Part shown: positions 1 to 32,000 of the stretch, piece by piece | How positions within the stretch are numbered: the first letter of the stretch is position 1 | How the letters are laid out: each line of letters opens with the position of its first letter | Translations under genes and position numbers: made by a program | The notes under the pieces: model-generated | Databases searched by the model: none | What the model was told of the DNA's origin: nothing | The model's input: the letters and a program-made list of their open reading frames with translations, nothing else | Origin: Lewinellaceae bacterium | GTDB lineage: Bacteria > Bacteroidota > Bacteroidia > Chitinophagales > Saprospiraceae | Direction: 5' to 3' | Length of the DNA stretch: 32,000 bases | NCBI GenBank assembly: GCA_947476195.1 | Contig: CANJPT010000010.1 | Span: 17,167 to 49,166 of the forward strand

Positions 1-951
1 ACGAATTTCCCACAACACATAATCGAGCACTTCCTCCATCCGCGCCTGAATGATTCGGGCGAGGTTTTTCTCACTGATCTCTTTGTGATCACGGCCTTTC
101 AGACCTGGAATGGTGATGATCCGGTTGTCATAGACCTCAATAGCCAGGGCGGAGCCGAATTTAACTTTAAGTTTTTCCGCCTGCGCTTGCATGACGCTAC
201 ATCCTTCTTTGATGTCAGCTGTGATGACGTTACCGCCGAAAGGAATGACCGCTGTATGGCGGATGATCCCTTCGTGGAAAACCGTGATATCGGTAGTGCC
301 ACCACCAATGTCCACAAGCGCTACCCCTGCTTGTTTTTCCTCCTCGCTAAGGGTCGCGTCGGCACTGGCAATAGGCTCGAGTGTAAGGTCAGCTATTTTA
401 AGGCCTGCCTTCTCGATGCAGCGGGAGATGTTATTGACGGCAGTTATCTGTCCCGTGATGATGTGAAAATTTGCTTCCAATCGCACACCACACATACCAA
501 CCGGGTCAGTGATGCCCTGCTCCGAGTCTACGGTGAACTCTTGTGGGAAGACATGGATGATCTTATCGCCAGGAGGCAGCACGAGCTTGAACATGTCGTT
601 CACAAGGCGGTCAATGTCGCGGTTGGCGATCTCGGTGTGATCGCTTTCGCGGGTCAGTATGCCACGATGTTGCAGACTTTTAATGTGTTGTCCTGCAATG
701 CCAACGTGTACGGTGCGGAACTTCATGCGTGCATTGCGCTCGCAGATTTCCACGGCTTCGCGGATGGCTCCAACGGTTTTTTCAATATTGGAAACCACGC
801 CGCGCAATACGCCAGCACTTTCGACTTTGCCGATTCCGACGATCTCGAGTTTGCCGTGTACATTTTTGCGCCCGGCCAGACAGCAGACTTTTGTCGTGCC
901 AATATCCAAGGCAACGACCACATCTTGGGGTTGTGGGATAAACTCCGTCAT
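1..951 (-). CDS. ftsA: Cell division protein FtsA (N-terminal 317 codons; the gene continues past the left edge)
   Basis: Hand translation of the minus strand from ATG 951..949 gives MTEFIPQPQDVVVALDIGTTKVCCLAGRK...GVALVDIGGGTTDITVFHEG...LARIIQARMEEVLDYVLWEIR. The frame is open down to position 1. It carries the actin-like ATPase phosphate motifs DIGTTK and DIGGGTTD and lies directly downstream of ftsQ. It is absent from the ORF track because it has no stop inside the window. Confidence 0.93.
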   Translation of the reverse strand, partial: MTEFIPQPQDVVVALDIGTTKVCCLAGRKNVHGKLEIVGIGKVESAGVLRGVVSNIEKTVGAIREAVEICERNARMKFRTVHVGIAGQHIKSLQHRGILTRESDHTEIANRDIDRLVNDMFKLVLPPGDKIIHVFPQEFTVDSEQGITDPVGMCGVRLEANFHIITGQITAVNNISRCIEKAGLKIADLTLEPIASADATLSEEEKQAGVALVDIGGGTTDITVFHEGIIRHTAVIPFGGNVITADIKEGCSVMQAQAEKLKVKFGSALAIEVYDNRIITIPGLKGRDHKEISEKNLARIIQARMEEVLDYVLWEIR

Positions 952-1034
952 AATGTGTTAAATTTAAGTAATTTGAGTTTCGGTGTTATTTTTATTCGAA
1001 ATACCCACTTGGCGGTCGAAACTCTTTCCCGCCT

Positions 1035-1042
1035 CAAAGGTA
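1035..1042 (-). promoter_or_regulatory. Candidate Bacteroidota -7 promoter element (TACCTTTG, fits TAnnTTTG) in the 192-bp ftsQ-ftsA spacer
   Basis: The minus strand reads TACCTTTG about 84 nt upstream of the ftsA ATG, in an AT-rich gap. No convincing -33 TTTG partner was seen. The motif has only six fixed positions, so a chance match is plausible. Confidence 0.25.
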
Positions 1043-1143
1043 TTTGTATTTTAAATTTTTTGTTTTAATTTGATTAAAACATTTTGTAATTTTTGCATTT
1101 CGAAGAGTCCTGTTACATTCCAATTGCCTCACATGCGTCTACC

Positions 1144-1917
1144 TTACCGCTTGCATACCACCTGTCCACCGTACTTCAAATTAATCGTCTCATACTTCGT
1201 CCAGCCCTCGTACGGCATTCCCTGTTGGTAAAAGATCTTCAATCGGTTCAATTTGTCTTCCAGTTTTCGGGCTGAGCCCAACACTATTTTCTGATCTCCG
1301 ATAAGCGGGACGAGGATAAAATCGCCTGCATTATTTAGGTGGATCTGCTGGATAAACGCTTTTAAAAACTCGTCTGCCAGCAAGGTTTTCGTAAGGTTAA
1401 ACAGGTCTTTCAAACTACTTTTACGCTTTCCGAGAAACTCCGGCGTATAGGGCGAAACATTGCCTGTGGCCACAATGACCCGCGCTGCGAAATTCTTAGA
1501 GGGAGGCATCTTTTTACCCGTTTCATCGAGGTAGTAGTTGTTCCCATTATTATCCAACACACGCACCAATGGTTCGCGTTGTTCTATCTTGATATGGAGT
1601 TGGTTGTTCTGGTCAATGTACACATCTGCATTTTTTACAAATGGATCACTTTCCAACACACGTTCCATGCGTTCTAACTCCAGATTGGCAAGTTCCGAAT
1701 TCTCCAGATCAGCTCCAAATGCAGTCAATAAGGCCGTTCTCACATCACGATCACTAATCAGCTTGTCCCCACTTGGCAATTCCACCACATTCACCTGCAA
1801 CCCCTCGGCAAAGGTGTTTGCCTTTCGGTGGCGTGCCAAGAACCAGATCATCACGACGATGAAAAGGAACATGAGCCATGCGAGGCGGGGGTAATTTATG
1901 CGTGGTACGCTTAACAT
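1144..1917 (-). CDS. ftsQ: Cell division protein FtsQ (POTRA-domain, single-pass membrane protein)
   Basis: 257-aa ORF with an N-terminal TM segment (LAWLMFLFIVVMIWFLA). Its size and its position immediately upstream of ftsA in the dcw cluster fit FtsQ. Confidence 0.8.
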   Translation of the reverse strand: MLSVPRINYPRLAWLMFLFIVVMIWFLARHRKANTFAEGLQVNVVELPSGDKLISDRDVRTALLTAFGADLENSELANLELERMERVLESDPFVKNADVYIDQNNQLHIKIEQREPLVRVLDNNGNNYYLDETGKKMPPSKNFAARVIVATGNVSPYTPEFLGKRKSSLKDLFNLTKTLLADEFLKAFIQQIHLNNAGDFILVPLIGDQKIVLGSARKLEDKLNRLKIFYQQGMPYEGWTKYETINLKYGGQVVCKR

Positions 1918-1927
1918 TTTTTATTGT

Positions 1928-2245
1928 TTAACCTTCAAAATCCTGATGGTCTACTAAAATCAATCGCTTGTAAACGGCCTCCCAGCTCTCAAAAACAACC
2001 GTATAGGGCACTGTCGGAGTTTGTTCAGGCTTGATGCTCCAGGTCAGATGTACTGAAGCCCAGATCTCTTCATTCACTACTTTGACCAGTATCTCATCAC
2101 AATCATAGCGCCTTGCAATCAACTCTACCTGCTTTCCATACAAGGGATGTCCCTTTATTACTTCTTTGTATAGTTCTGAAACAAATCCTTCACCCCTCCT
2201 ATCCTCGGTTATAGCATGCCAAGGCTCTAATAGTTCATTTTCCAT
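1928..2245 (-). CDS. Hypothetical 105-aa protein inserted between murC and ftsQ
   Basis: ORF MENELLEPWHAITEDRRGEGFVSELYKEVIKGHPLYG...HLTWSIKPEQ... Its ATG (2245..2243) overlaps the murC stop (2235..2237) by 11 nt, which suggests translational coupling. It ends 10 nt before the ftsQ start. I recognise no family. Confidence 0.6.
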   Translation of the reverse strand: MENELLEPWHAITEDRRGEGFVSELYKEVIKGHPLYGKQVELIARRYDCDEILVKVVNEEIWASVHLTWSIKPEQTPTVPYTVVFESWEAVYKRLILVDHQDFEG

Positions 2246-3605
2246 GGCTCAACTGATGCTTTATCGGTTCAACAAATGTGTCGATATCCCCAGCGCCCAT
2301 GGTCAGCAAGATTTCTGGATGCCGGGTTTTTAGCTCGTTGAGCAGGTCTGTTTTCTGCAGCAAACTTTTATACTTCAAAGTCATTTTGTTCAGCAACATC
2401 TCAGAGGTCACTCCTGGCAAGGGCTGTTCACGAGCCGGGTAGATCGGCAATAAGATACACTCGTCCAGTTTGTCCAAAGCGGTTGCAAAAGCATCTGCAA
2501 AATCACGGGTACGGGTGAACAGGTGCGGCTGAAAAATACCCATGATTTTTTTGCCCGGGTACAACGAACGGGCAGCCTGAATAGTAGCTTCGAGTTCGGC
2601 CGGATGGTGCGCATAATCGTCCACATACACGGTTTCAGCGGTTTTAACGATGGTCTCGAATCGACGTTTCACCCCTTTAAATCCAGCCAAAGCAGCGCGC
2701 AATTCAGTGGAGAAACCACCTGCAGCGAGCGTTGCCGCTATAGCTGCTGTTGCATTCAGGATGTTGTGATTACCAGGATAATTTAATCGCAGATCATTCC
2801 AGTCGAAAATAGTAGATCGAAGTCCAAAGGCCGTTTGTCCGTCTACCACCCGCACATTATAGGCCTCATAATATCCTTCCTCAATCCCGAATGTAAACAC
2901 GAAACGGCCCGTAGCCAGCAGTTCTTCAGCCACATCTTCGAGTGGCAATCCGTATTTGTAAATTAGCTGGCCACCAGGTTTGATCTGGCGTGCAAACTGT
3001 TTGTAAGCTTCCACTACCGCTTGTGGCGTACCATATATGTCCAGGTGATCAGCATCAATCGAATTCAAGACTGCCACGTCGGGACTGAGATGAAGGAAGG
3101 AACGATCATATTCATCCGCTTCCACTACCACCCAATCACTTTTCCCTTCAACGAAATTGGAACCCAGGTTTCCAGAGATGCCACCCACAAAAGCCGTAGC
3201 ATCTACTCCTGAAGCCCGAAGCAAATGCGCGGTCATGGTTGAAGTAGTGGTTTTCCCGTGGGTACCTGCAATCGCCACACATTTTTTGGCCCGACTGATG
3301 ATGCCAAGTACTTCGGCACGTTTTTTAAGTGGAAAGCCACGTTCTATAAACCAGTTCATCTCGCTATGGTCTTTTGGCACTGCCGGAGTCCAAACAACCA
3401 GATCAATGCCTTCCGGGATCTGCTTCACATTGTCCTCATAGTGCACAAACATCCCCTCGGACACGAGTGTGCGCGTAAGCTCGGTTTCTGTGCGGTCATA
3501 GCCATATACCTCCGCACCATGCAGGCGAAAATAGCGGGCTAAGGCCGACATGCCGATGCCGCCGATGCCGATGAAGTAGATCTTTTTGATTGCGTTGAAT
3601 TCCAT
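2235..3605 (-). CDS. murC: UDP-N-acetylmuramate--L-alanine ligase MurC
   Basis: N-terminal MEFNAIKKIYFIGIGGIGMSALARYF (Rossmann-type GxGGxGMS) and the Mur ligase P-loop AIAGTHGKTTTS. I place the start at ATG 3605; the ORF track offers a start 12 codons further upstream at 3641. Confidence 0.93.
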   Translation of the reverse strand: MEFNAIKKIYFIGIGGIGMSALARYFRLHGAEVYGYDRTETELTRTLVSEGMFVHYEDNVKQIPEGIDLVVWTPAVPKDHSEMNWFIERGFPLKKRAEVLGIISRAKKCVAIAGTHGKTTTSTMTAHLLRASGVDATAFVGGISGNLGSNFVEGKSDWVVVEADEYDRSFLHLSPDVAVLNSIDADHLDIYGTPQAVVEAYKQFARQIKPGGQLIYKYGLPLEDVAEELLATGRFVFTFGIEEGYYEAYNVRVVDGQTAFGLRSTIFDWNDLRLNYPGNHNILNATAAIAATLAAGGFSTELRAALAGFKGVKRRFETIVKTAETVYVDDYAHHPAELEATIQAARSLYPGKKIMGIFQPHLFTRTRDFADAFATALDKLDECILLPIYPAREQPLPGVTSEMLLNKMTLKYKSLLQKTDLLNELKTRHPEILLTMGAGDIDTFVEPIKHQLSHGK

Positions 3606-3665
3606 TTTCAATGTTTGTATCCGGTGAACGTGGCCTGTCAATTCCTGTTAAAACCTAGATCAGTT

Positions 3666-4031
3666 TTATTTTTTCACCATTTTCAAGACCTCCTTTTGCC
3701 CGCCGCGATTCATTTCAAAATCCAGCGCTACTCCATCGTATTTGAGCAATTTTACAAGGATCTCTTGCTTACCGGTTTCAGTTGTGTAGAGTTTGTCTTT
3801 TTCTGTGCGCCAGGTTCCACTTTGATTTTGGTCGGTAAATTTGGCGGTATAAGTGCCATCTTCATTAAATTCAAACCCAACCTGTGTTGCATCGATGTTA
3901 CTTGGCTTGTCCATAATCAACCACTCCGTCCCCTGCCAATTGCCAAGCAACGCAGGGTTTTTATCGTTGACTTTCTGGCAGGCTAAAATAGTCATAAGTG
4001 CCAGTGCGAAGATTAAGCTATTGATTTTCAT
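3666..4031 (-). CDS. Small lipoprotein, lipocalin-like domain
   Basis: 121 aa. Signal peptide plus lipobox (MKINSLIFALALMTILAC). LLGNWQG...W and a beta-rich pattern are typical of lipocalin-like domain proteins. Its start overlaps the murG stop codon region by 14 nt (4018..4031). Confidence 0.7.
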   Translation of the reverse strand: MKINSLIFALALMTILACQKVNDKNPALLGNWQGTEWLIMDKPSNIDATQVGFEFNEDGTYTAKFTDQNQSGTWRTEKDKLYTTETGKQEILVKLLKYDGVALDFEMNRGGQKEVLKMVKK

Positions 4032-5148
4032 GTTTTAAAACTTTATATGTTAATTTAATGGATTCTCTTGCAATTGCATCTGCTGCATTCGGTCGTCCCA
4101 TCTGCCTTATACTTTCGCTTAGGCTAAAAGCAAGAGCTTCGCTTTCCAGAATCAGCATCGCATCTTGCAATAATTTCTCTCCTGCATCCCCGTCTCTAAC
4201 AAGACGAGCAGCGCCCTTTTCAACCAGTGCGAGTGCGTTTTTCGTCTGATGATCTTCTGCTACATTGGGAGAAGGCACCAGTATAGCTGGTTTTCCAACC
4301 AAACATAATTCACTGATGCTCAGCGCTCCAGCCCTTGAAATCACGACATCCGCCACTGCATAAAGTAAATCCATCCGATCAATGAAGGCAAAGCACCGAA
4401 CATTTGGCAATTTGGCTGTTTCCATCGCCGTGTATTCGTACTCATAAAATTTGCCACACTGCCAAATCACCTGAATACCGCCGTTTTTTTCAAAAAATTC
4501 CACATTATCACGCATCGCATTATTCAAAGTCCTGGCTCCAAGGCTTCCACCTATGACCACGATGGTTTTCTTTTCCGGGTCGAGATCATAGTAATTCAAG
4601 CCTTCCTCACGCTTTCCTTCCAGATGCCGAATGTCTGAGCGAACCGGGTTTCCCGTAAACACAATCTTTTCCTGCGGAAAAAACTGCTCCATATGATCGT
4701 ATGCTACACATACCCGAGCGGCCTTTTTGCCTAAAATTTTGTTGGTCACGCCAGCATAGGAATTCTGCTCCTGGATCAGCGTCGGGATACCAAAGCGCTG
4801 GGCCGCCCGCATGACCGGACCGCTGGCATACCCACCCGTACCGATCACAACATCTGGCTGAAACTTCTTAACAATGCTTTTGGCCTTCCATAAACTCCGG
4901 AGCAGCTTTATCGGGAATGAGAGATTTTTCAAACTCATGCTCCGCTGGAATCCTGCAATGTTCAGTCCCTCTATGGCGTATCCTGCTTTAGGGACGCGCT
5001 CCATTTCCATTTTGCCATGCGCACCTACAAATAAAAATTCGGCATCCGGACGCATCTTTTTTATAGCATCTGCAATGGCAATAGCCGGGAAAACATGCCC
5101 CCCTGTGCCGCCGCCTGTCACTAGTATTTTTAATCTTTGATCGTTCAT
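4018..5148 (-). CDS. murG: Undecaprenyldiphospho-muramoylpentapeptide beta-N-acetylglucosaminyltransferase MurG
   Basis: 376 aa with N-terminal ILVTGGGTGGHVFPAIAIA and GT28 architecture, in the dcw position after ftsW. It ends in TAG. Confidence 0.93.
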   Translation of the reverse strand: MNDQRLKILVTGGGTGGHVFPAIAIADAIKKMRPDAEFLFVGAHGKMEMERVPKAGYAIEGLNIAGFQRSMSLKNLSFPIKLLRSLWKAKSIVKKFQPDVVIGTGGYASGPVMRAAQRFGIPTLIQEQNSYAGVTNKILGKKAARVCVAYDHMEQFFPQEKIVFTGNPVRSDIRHLEGKREEGLNYYDLDPEKKTIVVIGGSLGARTLNNAMRDNVEFFEKNGGIQVIWQCGKFYEYEYTAMETAKLPNVRCFAFIDRMDLLYAVADVVISRAGALSISELCLVGKPAILVPSPNVAEDHQTKNALALVEKGAARLVRDGDAGEKLLQDAMLILESEALAFSLSESIRQMGRPNAADAIARESIKLTYKVLKHENQ

Positions 5149-5150
5149 GT

Positions 5151-5648
5151 TGCAACGCGAATTACGCGGATAGTGCGGATTTATGCAGATTAAATACTCA
5201 AGGTTATTTCGATGTTTGGTCTTTGTTTGCTTGAATTAGCATATCCCTTTCTTAAAAACTCGGGTTTTATTCCAAAATTTAAAACAAGACCAACCTCAAT
5301 TGGCATTGCTCGGAGATAATGAAGTAGCTGGGCTTCATGGGGATCTTCAATTGTTGCTTGCGCTTTCAATTCAAGAATAATCTTCCTTTCTACTACCACA
5401 TCTGCACGATATTTCCCCATCAGCATTCCTTTGTAATAACCCGACATTAGCTTTTCCTCTTCTATTCCCAGGCCCAATTGTCTTAACTCCTAAACTAAAG
5501 ACTTTGGGAAAATTTTTGCCCGAAAGCCGTAATGCAACTAGTTATAGACCTCAAAAAAGGCTTTCAAAATATTATCGGTCAATTCCTTGTGCAGTATTTC
5601 CATAGATTTGCTTTAAGTGTTAAAAAATCCGCGTAAAGCCGTGTTGCA
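5151..5648 (-). mobile_element. Decayed GxxExxY cassette bounded by an imperfect inverted repeat of about 21 nt
   Basis: The arms are 5151..5171 (tgcaacgcgaattacgcggat) and 5627..5648 (atccgcgtaaagccgtgttgca). The reverse complement of the right arm is tgcaacacggctttacgcggat, giving 18 matching positions with one 1-nt indel. The arms abut the murG start (5148) and the ftsW stop (5649), so the cassette fills the whole spacer. Confidence 0.5.
5190..5603 (-). pseudogene. GxxExxY-family (PD-(D/E)XK fold) gene disrupted by two in-frame TAG codons
   Basis: Hand translation from ATG 5603 gives MEILHKELTDNILKAFFEVYN*LHYGFRAKIFPKSLV*ELRQLGLGIEEEKLMSGYYKG...ADVVVERKIILELKA...EAQLLHYLRAMPIEVGLVLNFG. 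The stops are TAG at 5540..5538 and 5492..5490, in the same frame as the 95-aa ORF listed in the track. The signature motif has degraded to GFRAKIF. Confidence 0.8.
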
Positions 5649-6782
5649 CTATTCTAGTGATTCAATATACTTGGAAACACTTAAAATCATTCCCAGTGAG
5701 ATACACGTAAACAACACACTCGTTCCACCCATTGAAACAAGGGGCAAAGTCAATCCAGTGGCTGGCACCAGATTCAGATTTACCGCCATATTGGCAAGTG
5801 CCTGCACCGTCAGCATCAAACTGAGACCTATGGCTAAAAATGCTCCAAACGCCTTGGGACTTTGGGTAACGAGCCGCACATTTCGCAAAAACAGCAGCAC
5901 GTATAATGCTAACACGATCGTTCCACCCACTAATCCATATTCCTCACAGATAATCGCATAAATAAAGTCTGCACTACAATATGGCAGGTAATGTCGCATC
6001 ATAGAATTTCCAGGACCATTCCCAAAAATGCCACCTTTAGCAATGGCAATTTTAGCTTGTTGAACCTGATACCCGCCATCTTCATCATGGAGAAAGGTTT
6101 GAACGCGTTTTTCCCAGGTGTCTACCCTGACCAAATCAAGTTCCGGATAAACCTTACCAATACCAACCAGGATGACAAAAACCAACACCCCTAACATCAT
6201 CATCATGATGATGTATTGTGCACTTACCCGCCCCATGAACATTAATAATATACAGGTGGCGAACAAGATCATAGCCGTACTAAGATTGGAGGGTGCAATA
6301 AGTCCACAAACCAAAACTACCGGTATGATGATTGGAAAAAATGCCTGTCTGAGACTAGTGATATACTCTTGCTTCAATGTCAGAGCCCTTGCCACATAGA
6401 TAATAAGGGCAATTTTTGCCATTTCCGAAGGCTGAAAACTGAAGCCTCCAAAACTTATCCAACGATTTGCATCATTGATATTCGTACCAAAAAAAAGCGT
6501 AAAAATCAATAAAGGGATCGTCAACAATAGAAGTGGACGCGCCAATTGCTGGTATCGCCGATAATGTATCAGGTGACCCAGATAAATAAGAAATAAGCCG
6601 AAGGCCAGTTTTACAATATGCCCCATGATCATACCAGTCGTATTACCCCCATGGGTACGCCAGGCCTCCCAGCCAGAGGAGGAGAACACGGCCAGAATGC
6701 TGAATAAGCTCAGCACGGCCACGATCATCCAGATGGTACGATCGCCCCTAAGTTCTGCTGCTATGCGGTTGCCGAGTGACAT
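5649..6782 (-). CDS. ftsW: Peptidoglycan glycosyltransferase / lipid II flippase-family protein FtsW (SEDS family)
   Basis: 377-aa polytopic membrane protein with FtsW/RodA/SpoVE-like sequence (...LPYCSADFIYAIICEEYGLVGG...TGLTLPLVSMGGTS), located in the dcw cluster. Confidence 0.9.
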   Translation of the reverse strand: MSLGNRIAAELRGDRTIWMIVAVLSLFSILAVFSSSGWEAWRTHGGNTTGMIMGHIVKLAFGLFLIYLGHLIHYRRYQQLARPLLLLTIPLLIFTLFFGTNINDANRWISFGGFSFQPSEMAKIALIIYVARALTLKQEYITSLRQAFFPIIIPVVLVCGLIAPSNLSTAMILFATCILLMFMGRVSAQYIIMMMMLGVLVFVILVGIGKVYPELDLVRVDTWEKRVQTFLHDEDGGYQVQQAKIAIAKGGIFGNGPGNSMMRHYLPYCSADFIYAIICEEYGLVGGTIVLALYVLLFLRNVRLVTQSPKAFGAFLAIGLSLMLTVQALANMAVNLNLVPATGLTLPLVSMGGTSVLFTCISLGMILSVSKYIESLE

Positions 6783-6806
6783 ATTATTGCGGTGGACGGT
6801 TTGCAG

Positions 6807-7877
6807 TTATTTTTGAGATGCCAGTACTTTTTGATAAAACTCAATGTATTGTTCGGCTGATTTTTCCCAGGTAAACCGGGCTGCCCAAGACTCTATTTTT
6901 TTCCCTTTGCCGGGGTTATTTTCAAACTGTTTCATACCGTTGGCAAAAGCCTCAACTAAAGTGTTTGGTTCAAAATCATTGAAATAATATGCTTCTACGC
7001 CTCCGATCTCCGGAAGGCTAGTTAGCTTTGAAAGAAAAACCGGTTTCCCAAATGACATGGCTTCTATTACCGGCAATCCAAATCCTTCAGAAAGAGAAGG
7101 GAAAAGTAGCGCTGTACAATTCTGGTAGAATTCCATTTTTGCTTCCTCTCCAACCGGACCACAGAATTCGATTCGATCTGCCACGCCAAATCGTGCTGCC
7201 TCTTGTTCAATTTTTGCCTGATATCCGCGACTGTCTGGCCCGGCAATGATCCATTTATAAGCCTTAAATTCAGCCAAAAGCGGCATCAACACGTGATAGT
7301 TCTTCTTCGGATGAATGCCAATTGAAAATAGGAATGGACCTTGGTCCTTAGAGCCCTGAAACTTGCCACCTGGTCCTTGATACTTAAAACTTCCACCATT
7401 ATAGATCACTTGTTCTACTTTTCCCTTTGGGACCTTCAAAAGCTGGTGAACCAAATTCCGCACATATTCAGAGATATACACCAGGCCATTTGCCCGCTTG
7501 ATCTTTTGCTGCATTGCCACCATCCTGTGGCTTTTTTTCGCTTCTGAATAATCCGGGCGTTCCAGAAAATTCAAGTCGTGAATCGTAATCACCAGTGGCG
7601 TTTTACGGCTGCGTGGCATGTATGCTGAATCTTGATGCATACAATGCCAGAGTGACTCGCCAAAATCTGGACCGATGATTTTATGCCAGGGTTTTACCGC
7701 TTTATATTCCATTCCGTTGCCAAACTCCCCCTTGCACGCTGCTGGAACCAGGCAAGCAAAACCCAGGCCTGCATCCGATCCCTCGACTGCAAATGCACGA
7801 CCCAGCTGTAGGCAGTATTGCCCCAGACCGGAGTACGGGTTTCTTAAGCGTTCCATTTCCAGTGCGATGGTTGGCAT
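6807..7877 (-). CDS. Glycosyltransferase, GT4 / Glycos_transf_1 type
   Basis: 356 aa with the C-terminal signature PSLSEGFGLPVIEAMSFGKPVF (EX7E-type motif of retaining GT-B enzymes). It sits between murD and ftsW, where canonical dcw clusters have no gene. Confidence 0.85.
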   Translation of the reverse strand: MPTIALEMERLRNPYSGLGQYCLQLGRAFAVEGSDAGLGFACLVPAACKGEFGNGMEYKAVKPWHKIIGPDFGESLWHCMHQDSAYMPRSRKTPLVITIHDLNFLERPDYSEAKKSHRMVAMQQKIKRANGLVYISEYVRNLVHQLLKVPKGKVEQVIYNGGSFKYQGPGGKFQGSKDQGPFLFSIGIHPKKNYHVLMPLLAEFKAYKWIIAGPDSRGYQAKIEQEAARFGVADRIEFCGPVGEEAKMEFYQNCTALLFPSLSEGFGLPVIEAMSFGKPVFLSKLTSLPEIGGVEAYYFNDFEPNTLVEAFANGMKQFENNPGKGKKIESWAARFTWEKSAEQYIEFYQKVLASQK

Positions 7878-7901
7878 TTTTATAAATTAAGCGGTTTTTT
7901 C

Positions 7902-8487
7902 TTTTAAAACACTAAGAGACTAAGGGACACTAAGGTTAAGTGGGGTATGAGAGGGGTTTTAGTCCCCATCGGGTAAAACTGAAAAGTATTCATTGACATA
8001 TGGAGTAGTACTTTTTGTGATTTTGTCGGTAAAAAAATTGATCATCAATCCTTTTGGCTTTTTGAGCAACTTCATATAGGACAAGAGTTTGGCAACTTCA
8101 ATTGGGTTGATTTCCTGAACAGCTTTCAATTCTACCACAACACAGTCATCAACCAGTAAATCAAATCTTAATTCTGTTTCCAACTTAATTTCCTTGTACA
8201 ACACGAATACTTTTTGCTGACGCTGCACATCAAATCCTCGCAACTTCAATTCGTATTCCATGCAAGCCTCATAAACCGATTCCAACAAGCCCGGGCCAAA
8301 GGTTTTGTGTACCTCAATTGCACTGGAAATCACATCGAATGCTACCTGATTGACTTCTTTTTTGGTCATGGAATTGAGAATTAGGTTATAGATCTCTTAT
8401 GGTCCAAATCTCTAACCACCTTAAACTGTATCCACCTCTAATACCCCTCTTAACCTTAGTGCCCCTTAGTCTCTTTGTGTTTTAAAA
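7902..8487 (-). mobile_element. GxxExxY cassette bracketed by a 53-nt inverted repeat
   Basis: The left arm is 7902..7954 (ttttaaaacactaagagactaagggacactaaggttaagtggggtatgagagg). The right arm is 8435..8487, whose reverse complement is ttttaaaacacaaagagactaaggggcactaaggttaagaggggtattagagg. Hand alignment gives 49/53 identical positions. A further 10-nt complementary pair lies just outside, at 7889..7898 and 8499..8508. The enclosed ORF runs in the same direction as the operon and looks more AT-rich than its neighbours by eye. Confidence 0.7.
7959..8369 (-). CDS. GxxExxY protein (PD-(D/E)XK nuclease-fold family)
   Basis: 136 aa with GPGLLESVYEACMEYEL (the GxxExxY motif) and DLLVDDCVVVELKA (D...ExK nuclease-fold motif). 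Confidence 0.85.
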   Translation of the reverse strand: MTKKEVNQVAFDVISSAIEVHKTFGPGLLESVYEACMEYELKLRGFDVQRQQKVFVLYKEIKLETELRFDLLVDDCVVVELKAVQEINPIEVAKLLSYMKLLKKPKGLMINFFTDKITKSTTPYVNEYFSVLPDGD

Positions 8488-9829
8488 TGCTTAGCTGTAA
8501 AACCGCTTCCCGAAACTGCTCTCCCCTATCTTCATAATTTTTAAACAAATCAAAACTCGCACAAGCAGGGCTCAACAAAACCATATCTCCCTTTTTCGCA
8601 AAACCAGCAGCCATTTTAACGGCCTCCTGAGCGCTCCCTGTTTCCACGAGTGGCTTCTTCATTCCCCCAAACACACTGATTATCTTTGAATTATCCACAC
8701 CCATGCAAACGATGGCCTTCACCTTGTTCTTTACCAATTTTAAAAGTGGCGTATAATCGTTCCCCTTGTCCTGGCCGCCAACGATCCACACCGTCGGCGT
8801 ATCCATCGCCTGCAAAGCATAGAACACAGAATCCACATTGGTTGCTTTCGAATCGTTGATCCAAATTACACCATTGGTTTCAGCTACTTTTTCCAAGCGG
8901 TGTGGCGGCGGTATAAATGTGTTCAATCCTTCCTGGATCTTATCCGGTTTAGCGCCCAGCAACAGAGATACCCGAATGGCACATACAGCATTAAACATGT
9001 TGTGCGGTCCACGAAGGGCACTTTTTGACATCCCGAAGACCTCTTTTCCAACCTTAATCAGACCGTTTTTGTAGAAGCCTTTTCTGATCGCGATTTGTTT
9101 GGGTTTACTCACCGGGTGACTTGAAGTCACCCGGTGAGTCGCCAGAATCGGATCAAACCCATTGTAAATGAACTTGTCGCCGCGCCCCTGATTCATGGTC
9201 ACCCGAAACTTCGACGCTGCGTAATTTTCCAGTTTGTAATCATAGCGATCCAAATGATCCGGTGTGATGTTCAGCAGCAATGCTATTTTAGGTCGGAACT
9301 GCTGAATATCATCGAGTTGAAAACTTGAAACCTCCAACACGAAAATCCTTTGGTCCGCTTTTGTGCTACCTGTTTTCAGATCTTCCAGTGCCATGCGGGC
9401 AAATGAATTTCCAACATTTCCGCCTTTTCGCACATCCAAACCGGCGGTATTCAAAAGGTGATAGGTCAATTCTGTCGTAGTCGTTTTACCATTTGAACCT
9501 GTAATCGCTACGATCTGACATTTTCCAGCATGCCGATACCCAAATTCAATTTCACCGATCACGTTGATACCTTTTTCACGCACAGCTTTCATCACTTCAC
9601 TTTTTTCCGGAATACCAGGACTTTTAATGATCTCATTGGCATTCAATACCTTATCCAGACAGTGCTGGTTTTCTTCCCATGGAATACCAACTTCATTCAA
9701 TTCTGTTTGAAATGAAGCCTTTATCGCTCCTTTATCAGATACGAATACGTCATAGCCAAGGTATTGGGCCAAAAGGGCCGCACCTGTGCCGGATTCCCCG
9801 GAGCCTAATATGACTATTCTTTTTTTCAT
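8456..9829 (-). CDS. murD: UDP-N-acetylmuramoylalanine--D-glutamate ligase MurD
   Basis: 457 aa with N-terminal IVILGSGESGTGAALLA and the Mur ligase P-loop ITGSNGKTTTTE, in the dcw position after mraY. The last 10 or so codons (8459..8487) lie inside the right arm of the inverted repeat. Confidence 0.92.
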   Translation of the reverse strand: MKKRIVILGSGESGTGAALLAQYLGYDVFVSDKGAIKASFQTELNEVGIPWEENQHCLDKVLNANEIIKSPGIPEKSEVMKAVREKGINVIGEIEFGYRHAGKCQIVAITGSNGKTTTTELTYHLLNTAGLDVRKGGNVGNSFARMALEDLKTGSTKADQRIFVLEVSSFQLDDIQQFRPKIALLLNITPDHLDRYDYKLENYAASKFRVTMNQGRGDKFIYNGFDPILATHRVTSSHPVSKPKQIAIRKGFYKNGLIKVGKEVFGMSKSALRGPHNMFNAVCAIRVSLLLGAKPDKIQEGLNTFIPPPHRLEKVAETNGVIWINDSKATNVDSVFYALQAMDTPTVWIVGGQDKGNDYTPLLKLVKNKVKAIVCMGVDNSKIISVFGGMKKPLVETGSAQEAVKMAAGFAKKGDMVLLSPACASFDLFKNYEDRGEQFREAVLQLSILKHKETKGH

Positions 9830-9907
9830 GTTATTGGATCCATATTATTCATATTGCGCACATCGTTTTTCATGCTTTGCAATAGGTTTAAAGTGTCTGG
9901 CAATAAT

Positions 9908-11167
9908 TTATCTGATCTTCAATGTGATAATTGTTGCTACTGCCAATAGCATTTGCACAATCCAGAACCGCACAGAAATCGTCACTTCATGGTAACCTTT
10001 TTTCTGATAATGGTGGTGCAAAGGCGCCATTAGAAATACCCGTCGCCCTTCCCCATATTTCCGTTTAGTATATTTAAAATACCATACCTGAATGATCACT
10101 GACAGATTTTCAACCAAAAAGACCCCGCACAAAAGGGGAATTAACAATTCTTTGCGGGTTACAATGGCCAATGCCGCAATAATCCCACCCAAGGTCAAGC
10201 TTCCTGTATCGCCCATAAAAACCCGCGCAGGGAACACATTGTACCATAAGAAACCGATACATCCACCGAGCAAACAAGCTGAAAAAATCACCAATTCGCT
10301 GCTGTACGGGATATAAAATATCTTTAAAAAATCTGCGGCAACCGAGTTACCACTTAAGTATGCCAGAATTCCAAGCGTTGCAATTACAATGGCTGAAACG
10401 CCTGCCGCTTGTCCGTCTAATCCGTCTGTCAAATTTGCTCCATTGCTCACTGCGGTGATGACCAAAATGACCATTATAACAAAGAAAATCGAACTCAAAT
10501 TGCCAATATTATCCCCCAAAAACCAAAAAAAACGCGAGTAATCCAGTTCGTTATTTTTGAAAAACGGAACATTTGTAATCGCAGCTTTTACATAAACCAT
10601 TTCTTTGTACGTATTAGGCGACGAAGGATCCTTTACAAAAAGGGATTCTATCACTTCATACCCCTTTTGATTTGCCACTTCCGGATCCATACGGACGACT
10701 ACCTCGTCATTCACCAACATCGTAATGCCAACGATCAGCCCCAAACCTACCTGGCCCATTATTTTAAACTTTCCCTTCAATCCTTGTTTATCCTTTTTGA
10801 ACACCTTTATATAATCATCCATAAAACCAATGGCGAACATCCAAACGGTGCTGAACAACATGAGTAAGATGTACACATTGTCGAGTCGCGCCAGCAGCAG
10901 ACAAGGAATCAGCGTAGCCGCTACGATGATGATACCACCCATCGTCGGCGTGCCTGCCTTAGAAGTCTGACCTGCAAGACCCAGGTCGCGCACCGTTTCA
11001 CCTATCTGCAATTTTCGAAGCCCGTCAATGATCCACTTTCCAATAATCATCGAAATCAGCAGCGACAATAGCATTGCCACCCCAGCCCGGAACGAGATGA
11101 ATTTGAACAGGCCTGCTCCTGGCAGGTCGTAATGTTCTTGTAGGTATTCAAATAAATGGACAAGCAT
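9908..11167 (-). CDS. mraY: Phospho-N-acetylmuramoyl-pentapeptide transferase MraY
   Basis: 419-aa polytopic membrane protein with the typical motifs [25 protein letters not shown] and APLHHHY. Confidence 0.94.
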
Positions 11168-11246
11168 GGAATTTCATATTTATTTGGTAATTTTGACTAT
11201 AAGCTGTTTTTTATTGCGAAAAAGCTATATTTTCGTTTAAAAATGT

Positions 11247-11279
11247 GGTTTTGGGGCGATATTCCATCGCCCCAAAACC
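11247..11279 (-). terminator. Perfect 14-bp stem-loop in the murE-mraY spacer (possible attenuator or partial intrinsic terminator)
   Basis: ggttttggggcgat (11247..11260), loop attcc, atcgccccaaaacc (11266..11279). On the transcribed minus strand the stem is followed by ACATTTTTAAACG. The T-tract is short and offset by 3 nt, so terminator strength is uncertain. Confidence 0.4.
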
Positions 11280-11382
11280 TGCTCAAAATCAAAATAGTAG
11301 TCCCTCCACTATTTTACCTTTTACCCGCCATAAGTTCAGTAAAGGCGAGTTGTTTATATTTTAAAGCCATCGCGAAGACGGC

Positions 11383-12861
11383 TCATTTTTCCTTAAAAAA
11401 CTTCAACAACATTTCCTTGTCATCGAAAGGATACTTCACCCCTTGTATATCCTGATACTTCTCGTGGCCTTTACCCGCCACCAGGATCACATCATTCGGG
11501 CCCGCGAGCCGGATTGCTGTTTTGATGGCTTGTTCACGATCCTGGATCGTGAGTGTTTTCTTTTGCCCTTCTGCATCCAATCCTGCTTCCATATCTTTCA
11601 ATATTGCAGCCGGATCTTCGGTTCTGGGGTTGTCACTGGTCAAAATTAGCTGGTCACTTAGTCCGGCACAAACCCGTGCCATAATCGGTCGTTTGGTCTT
11701 ATCGCGGTCGCCACCTGCACCAGTTACAGTGATGATACGCGAGGTTTTCTTTTTCAGTTTGGCGATTGTTTCGAGTACTTTTTCCAGTGCATCGGGGGTA
11801 TGGGCATAGTCTACAATACCAATACAGCCTTGCTTTGAAGGATGGTTGATATACTCAAAACGGCCTTCTGCGCCAGGAAGATTGCTAAGTACCGTGAGTA
11901 TTTCAGACTTTCCAAGTCTTGAAGACTTGGAAAGTCTTGATACGAGCTGCGCTACCCCAAAAGCTGCCGTCAAATTATACGCATTAAACTCGCCGATCAT
12001 CCGGGCATGAATTTGCGCCCCATCCAATTCCAAATGCAGACCTTCCAGGCTATTTTCAATAATTTTCGCCTTGAAATCTGCAGGCTTTTTAAGACCATAG
12101 CTATATTGATCAGCCCGCGTATTTTGCAACATCAGCAAGCCGTTTTTATCATCGGCATTGGTAAGGGCAAAGGCAGTTTTAGGCAAATCGTCAAAGAACT
12201 TCTTTTTAGCATCCCGGTATTCTGCAAAGGTTTTGTGGTAGTCGAGATGATCGTGGGTGAGGTTGGTGAATACCCCGCCGACAAACATTGCACCGGCAAT
12301 TCTACGTTGGTGTACTGCGTGACTGCTAACTTCCATGAACACCTGACTGCAACCGGCATCGGCCATTTTACGCAGTAGTTCGTGCAATCGAACCGCATCT
12401 GGAGTAGTATGAGTACTGGACAGAACCTCCTCCCCTACCCTATTTTCAACCGTGCCAATAAGGCCACATTTGTAACCTAAGGCGGTAAAAAGCTGCCAAA
12501 GCAAGGTTGCTGTGGTCGTTTTCCCGTTGGTTCCGGTAATGCCTATGAGGTCAACATCTGCGGATGGATTGTTATAATAATTAGAAGCCATTTGCCCAAG
12601 GGCTTCGGCGGAGTCGGCAACTCGTACCATCGTAAGAGAGTAATTAAAAGCCACCCCTTCACTATAAACGACTGCAGCCGCCCCATTTTTAATCGCCTTA
12701 TCAATGAACTCGTGCCCGTCTACTACTGCTCCAAGCACTGCCACAAACACATCTCCTGGCTGCACAGCGCGACTGTCGAAACGGATTTGACCGATTTCGA
12801 TGGCTGTGCTGCCTTGTGCCTCCAGCACTTGCAGATTTTGAAGGAGGTGGGTTAAAAGCAT
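11383..12861 (-). CDS. murE: UDP-N-acetylmuramoyl-L-alanyl-D-glutamate--2,6-diaminopimelate ligase MurE
   Basis: 492 aa with the P-loop ITGTNGKTTTA and the DNPR motif (SDNPRTED) associated with meso-DAP specificity, in the dcw position after ftsI. Confidence 0.93.
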   Translation of the reverse strand: MLLTHLLQNLQVLEAQGSTAIEIGQIRFDSRAVQPGDVFVAVLGAVVDGHEFIDKAIKNGAAAVVYSEGVAFNYSLTMVRVADSAEALGQMASNYYNNPSADVDLIGITGTNGKTTTATLLWQLFTALGYKCGLIGTVENRVGEEVLSSTHTTPDAVRLHELLRKMADAGCSQVFMEVSSHAVHQRRIAGAMFVGGVFTNLTHDHLDYHKTFAEYRDAKKKFFDDLPKTAFALTNADDKNGLLMLQNTRADQYSYGLKKPADFKAKIIENSLEGLHLELDGAQIHARMIGEFNAYNLTAAFGVAQLVSRLSKSSRLGKSEILTVLSNLPGAEGRFEYINHPSKQGCIGIVDYAHTPDALEKVLETIAKLKKKTSRIITVTGAGGDRDKTKRPIMARVCAGLSDQLILTSDNPRTEDPAAILKDMEAGLDAEGQKKTLTIQDREQAIKTAIRLAGPNDVILVAGKGHEKYQDIQGVKYPFDDKEMLLKFFKEK

Positions 12862-12871
12862 TTTTTAATTT

Positions 12872-15037
12872 TCACTCTAATGATAAAACACAGGTTTGTC
12901 CGTTAGCCTTGGTTCCTGGCGCCAGACTTTGCCATCGTACCTTCCCAACACCTTCTACCCTTACCCTGCAACCTCGGTTCTCCAGTAGATAGATTGCATC
13001 TTTCAAGCCCATACCTACCACGGAGGGAATATTTTTATCCCCGACCACCCGGTTTTGCATGGTCAGTCCAATACTATCTTTTGCAACAACCACCCCCCAT
13101 TCAGCCAGGTCAACTGCCGGGTCAAAATCAAGTCCAAGCCACTGTAAGCTCTCTTTTATGTCTTCTTTTGAACCTGCATCATAGCTAGGCAATTGACTGC
13201 TTTTTAATGCAACAGGCTTATTTGCGTTCACTGGCTTGTGTAATTCAGCTTTCATAGCAAAACACTTGTCGGCAATTTGGCGAAACACCGGAGCAGCCAC
13301 TTCTGCACCATGATATCCACCACGTTCAGGCTCACTAATGACCACAATACAAGAGTACACCGGATTATCCACCGGAAAAAAGCCACAGAACCCTGCCTGG
13401 TGACGAATGCCTTTGGAAGCTTTAAATTTGTGATAGTTCAACTGTGCAGTTCCCGTTTTGCCCGCAATTGCATAATTTTCAGTGTTAATATTATGCGCCG
13501 TACCCGATACGACTACTTCTCTCAATAGTTCTTTGGCTTTACGAATCGTATTATTTGAAGCGATACTGCGTTTGATGGTATAGGGCCGGAATTCTTTCAT
13601 GGTCTCCCCATAATGCTCCGTACGCTGCACCAGATAAGGTTTCATCATACGTCCATCGTTGGCTACCGCATTGTAAAAGGTTAGCATTTGCATCGGGGTG
13701 AGCAACAGTTCATAGCCAATACTCATCCAGGGTAGTGTAGTGCCGCTCCATTCACTTTTTGGATCGTCCGGATTTTTCAAAATCGGGTTCTCTTCACCTC
13801 CGATCTCAATCCCTGTAGGCATATCAAGATTGAAGTCGCGGAGTTGTTTGATAAAAGCCCCCGGATTGCTTTTGAAATACTTCATTGTAAGTGTTGCGGT
13901 GCCTACATTGGACGACTGTGCAAAAACCTGACGGATCGTCATCGAATCCAGTCCATGCGGCACTGCATCAGTAAGCTCTTCGTCATAGATCTTCACCTTG
14001 CCACCAAAAACGGGTATTTTATCATCAAAATTCTCCAGTGCTCCTGCTTCCATCAGTGCCATAAAAGTGGCAAGTTTAAACATCGAGCCTGGCTCTACAC
14101 GTTCACCAACTGCATAATTATAGGTTTCCCAATAGCCCGTCTTTCCTTCTGACTGAGCGCGACCAATATTTGCCATGGCACGGATCTTTCCGGTTTTCAC
14201 CTCCATCACAATGGCACAGCCATGATCAGCATTATGGGTTTCACAGGCATTAAGCAAGGCGGTTTCTGCTGCATCCTGTATATTGATATCCAGCGTTGTC
14301 ACCACATCATCACCAGAAGCTGGTTCAATATCCGCCAGGTCATTGATAGGAATATAGATATCTCCTGGCACCCGCAGCATGAGCTGTTTGGGTGAGTCAT
14401 CCCGTTTCCCTTCGAGGATGGTATTAAAACTCCCTTCAATCCCGACGGGCAAAGCTCCTTCCCGCTGTGAATACCCGATAGTCCGTTGTGCCAGTATCTT
14501 GAATGGCCGCTCACGTCTGCTGGTTTGTTCCGCAATGAAACCTCCAGCATGTCGCCCTTCCCGAAAAATAGGGAAAGTTTTAATCAGCATCATTTTAGCG
14601 TATGGAAGATTCTTAGCGATAGGCACATACCGGATACCTCGGGTTCTCGGGTCTGCGCTACGAAGGGTATCAAGCCATTGACGGTAGGCTCCTTGTGTAA
14701 AAGACTGATCAATATAAGTAGAAAGCAACCATGCAAGGCTATCCACCGCTTGATCGTTAAAAATATCAGGCGTAAGTCCTTCGGATTTTGCGTCAAAATG
14801 TATGTCAAAGAACGGAAGAGAGGTTGCTAATAGCGAGCCGTCGTCTGCCAAAATATTACCCCGCTGACTCGGCACATCTACTAGTTTCACATATAAACTA
14901 TCTGCTTTAGCCTCCCACTTATGGGCATCCGTAACGGTAAGTTGAAACAATCGAGTCAAGATTACGACAGCCACCACAAGTACAACGGCTGCTACCGTAT
15001 ACACGCGGATTAGGACTTCGTTTTTGACGTTTAGCAC
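12872..15037 (-). CDS. ftsI: Penicillin-binding protein (class B transpeptidase, FtsI/PBP3-like) with a C-terminal PASTA-like domain
   Basis: 721 aa with an N-terminal TM anchor and the motifs SxxK (GSMFK), SxN (SSN) and KTGT. The start appears to be GTG at 15037, because no in-frame ATG lies upstream before a stop. Confidence 0.9.
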   Translation of the reverse strand: MLNVKNEVLIRVYTVAAVVLVVAVVILTRLFQLTVTDAHKWEAKADSLYVKLVDVPSQRGNILADDGSLLATSLPFFDIHFDAKSEGLTPDIFNDQAVDSLAWLLSTYIDQSFTQGAYRQWLDTLRSADPRTRGIRYVPIAKNLPYAKMMLIKTFPIFREGRHAGGFIAEQTSRRERPFKILAQRTIGYSQREGALPVGIEGSFNTILEGKRDDSPKQLMLRVPGDIYIPINDLADIEPASGDDVVTTLDINIQDAAETALLNACETHNADHGCAIVMEVKTGKIRAMANIGRAQSEGKTGYWETYNYAVGERVEPGSMFKLATFMALMEAGALENFDDKIPVFGGKVKIYDEELTDAVPHGLDSMTIRQVFAQSSNVGTATLTMKYFKSNPGAFIKQLRDFNLDMPTGIEIGGEENPILKNPDDPKSEWSGTTLPWMSIGYELLLTPMQMLTFYNAVANDGRMMKPYLVQRTEHYGETMKEFRPYTIKRSIASNNTIRKAKELLREVVVSGTAHNINTENYAIAGKTGTAQLNYHKFKASKGIRHQAGFCGFFPVDNPVYSCIVVISEPERGGYHGAEVAAPVFRQIADKCFAMKAELHKPVNANKPVALKSSQLPSYDAGSKEDIKESLQWLGLDFDPAVDLAEWGVVVAKDSIGLTMQNRVVGDKNIPSVVGMGLKDAIYLLENRGCRVRVEGVGKVRWQSLAPGTKANGQTCVLSLE

Positions 15038-15151
15038 TTTATTAGTGTTAAATGGTTAGTATTAAGTGCTTTTTTAGCTTGATTGGAGGTTTGCTTTTAT
15101 GGTTTTAATCGAGTTCCAATTTAGTAATAAAGTCAGCTACTGATTGTGCAT

Positions 15152-15245
15152 CCATAATACTGGACATTTTTGTTTTGCCCACAGACCTATAAGGTTTCCA
15201 AAAACCTTACAGGTCTCGATTTTAGAAAATGTCCAGTAGTGTGGT
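15152..15245. mobile_element. MITE-like nested inverted-repeat element between ftsL and ftsI
   Basis: The outer stem is a perfect 13-bp pair: tactggacatttt (15158..15170) with aaaatgtccagta (15227..15239). It extends to 19 nt with 2 mismatches (15152..15170 with 15227..15245). The inner stem is 15 bp with 1 mismatch: agacctataaggttt (15183..15197) with aaaccttacaggtct (15202..15216). The 8-bp direct repeat tgtgcatc flanks the element at 15145..15152 and 15245..15252, exactly 100 bp apart. Confidence 0.5.
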
Positions 15246-15250
15246 GTGCA

Positions 15251-15559
15251 TCACTTAACACCAATCACTTTAGGGCCTTTGTTTTCCAAATCCAATCCAA
15301 CCGGCTCCAAACTCTCATCGATCTGACTCTGCATACTTTTATACATTGTCTCGCTTTTGATCGAGGTATATTCCCATTTTAACTCCCTAATCTCTTTTTG
15401 CAAACTCTGAATATGGCGTACACCTTTTTCAGAGAAATGTGCGTTAGCGATATATAAAATGCCCAAACCGCCCAAAAATAGCAGGAATTGAAAGTTTCCA
15501 AACACCAGATCTGTGGTGTGGCGACTTACATTCAGGGCATTGAGGAACTTATTGGCCAT
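15251..15559 (-). CDS. ftsL: FtsL-like cell division protein (small bitopic, coiled-coil)
   Basis: 102 aa with one TM segment (FQFLLFLGGLGILYIA) followed by a heptad-like stretch (IQSLQKEIRELKWEY). It lies between rsmH and ftsI, as FtsL does in dcw clusters. Confidence 0.7.
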   Translation of the reverse strand: MANKFLNALNVSRHTTDLVFGNFQFLLFLGGLGILYIANAHFSEKGVRHIQSLQKEIRELKWEYTSIKSETMYKSMQSQIDESLEPVGLDLENKGPKVIGVK

Positions 15560-15597
15560 GTATTATTTTGCTTTTAAGATAATGGCGTATAAATAGT

Positions 15598-16533
15598 TCA
15601 TCGTTTGTCGTTTATCGTTCTCTTCGCTGCTACCCGAAGCTTAGCACTTCTTGAACGGGCATTCTGTTTGGTTTCAAGCTGGCTTGCTTCTACGGGTTTC
15701 TTGGTGACCAGTTCCCAAGGCTTTGTGATATTGCCATAAAAATCCTGGTCTGGCTCACCTTTGACATTACCTGCTTTCATATAATTTTTCACCATCCGAT
15801 CCTCCAGGGAATGAAAAGTGATAACGGCCAATCTTCCACCGGGCGCCAGCATTTCCAACGCATCCTTCATGAAATCCTCCAAGGCTCCGAGCTCATCATT
15901 GACTTCCATCCGCAAGGCCTGAAACGCCTGTGAAAAATAACGCATTCGCTCACCCAACAGATTCTTGGTGCACAATTCAAGCAGATCGCCTGTGGTTCGA
16001 AAACGCTTTCGTTCCCGCTCCTGTACTACTGCATAGGCCAGCGTCTTAGAATTTCTCAATTCTCCGAGTTCACTAAAAATGCGCTGCAGCTCATCTACGC
16101 TTCGGGTATTGAGCAGGTCTGCAGCGGTTTCTCCGTCCAAGCGACTCATGCGCATATCGAGTGCAGCCTCAAAGCGATAGGAAAAGCCCCGCTCTGCAGT
16201 ATCAAGCTGGTGGCTACTCACGCCAAGGTCGGCGAGAATCCCGTTTACCGTACCTACCCTGACGCCTTCTGCGCGCAACTGGCGTTTCAAATGCCTGAAA
16301 TTCGATGGAACAAACGTGAAGCCTGAATGGCTTGAAAACGCTTGCTGTTCGATATTTCGTTTTGCATCCTCATCCTGATCAAAGGCAAACAGACGACCTT
16401 TTTCGCCCGTTTTTTCAAGTATCAATTTGGAATGACCACCACCGCCAAATGTTGCGTCCACATAGACCCCTCCGGGCGTAATGCCTAGAAGATCAATACT
16501 TTCGTGTAATAGGACAGATTCGTGGTACACCAT
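15598..16533 (-). CDS. rsmH: 16S rRNA (cytosine1402-N4)-methyltransferase RsmH (MraW)
   Basis: MVYHESVLLHESIDLLGITPGGVYVDATFGGGGHS... is the canonical RsmH N-terminus and SAM motif. I place the start at ATG 16533. The 28 extra codons in the track ORF run through AT-rich spacer. Confidence 0.93.
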   Translation of the reverse strand: MVYHESVLLHESIDLLGITPGGVYVDATFGGGGHSKLILEKTGEKGRLFAFDQDEDAKRNIEQQAFSSHSGFTFVPSNFRHLKRQLRAEGVRVGTVNGILADLGVSSHQLDTAERGFSYRFEAALDMRMSRLDGETAADLLNTRSVDELQRIFSELGELRNSKTLAYAVVQERERKRFRTTGDLLELCTKNLLGERMRYFSQAFQALRMEVNDELGALEDFMKDALEMLAPGGRLAVITFHSLEDRMVKNYMKAGNVKGEPDQDFYGNITKPWELVTKKPVEASQLETKQNARSRSAKLRVAAKRTINDKR

Positions 16534-16653
16534 AATATGTATAATATATAATATATGATGTATGAATTTATGGAAGAATGTGGTTAAAAAACTAAGCTTG
16601 AAAATACTCCATCGCACTAAGTATTAGTCCTTTCATCCATCCTACTTTATACA

Positions 16654-17133
16654 TCATACCTCATCGTTTTCCCCTCCCATCACATCGTTTGCCAAATCTG
16701 CAAATTCATTTGGATCAAAGGCGGCGGTAGAGGTATACTGCTCTGGCGACCAAATTTCAATCTTGCCGTTCATAGCAAGCAGTACTGCATCCTTGGTGAT
16801 GCCCGCATAATCCATCAATGGCTTCTGCAACAGGATTCTGTCCGCGCTGTCAGTGGTAAGAGGGTAGGCTCCGTAGTGAAAAGAGCGTACAAAGGCGCGG
16901 TTCCGGTCATTGAAACTATTGAGACGGCTCAACTTAGCAGCGATGCCGTCCCAGACCGGCTTGGGGTAAAGTGTGAGACACTTCTCAAAACCCCGGTTTA
17001 CTACAAATTCATAAGCTGTCCCGTCGCCATTGGATCCTGCTGTTAAAGCAGGTAGTTGGCGGAGCAGCGCGGTTGGTAAGCGCAAGCGTCCCTTGTCGTC
17101 AAGGGAGACCGGATATTCACCGATGAGTTGCAT
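16654..17133 (-). CDS. mraZ: Transcriptional regulator MraZ
   Basis: 159 aa with two SpoVT/AbrB-like repeats carrying the DxxGR signature (LDDKGRLRLP...). It is the first gene of the dcw cluster. Confidence 0.92.
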   Translation of the reverse strand: MQLIGEYPVSLDDKGRLRLPTALLRQLPALTAGSNGDGTAYEFVVNRGFEKCLTLYPKPVWDGIAAKLSRLNSFNDRNRAFVRSFHYGAYPLTTDSADRILLQKPLMDYAGITKDAVLLAMNGKIEIWSPEQYTSTAAFDPNEFADLANDVMGGENDEV

Positions 17134-17204
17134 TTAAGAATAGGACTGTATTCTGCTAAGCATGAGTCGGGACAAATGTGGGATCGGTCACCAATTCACA
17201 AGGA

Positions 17205-17212
17205 CAAAAGTA
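17205..17212 (-). promoter_or_regulatory. Candidate -7 promoter element (TACTTTTG, fits TAnnTTTG) for the dcw operon
   Basis: It lies on the minus strand 72 nt upstream of the mraZ ATG. A TTTG lies 23 nt further upstream, slightly longer than the usual spacing. The element is immediately downstream of the three 10-bp-spaced repeats listed next. Confidence 0.3.
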
Positions 17213-17220
17213 GATAATGT

Positions 17221-17246
17221 TTCCATATTTTCCCACAAATCAACAC
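17221..17246 (-). promoter_or_regulatory. Candidate MraZ operator: three direct repeats with 10-bp spacing
   Basis: The minus strand reads GTGTTGatttGTGGGAaaatATGGAA. On the plus strand these are caacac at 17241, tcccac at 17231 and ttccat at 17221. This resembles the triple TGGGN, 10-bp-phased MraZ operator described in E. coli and lies 88-113 nt upstream of mraZ. Confidence 0.35.
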
Positions 17247-17665
17247 AAATAATACATTTTAATAAATATATATTTTAATAGTATTTATAATATATTTATA
17301 TTCAACAATTTATAATTTAATTATTTTTATATTTACTTTTAGACAAAAACCTGTTTAGTCCAAAAATACAGGACAAAACAAAGGTCCGACTTTAAATTCA
17401 ATGCCAAAAAGGATTTTTTGAATAAAAATCACTCTGTTTAGGGGACACTGAATCTGGCATTAGCTAATTTGAATAACTTGTGGGAAAAAGTGGAGAACAA
17501 TAATTATGCCGTATATAAAGGAGGGGAAAGGAGCACAAAGTGTACCCTGAAACGGTTTGGCCTTCAAAGTCTGAGTAGATGCCCAACCCTGGAAAAGCGG
17601 GCTTTGATCATCACTTTATAAGAGATCAATGCCATATTAAACGCAGTCCCAACCTTGTAAAACAG

Positions 17666-17703
17666 CAGATGCCCTTTCAGTCTGTTGACCGAAAGGGCAT
17701 CTG
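17666..17703 (-). terminator. Intrinsic terminator-like hairpin downstream of the S8 peptidase gene
   Basis: 13-bp stem: cagatgccctttc (17666..17678) with gaaagggcatctg (17691..17703), and a 12-nt loop. It lies 22 nt after the stop at 17725. On the minus strand it is followed by CTGTTTTAC. Confidence 0.6.
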
Positions 17704-17724
17704 AATGCACGTTTTCTGTTGCAA

Positions 17725-19431
17725 TTAAGCCCGTGGCTCTTTGCTCAGATTCTTATTGATTTTACCCATACCGGCTTCACGCCAAATAGCCTTTTTGGAC
17801 TTCTTGGCAGCCTTAGTCTTTTCGGCCAACGCAACGGCATTGGTTGCACTAACGGTACCACCGCTCACGCACAAATCCGAAAACATCACCTTTTCTTTTG
17901 TACCTGGCTTGATGACTTCGCCGTCCAGCTTCAACACAGAGGTTTCTATGATTTGCTTTACCTGTACAGCGGAAAGATCAGGATAGTAAGAACGGATCAA
18001 GGCAGCAACACCAGCTGCAGCCGGGCATGCCATTGAGGTGCCGCTGGCCGGGCCATATTTTCCATCAGGAATGGTTGACTGGAGTTGTACGCCAGGCGAG
18101 AAGATGTCTACAGATTTTTTGCCGTAGTTCGAAAAACTGGCTACGCGCTTTTCCCCTGTTTTCCACCCGAGTGCACCAATTTCCATCCAGGTTGTTACAT
18201 GTTTTTCTTTGCTGAAAAGTCCTTTTTTGACTGGTTTATTAAATTTGTCATTTGGAAAATTCCCGCCCAAGTCATTGTTTTCCGAATCATTTCCGGCAGC
18301 ATGAACCACCAGCACATCGTGCTCTGCGGCATAATGCATCGCCTGATCCACATACCATTTGTTGGGGCTGTATCCTTTACCAAACGACATATTGATAACA
18401 CTGGCGCCATTGTCTACAGCGTAGAAAATAGCATTGGCAACGTCTTTATCCCGTTCGTCGCCATCTGGCACGCAACGCACGGTCATGATGCGCACATTAT
18501 CTGCAACACCGCGAATACCAATGTCATTGTTGCGGTTAGCCGCAATGATTCCGGATACATGGGTACCGTGAAATGCCTCTGGACCTTCATATTCATTAGT
18601 GCCGTAAAATCGATTGGTAAGATCATTCGGGTCATCGCCAACCATCGCGCGGGCATTGTAATCAGGATTGAGTTGATACTCCACCTGATTATAGAAATGC
18701 TCTGATGCATCTTTCTTGGCATCATCAAGATCCTTGCGGGATGTAAGCCCCTGGCCCATGACCATTTTAGTGATCTCGACTGACTTTTTCAACTCTTCAT
18801 TCCCTGTAACATTGATAGCCGCCACATTGTCAGCATTAAATTCTTTTCCTGCGAGGGCTTTTTCTACTACATTGAACGCATCTTCAATAGGTTTGAGTTG
18901 TTTGGTTGCATTTTCCATACCGCTAAGTGCTTCTGCACGTTGCGCCTCAAATTCTTCTTTGATTTTTACCCAAGATTTGTACTCAGCGGCATCCTTGCCG
19001 TGCAGGCTTTTCGAATCGATACCGTCAAAGCGTTTTTTAAGGCGGGCATATTCACGGGTAAGTTCAAGCGTTTCGTGGTTAACATTGCCGCCAGGGCCCG
19101 CGAGAAAATTCCAGCCATGAACATCATCCACATACCCATTATTATCGTCATCTTTTTTGTTACCTGGAATTTCACCCGGATTGGTCCAGATCACATCCTT
19201 AAGGTCTTCGTGATCAATTTCTACTCCTGAGTCAAGGACGGCCACGATAACAGTCTGGCTTTTTTTGCTCTTATTTTTCAACATTTGAATTGCAGCATCC
19301 CCACCAGTTCCGTTTACTTTGTCAGCTGTAGGATCAAGGTTAAACCAGTTGTCGGGAGCTTTGCTTTGCGCCGACAGGAACAGGCCAGGAAGGCACGCGA
19401 TGGCGACGAGAAGACTTTTTTTGAATACCAT
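17725..19431 (-). CDS. Secreted S8 (subtilisin-family) serine peptidase
   Basis: The catalytic triad contexts are VAVLDSGV (Asp), HGTHVSGIIAA (His) and GTSMACPAAAGVAAL (Ser). The signal peptide MVFKKSLLVAIACLPGLFLSAQ sets the start at ATG 19431; the track ORF begins 36 codons upstream. A K/E-rich insert of about 170 aa lies between the DDVHGWNF loop and the catalytic His. Confidence 0.9.
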   Translation of the reverse strand: MVFKKSLLVAIACLPGLFLSAQSKAPDNWFNLDPTADKVNGTGGDAAIQMLKNKSKKSQTVIVAVLDSGVEIDHEDLKDVIWTNPGEIPGNKKDDDNNGYVDDVHGWNFLAGPGGNVNHETLELTREYARLKKRFDGIDSKSLHGKDAAEYKSWVKIKEEFEAQRAEALSGMENATKQLKPIEDAFNVVEKALAGKEFNADNVAAINVTGNEELKKSVEITKMVMGQGLTSRKDLDDAKKDASEHFYNQVEYQLNPDYNARAMVGDDPNDLTNRFYGTNEYEGPEAFHGTHVSGIIAANRNNDIGIRGVADNVRIMTVRCVPDGDERDKDVANAIFYAVDNGASVINMSFGKGYSPNKWYVDQAMHYAAEHDVLVVHAAGNDSENNDLGGNFPNDKFNKPVKKGLFSKEKHVTTWMEIGALGWKTGEKRVASFSNYGKKSVDIFSPGVQLQSTIPDGKYGPASGTSMACPAAAGVAALIRSYYPDLSAVQVKQIIETSVLKLDGEVIKPGTKEKVMFSDLCVSGGTVSATNAVALAEKTKAAKKSKKAIWREAGMGKINKNLSKEPRA

Positions 19432-19725
19432 GTCAGAAAAAAATTTTAGCTCCCTACTAATTCTTCCGGATGGAAGGACGTTGAAAGGAGCGGTGATTAA
19501 TTTAAAAATGAATCGAAGCCCGCTATGGCGGACAAACAAGTATTTGAAACGGCAAAATTAGTGCGTTGTGCGTTCAGTTAAGGAAGTTTAGACAAAAACA
19601 CGGTAGAGAGGGGCGTACGCCAGAATTAACCTGTTGGAGCAACACAAAGTGACCGGATTTAGACAATTTAAGTTTTTATCTGACACTTTTACGCCAAACC
19701 TATCACACAGATATCTGCTTTGCGA

Positions 19726-19733
19726 TACCTTTG
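19726..19733 (+). promoter_or_regulatory. Candidate -7 promoter element (TACCTTTG) for the T9SS cargo gene
   Basis: It fits TAnnTTTG and lies 34 nt upstream of ATG 19767. No properly spaced -33 TTTG was seen. Confidence 0.3.
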
Positions 19734-19766
19734 TTTTTTCATCTTATAAACCAATCTATTCCCGCA

Positions 19767-20561
19767 ATGATTATCCGATTTTTCACTCCAATTGTTGGAG
19801 CAGTACTTACCTTACTTTCTTTCAATCTTAGCGCGCAAGGCTTTGGTGTTACAGTAGACAGTGCAGACGCTAAAACCGGACAAATTGTCTGCCTCCCGGT
19901 AAGAGCCCTAGGATTTACCAATATTATCAGTTTTCAATACTCTCTTACCTGGAACCAGCAGGAATTGACCTTTGATCACACTCAAAACTTTAACCTGCCT
20001 GCTTGGATGGCAAATGATTTTGGCGCAAACACTCCTGGATTGTTGTTGGTAGGCTGGTCTGATATCGATGGCCAGCCAAGAACCAGAGCCAATGGAGCTA
20101 TTCTCTACGAGGCTTGCTTTAAAGTAATCGGTCCATTAGGCAGTAGTTCTGATATTACTCCCGGAACTACGGGCTTCCCACCCGGCACCGGAGGAGCAGA
20201 AGCTTACAACGCCAACTTTGAAAACGTTTACAACCCTAACCTGAATGTACCAGGCTACATAGAAGTGACCCTTGCCGCTGGCACCACAGATGCTGAGCTA
20301 CTCGGCAAACCTTTATTTCAACTAAGTCCTAACCCTACCCAGGCTTCGTCGCAGGTATTGGTAAAGTCAGCTGATTCGGGCCGGGCAACCTTGTCCGTGA
20401 CCGATGCCTCAGGCCGTACTTTGATGGAACAAAAAATCTCGTTGCATGCCGGCGACAACACTTTTGATATTCCTGCCAATGTATTGAATGCCAAAGGAAT
20501 GTATCAGGTATCGGTTAAAACAGATAAGGGAGTTACCTCCCAAATGCTTAGTGTGAACTAA
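19767..20561 (+). CDS. Secreted cohesin-like domain protein with a T9SS C-terminal sorting domain
   Basis: Signal peptide MIIRFFTPIVGAVLTLLSFNLSAQ. The N-terminal region has a cohesin-like pattern (VCLPVRALGFTNIISFQYSLTWNQQELTF). The C-terminal 80 or so aa (LSPNPTQ...LSVTDASGRTLMEQKI...GMYQVSVKTDKGVTSQMLSVN) are typical of Por/T9SS tails. Confidence 0.8.
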   Translation: MIIRFFTPIVGAVLTLLSFNLSAQGFGVTVDSADAKTGQIVCLPVRALGFTNIISFQYSLTWNQQELTFDHTQNFNLPAWMANDFGANTPGLLLVGWSDIDGQPRTRANGAILYEACFKVIGPLGSSSDITPGTTGFPPGTGGAEAYNANFENVYNPNLNVPGYIEVTLAAGTTDAELLGKPLFQLSPNPTQASSQVLVKSADSGRATLSVTDASGRTLMEQKISLHAGDNTFDIPANVLNAKGMYQVSVKTDKGVTSQMLSVN

Positions 20562-20580
20562 TGGTATCATCCAGTTCAAT

Positions 20581-20955
20581 TTGTCCCAAAATGAACGACC
20601 GATGTTTACCCATATCACGGTTGGATTACTTTCTTTTTCCTGGGTACAAAATATCAAGGTACCCGGAATGAGCGTAGGGGATATTAACTCGTCGGCCTAT
20701 CCTAATATTCTTATATTTAGCTCTGGTCACAACCTGCTGGAGCATATACAGCAATGGCATAAGGTGAGACCATGTATAGAAATATGCTTTCCGGCAGGCG
20801 GTGCTGAAGGAAGCTATACAAGTATCAAACCTGGGCCGGATGGCTCCACTTCTTTTGCGTGGGAAGCGGAGGCTTATGATTGTTCGACTACAGATGTCTG
20901 GTCGTTAGCAGGATGTATGCCAGGAAACAACGAATGCGTCTTCACCCACATCTAA
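20581..20955 (+). CDS. Orphan ORF, Cys-containing, no recognisable family (coding status uncertain)
   Basis: 124-aa ORF with a TTG start; internal ATGs are possible at about 20602 and 20668. It occupies an otherwise empty 466-bp gap between two convergent genes. No motif was recognised. Confidence 0.3.
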   Translation: MSQNERPMFTHITVGLLSFSWVQNIKVPGMSVGDINSSAYPNILIFSSGHNLLEHIQQWHKVRPCIEICFPAGGAEGSYTSIKPGPDGSTSFAWEAEAYDCSTTDVWSLAGCMPGNNECVFTHI

Positions 20956-21027
20956 AATCTTAAATCATGTAATCGGCACTCGTAAATCATTAAAACCAAC
21001 AACATTGGGCTTTATCCACAATTAACC

Positions 21028-22590
21028 TCAAAACCACCCGGTCTTCTTCCGACTAGCACTCCTCGCGCCACCCAATCCTAAAATCCCGAGCAATCCACGG
21101 GTCAATTCCCGGGCCACTGTCCGGCCGATCTGACGGGCAAGCGGATCATTGGCGATCGTTTCGATCATGCCTGGTTCTTCTTTTTCTGGTTTGGATGGTT
21201 TATCTTGTGGTTGCTGCGCAGTTTGCCGCTCCTGTACTTCCGCTATTTTGCCATTTAGGATCTCATACGCACTATCCCGATCTACTTCCTGATTGTATTT
21301 GCGCGCCAACGCAGAACGGCTTAGTATATCGTCTATTTCCGTTGGGGTAAGAATGTCCATCCGGCTTTCAGGCGGGCGCATGAGCGTATGTGCCAGGGGG
21401 GTCGGAATACCTTTTTCGTTGAGTACACTGACAATCGCTTCGCCTATACCTAGATTAGTGAGCAGATCTTCCGTCTCGTAATATTCTGTGATCGGGTAGT
21501 TTTCCGCAGCCAGTTTGATTGCTTTCCGGTCTTTGGCCGTGAAGGCACGGAGGGAGTGTTGCAGTTTCAATCCCAATTGAGCCAGGATACTGTCCGGGAT
21601 ATCAGTTGGATTCTGGGTAATGAAGAAAATACCGACTCCTTTAGACCGCACCAATTTAATGATCGCCTCCAATTGCTGCATTAGTGCCGAACTGGCTTCC
21701 TGAAACACCAGGTGCGCCTCATCAATAAAGATGCAAAGCTCGGGCTGTTCCACATCGCCTTTTTCAGGGAAAGATGCATAAATTTCAGCCAACATCTGAA
21801 GCATGAAGGTGCTAAACAACTTAGGTCGATCCTGAATGTCAGTGAGTCTTACGATGCTGATGACGCCACGCCCATTCTCGTCTATACGCGCGAGGTCGTG
21901 CACATCAAAAGAAACCTCGCCAAAGAAGGTTTCCGCCCCTTGCTGCTCGAGCTCTACCACCTTTCGGAGGATGGTACCTGCAGTAGCACTGGAGAATTGG
22001 CCGAATTCGGCTTCTATCTCTTCTTTACCTTCGTTGCCGAGAAACTGAAGCACTTTTTTGAAATCCTTAAGATCGAGGAGCGGGTAGTTTCGGTCATCAC
22101 AATATTTGAATACAACAGATACTACCCCACCCTGTGTGTCATTCAACCCCAAAATACGGGAGAAAAGAACAGGGCCAAATTCACTAATGGTAGCCCGCAG
22201 TCTGGAACCTTTTTCACCCGAAAGGGTTAAGAACTCAACTGAATTGCCTATTCCATGCCAGGTAATACCTATTTTTCCGGCACGTTCGGTAATTTTGGGA
22301 TTATCCGTTCCAGGCATGGCAATTCCGCTAAGATCTCCTTTAACGTCCATGAGCAGACAAGGCACCCCACTGGCGGCAAGTTGCTCTGCTATGGCTTGCA
22401 AACTCTTGGTTTTACCAGTTCCTGTGGCGCCGGCAATGAGGCCATGTCGGTTCATGGTCTGTAATGGAACTTTAATTTGAAGGCTAGGAATGGCTTCACC
22501 ATCCAGCATCGCGCCGCCAAGCACGATATTGGCCCCGGAAAAATTGTAGCCTGCCTGAATGGCCGCAACGAAAGAATCTTTTTTTGACAC
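21028..22590 (-). CDS. DUF853 / HerA-like P-loop ATPase (YjgR family)
   Basis: 520 aa with Walker A NRHGLIAGATGTGKTKS and a Walker B-like LCIFIDEAHLVF. The length and the basic C-terminal tail match YjgR-type proteins. The start appears to be GTG at 22590. Confidence 0.8.
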   Translation of the reverse strand: MSKKDSFVAAIQAGYNFSGANIVLGGAMLDGEAIPSLQIKVPLQTMNRHGLIAGATGTGKTKSLQAIAEQLAASGVPCLLMDVKGDLSGIAMPGTDNPKITERAGKIGITWHGIGNSVEFLTLSGEKGSRLRATISEFGPVLFSRILGLNDTQGGVVSVVFKYCDDRNYPLLDLKDFKKVLQFLGNEGKEEIEAEFGQFSSATAGTILRKVVELEQQGAETFFGEVSFDVHDLARIDENGRGVISIVRLTDIQDRPKLFSTFMLQMLAEIYASFPEKGDVEQPELCIFIDEAHLVFQEASSALMQQLEAIIKLVRSKGVGIFFITQNPTDIPDSILAQLGLKLQHSLRAFTAKDRKAIKLAAENYPITEYYETEDLLTNLGIGEAIVSVLNEKGIPTPLAHTLMRPPESRMDILTPTEIDDILSRSALARKYNQEVDRDSAYEILNGKIAEVQERQTAQQPQDKPSKPEKEEPGMIETIANDPLARQIGRTVARELTRGLLGILGLGGARSASRKKTGWF

Positions 22591-22796
22591 GTTGTAGGAT
22601 GTGGGATATAGGATGTAGGAAAAGGTTCTTGGTATTAGACTATAAAAGTTTTATACCGTGGTCATTTTAGTGACAAAAGTAGTCTGATGACAATCAATTT
22701 AAAAAAGATTTGGTTTTGAATGCCATTATAATAATTCGAAAGGCAATTTTGCCGGACAACGGATTCAAAAATACATCATACATCCAACATAAAACA

Positions 22797-23261
22797 ATGC
22801 ATCACAGAATACGGGTAGCAGGTCTGATCCACAGGGCCGACGAAATATTACTCATTCAACAACAAGATCGGCATGGGGTGCGCAACTGGAGCATCCCTGG
22901 TGGGCGCCTGGAATCTACAGATGCTGACATTTTCCGAGGAGTGGAACGAGAGGTCTGGGAAGAGACTGGTTTAAAAGTGGAAGCCCGGCAACTGCGGTTT
23001 GTTAGCGAGTACCTGGCTCCGGATATAATTGCGCTCACACTTATCATTGAGTGCCACCTGGCGAATGACGAACATCCAGACAATATACACCTCGACAACA
23101 TCATGGAAGATGATAACATTCACGGAGTAGCCTGGTGGCCCATTTCCAGAATCCGTACTTCTGATGAACCCATGAGTCAAATTTTGACTAAGCAAGCGTT
23201 TTGGGACGCTTTAGAACAAGCAGAGGGGATGGTTTATTTAGGACGGCATCATGATGTATGA
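22797..23261 (+). CDS. NUDIX hydrolase
   Basis: The Nudix box is GGRLESTDADIFRGVEREVWEETGL (GX5EX7REUXEEXGU). I place the start at ATG 22797 (MHHRIRVAGLI...). The track ORF starts 29 codons earlier on a non-ATG codon. Confidence 0.85.
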   Translation: MHHRIRVAGLIHRADEILLIQQQDRHGVRNWSIPGGRLESTDADIFRGVEREVWEETGLKVEARQLRFVSEYLAPDIIALTLIIECHLANDEHPDNIHLDNIMEDDNIHGVAWWPISRIRTSDEPMSQILTKQAFWDALEQAEGMVYLGRHHDV

Positions 23262-23420
23262 GTGAAAACAGTCCACTTTCAAGTAACTTTGAGCCCGAAT
23301 ATTTGGAATGCCTAATCAGGTTACGGGACATTTTGACATTGGATGTTGGACATGCACTCTAAAAACTTGAAAATCATTCACTTCCTGAATCGTGTCTAAC
23401 GCCTCCTGTCCATTAGTCTA

Positions 23421-24710
23421 ATGTATCCATCACTTCTAAGAAAGGAAAAAACGCTTGCCGTAATAGGCCTTGGATACGTCGGGTTGCCGATCGCCCTTGA
23501 GTTTGCGCGTGATTTTCGGGTGATTGGGTACGATATTGATGCTGTGCGTATTGCTATGATGCAGCGAGGAGAAGACCCCAGTCGGGAACTCGGCCCGGAA
23601 GAATTTACAGGTCGTGACATTCATTTTTCCTCTCAATTAGAGGACCTGGCCCAAGCCCATTTTTTTATAGTCGCCGTCCCGACCGATATAGATGAGCATA
23701 AGGTTCCCAACCTGAACCCACTGAAAAAAGCGTCCACAGATATTGGCAGCGTCCTAAAAAAAGGCGATTACGTAGTATACGAATCTACTGTATATCCAGG
23801 CTGCACTGAAGAAGATTGCCTCCCCATTCTGGAAAAATTATCCGGGCTGAAAATGGGGCCTGATTTCAAACTCGGCTACTCCCCCGAACGCATCAACCCG
23901 GGAGACAAAACAAAACCACTCACACAAATATTAAAGATTGTAAGTGGCTCAGATGCAGAAGCCCTGGAGGAAATTGCTAAAATCTACAGGCATATAATTG
24001 AAGCTGGAATTTACTGCGCCAGCACCATAAAAGTAGCTGAGGCCGCCAAAGTTATTGAGAATACCCAGCGCGATTTGAATATTTCGCTGATGAATGAACT
24101 CGCTATGATCTTTGACCTTATGGGCATTGATACACAGGAAGTGATCAAAGCCGCCGGAACCAAGTGGAACTTCCTGAAGTTTTACCCTGGACTTGTGGGC
24201 GGACACTGCATCGGGGTAGACCCTTACTACTTATTGCATAAATCCGTCGAACTGGGTTACGAACCACAAGTCATTCTCAGCGGCCGAAGGGTCAATGATG
24301 GTATGCCAGCATGGGTAGCTAAAAAAGCAGTGCAACTCCTGCTCAAAAAAGGCAAAAGTCCGCACCTGGCCAAAGTGCTCATTCTCGGAATCACATTCAA
24401 AGAAAACGTATCTGATATTCGAAACTCCAAAGTTGCCGCCATGGTCAACGAACTTCAGGACTTTTCAATCAATGTCCAGATCGCAGACTGCCATGCAAAC
24501 CCCAACGAGGTAGCCAAAGAATATAACCTGAGACTCAGCGACAACATTTCAACAGGATATGATGCCGTAGTAGTCGCCATAGGACACGATGAATACCGAA
24601 AGTATGATAGTGCATTTTTTAAATCAATCATGGGTGAAAACCCTATTTTGATGGATTTAAAAGCACTTTATGAAGATGTTGAGGAAGGAATCGAATATTG
24701 GAGACTATAA
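23421..24710 (+). CDS. wbpA: UDP-N-acetyl-D-glucosamine 6-dehydrogenase-type nucleotide-sugar dehydrogenase (WbpA/TviB/WbpO family)
   Basis: 429 aa with the N-terminal NAD fold LAVIGLGYVGLPIAL and the catalytic Cys context GLVGGHCIGVDPYY. The specific assignment is inferred from the adjacent WbpE/WbpB/WbpD-like genes. Confidence 0.75.
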   Translation: MYPSLLRKEKTLAVIGLGYVGLPIALEFARDFRVIGYDIDAVRIAMMQRGEDPSRELGPEEFTGRDIHFSSQLEDLAQAHFFIVAVPTDIDEHKVPNLNPLKKASTDIGSVLKKGDYVVYESTVYPGCTEEDCLPILEKLSGLKMGPDFKLGYSPERINPGDKTKPLTQILKIVSGSDAEALEEIAKIYRHIIEAGIYCASTIKVAEAAKVIENTQRDLNISLMNELAMIFDLMGIDTQEVIKAAGTKWNFLKFYPGLVGGHCIGVDPYYLLHKSVELGYEPQVILSGRRVNDGMPAWVAKKAVQLLLKKGKSPHLAKVLILGITFKENVSDIRNSKVAAMVNELQDFSINVQIADCHANPNEVAKEYNLRLSDNISTGYDAVVVAIGHDEYRKYDSAFFKSIMGENPILMDLKALYEDVEEGIEYWRL

Positions 24711-24712
24711 TG

Positions 24713-24857
24713 AATGTGGTCAATGAGTAAAATGTGGTCAATGTGATTTGGGCTCGACCAGGCCACATTAAGCACATTGGCCACATTCTTCTAATTGACT
24801 ACATTAATCATATTGAACACATTGTCCACATTAATCTAATTGACCACATTTTACATT
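24713..24857. repeat. 9-bp-periodic two-orientation array of the motif ATTGNNCACATT, filling the whole intergenic region
   Basis: There are four reverse-orientation 9-mers at 24713..24748: aatgtggtc, aatgagtaa, aatgtggtc, aatgtgatt. A 12-nt spacer (tgggctcgacca) follows. Then come ten in-phase forward 9-mers at 24761..24850: ggccacatt, aagcacatt, ggccacatt, cttctaatt, gactacatt, aatcatatt, gaacacatt, gtccacatt, aatctaatt, gaccacatt. A partial unit follows. aatgtggtcaat (24713 and 24731) is the exact reverse complement of attgaccacatt (24839). Confidence 0.85.
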
Positions 24858-26015
24858 ATGATACAAATGGTTGACCTCAAAACCCAATACACCCGCATCA
24901 AGAGCGAGATAGACCGCGAGATGCAGGAAGTATTTGATTCTTGTATTTTCATCGGCGGACCTAAAGTGAATGCTTTTCGGGAAAGCCTGGAGCAATACCT
25001 CGGCGTAAAACACGTCATTCCATGCGCCAATGGTACCGATGCCCTCCAAATTACCATGATGGCTCTTGGCCTAAAACCGGGCGATGAAGTGATCGTCCCG
25101 GCTTTTACCTATGTGGCGACTGCAGAAGTGATCGGATTGCTTGGGCTCACGCCTGTCATGACGGACGTAGACCCTGGCACGATGAATATTACGGCAGCGA
25201 ACATTGAAGCCGCAATCACACCACGTACCAAAGCCATTGTACCGGTCCATTTGTTCGGACAATCAGCCGACATGGCCTCCATCATGGCGCTGGCTAAAAA
25301 GCACAATTTATTTGTAATCGAGGACAATGCGCAGGCGATTGGGGCGGATTATACCTTTCCTGCCGCTGGCACAACGTCCGGTGACGGAGAAACAAAGAAG
25401 ACTGGCACCATCGGTCACTTTGGCTGCACCTCCTTTTTCCCTTCCAAAAACCTCGGCTGCTATGGAGATGGAGGCGCCATGATGACCAACGATGATGCCC
25501 TTGCCGCAAAGGCCCGGATGATTGCCAACCACGGGCAGTCTAAGATGTACTACCATGATGAGATTGGAGTAAACTCCCGGCTGGATGCCATGCAAGCCGT
25601 AATCCTGAATGCAAAACTAAAACACCTCGACGAGTATAATGCCGCCCGAAACCGTGCTGCAGACTACTACGACCGATTTTTCGGGCAAATTCCACAGTTA
25701 CAGATTCCTGCACGCGAAACAAATTCAACACACGTTTTCCACCAGTATACCCTCCAGATCAATACGCCAGATTCGGTGAAAACCCGGGATGAATTGAAAG
25801 CCTTTTTGCTGGAAAAAAGCATCCCATGCATGATCTATTATCCTGTTCCATTGTATGATCAACCCGCATTTGCACCTTTCTGGAAAGACGGAAAATTGCC
25901 TGTAACAGAAGCACTTTGCGCATCGGTGTTTTCGCTACCCATGCACTCGGAAATGACAGAAAGTGTTTTAGCTGAGATCACTGGAGCGGTGAAGGCATTT
26001 TTTGAGACCCGGTAA
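24858..26015 (+). CDS. wbpE: DegT/DnrJ/EryC1/StrS-family PLP aminotransferase (WbpE-like UDP-3-keto-GlcNAcA aminotransferase)
   Basis: It carries MIQMVDLKTQYTRIKSEID..., DALQI, and the PLP-lysine context TSFFPSKNLGCYGDGG. Function is inferred from the family and the neighbouring genes. An alternative start exists at 24867. Confidence 0.8.
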   Translation: MIQMVDLKTQYTRIKSEIDREMQEVFDSCIFIGGPKVNAFRESLEQYLGVKHVIPCANGTDALQITMMALGLKPGDEVIVPAFTYVATAEVIGLLGLTPVMTDVDPGTMNITAANIEAAITPRTKAIVPVHLFGQSADMASIMALAKKHNLFVIEDNAQAIGADYTFPAAGTTSGDGETKKTGTIGHFGCTSFFPSKNLGCYGDGGAMMTNDDALAAKARMIANHGQSKMYYHDEIGVNSRLDAMQAVILNAKLKHLDEYNAARNRAADYYDRFFGQIPQLQIPARETNSTHVFHQYTLQINTPDSVKTRDELKAFLLEKSIPCMIYYPVPLYDQPAFAPFWKDGKLPVTEALCASVFSLPMHSEMTESVLAEITGAVKAFFETR

Positions 26016-26025
26016 AAAATTCAAA

Positions 26026-27000
26026 ATGTCCAATTTCGCATTAATCGGCGCAGCAGGCTACATCGCACCCAGACACATGAAGGCCATTCGTGACACTGGT
26101 CACCGATTGGTGGCAGCATACGACCCTCAGGATTCTGTCGGTGTAATGGATAGTTATTTTCCTGATGCCGACTTTTTCACCGAGTTCGAGCGTTTTGACC
26201 GACATCTTGATAAATTGAAACGACGCGGAAAGTCTATTGACTATCTAAGTATTTGCTCCCCAAATTACCTCCACGATGCGCACATCCGTTTTGGACTGCG
26301 ACTCGGTGCCAATGTGATCTGCGAAAAACCCCTTGTTCTGAATCCCTGGAATGCCGAAGCACTTCAGGAAAACGAAGCAGAAACAGGTAATAAAGTCAAT
26401 ACTATCCTGCAATTACGCTTACATCCTGAATTGATTTCGCTGAAAGAAAAAATCGATCAGTCAAATGTCCAACACGAGGTAGACCTGACTTATATCACTT
26501 CCCGGGGCAATTGGTACTACACTAGTTGGAAAGGTGATCTGGCCAAATCCGGCGGGATCGCTACGAATATTGGTATCCATTTTTTTGATATGCTGATCTG
26601 GATATTTGGACCTGTGAAAGAAAATATAGTGCACCTGCATACCCATGACCGTGCTGCCGGATTCCTCCAATTGGAAAAAGCCCGGGTTCGATGGTTTTTG
26701 AGTATCAATGCAGACACTTTACCTGCACAAGCCAAAGCACAGGACAAACGGACCTACCGCTCTATCATTGTCAATGGGGAGGAAGTGGAGTTCAGTGAGG
26801 GCTTTACCGACCTGCATACCCGCAGTTATGAAGAGATCTTTGCCGGCAACGGCTTCGGCATCGAAACAATTCTTCCTGCCATTAAGATTGCTCATGCCAT
26901 TCGGACCATCGAACCTATTGGACCAAAGGGACATTTTCATCCAATGGCCAGCCTTCCATTAAGTAAACATCCACTCAAAAGTGGGCACTTAAATTGCTGA
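26026..27000 (+). CDS. wbpB: Gfo/Idh/MocA-family oxidoreductase (WbpB/WlbA-like UDP-GlcNAcA 3-dehydrogenase)
   Basis: The N-terminus [33 protein letters not shown] closely resembles the WbpB-type N-terminus as I remember it. It lies between the aminotransferase and the acetyltransferase. Confidence 0.78.
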
Positions 27001-27578
27001 TGCCATACTTTTCACATCCTACTGCGATCATAGACCCTGGTGCCCGGATCGGTGAAGGTTCCCGGATCTGGCATTTTTGCCACGTCTCCTCTGGCGCTGT
27101 CTTAGGCGAAAACTGCATTTTGGGGCAAAATGTCTTTGTGGCTGACGGCGTAACCCTTGGCAATGGGGTAAAAGTGCAAAACAATGTCTCTATCTACACC
27201 GGCGTAACTTGCGAAGAAGATGTGTTTCTTGGTCCCAGCATGGTTTTTACCAATGTGATCAACCCGCGCAGTTTTGTATCACGCAAAAACGAATTTCGCC
27301 CTACCCTCGTGAAGCAGGGGGCTAGCATCGGTGCCAACGCAACGGTTATTTGCGGAGTGACCTTGGGACGATATTGTATGATCGGTGCAGGAGCTGTTGT
27401 CACGAAAGATGTACCGGATTTTGCGCTCATAACAGGGGTGCCTGCTCGCCAAACCGGTTGGATGAGCCGGTTGGGACACCATCTCCATTTTGAGGCTAGC
27501 AAAGCAATTTGTGAGGAAAGCAGAGAAACGTATATTCTAAAAGATGGAATATGTTGCTTACAGCACAATATGTTGTGA
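27000..27578 (+). CDS. wbpD: Left-handed beta-helix N-acetyltransferase (WbpD/WlbB-like)
   Basis: Hexapeptide repeats run throughout ([13 protein letters not shown]..., [13 protein letters not shown]..., [14 protein letters not shown]...). ATG 27000..27002 overlaps the wbpB-like TGA (26998..27000) by 1 nt (cTGATGcc). Confidence 0.78.
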
Positions 27579-27647
27579 TCGGAGACGTACCTGTCCTGTA
27601 AATGCCTTGTCCATATTATCGCTAACCTCAGCCCCTTCTTCAACAAA

Positions 27648-28676
27648 ATGAAGCAAAAAATCCTTCGTTTTACGAAATACTCACTCCTTTTGGGCCTGGC
27701 CATTTTAGCAACAGAGATCTTTTGGCCCAGACACTACAAGGTGCCCACCCAACTCAGAAGAGCGAGCACCCAGTACTGGGATTTGGCCACCGGCTCCAGG
27801 ATCGCGTATAACCTGGTGACCGCCCAAGGACAGAAGAAGCCCACCCCGATCATTTATTTGCATGGCGGATCCGGTGGCCCGATCAATGACAGCAATATCA
27901 AAACTTTAACGCAGCTCGCCCAGGATGGCTACGATGTATATTTGTACGACCAAATTGGAGGTGGATTTTCCAATCGGCTGGATAACCTCGAAGAATATAC
28001 AGCGGAGCGGCACAAACGTGATCTGGAAGCCATTATTCAGAAGATCGGGGCTGAAAAAGTGATCCTGCTTGGCCAATCCTGGGGCGGGATCCTGGCCACC
28101 TTATTCGCTGCTGATTATCCTGAACAGTTGGAAAAACTCATTTTTTCTTGCCCTGGCCCCATTTTACCTATCCGGCCCGAATTAAAATCCGCAATCGCTC
28201 CTGATAGCCTTCAGCTTCGCGAACCTTTCTTTTCGAATGCACAGGGCAATCAGGAGAGCAGCAATTTAAGAACCCGGACAATGTCATACCTCGCAACTGC
28301 ATTTGGAGTGAAACTAGCCTCAGATGAAGAAGCCGACGAGTTTTATACCTATCAAAGCAGTAAAGTAAATAGATCTGTGGTATGCGACACCACCAGATCC
28401 CCCCAAAGCACCGGTGGCGGCGGATTTTATGTCTCCATACGTACGGTTCAAAGCTTCTATGACATTCCTGACCAACGTTCAAAAATGAAAGAGGTTCAGT
28501 GCCCTGTCTTGGTCATGAAAGGACAATGTGACAATCAAAAATGGGGCTTTACAAAAGAGTACCTTGACATCTTTCCGAATAGCCATTTGGTCATGATACC
28601 CAATGCCGGCCATGCGATCGCATTTGAACAACCGGATCTGTACCTTCAGACCATTCGTGATTTTTTAAACAGATGA
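27648..28676 (+). CDS. Alpha/beta-fold hydrolase (proline iminopeptidase-like) with an N-terminal signal or anchor
   Basis: 342 aa with the oxyanion HGGSGGP, the nucleophile elbow GQSWGG and the C-terminal His context NAGHAIAFEQP. The N-terminus is hydrophobic (YSLLLGLAILATEIFW). Confidence 0.8.
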   Translation: MKQKILRFTKYSLLLGLAILATEIFWPRHYKVPTQLRRASTQYWDLATGSRIAYNLVTAQGQKKPTPIIYLHGGSGGPINDSNIKTLTQLAQDGYDVYLYDQIGGGFSNRLDNLEEYTAERHKRDLEAIIQKIGAEKVILLGQSWGGILATLFAADYPEQLEKLIFSCPGPILPIRPELKSAIAPDSLQLREPFFSNAQGNQESSNLRTRTMSYLATAFGVKLASDEEADEFYTYQSSKVNRSVVCDTTRSPQSTGGGGFYVSIRTVQSFYDIPDQRSKMKEVQCPVLVMKGQCDNQKWGFTKEYLDIFPNSHLVMIPNAGHAIAFEQPDLYLQTIRDFLNR

Positions 28677-28827
28677 TCCCTTCAGGCGCTTACCATTGTA
28701 GCGCAGGTCTCCATCAGTTTATTATGCTACAAGGATCAATATTACTGCAATACCCAATCTCCATTTAAAAACAAAACCTGACCTTTGCCACTCCAACCCC
28801 TTGGACTAAGTCGTTTGCTATACTACT

Positions 28828-29934
28828 ATGAAAAAAGCCCTCATCACTGGCATCACTGGCCAGGACGGCGCGTACCTCGCCGAACTTTTATTGAAAAAAG
28901 GCTACGAAGTCCACGGCGTCAAACGACGTTCCTCTCTGTTCAATACAGAGCGTGTAGATCACCTATACCAGGACCCACATGTTGACAACCAACGCTTTGT
29001 TCTGCACCATGGCGACCTTACGGACTCGACCAATCTCATCCGTATCATGCAGCAGGTACAACCGGATGAGGTGTACAACCTCGGTGCCCAAAGTCACGTA
29101 CAAGTGAGTTTTGAAACCCCGGAATATACTGCCAACGCAGATGCTGTGGGCGCCTTACGTCTATTGGAAGCCATCCGATTGTTGGGTCTGAGTGAAAAGA
29201 CCAGGTTTTATCAGGCCAGTACCTCTGAACTTTACGGGCTGGTACAGGAAACACCCCAGCGCGAAAGCACCCCGTTTTACCCACGTTCTCCTTATGGCGT
29301 TGCAAAATTGTATGCCTATTGGATCACAGTGAATTATAGGGAAAGCTATAGCATGTTTGCCTGCAACGGCATCCTGTTCAACCACGAAAGTCCCACCCGA
29401 GGAGAGACCTTTGTGACCCGTAAGATCACCCGGGCCGCGGCAAAAATTTCGCTCGGCTTACAAGATAAACTTTTTCTGGGCAATCTTGATGCGCAGCGCG
29501 ACTGGGGACATGCCCGCGATTATGTGGAAGCCATGTGGCTCATGATGCAACAAACGGAAGCCGAAGATTTTGTGATCGCCACAGGGAAGACCACTGCAGT
29601 TCGTGAATTCTGCCGGATGGCATTCCATGAACTTGGGGTGGAATTGGAATTTCGCGGGAGCGGCGTGGAAGAGCGTGGATTTGTAGCGCGTTCATCCAGT
29701 CCAAATCTAAAGCCTGGCCAGGAGGTCATTGCCATTGATCCACGCTATTTTCGACCTGCAGAAGTGGATCTGTTGGTGGGCGATGCGAGTAAAGCGAAGG
29801 AAAAATTGGGCTGGGTCGCTAAGCGAACTTTAGCCGAATTGGTAGCCGAAATGGTAGCAAGCGACCTGCTACTTTTCAAGCGGGAAGAATATTTGAAAGA
29901 AGGCGGATTCGAAATTCGAAATGAGTTTGAATAA
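28828..29934 (+). CDS. gmd: GDP-mannose 4,6-dehydratase
   Basis: [30 protein letters not shown]... plus the [10 protein letters not shown] catalytic YxxxK context and NHESPTRG are canonical Gmd features. Confidence 0.95.
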
Positions 29935-30002
29935 GAAAAGAAAAGTTTTTATCCCAAAATTCTGTAGGTTTAAGATATCTGCAAGGTTTAAGCAGGAGTT
30001 CT

Positions 30003-30953
30003 ATGCACATAAATGACAAGATATACATAGCTGGCCACCGAGGAATGGTGGGCTCGGCCATCCTGAGAAAACTCCAGACAGCGGGTTTTGCAAATTTTGC
30101 ACTTGCGGATTCAAGCGCACTTGATCTGCGCAACCAGTTGGAGGTTAGCGAATTTTTTCGACGAAAAAAGCCTGACCATGTGTTCCTTGCAGCGGCCAAA
30201 GTCGGCGGAATTTTCGCAAACGATACCTACCGGGCTGAGTTCCTATACGATAATTTGATGATTCAGGCCAATGTAATTGAATCTGCTTATCGCCATGGCG
30301 TAGAAAAACTGATGTTCCTCGGCTCCTCTTGTATTTACCCAAAACTGGCCCCGCAACCCTTAAAAGAAGCGGCATTGTTAACTGGCCTTTTAGAGCCCAC
30401 CAACGAGCCTTATGCCATCGCTAAAATCGCAGGAATCAAACTTTGCGATGCTTATCGGGCGCAATATGGTTCTAATTTTATCAGTGTAATGCCCACCAAT
30501 CTGTATGGGCCCAATGATAATTATCATCCACAGAACAGCCATGTGTTGCCTGCTTTGTTGCGTAAATTTCACGAAGCAAAAATAGCCAACGCGCCTTTTG
30601 TTACCCTCTGGGGTACCGGCACACCACGCCGCGAATTCCTCCACGTAGACGACCTCGCTGATGCTTGTTTTTATTTGATGCAGCACTACAATGAACCAGC
30701 ATTTGTGAATATCGGTACAGGGGAGGATCTTCCAATTTTTGAACTGGCCTTAATGGTCCAGCGTATCGTTGGCTACCATGGCACTATACAGCATGACCCT
30801 AGCAAACCCGATGGAACGCCTCGTAAACTTTTGGATGTAAGCAAATTAACCGGACTTGGCTGGAAAGCCAAAATTAATTTGGAAGCAGGCATACAAGCAG
30901 TTTATCAGGAGGTAAAAGACAAATTAAACCCTCAGGCATCCCTTACATCATAG
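30003..30953 (+). CDS. fcl: GDP-L-fucose synthase (GDP-4-keto-6-deoxy-D-mannose 3,5-epimerase/4-reductase)
   Basis: [40 protein letters not shown] and NLYGPNDNY are canonical Fcl/WcaG features. It lies immediately after gmd. Confidence 0.94.
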
Positions 30954-30978
30954 TTCATACATCATAGTTCATACATCA
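30944..30978. repeat. 14-bp tandem duplication (2.5 copies of tacatcatagttca) spanning the fcl stop codon
   Basis: Unit 1 is 30944..30957, unit 2 is 30958..30971, and a partial unit (tacatca) is 30972..30978. The fcl TAG (30951..30953) lies in unit 1 and is repeated in unit 2. The array ends 2 nt before the next ATG. Confidence 0.85.
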
Positions 30979-30980
30979 AA

Positions 30981-32000
30981 ATGAATCACACCTACGTAGC
31001 CATCATGGCGGGTGGCGTTGGAAGCCGCTTTTGGCCCGGCAGCCGGGAAGCCCGTCCAAAACAATTCCTCGACATGCTTGGCGTGGGCAAGAGTCTGCTA
31101 CGCCTCACTTTTGAGCGTTTTTTGCCTGTTTGTCCTGCCAGCCATATTTTCATCGTCACTAATGCTGCCTACAAGGATCTTATCCTCGAGCAGATTCCGG
31201 AAATTTTGGACAATCAGATCCTGTGCGAACCAAGCCGAAACAATACAGCTCCATGTGTGGCATGGACTGCGTTCAAACTTGCCGCCTTAGATCCTAAGGC
31301 CAATTTCGTGATCGCACCTTCAGACCATATTGTGTTGAAGGAGACCGCCTTTCTTGAAAAAATCCATGCGGCACTCGACTTTTCTGCCAACCATGACGCC
31401 CTGCTCACCCTTGGCATTCAGCCTTCCCGCCCGGATACGGGGTACGGCTACATTCAATTTGGTGAAGAGGCCGATGCTGGCGTCCGAAAAGTGCTCCGCT
31501 TTGCGGAAAAACCCAGCTTACCAATTGCAGAACAATACATAGAGTCAGGCGAGTATCTCTGGAATGCAGGTATTTTTATTTGGCGTGCCGAGACCATTCT
31601 TCATGCATACAAAGCGCTGGCACCCGAGATTTATGGTATTTTGGAAAAAGGTCTCGAGGTATACAATACCCCGGATGAACAGGCATTTATAGATGCAGCC
31701 TACCCTACTACACCCAATATTTCGGTAGATTTTGCCATCATGGAAAATGCTTCCAACGTCTTTACCATCCCTTCTGAATTTGGCTGGAGCGACCTCGGAA
31801 CCTGGGCAAGCCTTCATGCAGAGTGTCCAAAGGATGAAAACGGTAATGCACTGCAGGGCAATATCATCGCACTCGATACGCATGACACGCTTGTGCGCAT
31901 TCCTGAGGGCAAACTTGCAGTAATCAAGGATCTAAAGGATTATATTGTAGTAGATACACCTGATGCGCTGCTCATTTACCCGAAATCCAAGGAACAGGAA
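30981..32000 (+). CDS. manC: Mannose-1-phosphate guanylyltransferase (partial; continues past the right edge)
   Basis: Hand translation from ATG 30981 gives MNHTYVAIMAGGVGSRFWPGSREARPKQFLDMLG...CEPSRNNTAPCVAW...GIQPSRPDTGYGYIQFGE...EKPSLPIAEQYIESGEYLWNAGIFIW...FGWSDLGTW. This is 340 open codons reaching position 32000. The nucleotidyltransferase GGxGxRFWP motif is present. It is absent from the ORF track because it has no stop in the window. Confidence 0.9.
   Translation, partial: MNHTYVAIMAGGVGSRFWPGSREARPKQFLDMLGVGKSLLRLTFERFLPVCPASHIFIVTNAAYKDLILEQIPEILDNQILCEPSRNNTAPCVAWTAFKLAALDPKANFVIAPSDHIVLKETAFLEKIHAALDFSANHDALLTLGIQPSRPDTGYGYIQFGEEADAGVRKVLRFAEKPSLPIAEQYIESGEYLWNAGIFIWRAETILHAYKALAPEIYGILEKGLEVYNTPDEQAFIDAAYPTTPNISVDFAIMENASNVFTIPSEFGWSDLGTWASLHAECPKDENGNALQGNIIALDTHDTLVRIPEGKLAVIKDLKDYIVVDTPDALLIYPKSKEQE

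Follow-up and report, generated by a model that had tools for sequence, protein, structure and literature searches.

A decayed GxxExxY cassette with conserved repeat arms in the ftsW-murG spacer of a Lewinellaceae bacterium and its intact orthologues in related species

How does a dead gene come to fill, to the base, the space between two genes of an essential operon, and what are the inverted repeats that frame it? The question is raised by a 32,000-nucleotide stretch of contig CANJPT010000010.1 from a Lewinellaceae bacterium of the Saprospiraceae, referred to here as the window. The cassette lies on the minus strand at 5149-5648, and its 500 bases occupy the entire spacer between ftsW (5649-6782; PF01098 match, 6.4e-80) and murG (4018-5148; start codon ATG at 5146-5148), which are both encoded on the minus strand as well. 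The same strand carries murD (8456-9829), the intact GxxExxY gene of the other cassette of the window (7959-8369) and a GT4 glycosyltransferase gene (6807-7877), and, beyond murG, a lipocalin-like lipoprotein gene and murC. A preliminary description, made from the letters of the window, had seen the spacer as exactly filled by a GxxExxY cassette that is decayed and ends in inverted repeats, and our analysis bears out each part of this picture.

The gene of the cassette is a pseudogene of 137 codons plus a stop (5190-5603, minus strand), separated from the 5' arm by a leader at 5604-5626 (minus strand). With its stops scored as X, it exceeds the cut-offs of both family profiles, reaching 101 bits with PF13366 (cut-off 22) and 102.7 bits with TIGR04256 (cut-off 35), and the frame from 5603 to 5190 translates as MEILHKELTDNILKAFFEVYN-stop-LHYGFRAKIFPKSLV-stop-ELRQ.... 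Its identity to the intact cassette protein encoded at 7959-8369 is only 21%, so that it represents a distinct subfamily, as had been proposed; we refer to it as type A. Both interruptions are TAG codons, at codon 22 (5538-5540) and codon 38 (5490-5492), where the reconstructed product aligns with Q (CAA/CAG) and Y (TAT), respectively, in seven gapless orthologues. What is left is a 95-aa ORF with a TTG start (5190-5477, minus strand), which is devoid of the N-terminal helices and the motif; it is called as a gene and indexed in 52 sample blocks. Using an exact match of this residual protein to find contigs, we located both TAG codons in three independent assemblies (ERZ28612946, ERR15302169 and ERR12084917), two of which are identical over 2,688 bases while the third has two deviating positions, both outside the TAG codons. 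The nonsense codons are thus real, and the reading frame is not intact. Reassignment of TAG was considered and rejected, since the two sites match two different residues and ftsW itself terminates with TAG.

The decay also affects the family motif. The sequence GFRAKIF, already recognized as degraded, stands against GFREKIY in the orthologues, or more generally GFRE[KR]IY in all seven of them (E29A, Y32F here), the motif glutamate being replaced by alanine at codon 29 (GCA, 5517-5519, minus strand); E29 is conserved at 90% or more across 68 homologues. Ten changes at columns invariant in the seven orthologues are unique to the window copy (K11N, Y17F, Q22stop, E29A, Y32F, Q33P, I53M, V55G, L69V and K86E). 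The cassette is a GxxExxY family member by descent, and it is inactivated. A profile search detected no transposase domain in the pseudogene protein, so that the cassette does not qualify as an insertion sequence, and no sigma-70-like promoter was found in the region.

The arms had been described as about 21 nt long. That they pair is upheld by the thermodynamic fold of 5140-5660, in which the MFE and centroid structures alike join the ends by 6+3+10 bp and terminal pairing stops 2 nt short of the murG ATG. Their extent, in contrast, had been underestimated on one side: the 3' arm (GTTGCAACGCGAATTACGCGGATAGTGCGGATTTATGCAGA on the plus strand; 5149-5189) is a complete 41-nt module of four units, two of them mutated, whose outer end abuts the murG ATG and of which only the outer part retains a partner. 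The 5' arm remnant (TGCAACACGGCTTTACGCGGAT; 5627-5648, minus strand) directly adjoins the ftsW stop codon TAG (5649-5651), with no base in between; it corresponds to TGCAACGCGGATTACGCGGAT in orthologues, its first unit is mutated and two units are left. The two arms share a perfect 10-nt inverted repeat (TTACGCGGAT/ATCCGCGTAA; 5162-5171 with 5627-5636) and end outermost in TGCAAC and GTTGCA. Joined by a short linker, they fold with -25.1 kcal/mol (z = -4.0, with none of 200 shuffles as good), while the whole 521-nt region shows no unusual structure (z = -0.23); the terminal stem alone stands out.

Type A cassettes are present at the ftsW-murG junction of seven other Saprospiraceae species. Six of these are intact (locus/genome L037/G109, L034/G074, L040/G128, L047/G096, L051/G072 and L055/G057), and the seventh (L067/G097) was broken independently, by a TAA at another codon. 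Genes of this type (at least 78% identity) occur as one copy per genome and at this junction alone; as every carrier has the gene at the same fixed site, there is no sign that it transposes. We gauged its inheritance against the flanking genes. Nucleotide identities to the window for cassette, ftsW and murG are 80/78/77, 83/81/78, 78/79/77, 73/71/71 and 70/63/65%, respectively, and the divergence of the cassette parallels that of ftsW and murG, which points to an inheritance that is old and probably vertical. Given its orthology in seven species and this parallel divergence, the copy is not the independent hit for which the preliminary description took it, nor a recent one. The relationships among type A copies agree with the ftsW tree, and type A has been present at ftsW-murG since before the carrier species diverged. 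Its distribution on that tree is scattered, so that several losses or replacements, or a re-introduction, are needed. Import into L037 by homologous recombination was considered as well and is unsupported, the flanks tracking the host phylogeny up to the junction.

In the six species with an intact gene, type A is under strong purifying selection, as strong as that on ftsW. Among the intact copies dN/dS is 0.02-0.05, similar to ftsW, and synonymous sites are saturated (dS from about 0.8 to more than 2). A different regime applies to the window copy: its dN to L034 is 0.107, compared with 0.029-0.037 among L034, L037 and L040, and its ten unique changes at otherwise invariant columns compare with eight in the L067 pseudogene and 0-5 in intact copies. 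Type A is therefore an old resident of this junction that is selectively maintained elsewhere and dead in the window species.

The arms are conserved together with the gene. In the orthologues they are inverted arrays of the form TTGCAACGCGGAT-TACGCGGAT-AGTGCGGAT-TTACGCGGAT, built of CGCGGAT units with a usual spacing of 9-10 nt between CGGAT cores and with a tandem multiplication that varies by copy. The outer ends of the arms lie 0-3 nt from the ftsW stop and from the murG ATG in each of the eight type A copies. Their outer 21 nt are 93-96% identical among the five intact carriers compared, whereas identity in the same carriers is 48-50% for the non-coding stretches beside the start and stop of the cassette gene (about 50% in the leader); with synonymous sites saturated, such identity indicates that the arm sequence itself is constrained. 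CGCGGA units number 3/7, 8/3, 8/6, 5/7 and 5/6 in the 5' and 3' arms of five intact copies. The sixth, L055, has CACGGAT variant units (1/0 by the strict and 3/4 by a relaxed count), and the pseudogenes are down to 1/1 (window) and 2/2 (L067). Given the CGCGGAT-unit arrays that its orthologues share, the 21-22-nt arms of the window copy are the eroded outermost remains of a conserved module. Arm conservation could also reflect a function at the RNA level or in the host instead of recognition by the protein.

The same module recurs away from the cassette, in hairpins without a gene, and the arms are thus not peculiar to this copy. Counts were made with one exact 18-mer, AACGCGGATTACGCGGAT, since di-unit counts that tolerate one or two mismatches are confounded by the very similar units of further GxxExxY subfamilies in the genus; with one mismatch allowed, for example, G102 and G006 yield counts of 337 and 119, although both are without type A. 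The exact 18-mer occurs at least five times in just 7 of 114 genus genomes. Five are carriers of an intact type A gene, with 11 (G074), 15 (G109), 15 (G128), 6 (G096) and 21 (G072) copies, of which 9, 11, 9, 2 and 20, respectively, are not part of the carrier's own cassette. The remaining two genomes (G064 and G114) have a related gene, with 58-68% identity. The two pseudogene genomes contain one copy and none, non-carriers of the same clade 0-4, and the intact carrier G057, whose arms are of the CACGGAT variant, a single one. The repeat population thus accompanies the intact gene and is nearly gone where the gene is dead, in a comparison of few and phylogenetically related genomes.

In G074, several of the 18-mer sites are gene-less hairpins of 100-140 nt made of this module. 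They begin 0-10 nt from the adjoining stop or start codon, and the two arms of each resemble one another more than they resemble other copies. The window genome retains a single gene-less hairpin (C127:1349-1485), located between a putative efflux-adaptor-like gene and mutL, and the octamer ACGCGGAT is not enriched in this genome (96 observed versus about 122 expected). A sizeable dispersed family exists there for only one of its four intact GxxExxY genes, the C2 gene, with 81 ACAGGAT di-units at 35 places.

What kind of protein did the cassette encode? A structure model built on the 68 homologues (pLDDT 89.9, pTM 0.83) has a PD-(D/E)XK core. Cas4 SSO0001, MGME1 and the exonucleases of Laribacter and lambda are its top structural matches, at TM-scores of about 0.5, and the Holliday junction resolvase Hjc follows further down; SSO0001 (PDB 4ic1) is the best Foldseek match (E 2e-4), and the profile search yielded a weak match to Pfam Cas_Cas4 besides PF13366. 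A sequence search of the PDB returned no match. The window copy retains D68 and E78-L79-K80, in columns whose conservation across the 68 homologues is complete or reaches at least 90%. As modelled, the type A protein is a minimal PD-(D/E)XK nuclease core of about 130 aa, of which the window copy has lost the motif glutamate. Cas4 carries a cysteine-bound Fe-S cluster, and such a cluster is impossible here, as the sequence contains no cysteine; the type A protein is, moreover, half the size of Cas4, and its neighbours are dcw rather than CRISPR-cas genes.

Taking gene, arms and dispersed hairpins together, we consider it reasonably probable that the window contains the dead type A cassette of a nuclease-plus-cognate-repeat system that is extinct in this genome, with a mechanism that is inferred. 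The protein would recognize CGCGGAT units, whether in its own arms or in the dispersed hairpins, and bind or cut there; the arms would then be its cognate sites. Once the gene had died, the repeats would no longer be maintained and would erode. In the window species, the gene has acquired two nonsense mutations and lost the motif Glu and Tyr, the arms are reduced to one imperfect pair, and a single gene-less hairpin of the type remains. On the dcw transcript, these residual arms may still form a stem that brings the ftsW stop close to the start of murG and spans its positions -3 to -24; in the window genome this would be at most a passive RNA structure near the murG start.

Elements of this design, in which a small nuclease gene lies between hairpin repeats that also occur dispersed in the genome, have already been published for other folds, namely RAYT and Ssn. 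In the REPIN/RAYT system, REP doublets form hairpins alongside a REP-associated tyrosine transposase (Bertels & Rainey, 2011, PMC3116915). Similar to it, type A is a single-copy gene with its own repeats on either side; these repeats recur in extragenic space as inverted-doublet hairpins and are present with the intact gene but nearly gone with the dead one. Unlike RAYTs, the type A protein gives no match to the HUH Y1 (TnpA_REP) transposase and belongs to the PD-(D/E)XK fold (Cas4/lambda-exonuclease-like). Its arms are arrays of 7-8-nt units at a spacing of about 9-10 nt where REPINs have the REP palindrome, copy numbers are in the tens rather than the hundreds, and the gene is located within an essential operon. 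The Ssn/NTS pairs consist of GIY-YIG site-specific ssDNA nucleases flanked by hairpin repeats that they cut (Chenal et al, 2025, PMC11893778). They share with type A a small stand-alone nuclease gene that has its own hairpin repeat on both sides and a repeat dispersed genome-wide, and in both cases homologues pair with differing repeat variants. In contrast to Ssn, type A gives no GIY-YIG (cd10448) match, and unlike NTS its repeats are multi-unit arrays. The function of PF13366 is entered as 'Unknown' in a survey of the PD-(D/E)XK fold (PMC3424549). In a full-text literature search the name GxxExxY came up in just three papers, in one of them in passing as a domain call; we found no published description of such a cassette class for it. 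We propose, as a tentative generalization, that GxxExxY may be the nuclease of a third nuclease-plus-cognate-repeat class, beside the HUH-based RAYT/REPIN and the GIY-YIG-based Ssn/NTS. Its hallmarks would be subfamily-specific 7-8-nt units at helical spacing in inverted arms, gene-less hairpins that are maintained or spread, a fixed site long held under purifying selection, and erosion of the repeats after gene death.

A role of the arms in RNA is the main rival to this reading, with which it is compatible rather than exclusive. In such an IVS-like cassette the arms would act on the transcript: either RNase III excises the cassette, or the stem restores translational coupling between ftsW and murG. 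In the coupling variant, a ribosome ending ftsW would melt the 5' arm and so free the murG start, and host selection would preserve the arms. The history of the junction, which we extracted from 69 relatives, gives this idea a starting point. In 13 genomes, namely 9 of the 10 sampled from other families of the order and four basal genus members, ftsW and murG overlap, mostly by ATGA, or lie at most 2 nt apart. The comparison of empty sites that had been suggested for this junction thus shows an ancestral state that was an ATGA overlap or a short spacer, and an ATGA overlap means coupled translation. In the predicted fold of the window copy, moreover, the stem that joins the ftsW stop to the murG start pairs murG positions -3 to -24 and leaves the AUG free, and the proposed sequestration of the region around the murG start by the 3' arm is consistent with this model. 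That the arms abut stop and ATG so closely in every type A copy fits the same idea.

Parallels to such cassettes have been published: ORF-bearing 23S IVS elements, for example that of Coxiella burnetii, are described as selfish elements (PMC4990558). They too are short inserts with a small ORF and inverted repeats predicted to form a stem on a host transcript. A further link is L008, which holds at the same junction a truncated four-helix-bundle gene, a remnant resembling the 23S-IVS protein, between comparable arms (GGGTTTAGA). Unlike 23S IVSs, however, the type A cassette sits in the spacer of the dcw mRNA rather than in an rRNA helix, its cargo has a nuclease fold, and an Rfam scan of 4900-5900 gave no match at E values up to 1. 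The arms themselves weigh against an RNA-level role as well. Their unit sequence is conserved beyond complementarity, at 93-96%, where a pure stem would tolerate compensatory change, and their tandem arrays, with variable copy number and a period of about 9-10 nt, exceed what a stem needs. The module is that of the gene-less hairpins at unrelated junctions, and the type B cassettes found at ftsW-murG (below) do not abut the start codon. On balance, we regard an RNA-level role as the whole explanation as unlikely, if worth keeping in view.

The second alternative shifts the weight from function to targeting: the family would insert repeatedly and site-specifically at stop/start junctions of operons, and the window copy would be one of several dcw hits. 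The junction has indeed been reused across the genus. Spacers within the genus are mostly 11-124 nt long, many of them consisting of short tandem units or hairpins, and a minimal 29-nt spacer, TCACC[TG]TTCCTAACCTTGGTGACTACAAC, is common to six species; inserts of 370-860 nt are present at 13 junctions. Besides type A, the ftsW-murG junction carries type B GxxExxY cassettes with arms of ACGGAT/GGGAC units (L038 and L004; solo-arm remnants in L039 and L033) and type C cassettes with arms of CACCGAT units (L007 and L054; arms without a gene as a hairpin in L002 and as remnants in L032, L036 and L045). Together with the four-helix-bundle type of L008 and gene-less repeat hairpins of other units (L014, L052 and L063), they all share this one junction. 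Three close relatives with flanks that are 88-93% identical right to the junction differ in its content, with type A in L037, type B in L038 and a type C hairpin without a gene in L002. Related GxxExxY subfamilies occupy the mraY-murD junction (L080, L082 and L083) and, judged by position, other dcw junctions, and the gene-less hairpins of G074 keep a similar closeness to stop and start codons.

The claim of the preliminary description that inter-cistronic spacers are used repeatedly therefore holds at the level of the genus, with three GxxExxY types, the four-helix-bundle remnant and the hairpins, but fails for this copy as a fresh hit, since it is old and orthologous. In addition, no direct repeat is visible outside the arms at the junctions (TAG/TGCAAC ... 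GTTGCAAC/ATG), where a target-site duplication of ATGA or TGA could lie hidden, and survivorship alone could yield the pattern, as only intergenic insertions are tolerated. Repeated site-specific insertion thus appears a rather improbable account of the window copy.

Under a third explanation, which we rejected as very improbable, an ordinary small gene split a pre-existing host hairpin such as a terminator or attenuator, so that gene and arms would be unrelated. Many relatives do show gene-less hairpins in the spacer (e.g., L002, L005 and L014). However, the L002 hairpin matches the type C arms of L054 and hence resembles a derivative without the gene more than a precursor, and the idea is largely refuted by the arms themselves, which are conserved jointly with the type A gene in eight species, differ from the hairpins of non-carriers at the same site and are made of a module that recurs at other loci. 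Finally, to meet one perfect 10-nt inverted repeat in 600 nt is in itself only slightly improbable, and the region as a whole has an unremarkable z-score, yet the explanation by arms that match by chance around an ordinary pseudogene, or by an error of assembly, is refuted by the orthology of the arms across species and by the three independent assemblies that carry the cassette, and its probability is negligible.

The contribution of this locus is an orthologous series: eight species with the same cassette at the same site, six of the copies alive and two independently dead, in which arms and hairpins vary with the state of the gene. If GxxExxY does represent a third nuclease-plus-cognate-repeat class, the series amounts to a natural before-and-after experiment. 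PF13366/GxxExxY is a very large family, for which the CGCGGAT module offers a concrete candidate target and the window copy a natural E-to-A mutant; if its members are sequence-specific nucleases, they might serve as tools, like the Ssn enzymes. As the series shows, cassettes of this kind can persist in an essential operon for long periods and be maintained there by selection, which bears on whether they are purely selfish.

The inverted arrays of CGCGGAT units that bracket the type A cassette, the GxxExxY (PF13366) gene of the ftsW-murG junction, also occur without a gene in the window's own genome. The sole remaining exact type A module in this genome is a gene-less hairpin outside the window, at C127:1349-1485 (TAACGCGGATCACGCGGAT ... 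ATCCGCGTAATCCGCGTTGCA). It is flanked on one side by mutL and on the other by the stop of a putative gene that we take, from reading the ORF by eye, to be efflux-adaptor-like, and whose TAA overlaps the end of the element. A near-perfect hairpin of reversed polarity, likewise outside the window, lies at C21:32100-32185 (ATCCGTG...ATCCGCG...GAACACGGATAACGCGGAT). Its 3′-arm type precedes its 5′-arm type, and it looks, from sequence, as if two neighbouring elements there had each lost its cargo. Among the relatives that carry type A intact, the unit counts for L040 (G128) are lower bounds because a run of N, representing either a gap in the assembly or withheld sequence, breaks its multiplied 5′ arm array.

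The window's genome also encodes an intact GxxExxY gene at C2:13900-14241, with a complete hairpin of ACAGGAT units on each side. Since ACAGGAT di-units number 81 in this genome, spread over 35 places, the C2 gene and its repeats seem to form a gene-plus-repeat family that is still live in it.

Several species that lack type A share a conserved motif, TCACC-TTTCCTAACC-TTGGTGA, about 7-10 nt upstream of murG (ftsW-murG spacers of L002, L003, L005, L031-L036, L041-L046, and L048); it is present in none of the ftsW-murG spacers of the type A carriers. The 11-mer TAACCTTAGTG occurs both in the L002 version and in the other cassette of the window, within that cassette's 3′ arm at around 7902-7954. 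The motif may represent an arm unit that stands alone, or else a leader element of murG.

Other occupants of the ftsW-murG junction were also observed. The 372-nt spacer of L008 (G008) contains a truncated four-helix-bundle ORF (MQHVYAFEKMVAWQIARQ...), presumably 23S-IVS-protein-like, a family that we recognized by eye. It is enclosed by (GGGTTTAGA)n / (TCTAAACCC)n arms, so that by its sequence this insert has the arm architecture of the GxxExxY cassettes around a putative cargo of an unrelated family. The 450-nt spacer of L064 (G111) holds an unrelated ORF of 139 aa, which looks glyoxalase/VOC-like, and repeat arms are absent.

Further GxxExxY subfamilies are present in relatives. One shares about 45% identity with type A and has long GGAACGCGGATGACGCGGAT arrays on its flanks (L071-L075, in G102, G006, G054, and G053); in these four genomes, the G-variant di-unit occurs 70-337 times per genome with at most one mismatch allowed. 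Another, with 57-58% identity to type A, is located at the mraY-murD junction (L080, L082, and L083, in G005, G127, and G048, respectively), where its arms read GGAACGCGGATGAGGCGGAT...ACGCGGATTTACGCGGAT. Several junctions of the dcw cell-division and cell-wall cluster host cassettes in the genus.

Follow-up and report, generated by a model that had tools for sequence, protein, structure and literature searches.

The locus analysed here raises the question of why a small gene of predicted nuclease fold, enclosed by a long inverted repeat, is found between two genes of a dcw operon, and of what the repeat does there.

The inverted repeat at the murD-glycosyltransferase junction

A sequence-only reading of the window, i.e., the whole 32-kb stretch of DNA under analysis, had described two largely complementary arms around a single GxxExxY ORF, read in the same direction as murD, a glycosyltransferase gene and ftsW and seemingly more AT-rich than its neighbours. 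These observations were confirmed by our calculations. The two main arms, 53 nt long and 480 nt apart, were complementary at 49/53 positions (92%), and the outer pair reported in that reading was 10 nt long and 100% complementary. All the genes concerned lie on the minus strand, and the GC content was 0.36-0.41 over 7900-8500 versus 0.42-0.49 in the neighbouring genes. The features of the junction are as follows:

8435..8487, minus strand: 5' arm of the inverted repeat, upstream by transcription, with tandem units CAC(A/T)AAG, GACTAAGG and CACTAAGG
7902..7954, minus strand: 3' arm of the inverted repeat, beginning 4 nt past the GxxExxY stop codon
7902 side, minus strand: outer end of the 3' arm, 24 nt ahead of the glycosyltransferase start codon
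8499..8508, minus strand: outer stem extension, 5' side, within the murD coding sequence (codons E-A-V-L)
7889..7898, minus strand: outer stem extension, 3' side, in the spacer directly ahead of the glycosyltransferase start codon
7959..8369, minus strand: GxxExxY gene, 136 aa, the sole sizeable ORF between the arms
8370..8434, minus strand: inner spacer of 65 nt from the 5' arm to the GxxExxY start codon, poorly conserved among orthologues
8456..9829, minus strand: murD, the upstream host gene
6807..7877, minus strand: GT4 glycosyltransferase, the downstream host gene
5649..6782, minus strand: ftsW

The main arms returned a local-alignment score of 43 versus a mean of 8.2 for shuffled flanks (sd 1.1, maximum 14, n = 2000), corresponding to a z of about 33, and a scan of the 32-kb window (minimum arm length 22 nt, within 1.5 kb) detected one further inverted-repeat region only, at 24713-24854. 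The duplex anticipated in the earlier reading was recovered by folding the minus-strand RNA 7870-8520, in which the main arms and the outer pair closed the whole ORF with a minimum free energy of -200 kcal/mol (z = -9.35).

The murD frame, in a feature that the first reading had missed, enters the 5' arm and ends at a TAA within it (8456-8458). The arm holds the final 11 codons of murD together with its stop codon and encodes the MurD C-terminal tail ...SILKHKETKGH; in locus L002, MurD terminates ahead of the arms. The outer 10-nt extension of the stem was present in the window and in L001 only, and L002 carried GCGGTATTG at the position of the outer 5' extension with the complementary downstream partner absent. 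No promoter-like or terminator-like site was detected on the sense strand of the cassette using the sigma-70 consensus, which fits Bacteroidota poorly. Apparently having no promoter of its own, the cassette is hence probably read within the dcw transcript, an internal promoter being possible. An Rfam scan of the window returned no known RNA family and no rRNA.

The GxxExxY protein

The identity of the 136-aa ORF was borne out by its matches to TIGR04256 (E 7.6e-38, 129.5 bits, cutoff 35) and PF13366 PDDEXK_3 (E 2.6e-35, 121.8 bits, cutoff 22). The residues G27-x-x-E30-x-x-Y33, D70 and E80-x-K82 did not vary in two alignments, of 18 and 23 homologues, and the AlphaFold model (pLDDT 87) displayed an alpha-beta nuclease core whose closest PDB fold was that of Cas4 SSO0001. 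Judged from this model, the protein is a minimal PD-(D/E)XK nuclease fold, nearest to the Cas4/RecB-type core, with a predicted nuclease activity; a sequence search for a solved structure of the family returned none. The dN/dS values of 0.05-0.13 among the murD-glycosyltransferase orthologues indicate that the protein at this junction is functional and under strong purifying selection.

The family comprises 13,756 cluster representatives at 50% identity, is spread over many sites and several phyla, and its members are annotated merely as "GxxExxY protein". It is listed as "Unknown" in a survey of PD-(D/E)XK proteins (PMC3424549); one further paper touches on GxxExxY briefly, as a domain adjacent to a reverse transcriptase. 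The PADLOC defence models returned only a marginal and unconvincing Cas4 similarity (E 0.005), and the PHROGs phage-protein models gave no match for the GxxExxY protein. With 1 weak match in 2.9 million viral contigs and 5 matches in 72,556 plasmids, the family is essentially missing from both, and the hypothesis of a phage or plasmid cargo was therefore rejected.

The bracket in other GxxExxY loci

The cassette is a member of a large, unannotated class in which a small ORF with a long inverted repeat occupies a cistron boundary, co-directional with the operon. Whether other GxxExxY copies are bracketed, a question raised by the sequence-only reading, was examined in 77 diverse, unrelated loci, a bracket being defined as a flanking inverted-repeat score of at least 14. 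Such a score was obtained in 58 of the 77 loci (75%); among displaced controls of the same geometry, 1/261 (0.4%) reached 14 and none exceeded it, and permuted flank pairs scored at least 14 in 7% of cases. Additional bracketed loci were L100, L110 and L121. The last one, a Bacteroides locus annotated in RefSeq, has arms that start 2 nt past the radA stop codon and finish 6 nt short of the following start codon, and that bear no feature in the annotation. Cultivable carriers include Bacteroides finegoldii, with a radA-GxxExxY locus at NZ_OY725952.1 15222-15596, as well as Runella and Flavobacterium.

In most co-directional loci, the outer end of the left arm was located at about -14 to +10 nt from the upstream stop codon, while in many loci the left arm ended 0-12 nt ahead of the ORF start and the right arm began 0-20 nt past the stop. 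The suggested siting in operon spacers was supported by the ORF being co-directional with both neighbours in 54 loci and antisense to both in 7/73; radA, maltodextrin and sugar-nucleotide operons were among the hosts of other cassettes. No description of the inverted-repeat bracket was found in the literature on GxxExxY, PDDEXK_3 or PF13366, and the PD-(D/E)XK survey (PMC3424549) makes no mention of a bracket, unit arrays or an operon-spacer habit.

Tandem units within the arms

The arms consist of 3-4 tandem units of 8-10 nt, the unit being CACTAAG in the window, and periods of 8, 9 and 10 nt were counted in 114, 74 and 64 instances, respectively. The units are mirror-placed, with inverted orientation on opposite sides of the ORF, and whole arms are often tandemly duplicated on one side. 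The unit type was common to 50 of the 58 nearest protein neighbours (permutation p < 0.0005), a correspondence confounded by host phylogeny. Within one genome, subfamily A showed CACTAAG units and subfamily B showed GCGGAT/ACCGAT units, and the four-helix-bundle genes of the same genome were flanked by GATG-like or TAAGTG-like units. Neither the arrays nor a unit type tracking the protein lineage is required by a simple double-stranded RNA model, and both suggest a sequence-specific recognition. Three-frame stop codons were considered as a cause of the 8- and 10-nt periods, but this is not a general explanation, as they fit the TAA/TAG units and not the CACAGAG or GCAAAG variants. Inspection by eye revealed no consistent likeness of the units to Shine-Dalgarno or promoter sequences.

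Conservation among orthologues

Within a Saprospiraceae clade, the cassette is vertically inherited at the junction of murD and the glycosyltransferase gene, being orthologous in at least 6 relatives and sharing a single orientation in all the orthologous dcw loci. The arms were 79-97% identical among orthologues despite ftsW synonymous differences of 48-81%, i.e., near saturation, which points to their maintenance by purifying selection. The 3' arm showed 83-94% identity among the full-length orthologous arms and 88-97% for L007 over 31-34 comparable nt, and the inner spacer merely 65-73%. The first reading had considered that the arms might be a host structure conserved in relatives devoid of the ORF; in L096, both the ORF and the CACTAAG arms were absent from the murD-glycosyltransferase site. 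The 77-nt spacer of L096 was not alignable with the window flanks, leaving the junctions undefined, and no direct repeat indicative of a target-site duplication was seen outside the arms.

Stems selected at the RNA level usually prefer G:U among mismatches. On the mRNA strand of 46 cassettes, 48 G:U and 60 A:C mismatches were counted, a strand-symmetric distribution whose lack of G:U excess provides no positive support for RNA-level selection. Covariation among the orthologous arms was detected in 8 columns, several of them trivial, and it cannot separate structure from sequence constraint because the arm sequences are conserved. Population polymorphism at two loci showed nearly invariant arms, with no variable column within the arms in set A and, in set B, 2 substitutions and one single-base insertion on the outer margin of the left arm; the substitutions were too few for significance.

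A second cassette and ORF-less repeats

Two other elements of the same style occur in the window:

5190..5603, minus strand: second cassette in the ftsW-murG interval, a GxxExxY pseudogene of another subfamily with two in-frame stop codons
5604..5648, minus strand: degenerate 5' arm of the second cassette, with GCGGAT-type units
5149..5189, minus strand: degenerate 3' arm of the second cassette, with ATCCGC units, reaching the murG start codon
24713..24854, plus strand: ORF-less inverted repeat with 33-nt arms of AATGTGGTCAATG / CACATT units and a 72-nt loop

The C-terminal 95-aa piece of the second cassette matched TIGR04256 with an E-value of 3.3e-19, and positions 5627-5636 were perfectly complementary to 5162-5171. 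Intact orthologues of this cassette were found in L004 and L096, and full arms of its GCGGAT type in L002 and L096. The ORF-less repeat takes up the whole spacer that separates a UDP-sugar dehydrogenase gene from a DegT aminotransferase gene, and its RNA folded with -51 kcal/mol (z -5.5). Similar ORF-less inverted repeats were present in L098, L073 and L053, every one with its own unit sequence.

Mobility and relation to rRNA intervening sequences

The proposal of a mobile or once-mobile cassette was retained over evolutionary time only, as neither dispersed arms nor an identical GxxExxY protein in two contexts could be found. The arms did not recur within the 6-kb loci and were confined to their own locus, and the arm pattern gave 7 matches in a metagenome collection, two of which were the same dcw locus. 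Two proteins, present in 21-22 contigs each, always occurred in one context and one orientation. An active transposon was rejected, since there is no transposase and identical proteins never occur in two contexts; no target-site duplication was seen. A dispersed REP/BIME/MITE palindrome was likewise rejected, the arms being GxxExxY-associated and local, with the 7 metagenome matches. Integron cassettes possess a single downstream attC palindrome with R''/R' cores RYYYAAC/GTTRRRY and stand in arrays next to an integrase. This identity was discarded too, as the pairing of the arms spans the ORF, there is neither an integrase nor an array of cassettes, and the outer ends of the arms read ..CCAC/GTGG.., not attC cores.

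The suggested association of such small ORFs with rRNA intervening sequences held in part. Four-helix-bundle genes (TIGR02436/PF05635) located in operon spacers of the loci carried the same bracket in 4/4 cases, and this family is found in 23S rRNA intervening sequences that bear terminal inverted repeats and a sense ORF and are excised by RNase III (PMC4990558). The association belongs to that family; a scan of 88 sequences (the window and 87 loci) for rRNA motifs showed no GxxExxY gene inside rRNA. The element analysed here, lying between murD and the glycosyltransferase gene with no rRNA, was therefore rejected as a true rRNA intervening sequence.

Possible roles of the bracket

We tentatively favour, with a probability of about 40%, a reading similar to that of intervening sequences, in which the bracket folds in the dcw transcript and the cassette RNA is cut out or insulated. 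The cassette would be transcribed as part of the dcw message and, after transcription of the 3' arm, the arms would zip into 53 bp with the 10-bp outer extension. The duplex would close the 480-nt ORF region as a hairpin and bring the murD stop codon beside the glycosyltransferase start codon. Such a long duplex is by default a substrate of RNase III. The enzyme might cut the cassette RNA from the host message, or the duplex might insulate the cassette, as with rRNA intervening sequences, and the bracket would thus make an insertion into an essential operon tolerable. RNase III may plausibly process the dcw transcript; read-through, stem formation and cleavage are steps that we infer. The extension of the stem by 10 nt into the murD coding sequence would be explained by pairing and not by two independent binding sites.

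A serious rival explanation, somewhat less probable, places recognition at the DNA level, with the arms serving the cassette's own protein as arrays of binding sites, much like iterons or transposon subterminal repeats. The inverted arrays would mark the element ends for integration, excision or recombination, or act as operators, and RNA pairing would be a by-product. The 3-4 units per arm with their 8/9/10-nt period, inverted on both sides, would be accounted for in this way, as would a unit type that differs between the ORF families of one genome and follows protein similarity (50/58 nearest neighbours), although this tracking is confounded by host phylogeny. The strand-symmetric mismatches, the conservation of the arm sequence, the frequent one-sided tandem duplication of whole arms and the occurrence at many sites in several phyla, with presence and absence among relatives, point in the same direction. 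However, current mobility is not apparent, the arms being local (7 metagenome matches) and each protein having a single context and orientation, and neither a target-site duplication nor a clean empty site is definable. Moreover, a recognised transposase is absent, four-helix-bundle proteins are not nucleases, and both the operon co-orientation and the extension of pairing into the murD coding sequence would be left unexplained.

The remaining explanations appear weaker. It is improbable that arm pairing acts as a translational lock, sequestering the initiation region of a potentially toxic nuclease as in the fold-back inhibition of hok; in such a lock the ORF would be translated only briefly, while the transcript is still nascent, however strongly the operon is transcribed. 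The closeness of the arms to the ORF in many loci (0-12 nt on the start side, 0-20 nt on the stop side), the strongly constrained catalytic residues and the reliance on host transcription suggested by co-orientation would agree with such a lock; however, the start codon in the window lies 65 nt inside the arm and is not obviously sequestered, toxicity of the nuclease is presumed, and the bracket also surrounds non-enzymatic four-helix-bundle genes, pseudogenes and ORF-less relics. An inverton-type switch, in which recombination between the arms flips the ORF on and off, has a fitting geometry (30-88-nt arms around about 400-500 nt) and might explain the ORFs antisense to both neighbours in 7/73 loci, but we judge it very improbable given the one orientation observed in 20 independent contigs of two loci and in all the orthologous dcw loci, with no invertase gene nearby. 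As for a chance match or a generic intergenic REP/MITE-like repeat, the ORF-less inverted repeats in other spacers (24713-24854 in the window, L098, L073 and L053) might be called in its favour, but the z of about 33 for the window repeat, the GxxExxY-specific association with displaced controls never above 14, the lack of arm recurrence in the 6-kb loci or metagenomes and the distinct unit sequence of each ORF-less repeat make it negligible.

A broader hypothesis, which as a joint claim we consider unlikely, is that GxxExxY and four-helix-bundle genes with unit-array arms constitute an unrecognised class of minimal elements that recognise themselves, colonise cistron boundaries and escape from the transcript, the rRNA intervening sequences being a special case. 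The protein of each lineage would recognise its own 8-10-nt units, as DNA or RNA, and the element would become harmless by removing itself from the host message, through folding or cleavage.

Implications

If the transcribed cassettes do fold and undergo cleavage, they would provide built-in processing sites in essential or highly expressed operons, possibly with an altered stoichiometry. The nature and origin of rRNA intervening sequences have, to our knowledge, been an open question since the 1990s, and the bracket common to the GxxExxY and four-helix-bundle families opens a testable route to their origin. From the lineage-specific unit arrays, a hypothesis on what both protein families do can readily be framed. 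The arms also rewrite the C-termini of host genes, e.g., the 11-codon MurD tail. Furthermore, they may contribute to assembly breaks, as the L007 contig begins a short way ahead of the ORF, at the expected site of the left arm, and could mimic CRISPR-like repeats.

Comparison with known systems

Like small DNA transposons and MITEs, the cassettes possess short direct repeats within inverted termini, contain one nuclease-fold gene and are patchy among relatives. Unlike them, they show no DDE, HUH, serine or tyrosine transposase, no detected target-site duplication and no multi-copy family of near-identical members, every copy being fixed at one locus with a strong orientation bias relative to host transcription. 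RAYT genes with REP/REPIN sequences are similar in being single-copy genes between inverted repeats that the RAYT is thought to recognise; however, RAYTs are HUH proteins of the IS200/IS605-like type with REPs dispersed in hundreds, whereas the arms described here are solely beside the gene. The hok/sok type I toxin mRNA shares a long-range 5'-3' pairing that encloses a small, potentially harmful ORF, but the cassette has no evident antisense RNA gene, encodes a nuclease-fold protein of about 135 aa instead of a membrane peptide and carries much longer arms, located outside the initiation region in the window.

The 23S rRNA intervening sequences of Leptospira, Coxiella, Xanthomonas and Brucella share with the cassette a size of about 0.4-0.75 kb with one small sense ORF and a long stem formed by terminal inverted repeats, 28 bp in Coxiella and 53+10 bp here (PMC4990558). 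Both occur in a highly transcribed host unit, are AT-richer than their surroundings, are retained vertically after acquisition and also exist in versions without an ORF. The host of the cassette is a protein-coding dcw operon instead of rRNA, its ORF has a predicted PD-(D/E)XK nuclease fold and not a four-helix-bundle / 23S_rRNA_IVP fold, and its arms are tandem arrays of 8-10-nt units. RNase III excision has been demonstrated for the intervening sequences and would be a plausible step for the dcw cassette. Finally, unlike the ORF of the Coxiella intervening sequence, which is apparently unexpressed, the protein encoded at the murD-glycosyltransferase junction is, as judged from its dN/dS, clearly under purifying selection.

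The murD-glycosyltransferase cassette

The cassette between murD and the GT4 glycosyltransferase gene is listed here with two further elements of the window, the 5' and 3' arms being named in the direction of transcription.

7902-7954 (3') and 8435-8487 (5'): main arms, 53 nt each, 92% complementary, 480 nt apart
7889-7898 / 8499-8508: outer pair, perfectly complementary
7959..8369, minus strand: GxxExxY ORF, 136 aa, full-length member of TIGR04256 and PF13366
5149-5648, minus strand: second cassette, in the ftsW-murG interval
24713-24854, plus strand: ORF-less inverted repeat, 33-nt arms of AATGTGGTCAATG / CACATT units

The arm coordinates and complementarity counts agree with those of the sequence-only reading, and gene calls and family assignment confirmed its description of a single enclosed ORF co-directional with murD, the glycosyltransferase gene and ftsW; murG also lies on this strand. 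The lower GC content noted there was recovered as well (36-41% in the cassette vs 42-49% in its surroundings). Alignment of the 250-nt flanks returned an arm score of 43, against 8.2 on average and 14 at most in 2000 shuffles, and the fold proposed as a check, calculated for the minus-strand RNA 7870-8520, closed the entire ORF within the arms and the outer pair (z = -9.35). That reading had missed that the murD frame (stop within 8456-8490) continues into the 5' arm, where a TAA terminates it, the last ~11 MurD residues (SILKHKETKGH) being encoded by the arm. MurD of the related locus L002 terminates ahead of the arms; in many other loci too, the upstream gene's stop codon lies inside the left (upstream) arm or at its edge.

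A scan of the 32-kb window for inverted repeats (22 nt or longer, within 1.5 kb) returned just one region besides the cassette, at 24713-24854. This repeat fills the spacer that separates a UDP-sugar dehydrogenase gene (23421..24710) from a DegT aminotransferase gene (24840..26015), folds as RNA at -51 kcal/mol (z = -5.5), and may represent either the remnant of a cassette or a form of this element that lacks the ORF. More ORF-less inverted repeats of tandem short units, each with its own unit sequence (GATGAG, GAACGAT and GAGTTTT, respectively), were observed in the compared loci L098 (1397-1669, at the 3' end of murD and in its spacer to ftsW), L073 (1166-1399) and L053 (538-735). The window also holds nested hairpins at 15152-15244 in the ftsL-ftsI spacer of 213 nt, one with 19-nt arms enclosing another with 15-nt arms, and a hairpin with a perfect 14-bp stem and a 5-nt loop at 11247-11279 (GGTTTTGGGGCGAT / ATCGCCCCAAAACC) in the 216-nt mraY-murE spacer.

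Conservation and decay among relatives

Several Saprospiraceae contigs, namely L001 (essentially the same organism), L002, L003, L004, L007 and L091, have the closest homologues of the GxxExxY protein at the same junction of murD and the glycosyltransferase gene; L089 holds the right arms and downstream genes only, at a contig end. Arms of the sequence family seen in the window flank the gene on both sides in L001-L004 and L091, frequently with additional tandem arm copies on one side. The L007 contig begins 140 nt upstream of the ORF, so that the upstream arm is not visible, and carries one left-type arm followed by four right-type arms at 58-nt spacing (552-841), all downstream of the gene. 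The dN/dS of the gene was 0.05-0.13 in five of the loci, and arms were 79-97% identical among orthologous loci vs 65-73% for the inner spacer (arm to start codon). Such values, despite synonymous differences of 48-81% in ftsW of the same genomes, show that the cassette is old at its site, its protein functional, and purifying selection acting on the arms themselves.

In L096, whose glycosyltransferase is 70% identical, the murD-glycosyltransferase spacer measures just 77 nt and contains neither the ORF nor CACTAAG arms, and L095 carries an unrelated 251-aa ORF at this junction, which is thus variable among relatives. Arms kept in an ORF-less relative, which the sequence-only reading would have taken for a host structure, were therefore not seen in L096. 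The empty site it proposed to look for was recovered only as this missing ORF and arms: the spacers of the window and its relatives are unalignable, and because of this no insertion junction or target duplication can be defined. The glycosyltransferase gene (window 6807-7877) is conserved between murD and ftsW in this Saprospiraceae clade; in more distant relatives a homologous gene follows murG (L098/L099, 4001-5029), so its position in the dcw cluster has shifted. L007 has an extra DUF1016/YhcG-type gene (1961-3079, precomputed Pfam hits) between the glycosyltransferase gene and ftsW.

The GxxExxY gene of the second cassette (5190..5603, minus strand) belongs to a different subfamily and is a pseudogene with two in-frame stop codons; its arms in the window are degenerate remnants of GCGGAT type.

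State of the ftsW-murG site in related loci
L004: intact gene; 88-nt inverted repeat of ACCGAT-type units
L096: intact gene; GCGGAT-type units
L002: gene internally deleted
L095: gene truncated
L003, L007: short arm-like relics remain

The range from intact gene to relic indicates that cassettes can be lost by decay. As for the mobile cassette considered earlier, current mobility found no support: the window arm pattern had only 7 matches in a metagenome collection (two at the same dcw locus, one at another GxxExxY gene), and viral contigs and plasmids contain hardly any members of the family. Two of the proteins, found on 21-22 contigs each, kept constant neighbours and orientation, which speaks against current inversion as well.

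Generality and build of the brackets

A scan with one genome per species gave 80 further GxxExxY loci, drawn mostly from Bacteroidota, with others from Ignavibacteria, Planctomycetota and Acidobacteriota; the sample is biased, favouring the subfamily that two peptide patterns match. For the bracket score, the 250-nt upstream flank of the ORF was aligned to the 250-nt downstream flank in reverse complement; both the ORF starts and the adjacent genes were called mechanically. Among the 77 loci with full flanks, 75% scored at least 14 and 44% at least 20, vs 7% and 1% for randomly re-paired flanks; the same geometry displaced by 1.5-2.2 kb reached 14 in 0.4% and never exceeded it. The arms were confined to the gene's vicinity in each 6-kb locus, and the bracket was also present in loci obtained otherwise (L100, L110, L093 and the RefSeq-annotated Bacteroides finegoldii locus L121). 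The bracketed cassette is real, as its anatomy, conservation and generality show, and it generalises well beyond the single case of the sequence-only reading, which had named repeats around other GxxExxY genes as a check.

Arm sequences are unlike across loci and share one build: an A/T-rich outer end, followed by ..(C)CAC/T and an array of 3-4 units repeated in tandem every 8, 9 or 10 nt (among them CACTAAG, CATTAAG, CACATAG, CATATAAG, CACAGAG, CGCAAAG). The nearest protein neighbour had the same unit type in 50 of 58 cases vs 13 expected (permutation p < 0.0005), a comparison confounded by host phylogeny. Where the locus is co-directional, the left arm usually has its outer end ~-14 to +10 nt from the upstream stop codon; in L121 the arms start 2 nt past the stop codon of radA and leave 6 nt to the start codon that follows. 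Both neighbours were on the ORF strand at 54 loci, both opposite at 7 and mixed at 12.

Long direct repeats (alignment scores 90-112) join the upstream and downstream GxxExxY flanks in L063, L078 and L071, and may represent whole hairpin units or a duplicated spacer on both sides. In L026 an inverted repeat (309-345 / 1477-1513) surrounds a GDP-mannose 4,6-dehydratase gene. Its two halves may belong to different cassettes, one being the right arm of a cassette upstream and the other the left arm of the GxxExxY cassette downstream; if so, neighbouring cassettes in one genome would have arms in common. In L004 an inverted repeat of GTCAACA-type units (2014-2049 / 2547-2582) lies inside the glycosyltransferase coding region, where the units form an insertion that is translated in frame (..GGQQSTVNGQKF..; 391 aa vs 356 aa in the window), and unit arrays can therefore land inside coding sequence.

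Proposed RNA folding or DNA binding sites

The most likely working model, to which we assign a probability of about 0.4, is that the cassette folds within the dcw transcript and is probably cut there by RNase III; the steps we infer are that the arms are transcribed through, that the stem forms and that it is cleaved. The cassettes are co-oriented with their operons, most loci have a left arm that starts at the upstream stop codon, the right arm ends just ahead of the next start codon (window, L121), and the stem reaches 10 nt into the murD coding sequence (window and L001 only), all of which is consistent with a role in RNA. We also count in its favour that a scan, of a kind that fits Bacteroidota poorly, returned no sense-strand promoter or terminator match, that rRNA intervening sequences (IVS) provide a precedent, and that RNase III is known to cut long duplexes while requiring little of their sequence. 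The arm mismatches of 46 cassettes argue against it, as they lack wobble bias on the mRNA strand (48 G:U, 60 A:C, 137 other). The same lack of bias would suit a close rival, in our estimate somewhat less likely, in which the unit arrays are protein-binding sites at the DNA level. Arms built as arrays of short, lineage-specific units are expected of repeated binding sites, and the different units of two cassettes in one genome also point this way.

The GxxExxY protein and comparison with rRNA intervening sequences

The AlphaFold model of the 136-aa protein was confident (pLDDT 87), and Cas4 SSO0001 was the only PDB fold match with E < 0.001, tRNA-splicing endonucleases and archaeal Holliday-junction resolvases following far behind. 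Searches returned no sequence relative in PDB, no PHROG match and no convincing match among defence systems. The family comprises 13,756 representatives at 50% identity (E <= 0.001), and some relatives of ~260-310 aa (e.g. P0241, P0243, P0247) are matched along two stretches, suggesting that the GxxExxY domain is present twice in tandem.

When all loci were scanned for inverted repeats without bias, other bracketed small ORFs came up, two of them TIGR02436 four-helix-bundle proteins. A profile built from these found four such genes in the loci, one of them just upstream of ftsI in the close relative L091 (7366..7767), and all four were bracketed by unit-array inverted repeats (scores 29.5, 30.5, 24.5 and 15.5; n = 4). 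The ORF carried by 23S rRNA IVS belongs to this family (PF05635, 23S_rRNA_IVP), such IVS being elements of ~0.4 kb with terminal inverted repeats, a sense ORF and excision by RNase III (PMC4990558). A 2013 survey describes four-helix-bundle genes wedged between cmr genes, in passages that make no mention of repeats (PMC3936711).

No rRNA motif occurred in the 88 sequences scanned (window and 87 loci), and Rfam gave no match in the window. As the bracket is common to the four-helix-bundle sister family and the location is not in rRNA, the resemblance to IVS is architectural, runs through that family and is not one of membership. We class the element as an IVS-like cassette of operon spacers, bracketed by an inverted repeat, because it departs from an IVS in the two defining features: 23S rRNA IVS belong to rRNA and carry a four-helix-bundle ORF, whereas the cassette lies in the spacer of a protein-coding operon and the window ORF is assigned by family match to GxxExxY.

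Follow-up and report, generated by a model that had tools for sequence, protein, structure and literature searches.

What fills the gap between two neighbouring polysaccharide genes of a Saprospiraceae genome, and does its make-up of short repeats in two orientations reflect a local oddity or a wider rule? Within the window, by which we mean the whole 32-kb stretch of DNA analysed, a wbpA-like gene ends at a stop codon (24708-24710) and the ATG of a sugar aminotransferase gene follows at 24858, leaving a gap of 147 nt (24711-24857). The genes flanking the gap lie on one strand (+) throughout:

23421 to 24710, + strand: wbpA/TviB-like UDP-N-acetylglucosamine 6-dehydrogenase, the upstream gene, with a TAA stop (Pfam UDPG_MGDP_dh N, central and C domains; NCBIfam PRK15182, E = 1.4e-140, and TIGR03026)
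24858 to 26015, + strand: DegT/DnrJ/EryC1-family sugar aminotransferase, the downstream gene (Pfam PF01041, E = 1.8e-113)
26002 to 27000, + strand: GFO/IDH/MocA oxidoreductase, after the aminotransferase
26994 to 27578, + strand: hexapeptide acetyltransferase, after the oxidoreductase

Gene calls in the identical contigs L001-L010 are consistent with this aminotransferase neighbourhood, and no replication genes were found near the array. Scans of the + strand revealed neither a promoter-like site inside the array (with a sigma-70-type consensus, which does not model Bacteroidota promoters) nor a terminator-like site in 24711-24857; the predicted stem of the array is A/U-rich and followed by UUUU at most, whereas an intrinsic terminator combines a G+C-rich stem with a U-run. 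Furthermore, neither the window nor seven related loci gave an Rfam match at or above the gathering threshold.

The array itself (24713-24857) begins 2 nt past the wbpA-like stop codon and is periodic at 9, 18 and 27 nt, with two copies of AATGTGGTCAAT followed by six of the complement ATTGNNCACATT and by weak units, in the following layout:

24713 to 24745, + strand: left arm, G-form in the mRNA sense, with AATGTGGTCAAT at 24713 and 24731 amid weak 9-nt units
24746 to 24760, + strand: centre without repeats, ATTTGGGCTCGACCA, the loop of the predicted hairpin
24761 to 24850, + strand: right arm, C-form, ten in-phase 9-nt units NNNCACATT
24851 to 24857, + strand: linker or partial unit TTACATT, 7 nt, between the last unit and the ATG

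Strong right-arm 12-mers ATTGNNCACATT lie at 24776, 24794, 24812, 24821 and 24839; the form ATTGACCACATT is found at 24839, its one-mismatch versions at the other four of these positions, and ATTAAGCACATT at 24767. Read as 9-mers, the gap shows four in-phase units (24716-24751), a centre of 9-12 nt, ten units (24761-24850) and a partial TTACATT. An earlier note on this DNA had described four reverse 9-mers, a 12-nt spacer, ten in-phase forward 9-mers and a partial unit, with the 12-mer twice on the left and its complement and mismatch versions on the right, and was right on both the layout and the 12-mers. The periodicity is strong and local: the array matches itself at 0.55-0.65 at lags of 9, 18, 27 and 36 nt versus ~0.25 at other lags, the top lag-9 self-match scores of the window fall within it, TRF assigns it periods of 9, 18 and 27, and CACATT/AATGTG hexamers form their sole cluster there. 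With at most one mismatch, ATTGNNCACATT matches 12 times in the window versus 4.55 +/- 2.2 times in shuffled sequences (maximum 10), and eight of these 12 matches are inside the 147-nt gap.

As the earlier note had suspected, the spacer belongs to a repeat family with copies dispersed in Saprospiraceae (Bacteroidota) genomes, whose only building block is the 12-mer in 9-nt phase, arranged as a block of AATGTGGTCAAT followed by a complementary block of ATTGACCACATT. The two-unit pattern ATTGNNCACATT-N6-ATTGNNCACATT, whose 20 specified bases should by our own arithmetic match about once by chance on the two strands of 596 Gb, occurs in at least 115 genome stretches, overwhelmingly from Saprospiraceae/Saprospirales MAGs, and among the matches listed there are single MAGs with 10 or more array-bearing contigs. 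Array loci number dozens per MAG and occupy many intergenic sites at the ends of unrelated genes; the genes beside them are of all kinds and display no pattern of function. Tandem arrays lie outside ORFs in 222 of 245 cases. In copies with two arms, the order is always minus-then-plus (34 cases versus none of the reverse), and the 460 units give the consensus ATTG[A]CCACATT at spacings of mostly 9 and 18 nt, with 17, 19 and 20 nt as further spacings. Copies are ~60 to 340 nt long, their centres have no common sequence, and the number and spacing of units vary; one and the same 12-mer persists in numerous species-level MAGs that are only ~70-78% identical in their coding DNA.

Between related species, family copies are gained, lost and resized. 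For instance, the orthologous spacer contains two units in two relatives (L126/127), five in another (L129) and eight in the window, and in more distant relatives it is occupied by inverted arrays of different units. In the closest GTDB relative, two gaps (mraW-ftsL and one more) carry arrays that have no counterpart in the window; clean boundaries between filled and empty sites were not obtained in this comparison, as the spacers are too diverged to align. Arrays of other tandem units are also found in 58 of the 477 other gaps (~12%) in the array-bearing loci, and the two arms of one element have variant units in common more often than expected (0.63 versus 0.51), a value reached by 63 of 2000 shuffles.

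Hallmarks of a mobile element were sought around these copies. No direct repeat that would mark a target-site duplication flanks the 34 two-armed copies, and where a MITE would have a conserved interior, a defined length and a related autonomous IS, the copies differ in their centres and in length, and no transposase was found nearby. The 199 ORFs flanking arrays comprise no recurrent protein family such as a transposase or RAYT, and five ORFs between or next to the arms encode, according to Pfam, a 23S_rRNA_IVP protein, an EAD11/TIR protein, a DUF3098 protein and others. Plasmid and phage collections searched by blastn contained no family copies. A pattern scan of IMG/VR gave 11 matches, which we judged unrelated, as they are simple 9-mer tandem tracts, largely coding-like, that lack the two-armed architecture; likewise, the dispersed element of the Verrucomicrobiota genome SPRUCE 520 is not a member of the family, and AATGTGGCCAAT occurs twice in it by chance. 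Contigs of the Thermoanaerobaculia MAG.385 resemble typical family copies; their coverage is low and they may be mis-binned.

How, then, are the blocks placed with respect to genes? At loci selected by the motif itself, with gene ends set by a crude ORF search (first ATG, minimum 90 aa), blocks adjoining start codons are in the C-form in the mRNA sense (AUUGACCACAUU repeats) by 43 to 1, and blocks adjoining stop codons are in the G-form (AAUGUGGUCAAU repeats) by 61 to 6. Expressed in DNA terms, the AATGTG end always points toward the nearest gene. The distances are constrained too, with 5-12 nt from the last unit to the ATG in 40 of 49 family cases, and -2 to +5 nt from the stop codon to the first unit in 49 of 62. 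Even where a gap has 100 nt or more of non-array sequence to spare, 39 of 51 arrays keep to within 15 nt of a gene end versus 7.9 expected (p ~5e-22), and arrays of one orientation are on the predicted side in 30 of 31 cases. Tandem arrays of other units at the same loci follow the same polarity, with C exceeding G before starts in 27 of 31 and G exceeding C after stops in 39 of 45; those leaders of these genomes that lack repeats are poor in G as well (G 15.5%, C 26.3%). An excess of units on the start-codon side was not consistently seen across the family. Co-directional, convergent and divergent gaps carry arrays in roughly background proportions, so operon coupling cannot be the common role. 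In convergent gaps, two-armed arrays show the same polarity in 8 of 8 cases, which an intrinsic architecture of the element fits as well as selection does.

The complementary arms also suggest folding of the transcript. The halves of the array form seven arm pairs at offsets that are multiples of 9, which creates alternative registers, two of which are of particular relevance here:

24713 to 24805, + strand: main predicted RNA hairpin, proximal register, in which the left arm pairs with units at 24770-24805
24703 to 24860, + strand: distal alternative register, in which the left arm pairs with 24818-24850 (inverted repeat I2, 33 nt, 85% complementary)

The segment 24700-24880 (+ strand) has a minimum free energy of -55 kcal/mol in the proximal register (z = -5.09); here the left arm is unpaired with probability 0.14, and the tail 24806-24857, at 0.52, is about half unpaired. 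Constrained to the distal register, the fold reaches -40.5 kcal/mol, the probability that the AUG is unpaired falls at 0.04, and base pairs form between the stop-codon region (24707-24712, ATAATG) and 24854-24859 (CATTAT), a stretch that takes in the A and U of the start codon. The suggestion of the earlier note that the halves can pair in several registers beside the next start codon is in this way borne out computationally. Across the family, pairing between stop and start regions is not general (mean 0.15), and in 20 two-armed copies the difference between sense and antisense folding energy was negative in 12 and positive in eight (p = 0.33), so there is no strand-specific (G-U) signature of selection at the RNA level. 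C-form arrays of one orientation are nearly structure-free, e.g., -1 to -3.5 kcal/mol over gaps of 51-56 nt.

Is such an element known? The earlier note had not recognised it as described, which holds for the motif, since we found no paper containing the 12-mer (only chance primer matches), nothing relevant in the literature on Saprospiraceae repeats, and no Rfam family, but not for its class, which has been described (STRR, TAACTGA-type: PMC2670836, PMC4679880). Like these dispersed intergenic short tandem repeats (STRR, or LSSR of the TAACTGA type), the family has a head-to-tail unit, many loci, a restriction to one lineage, an orientation toward start codons and differences in unit number. 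TAACTGA direct repeats occur in intergenic regions of Beggiatoaceae, Cyanobacteria and a few Bacteroidetes, and end a few nucleotides upstream of start codons, where a translational role was proposed (MacGregor 2015, PMC4679880). They are mostly "forward" and end where a Shine-Dalgarno site would be, reminiscent of the C-form before starts, and a reverse-orientation set in Flexibacter litoralis just past a stop codon matches the Saprospiraceae polarity (PMC4679880). Both families combine a short, G-poor tandem unit with many intergenic loci per genome and a patchy, lineage-restricted distribution. However, the Saprospiraceae unit has 9 nt (with a 12-mer core) instead of seven, the sequences are unrelated, a reverse block past stops is as common as a forward block, and the gap is usually bracketed by the two blocks as an inverted pair, an arrangement seldom seen among TAACTGA repeats (one indirect repeat, in BOGUAY).

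In cyanobacteria, a hairpin of STRR heptamers between hupS and hupL was proposed to stabilise the transcript or to couple translation, a function that is unproven (PMC2670836). These repeats resemble ours as short intergenic tandem units that, present in both orientations, fold into a hairpin between genes of one transcript, and their hosts are filamentous bacteria, whereas phylum, unit length and sequence differ; to our knowledge, strict anchoring to starts and stops and a G/C polarity rule have not been described for them. Proteobacterial REP, BIME and REPIN elements are likewise extragenic, often transcribed, lineage-specific and present in many copies, as inverted pairs that form hairpins, with copy numbers that differ among strains and no target-site duplication. 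Their units, each an imperfect palindrome of 20-40 nt, have alternating orientations. The Saprospiraceae unit is instead a non-palindromic 12-mer in direct blocks, with ATTGACCACATT not self-complementary and thus unlike the palindromic unit with a 5' tetranucleotide of REP/REPIN, and no RAYT-like gene, as accompanies those elements, was seen among the 199 ORFs flanking the arrays. Within the Bacteroidota, the MITE BrickBuilt of Porphyromonas gingivalis has a 23-nt unit in one orientation, with leader and tail subunits that bear small inverted ends, at 49-591 nt from coding sequences (PMC4596501). It shares with our family the phylum, the intergenic location, the largely tandem and multicopy build and the variable repeat number, but the Saprospiraceae copies have no leader or tail, consist of two inverted blocks and abut codons.

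We explain the array as a new intergenic repeat of the STRR/TAACTGA/REP-like kind that is co-transcribed and supplies both a long hairpin and a G-poor leader before the AUG, an explanation in which we place about even confidence. The array would be transcribed as an intercistronic part of a wbpA-aminotransferase-oxidoreductase-acetyltransferase mRNA, in which the two G-form units after the wbpA stop would pair with the first C-form units to yield a long imperfect stem-loop of the REP/STRR type, which could stabilise or process the 3' end of the message. The remaining ~50 nt of G-poor, weakly structured repeats would act as a leader right before the AUG. Translation in the Bacteroidota does without Shine-Dalgarno pairing, and such a leader would be the kind of sequence on which their ribosomes load. 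A comparable case is the omega leader of TMV, whose ACAAUUAC repeats and CAA tracts form a G-poor leader that enhances Shine-Dalgarno-independent translation. Like the C-form tract, it consists of G-poor, C/A/U-rich, weakly structured direct repeats immediately before the AUG, although the likeness is a functional analogy only, with no relation in sequence. The alternative register would bring together the wbpA stop-codon region and the downstream start codon at the base of the stem, and a ribosome terminating on wbpA would "unmask" the aminotransferase start, a form of translational coupling.

A selfish or neutral repeat, either a REP/MITE-like palindrome or a self-expanding minisatellite that spreads and changes size by copying and is tolerated in gaps, would have no role at this locus, and the polarity would merely reflect the harmless arrangements (G-poor sequence by starts, no naked C-rich RNA past stops); we regard this as possible but rather doubtful. 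The patchy gain and loss between relatives, the variable number and spacing of units, the lack of any preference for gene function or for one gap type, and a palindrome equally stable on either strand all suit it, as do the variant units shared by the arms of one element, which copying within an element would give, and the other units in ~12% of other gaps, which suggest a general mutational tendency. Against it stand the retention of one 12-mer among MAGs so divergent in coding sequence and the tight anchoring to codons in roomy gaps, which random insertion plus tolerance does not predict; the missing target-site duplications, internal conservation, flanking transposases and plasmid or phage copies also speak against it. 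Alternatively, the 12-mers might act as DNA, bound by a nucleoid-associated protein, a regulator or a ribbon-helix-helix-type binder that polymerises on 9-nt repeats and marks or insulates gene boundaries. This would agree with a directional 12-mer conserved across species, with the 9/18-nt spacing and fixed inverted arrangement, with a polarity that can be stated purely as DNA, and with RNA folding that shows no strand asymmetry. Yet arrays built from very different 7- to 16-mers take up the same positions, the orthologous spacer among them, and keep to the same G/C polarity, so a single sequence-specific binder cannot explain the arrays, and spacings of 9, 17, 18, 19 and 20 nt do not hold sites on one helix face; we consider such binding unlikely.

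The version of DNA binding proposed in the earlier note, DnaA boxes or iterons, fares no better. DnaA-box clusters (9-nt) and plasmid iterons (17-22-nt) are direct-repeat arrays too, and some units of the array read TTGTCCACA or TTGACCACA, but the array departs from the DnaA consensus TTWTNCACA at positions 3 (A/T) and 4 (T): in the 460 family units, position 3 is invariably G and position 4 is A in 70%, G in 17% and T in only 7%. Moreover, the unit is a 12-mer with conserved ATT flanks outside the box, and DnaA-box clusters or iterons occupy one or a few origin or titration sites, whereas the family occupies dozens of gene-end loci per genome. A phase-variation switch, in which slipped-strand changes in unit number would raise or lower the expression of the polysaccharide genes downstream among the members of a population, might be expected of a short tandem repeat beside surface-polysaccharide genes whose number of units differs between species-level relatives. 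This slippage reading, also raised earlier, is at odds with ten contigs from different samples and assemblies that encode an identical wbpA protein, in all of which the spacer is exactly 147 nt, with 4 SNPs and no change in units; family copies also occur in housekeeping operons (mraW-ftsL in the relative) as beside genes of all kinds, and imperfect units slip less, which makes such a switch very improbable. Finally, one frame is open through the right arm (24734-24871) and could encode a leader peptide of ~45 aa with xHI tripeptide repeats; it is open because the unit length is a multiple of 3. Its sole possible starts are GTG, the family spacings of 17, 19 and 20 nt break any frame, the frame is not conserved across copies, and copies occur in both orientations relative to genes, also after stop codons, so that we give a small coding ORF practically no credence.

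Returning to the co-transcribed hairpin and G-poor leader, one may speculate, with a good deal of reserve, on a more general scheme in which polar repeat modules would "punctuate" the mRNAs of Saprospiraceae independently of Shine-Dalgarno sequences. Placed 5-12 nt ahead of the AUG, G-poor tracts would attract ribosomes or an RNA-binding protein (S1, Csp-like), and G/U-rich tracts past stops would mask, couple or insulate; the 12-mer family would be the most widespread "word", and some activity would write or copy repeats at gene boundaries.

The analysis turns a single odd spacer into a testable rule at the level of a family, namely that the neighbouring start or stop codon dictates the orientation of the repeat, and it reveals that many intergenic gaps in an abundant, largely uncultured lineage of freshwater and wastewater are built from short tandem repeats. 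If these are only tolerated selfish repeats, annotators are still warned against taking such arrays for DnaA boxes, iterons or phase switches, and the arrays would account for breaks in the assemblies of these MAGs. Should the rule reflect function, it would bear on how Bacteroidota without Shine-Dalgarno pairing mark starts and coordinate the genes of an operon, as well as on the decades-old puzzle of the role and spread of repeats of the STRR/TAACTGA type.

The array at 24713-24857 lies far above chance level and is the sole cluster of its kind in the window. The gap of 147 nt between the two flanking genes is repeat nearly throughout, and re-reading of coordinates, units and gap confirmed the earlier note's description of the sequence, with the following layout:

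23421-24710, plus strand: wbpA/TviB-like UDP-GlcNAc 6-dehydrogenase, TAA at 24708-24710
24713 and 24731: left-arm 12-mer AATGTGGTCAAT (G-form in mRNA sense)
Between the arms: array centre, about 15 nt
24761-24850: right arm, ten 9-nt units NNNCACATT, in phase
24776, 24794, 24812, 24821 and 24839: strong right-arm 12-mers ATTGNNCACATT (C-form)
Directly 5' of the ATG at 24858: partial unit
24858, plus strand: ATG of a DegT-family aminotransferase
3' of the aminotransferase, same strand: GFO/IDH/MocA oxidoreductase, then hexapeptide acetyltransferase

With at most one mismatch, the motif matches 12 times in the window versus 4.55 expected, eight of these within the 147-nt gap. Self-match at lags of 9, 18, 27 and 36 nt reaches 0.55-0.65 in the array, including the window's top lag-9 scores, versus about 0.25 elsewhere, and TRF reports periods of 9, 18 and 27.

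The pattern ATTGNNCACATT-N6-ATTGNNCACATT specifies 20 bases, for which our own arithmetic predicts roughly one match by chance across the 596 Gb of genomes searched. Among the matches listed, this strict two-unit pattern occurs in more than 115 genome stretches, nearly all from MAGs whose names place them in Saprospiraceae, Saprospirales or related Bacteroidota; single MAGs often contribute at least 10 matching contigs, so that the check for a dispersed repeat family came out in favour of dispersal. The window itself comes from the same group: its best DNA matches fall on two segments of a single contig from the uncultured Saprospiraceae MAG CAZKBH01, syntenic and 77-88% identical. Across 460 family units the consensus is ATTG-A-C-CACATT, spaced mainly by 9 and 18 nt, with 17, 19 and 20 nt also seen; copies are about 60 to 340 nt long with 2 to more than 12 units per arm, and have only the unit in common, their centres being different. 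No copies were found in plasmid and phage collections by blastn, no related viral contigs by a pattern scan of IMG/VR, no Rfam family matching the window and seven related loci, and no 12-mer in a literature search. We conclude with high confidence that the array is a dispersed Saprospiraceae intergenic repeat. Typical family arrays also lie on low-coverage contigs of the Thermoanaerobaculia-labelled MAG.385 (L021, L028, L060, L087, L116), which may be mis-binned Saprospiraceae. A separate dispersed element, CCAGTTTTTTGGCAAAAATGGCC-AATGTGGCCAAT-GCAGCC-AATGTGGCCAAT-GCAGTG, occurs in at least six contigs (L054, L072, L079, L092, L102, L117) of the Verrucomicrobiota MAG SPRUCE 520 (GC 0.64); it has the 12-mer and the 18-nt spacing in common with the family and a conserved flank of its own, a likeness that may reflect chance or a shared recognition factor.

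Family arrays occupy gaps between ORFs, be they co-directional, convergent or divergent, at about background proportions. Both orientations are present in 34 of 131 arrays, and in all 34 the AATGTG..CAAT block precedes the ATTG..CACATT block, the reverse order being found in none. With gene ends taken from a simple ORF finder, at loci chosen by the motif itself, 43 of the 44 blocks that are 30 nt or less from a start codon carry, read in the direction of that gene, the C-form unit ATTGACCACATT, and 61 of the 67 that are equally close to a stop codon carry AATGTGGTCAAT. Ahead of start codons, the distance between the end of the last unit and the ATG is 5-12 nt (40/49 cases); after stop codons, the first unit begins -2 to +5 nt away (49/62), in many instances overlapping the AA of TAA. 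Lack of room does not explain this anchoring: where a gap leaves 100 nt or more to other sequence, 39 of 51 arrays are still found no more than 15 nt away from a gene end, versus 7.9 expected (p about 5e-22). The polarity rule also predicts the side correctly for 30 of 31 one-orientation arrays. At L042 5108-5702, a minus block and a plus block of the repeat lie exactly on either side of a 123-aa ORF from the 23S rRNA intervening-sequence protein family (PF05635, E = 3.6e-17), as though the ORF were carried within a two-armed copy as cargo.

The polarity rule extends beyond the 12-mer, as tandem arrays of other units (7-16 nt; e.g. AACTCAT/GAGTTAT, AATGATG/ATTCATC, TTAGTTG) at the same loci have the same skew, with C>G in mRNA sense beside 27 of 31 start codons and G>C beside 39 of 45 stop codons. 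Such arrays occupy about 12% of the remaining gaps (58/477). Leaders without repeats in these genomes are G-poor (G 15.5%, C 26.3%), and trailers without repeats have no G/C skew. The window holds three small arrays of this kind:

15596-15619: GTTTATC x3.4, flush with the mraW end
22593-22620: TGTAGGA x4, flush with the HerA-like start, G-poor when read in that gene's direction
30944-30978: TACATCATAGTTCA x2.5, from the fcl stop to the next start, G-poor when read in the direction of the gene that starts there

Orthologous wbpA-aminotransferase spacers were taken from metagenome relatives. In the closest (L126/127, aminotransferase 90% identical) the spacer measures 48 nt with two C-form units only, and L129 (87%) has a five-unit two-armed copy adjoining a conserved core; more distant relatives carry, in the same spacer, inverted arrays of GTGATTG, TTATGAG/CTCATAA x12-15, TTAGTTG, GATAATGG or a 14-mer x21. 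In the closest GTDB relative, family arrays stand in two gaps, mraW-ftsL and one other, at both of which the window has none. An identical wbpA protein is encoded on 23 metagenome contigs, and in the 10 examined, from different samples, the spacer is 147 nt throughout, with 4 SNPs and no indel. Taken together, these comparisons show that the arrays are long-lived, being resized and replaced at the species-to-genus scale and stable within the population. The extent to which such tracts can expand is illustrated by two very long intergenic examples from relatives, AATGACCC-type 8/16/24-mers over 550 nt (L130, 66-617; about 35 copies at 16-nt period) and GTGTGATTTAAGAT x21 (L141, 1657-1994).

The core is an invariant 19-nt sequence, ACTTATGAA[A/C]GGCGAAGCC, on the plus strand about 100-400 nt 5' of the aminotransferase start in 15 relatives (L128-L142; e.g. 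L129 864-882, L132 2201-2219) whose proteins are only 70-88% identical. A 7-bp hairpin, CATAAGT-loop-ACTTATG, lies 5' of it and often a T-run 3'; core and hairpin have no Rfam match and may act as a cis-regulatory RNA or as the polysaccharide operon's leader. The core is absent from 24711-24857 and is lost in the window lineage and L126/127. Another dispersed hairpin repeat, GGACATTTTGACATTGGA...TGTCCATTAGTCT, lies in the gap 23310-23420 between a NUDIX gene and wbpA, with near-copies at L032 6947-7019 (89% identical) and in L131/L137, there between wbpA and the aminotransferase gene. Furthermore, beside or within arrays in several MAGs there is a recurrent REP-like hairpin rich in G+C, CACTTTACCCGCCGAAGC...GCGTAGGCGGGAC (L019 ~5040-5100, L124 ~5690-5740, L118 ~520-560, L130 and L128 spacers), in L130 as perfect 33-nt inverted repeats flanking the entire 480-nt spacer.

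How might these arrays act? The interpretation offered in the earlier note is partly supported, including its proposal that the two halves pair in alternative registers upstream of the start. Plus-strand RNA of 24700-24880 is predicted to fold at -55 kcal/mol (z = -5.1), with 24770-24805 paired to the left arm and about half of 24806-24857 staying unpaired; in a second predicted register (-40.5 kcal/mol) the left arm pairs with start-proximal units and the stop-codon region 24707-24712 with 24854-24859, including the A and U of AUG. One-orientation C-form arrays at other loci have almost no predicted structure. If the array is co-transcribed with its flanking genes, the stem could serve as a REP/STRR-like hairpin in 3'-end protection or processing, the G-poor tract could be a ribosome-loading leader on a Shine-Dalgarno-less mRNA, and in the distal register the aminotransferase start would be unmasked when ribosomes terminate on wbpA. 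We hold such an RNA-level leader or hairpin function with moderate to low confidence: folding has no strand asymmetry across the family (12 vs 8, p = 0.33) and stop/start pairing is not general, both of which count against it. The polarity is identical in convergent gaps, and an architecture intrinsic to a selfish element therefore stays a serious rival. Variant units common to both arms of one element somewhat exceed expectation, which fits a pairing constraint or intra-element copying alike.

Other readings were rejected. As DnaA boxes or iterons the units fail: box position 3 is always G, just 7% of units have T at position 4, and each genome carries dozens of copies, placed at gene ends. 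Slippage-driven phase variation is contradicted by the constant length in the ten contigs, and by family copies within housekeeping operons. A coding tract would be broken in any frame by the 17-, 19- and 20-nt spacings. Membership of MITE or REP elements is likewise rejected, as the unit is non-palindromic, a conserved core is absent, no target-site duplications were seen at the 34 two-armed copies and no linked transposase among 199 ORFs flanking arrays.

Among the three nearest described elements are the TAACTGA direct repeats, which finish a few nt 5' of start codons, with a Bacteroidetes genome carrying one reverse-orientation set 3' of a stop codon, and for which a translational role was proposed and the mechanism of spreading is unknown (PMC4679880), and the cyanobacterial STRR, which form hairpins between co-transcribed genes (PMC2670836); BrickBuilt of P. 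gingivalis is a looser parallel (PMC4596501). Within the Saprospiraceae family, what stands out most is the two-armed architecture, anchored to codons and strict in its polarity.
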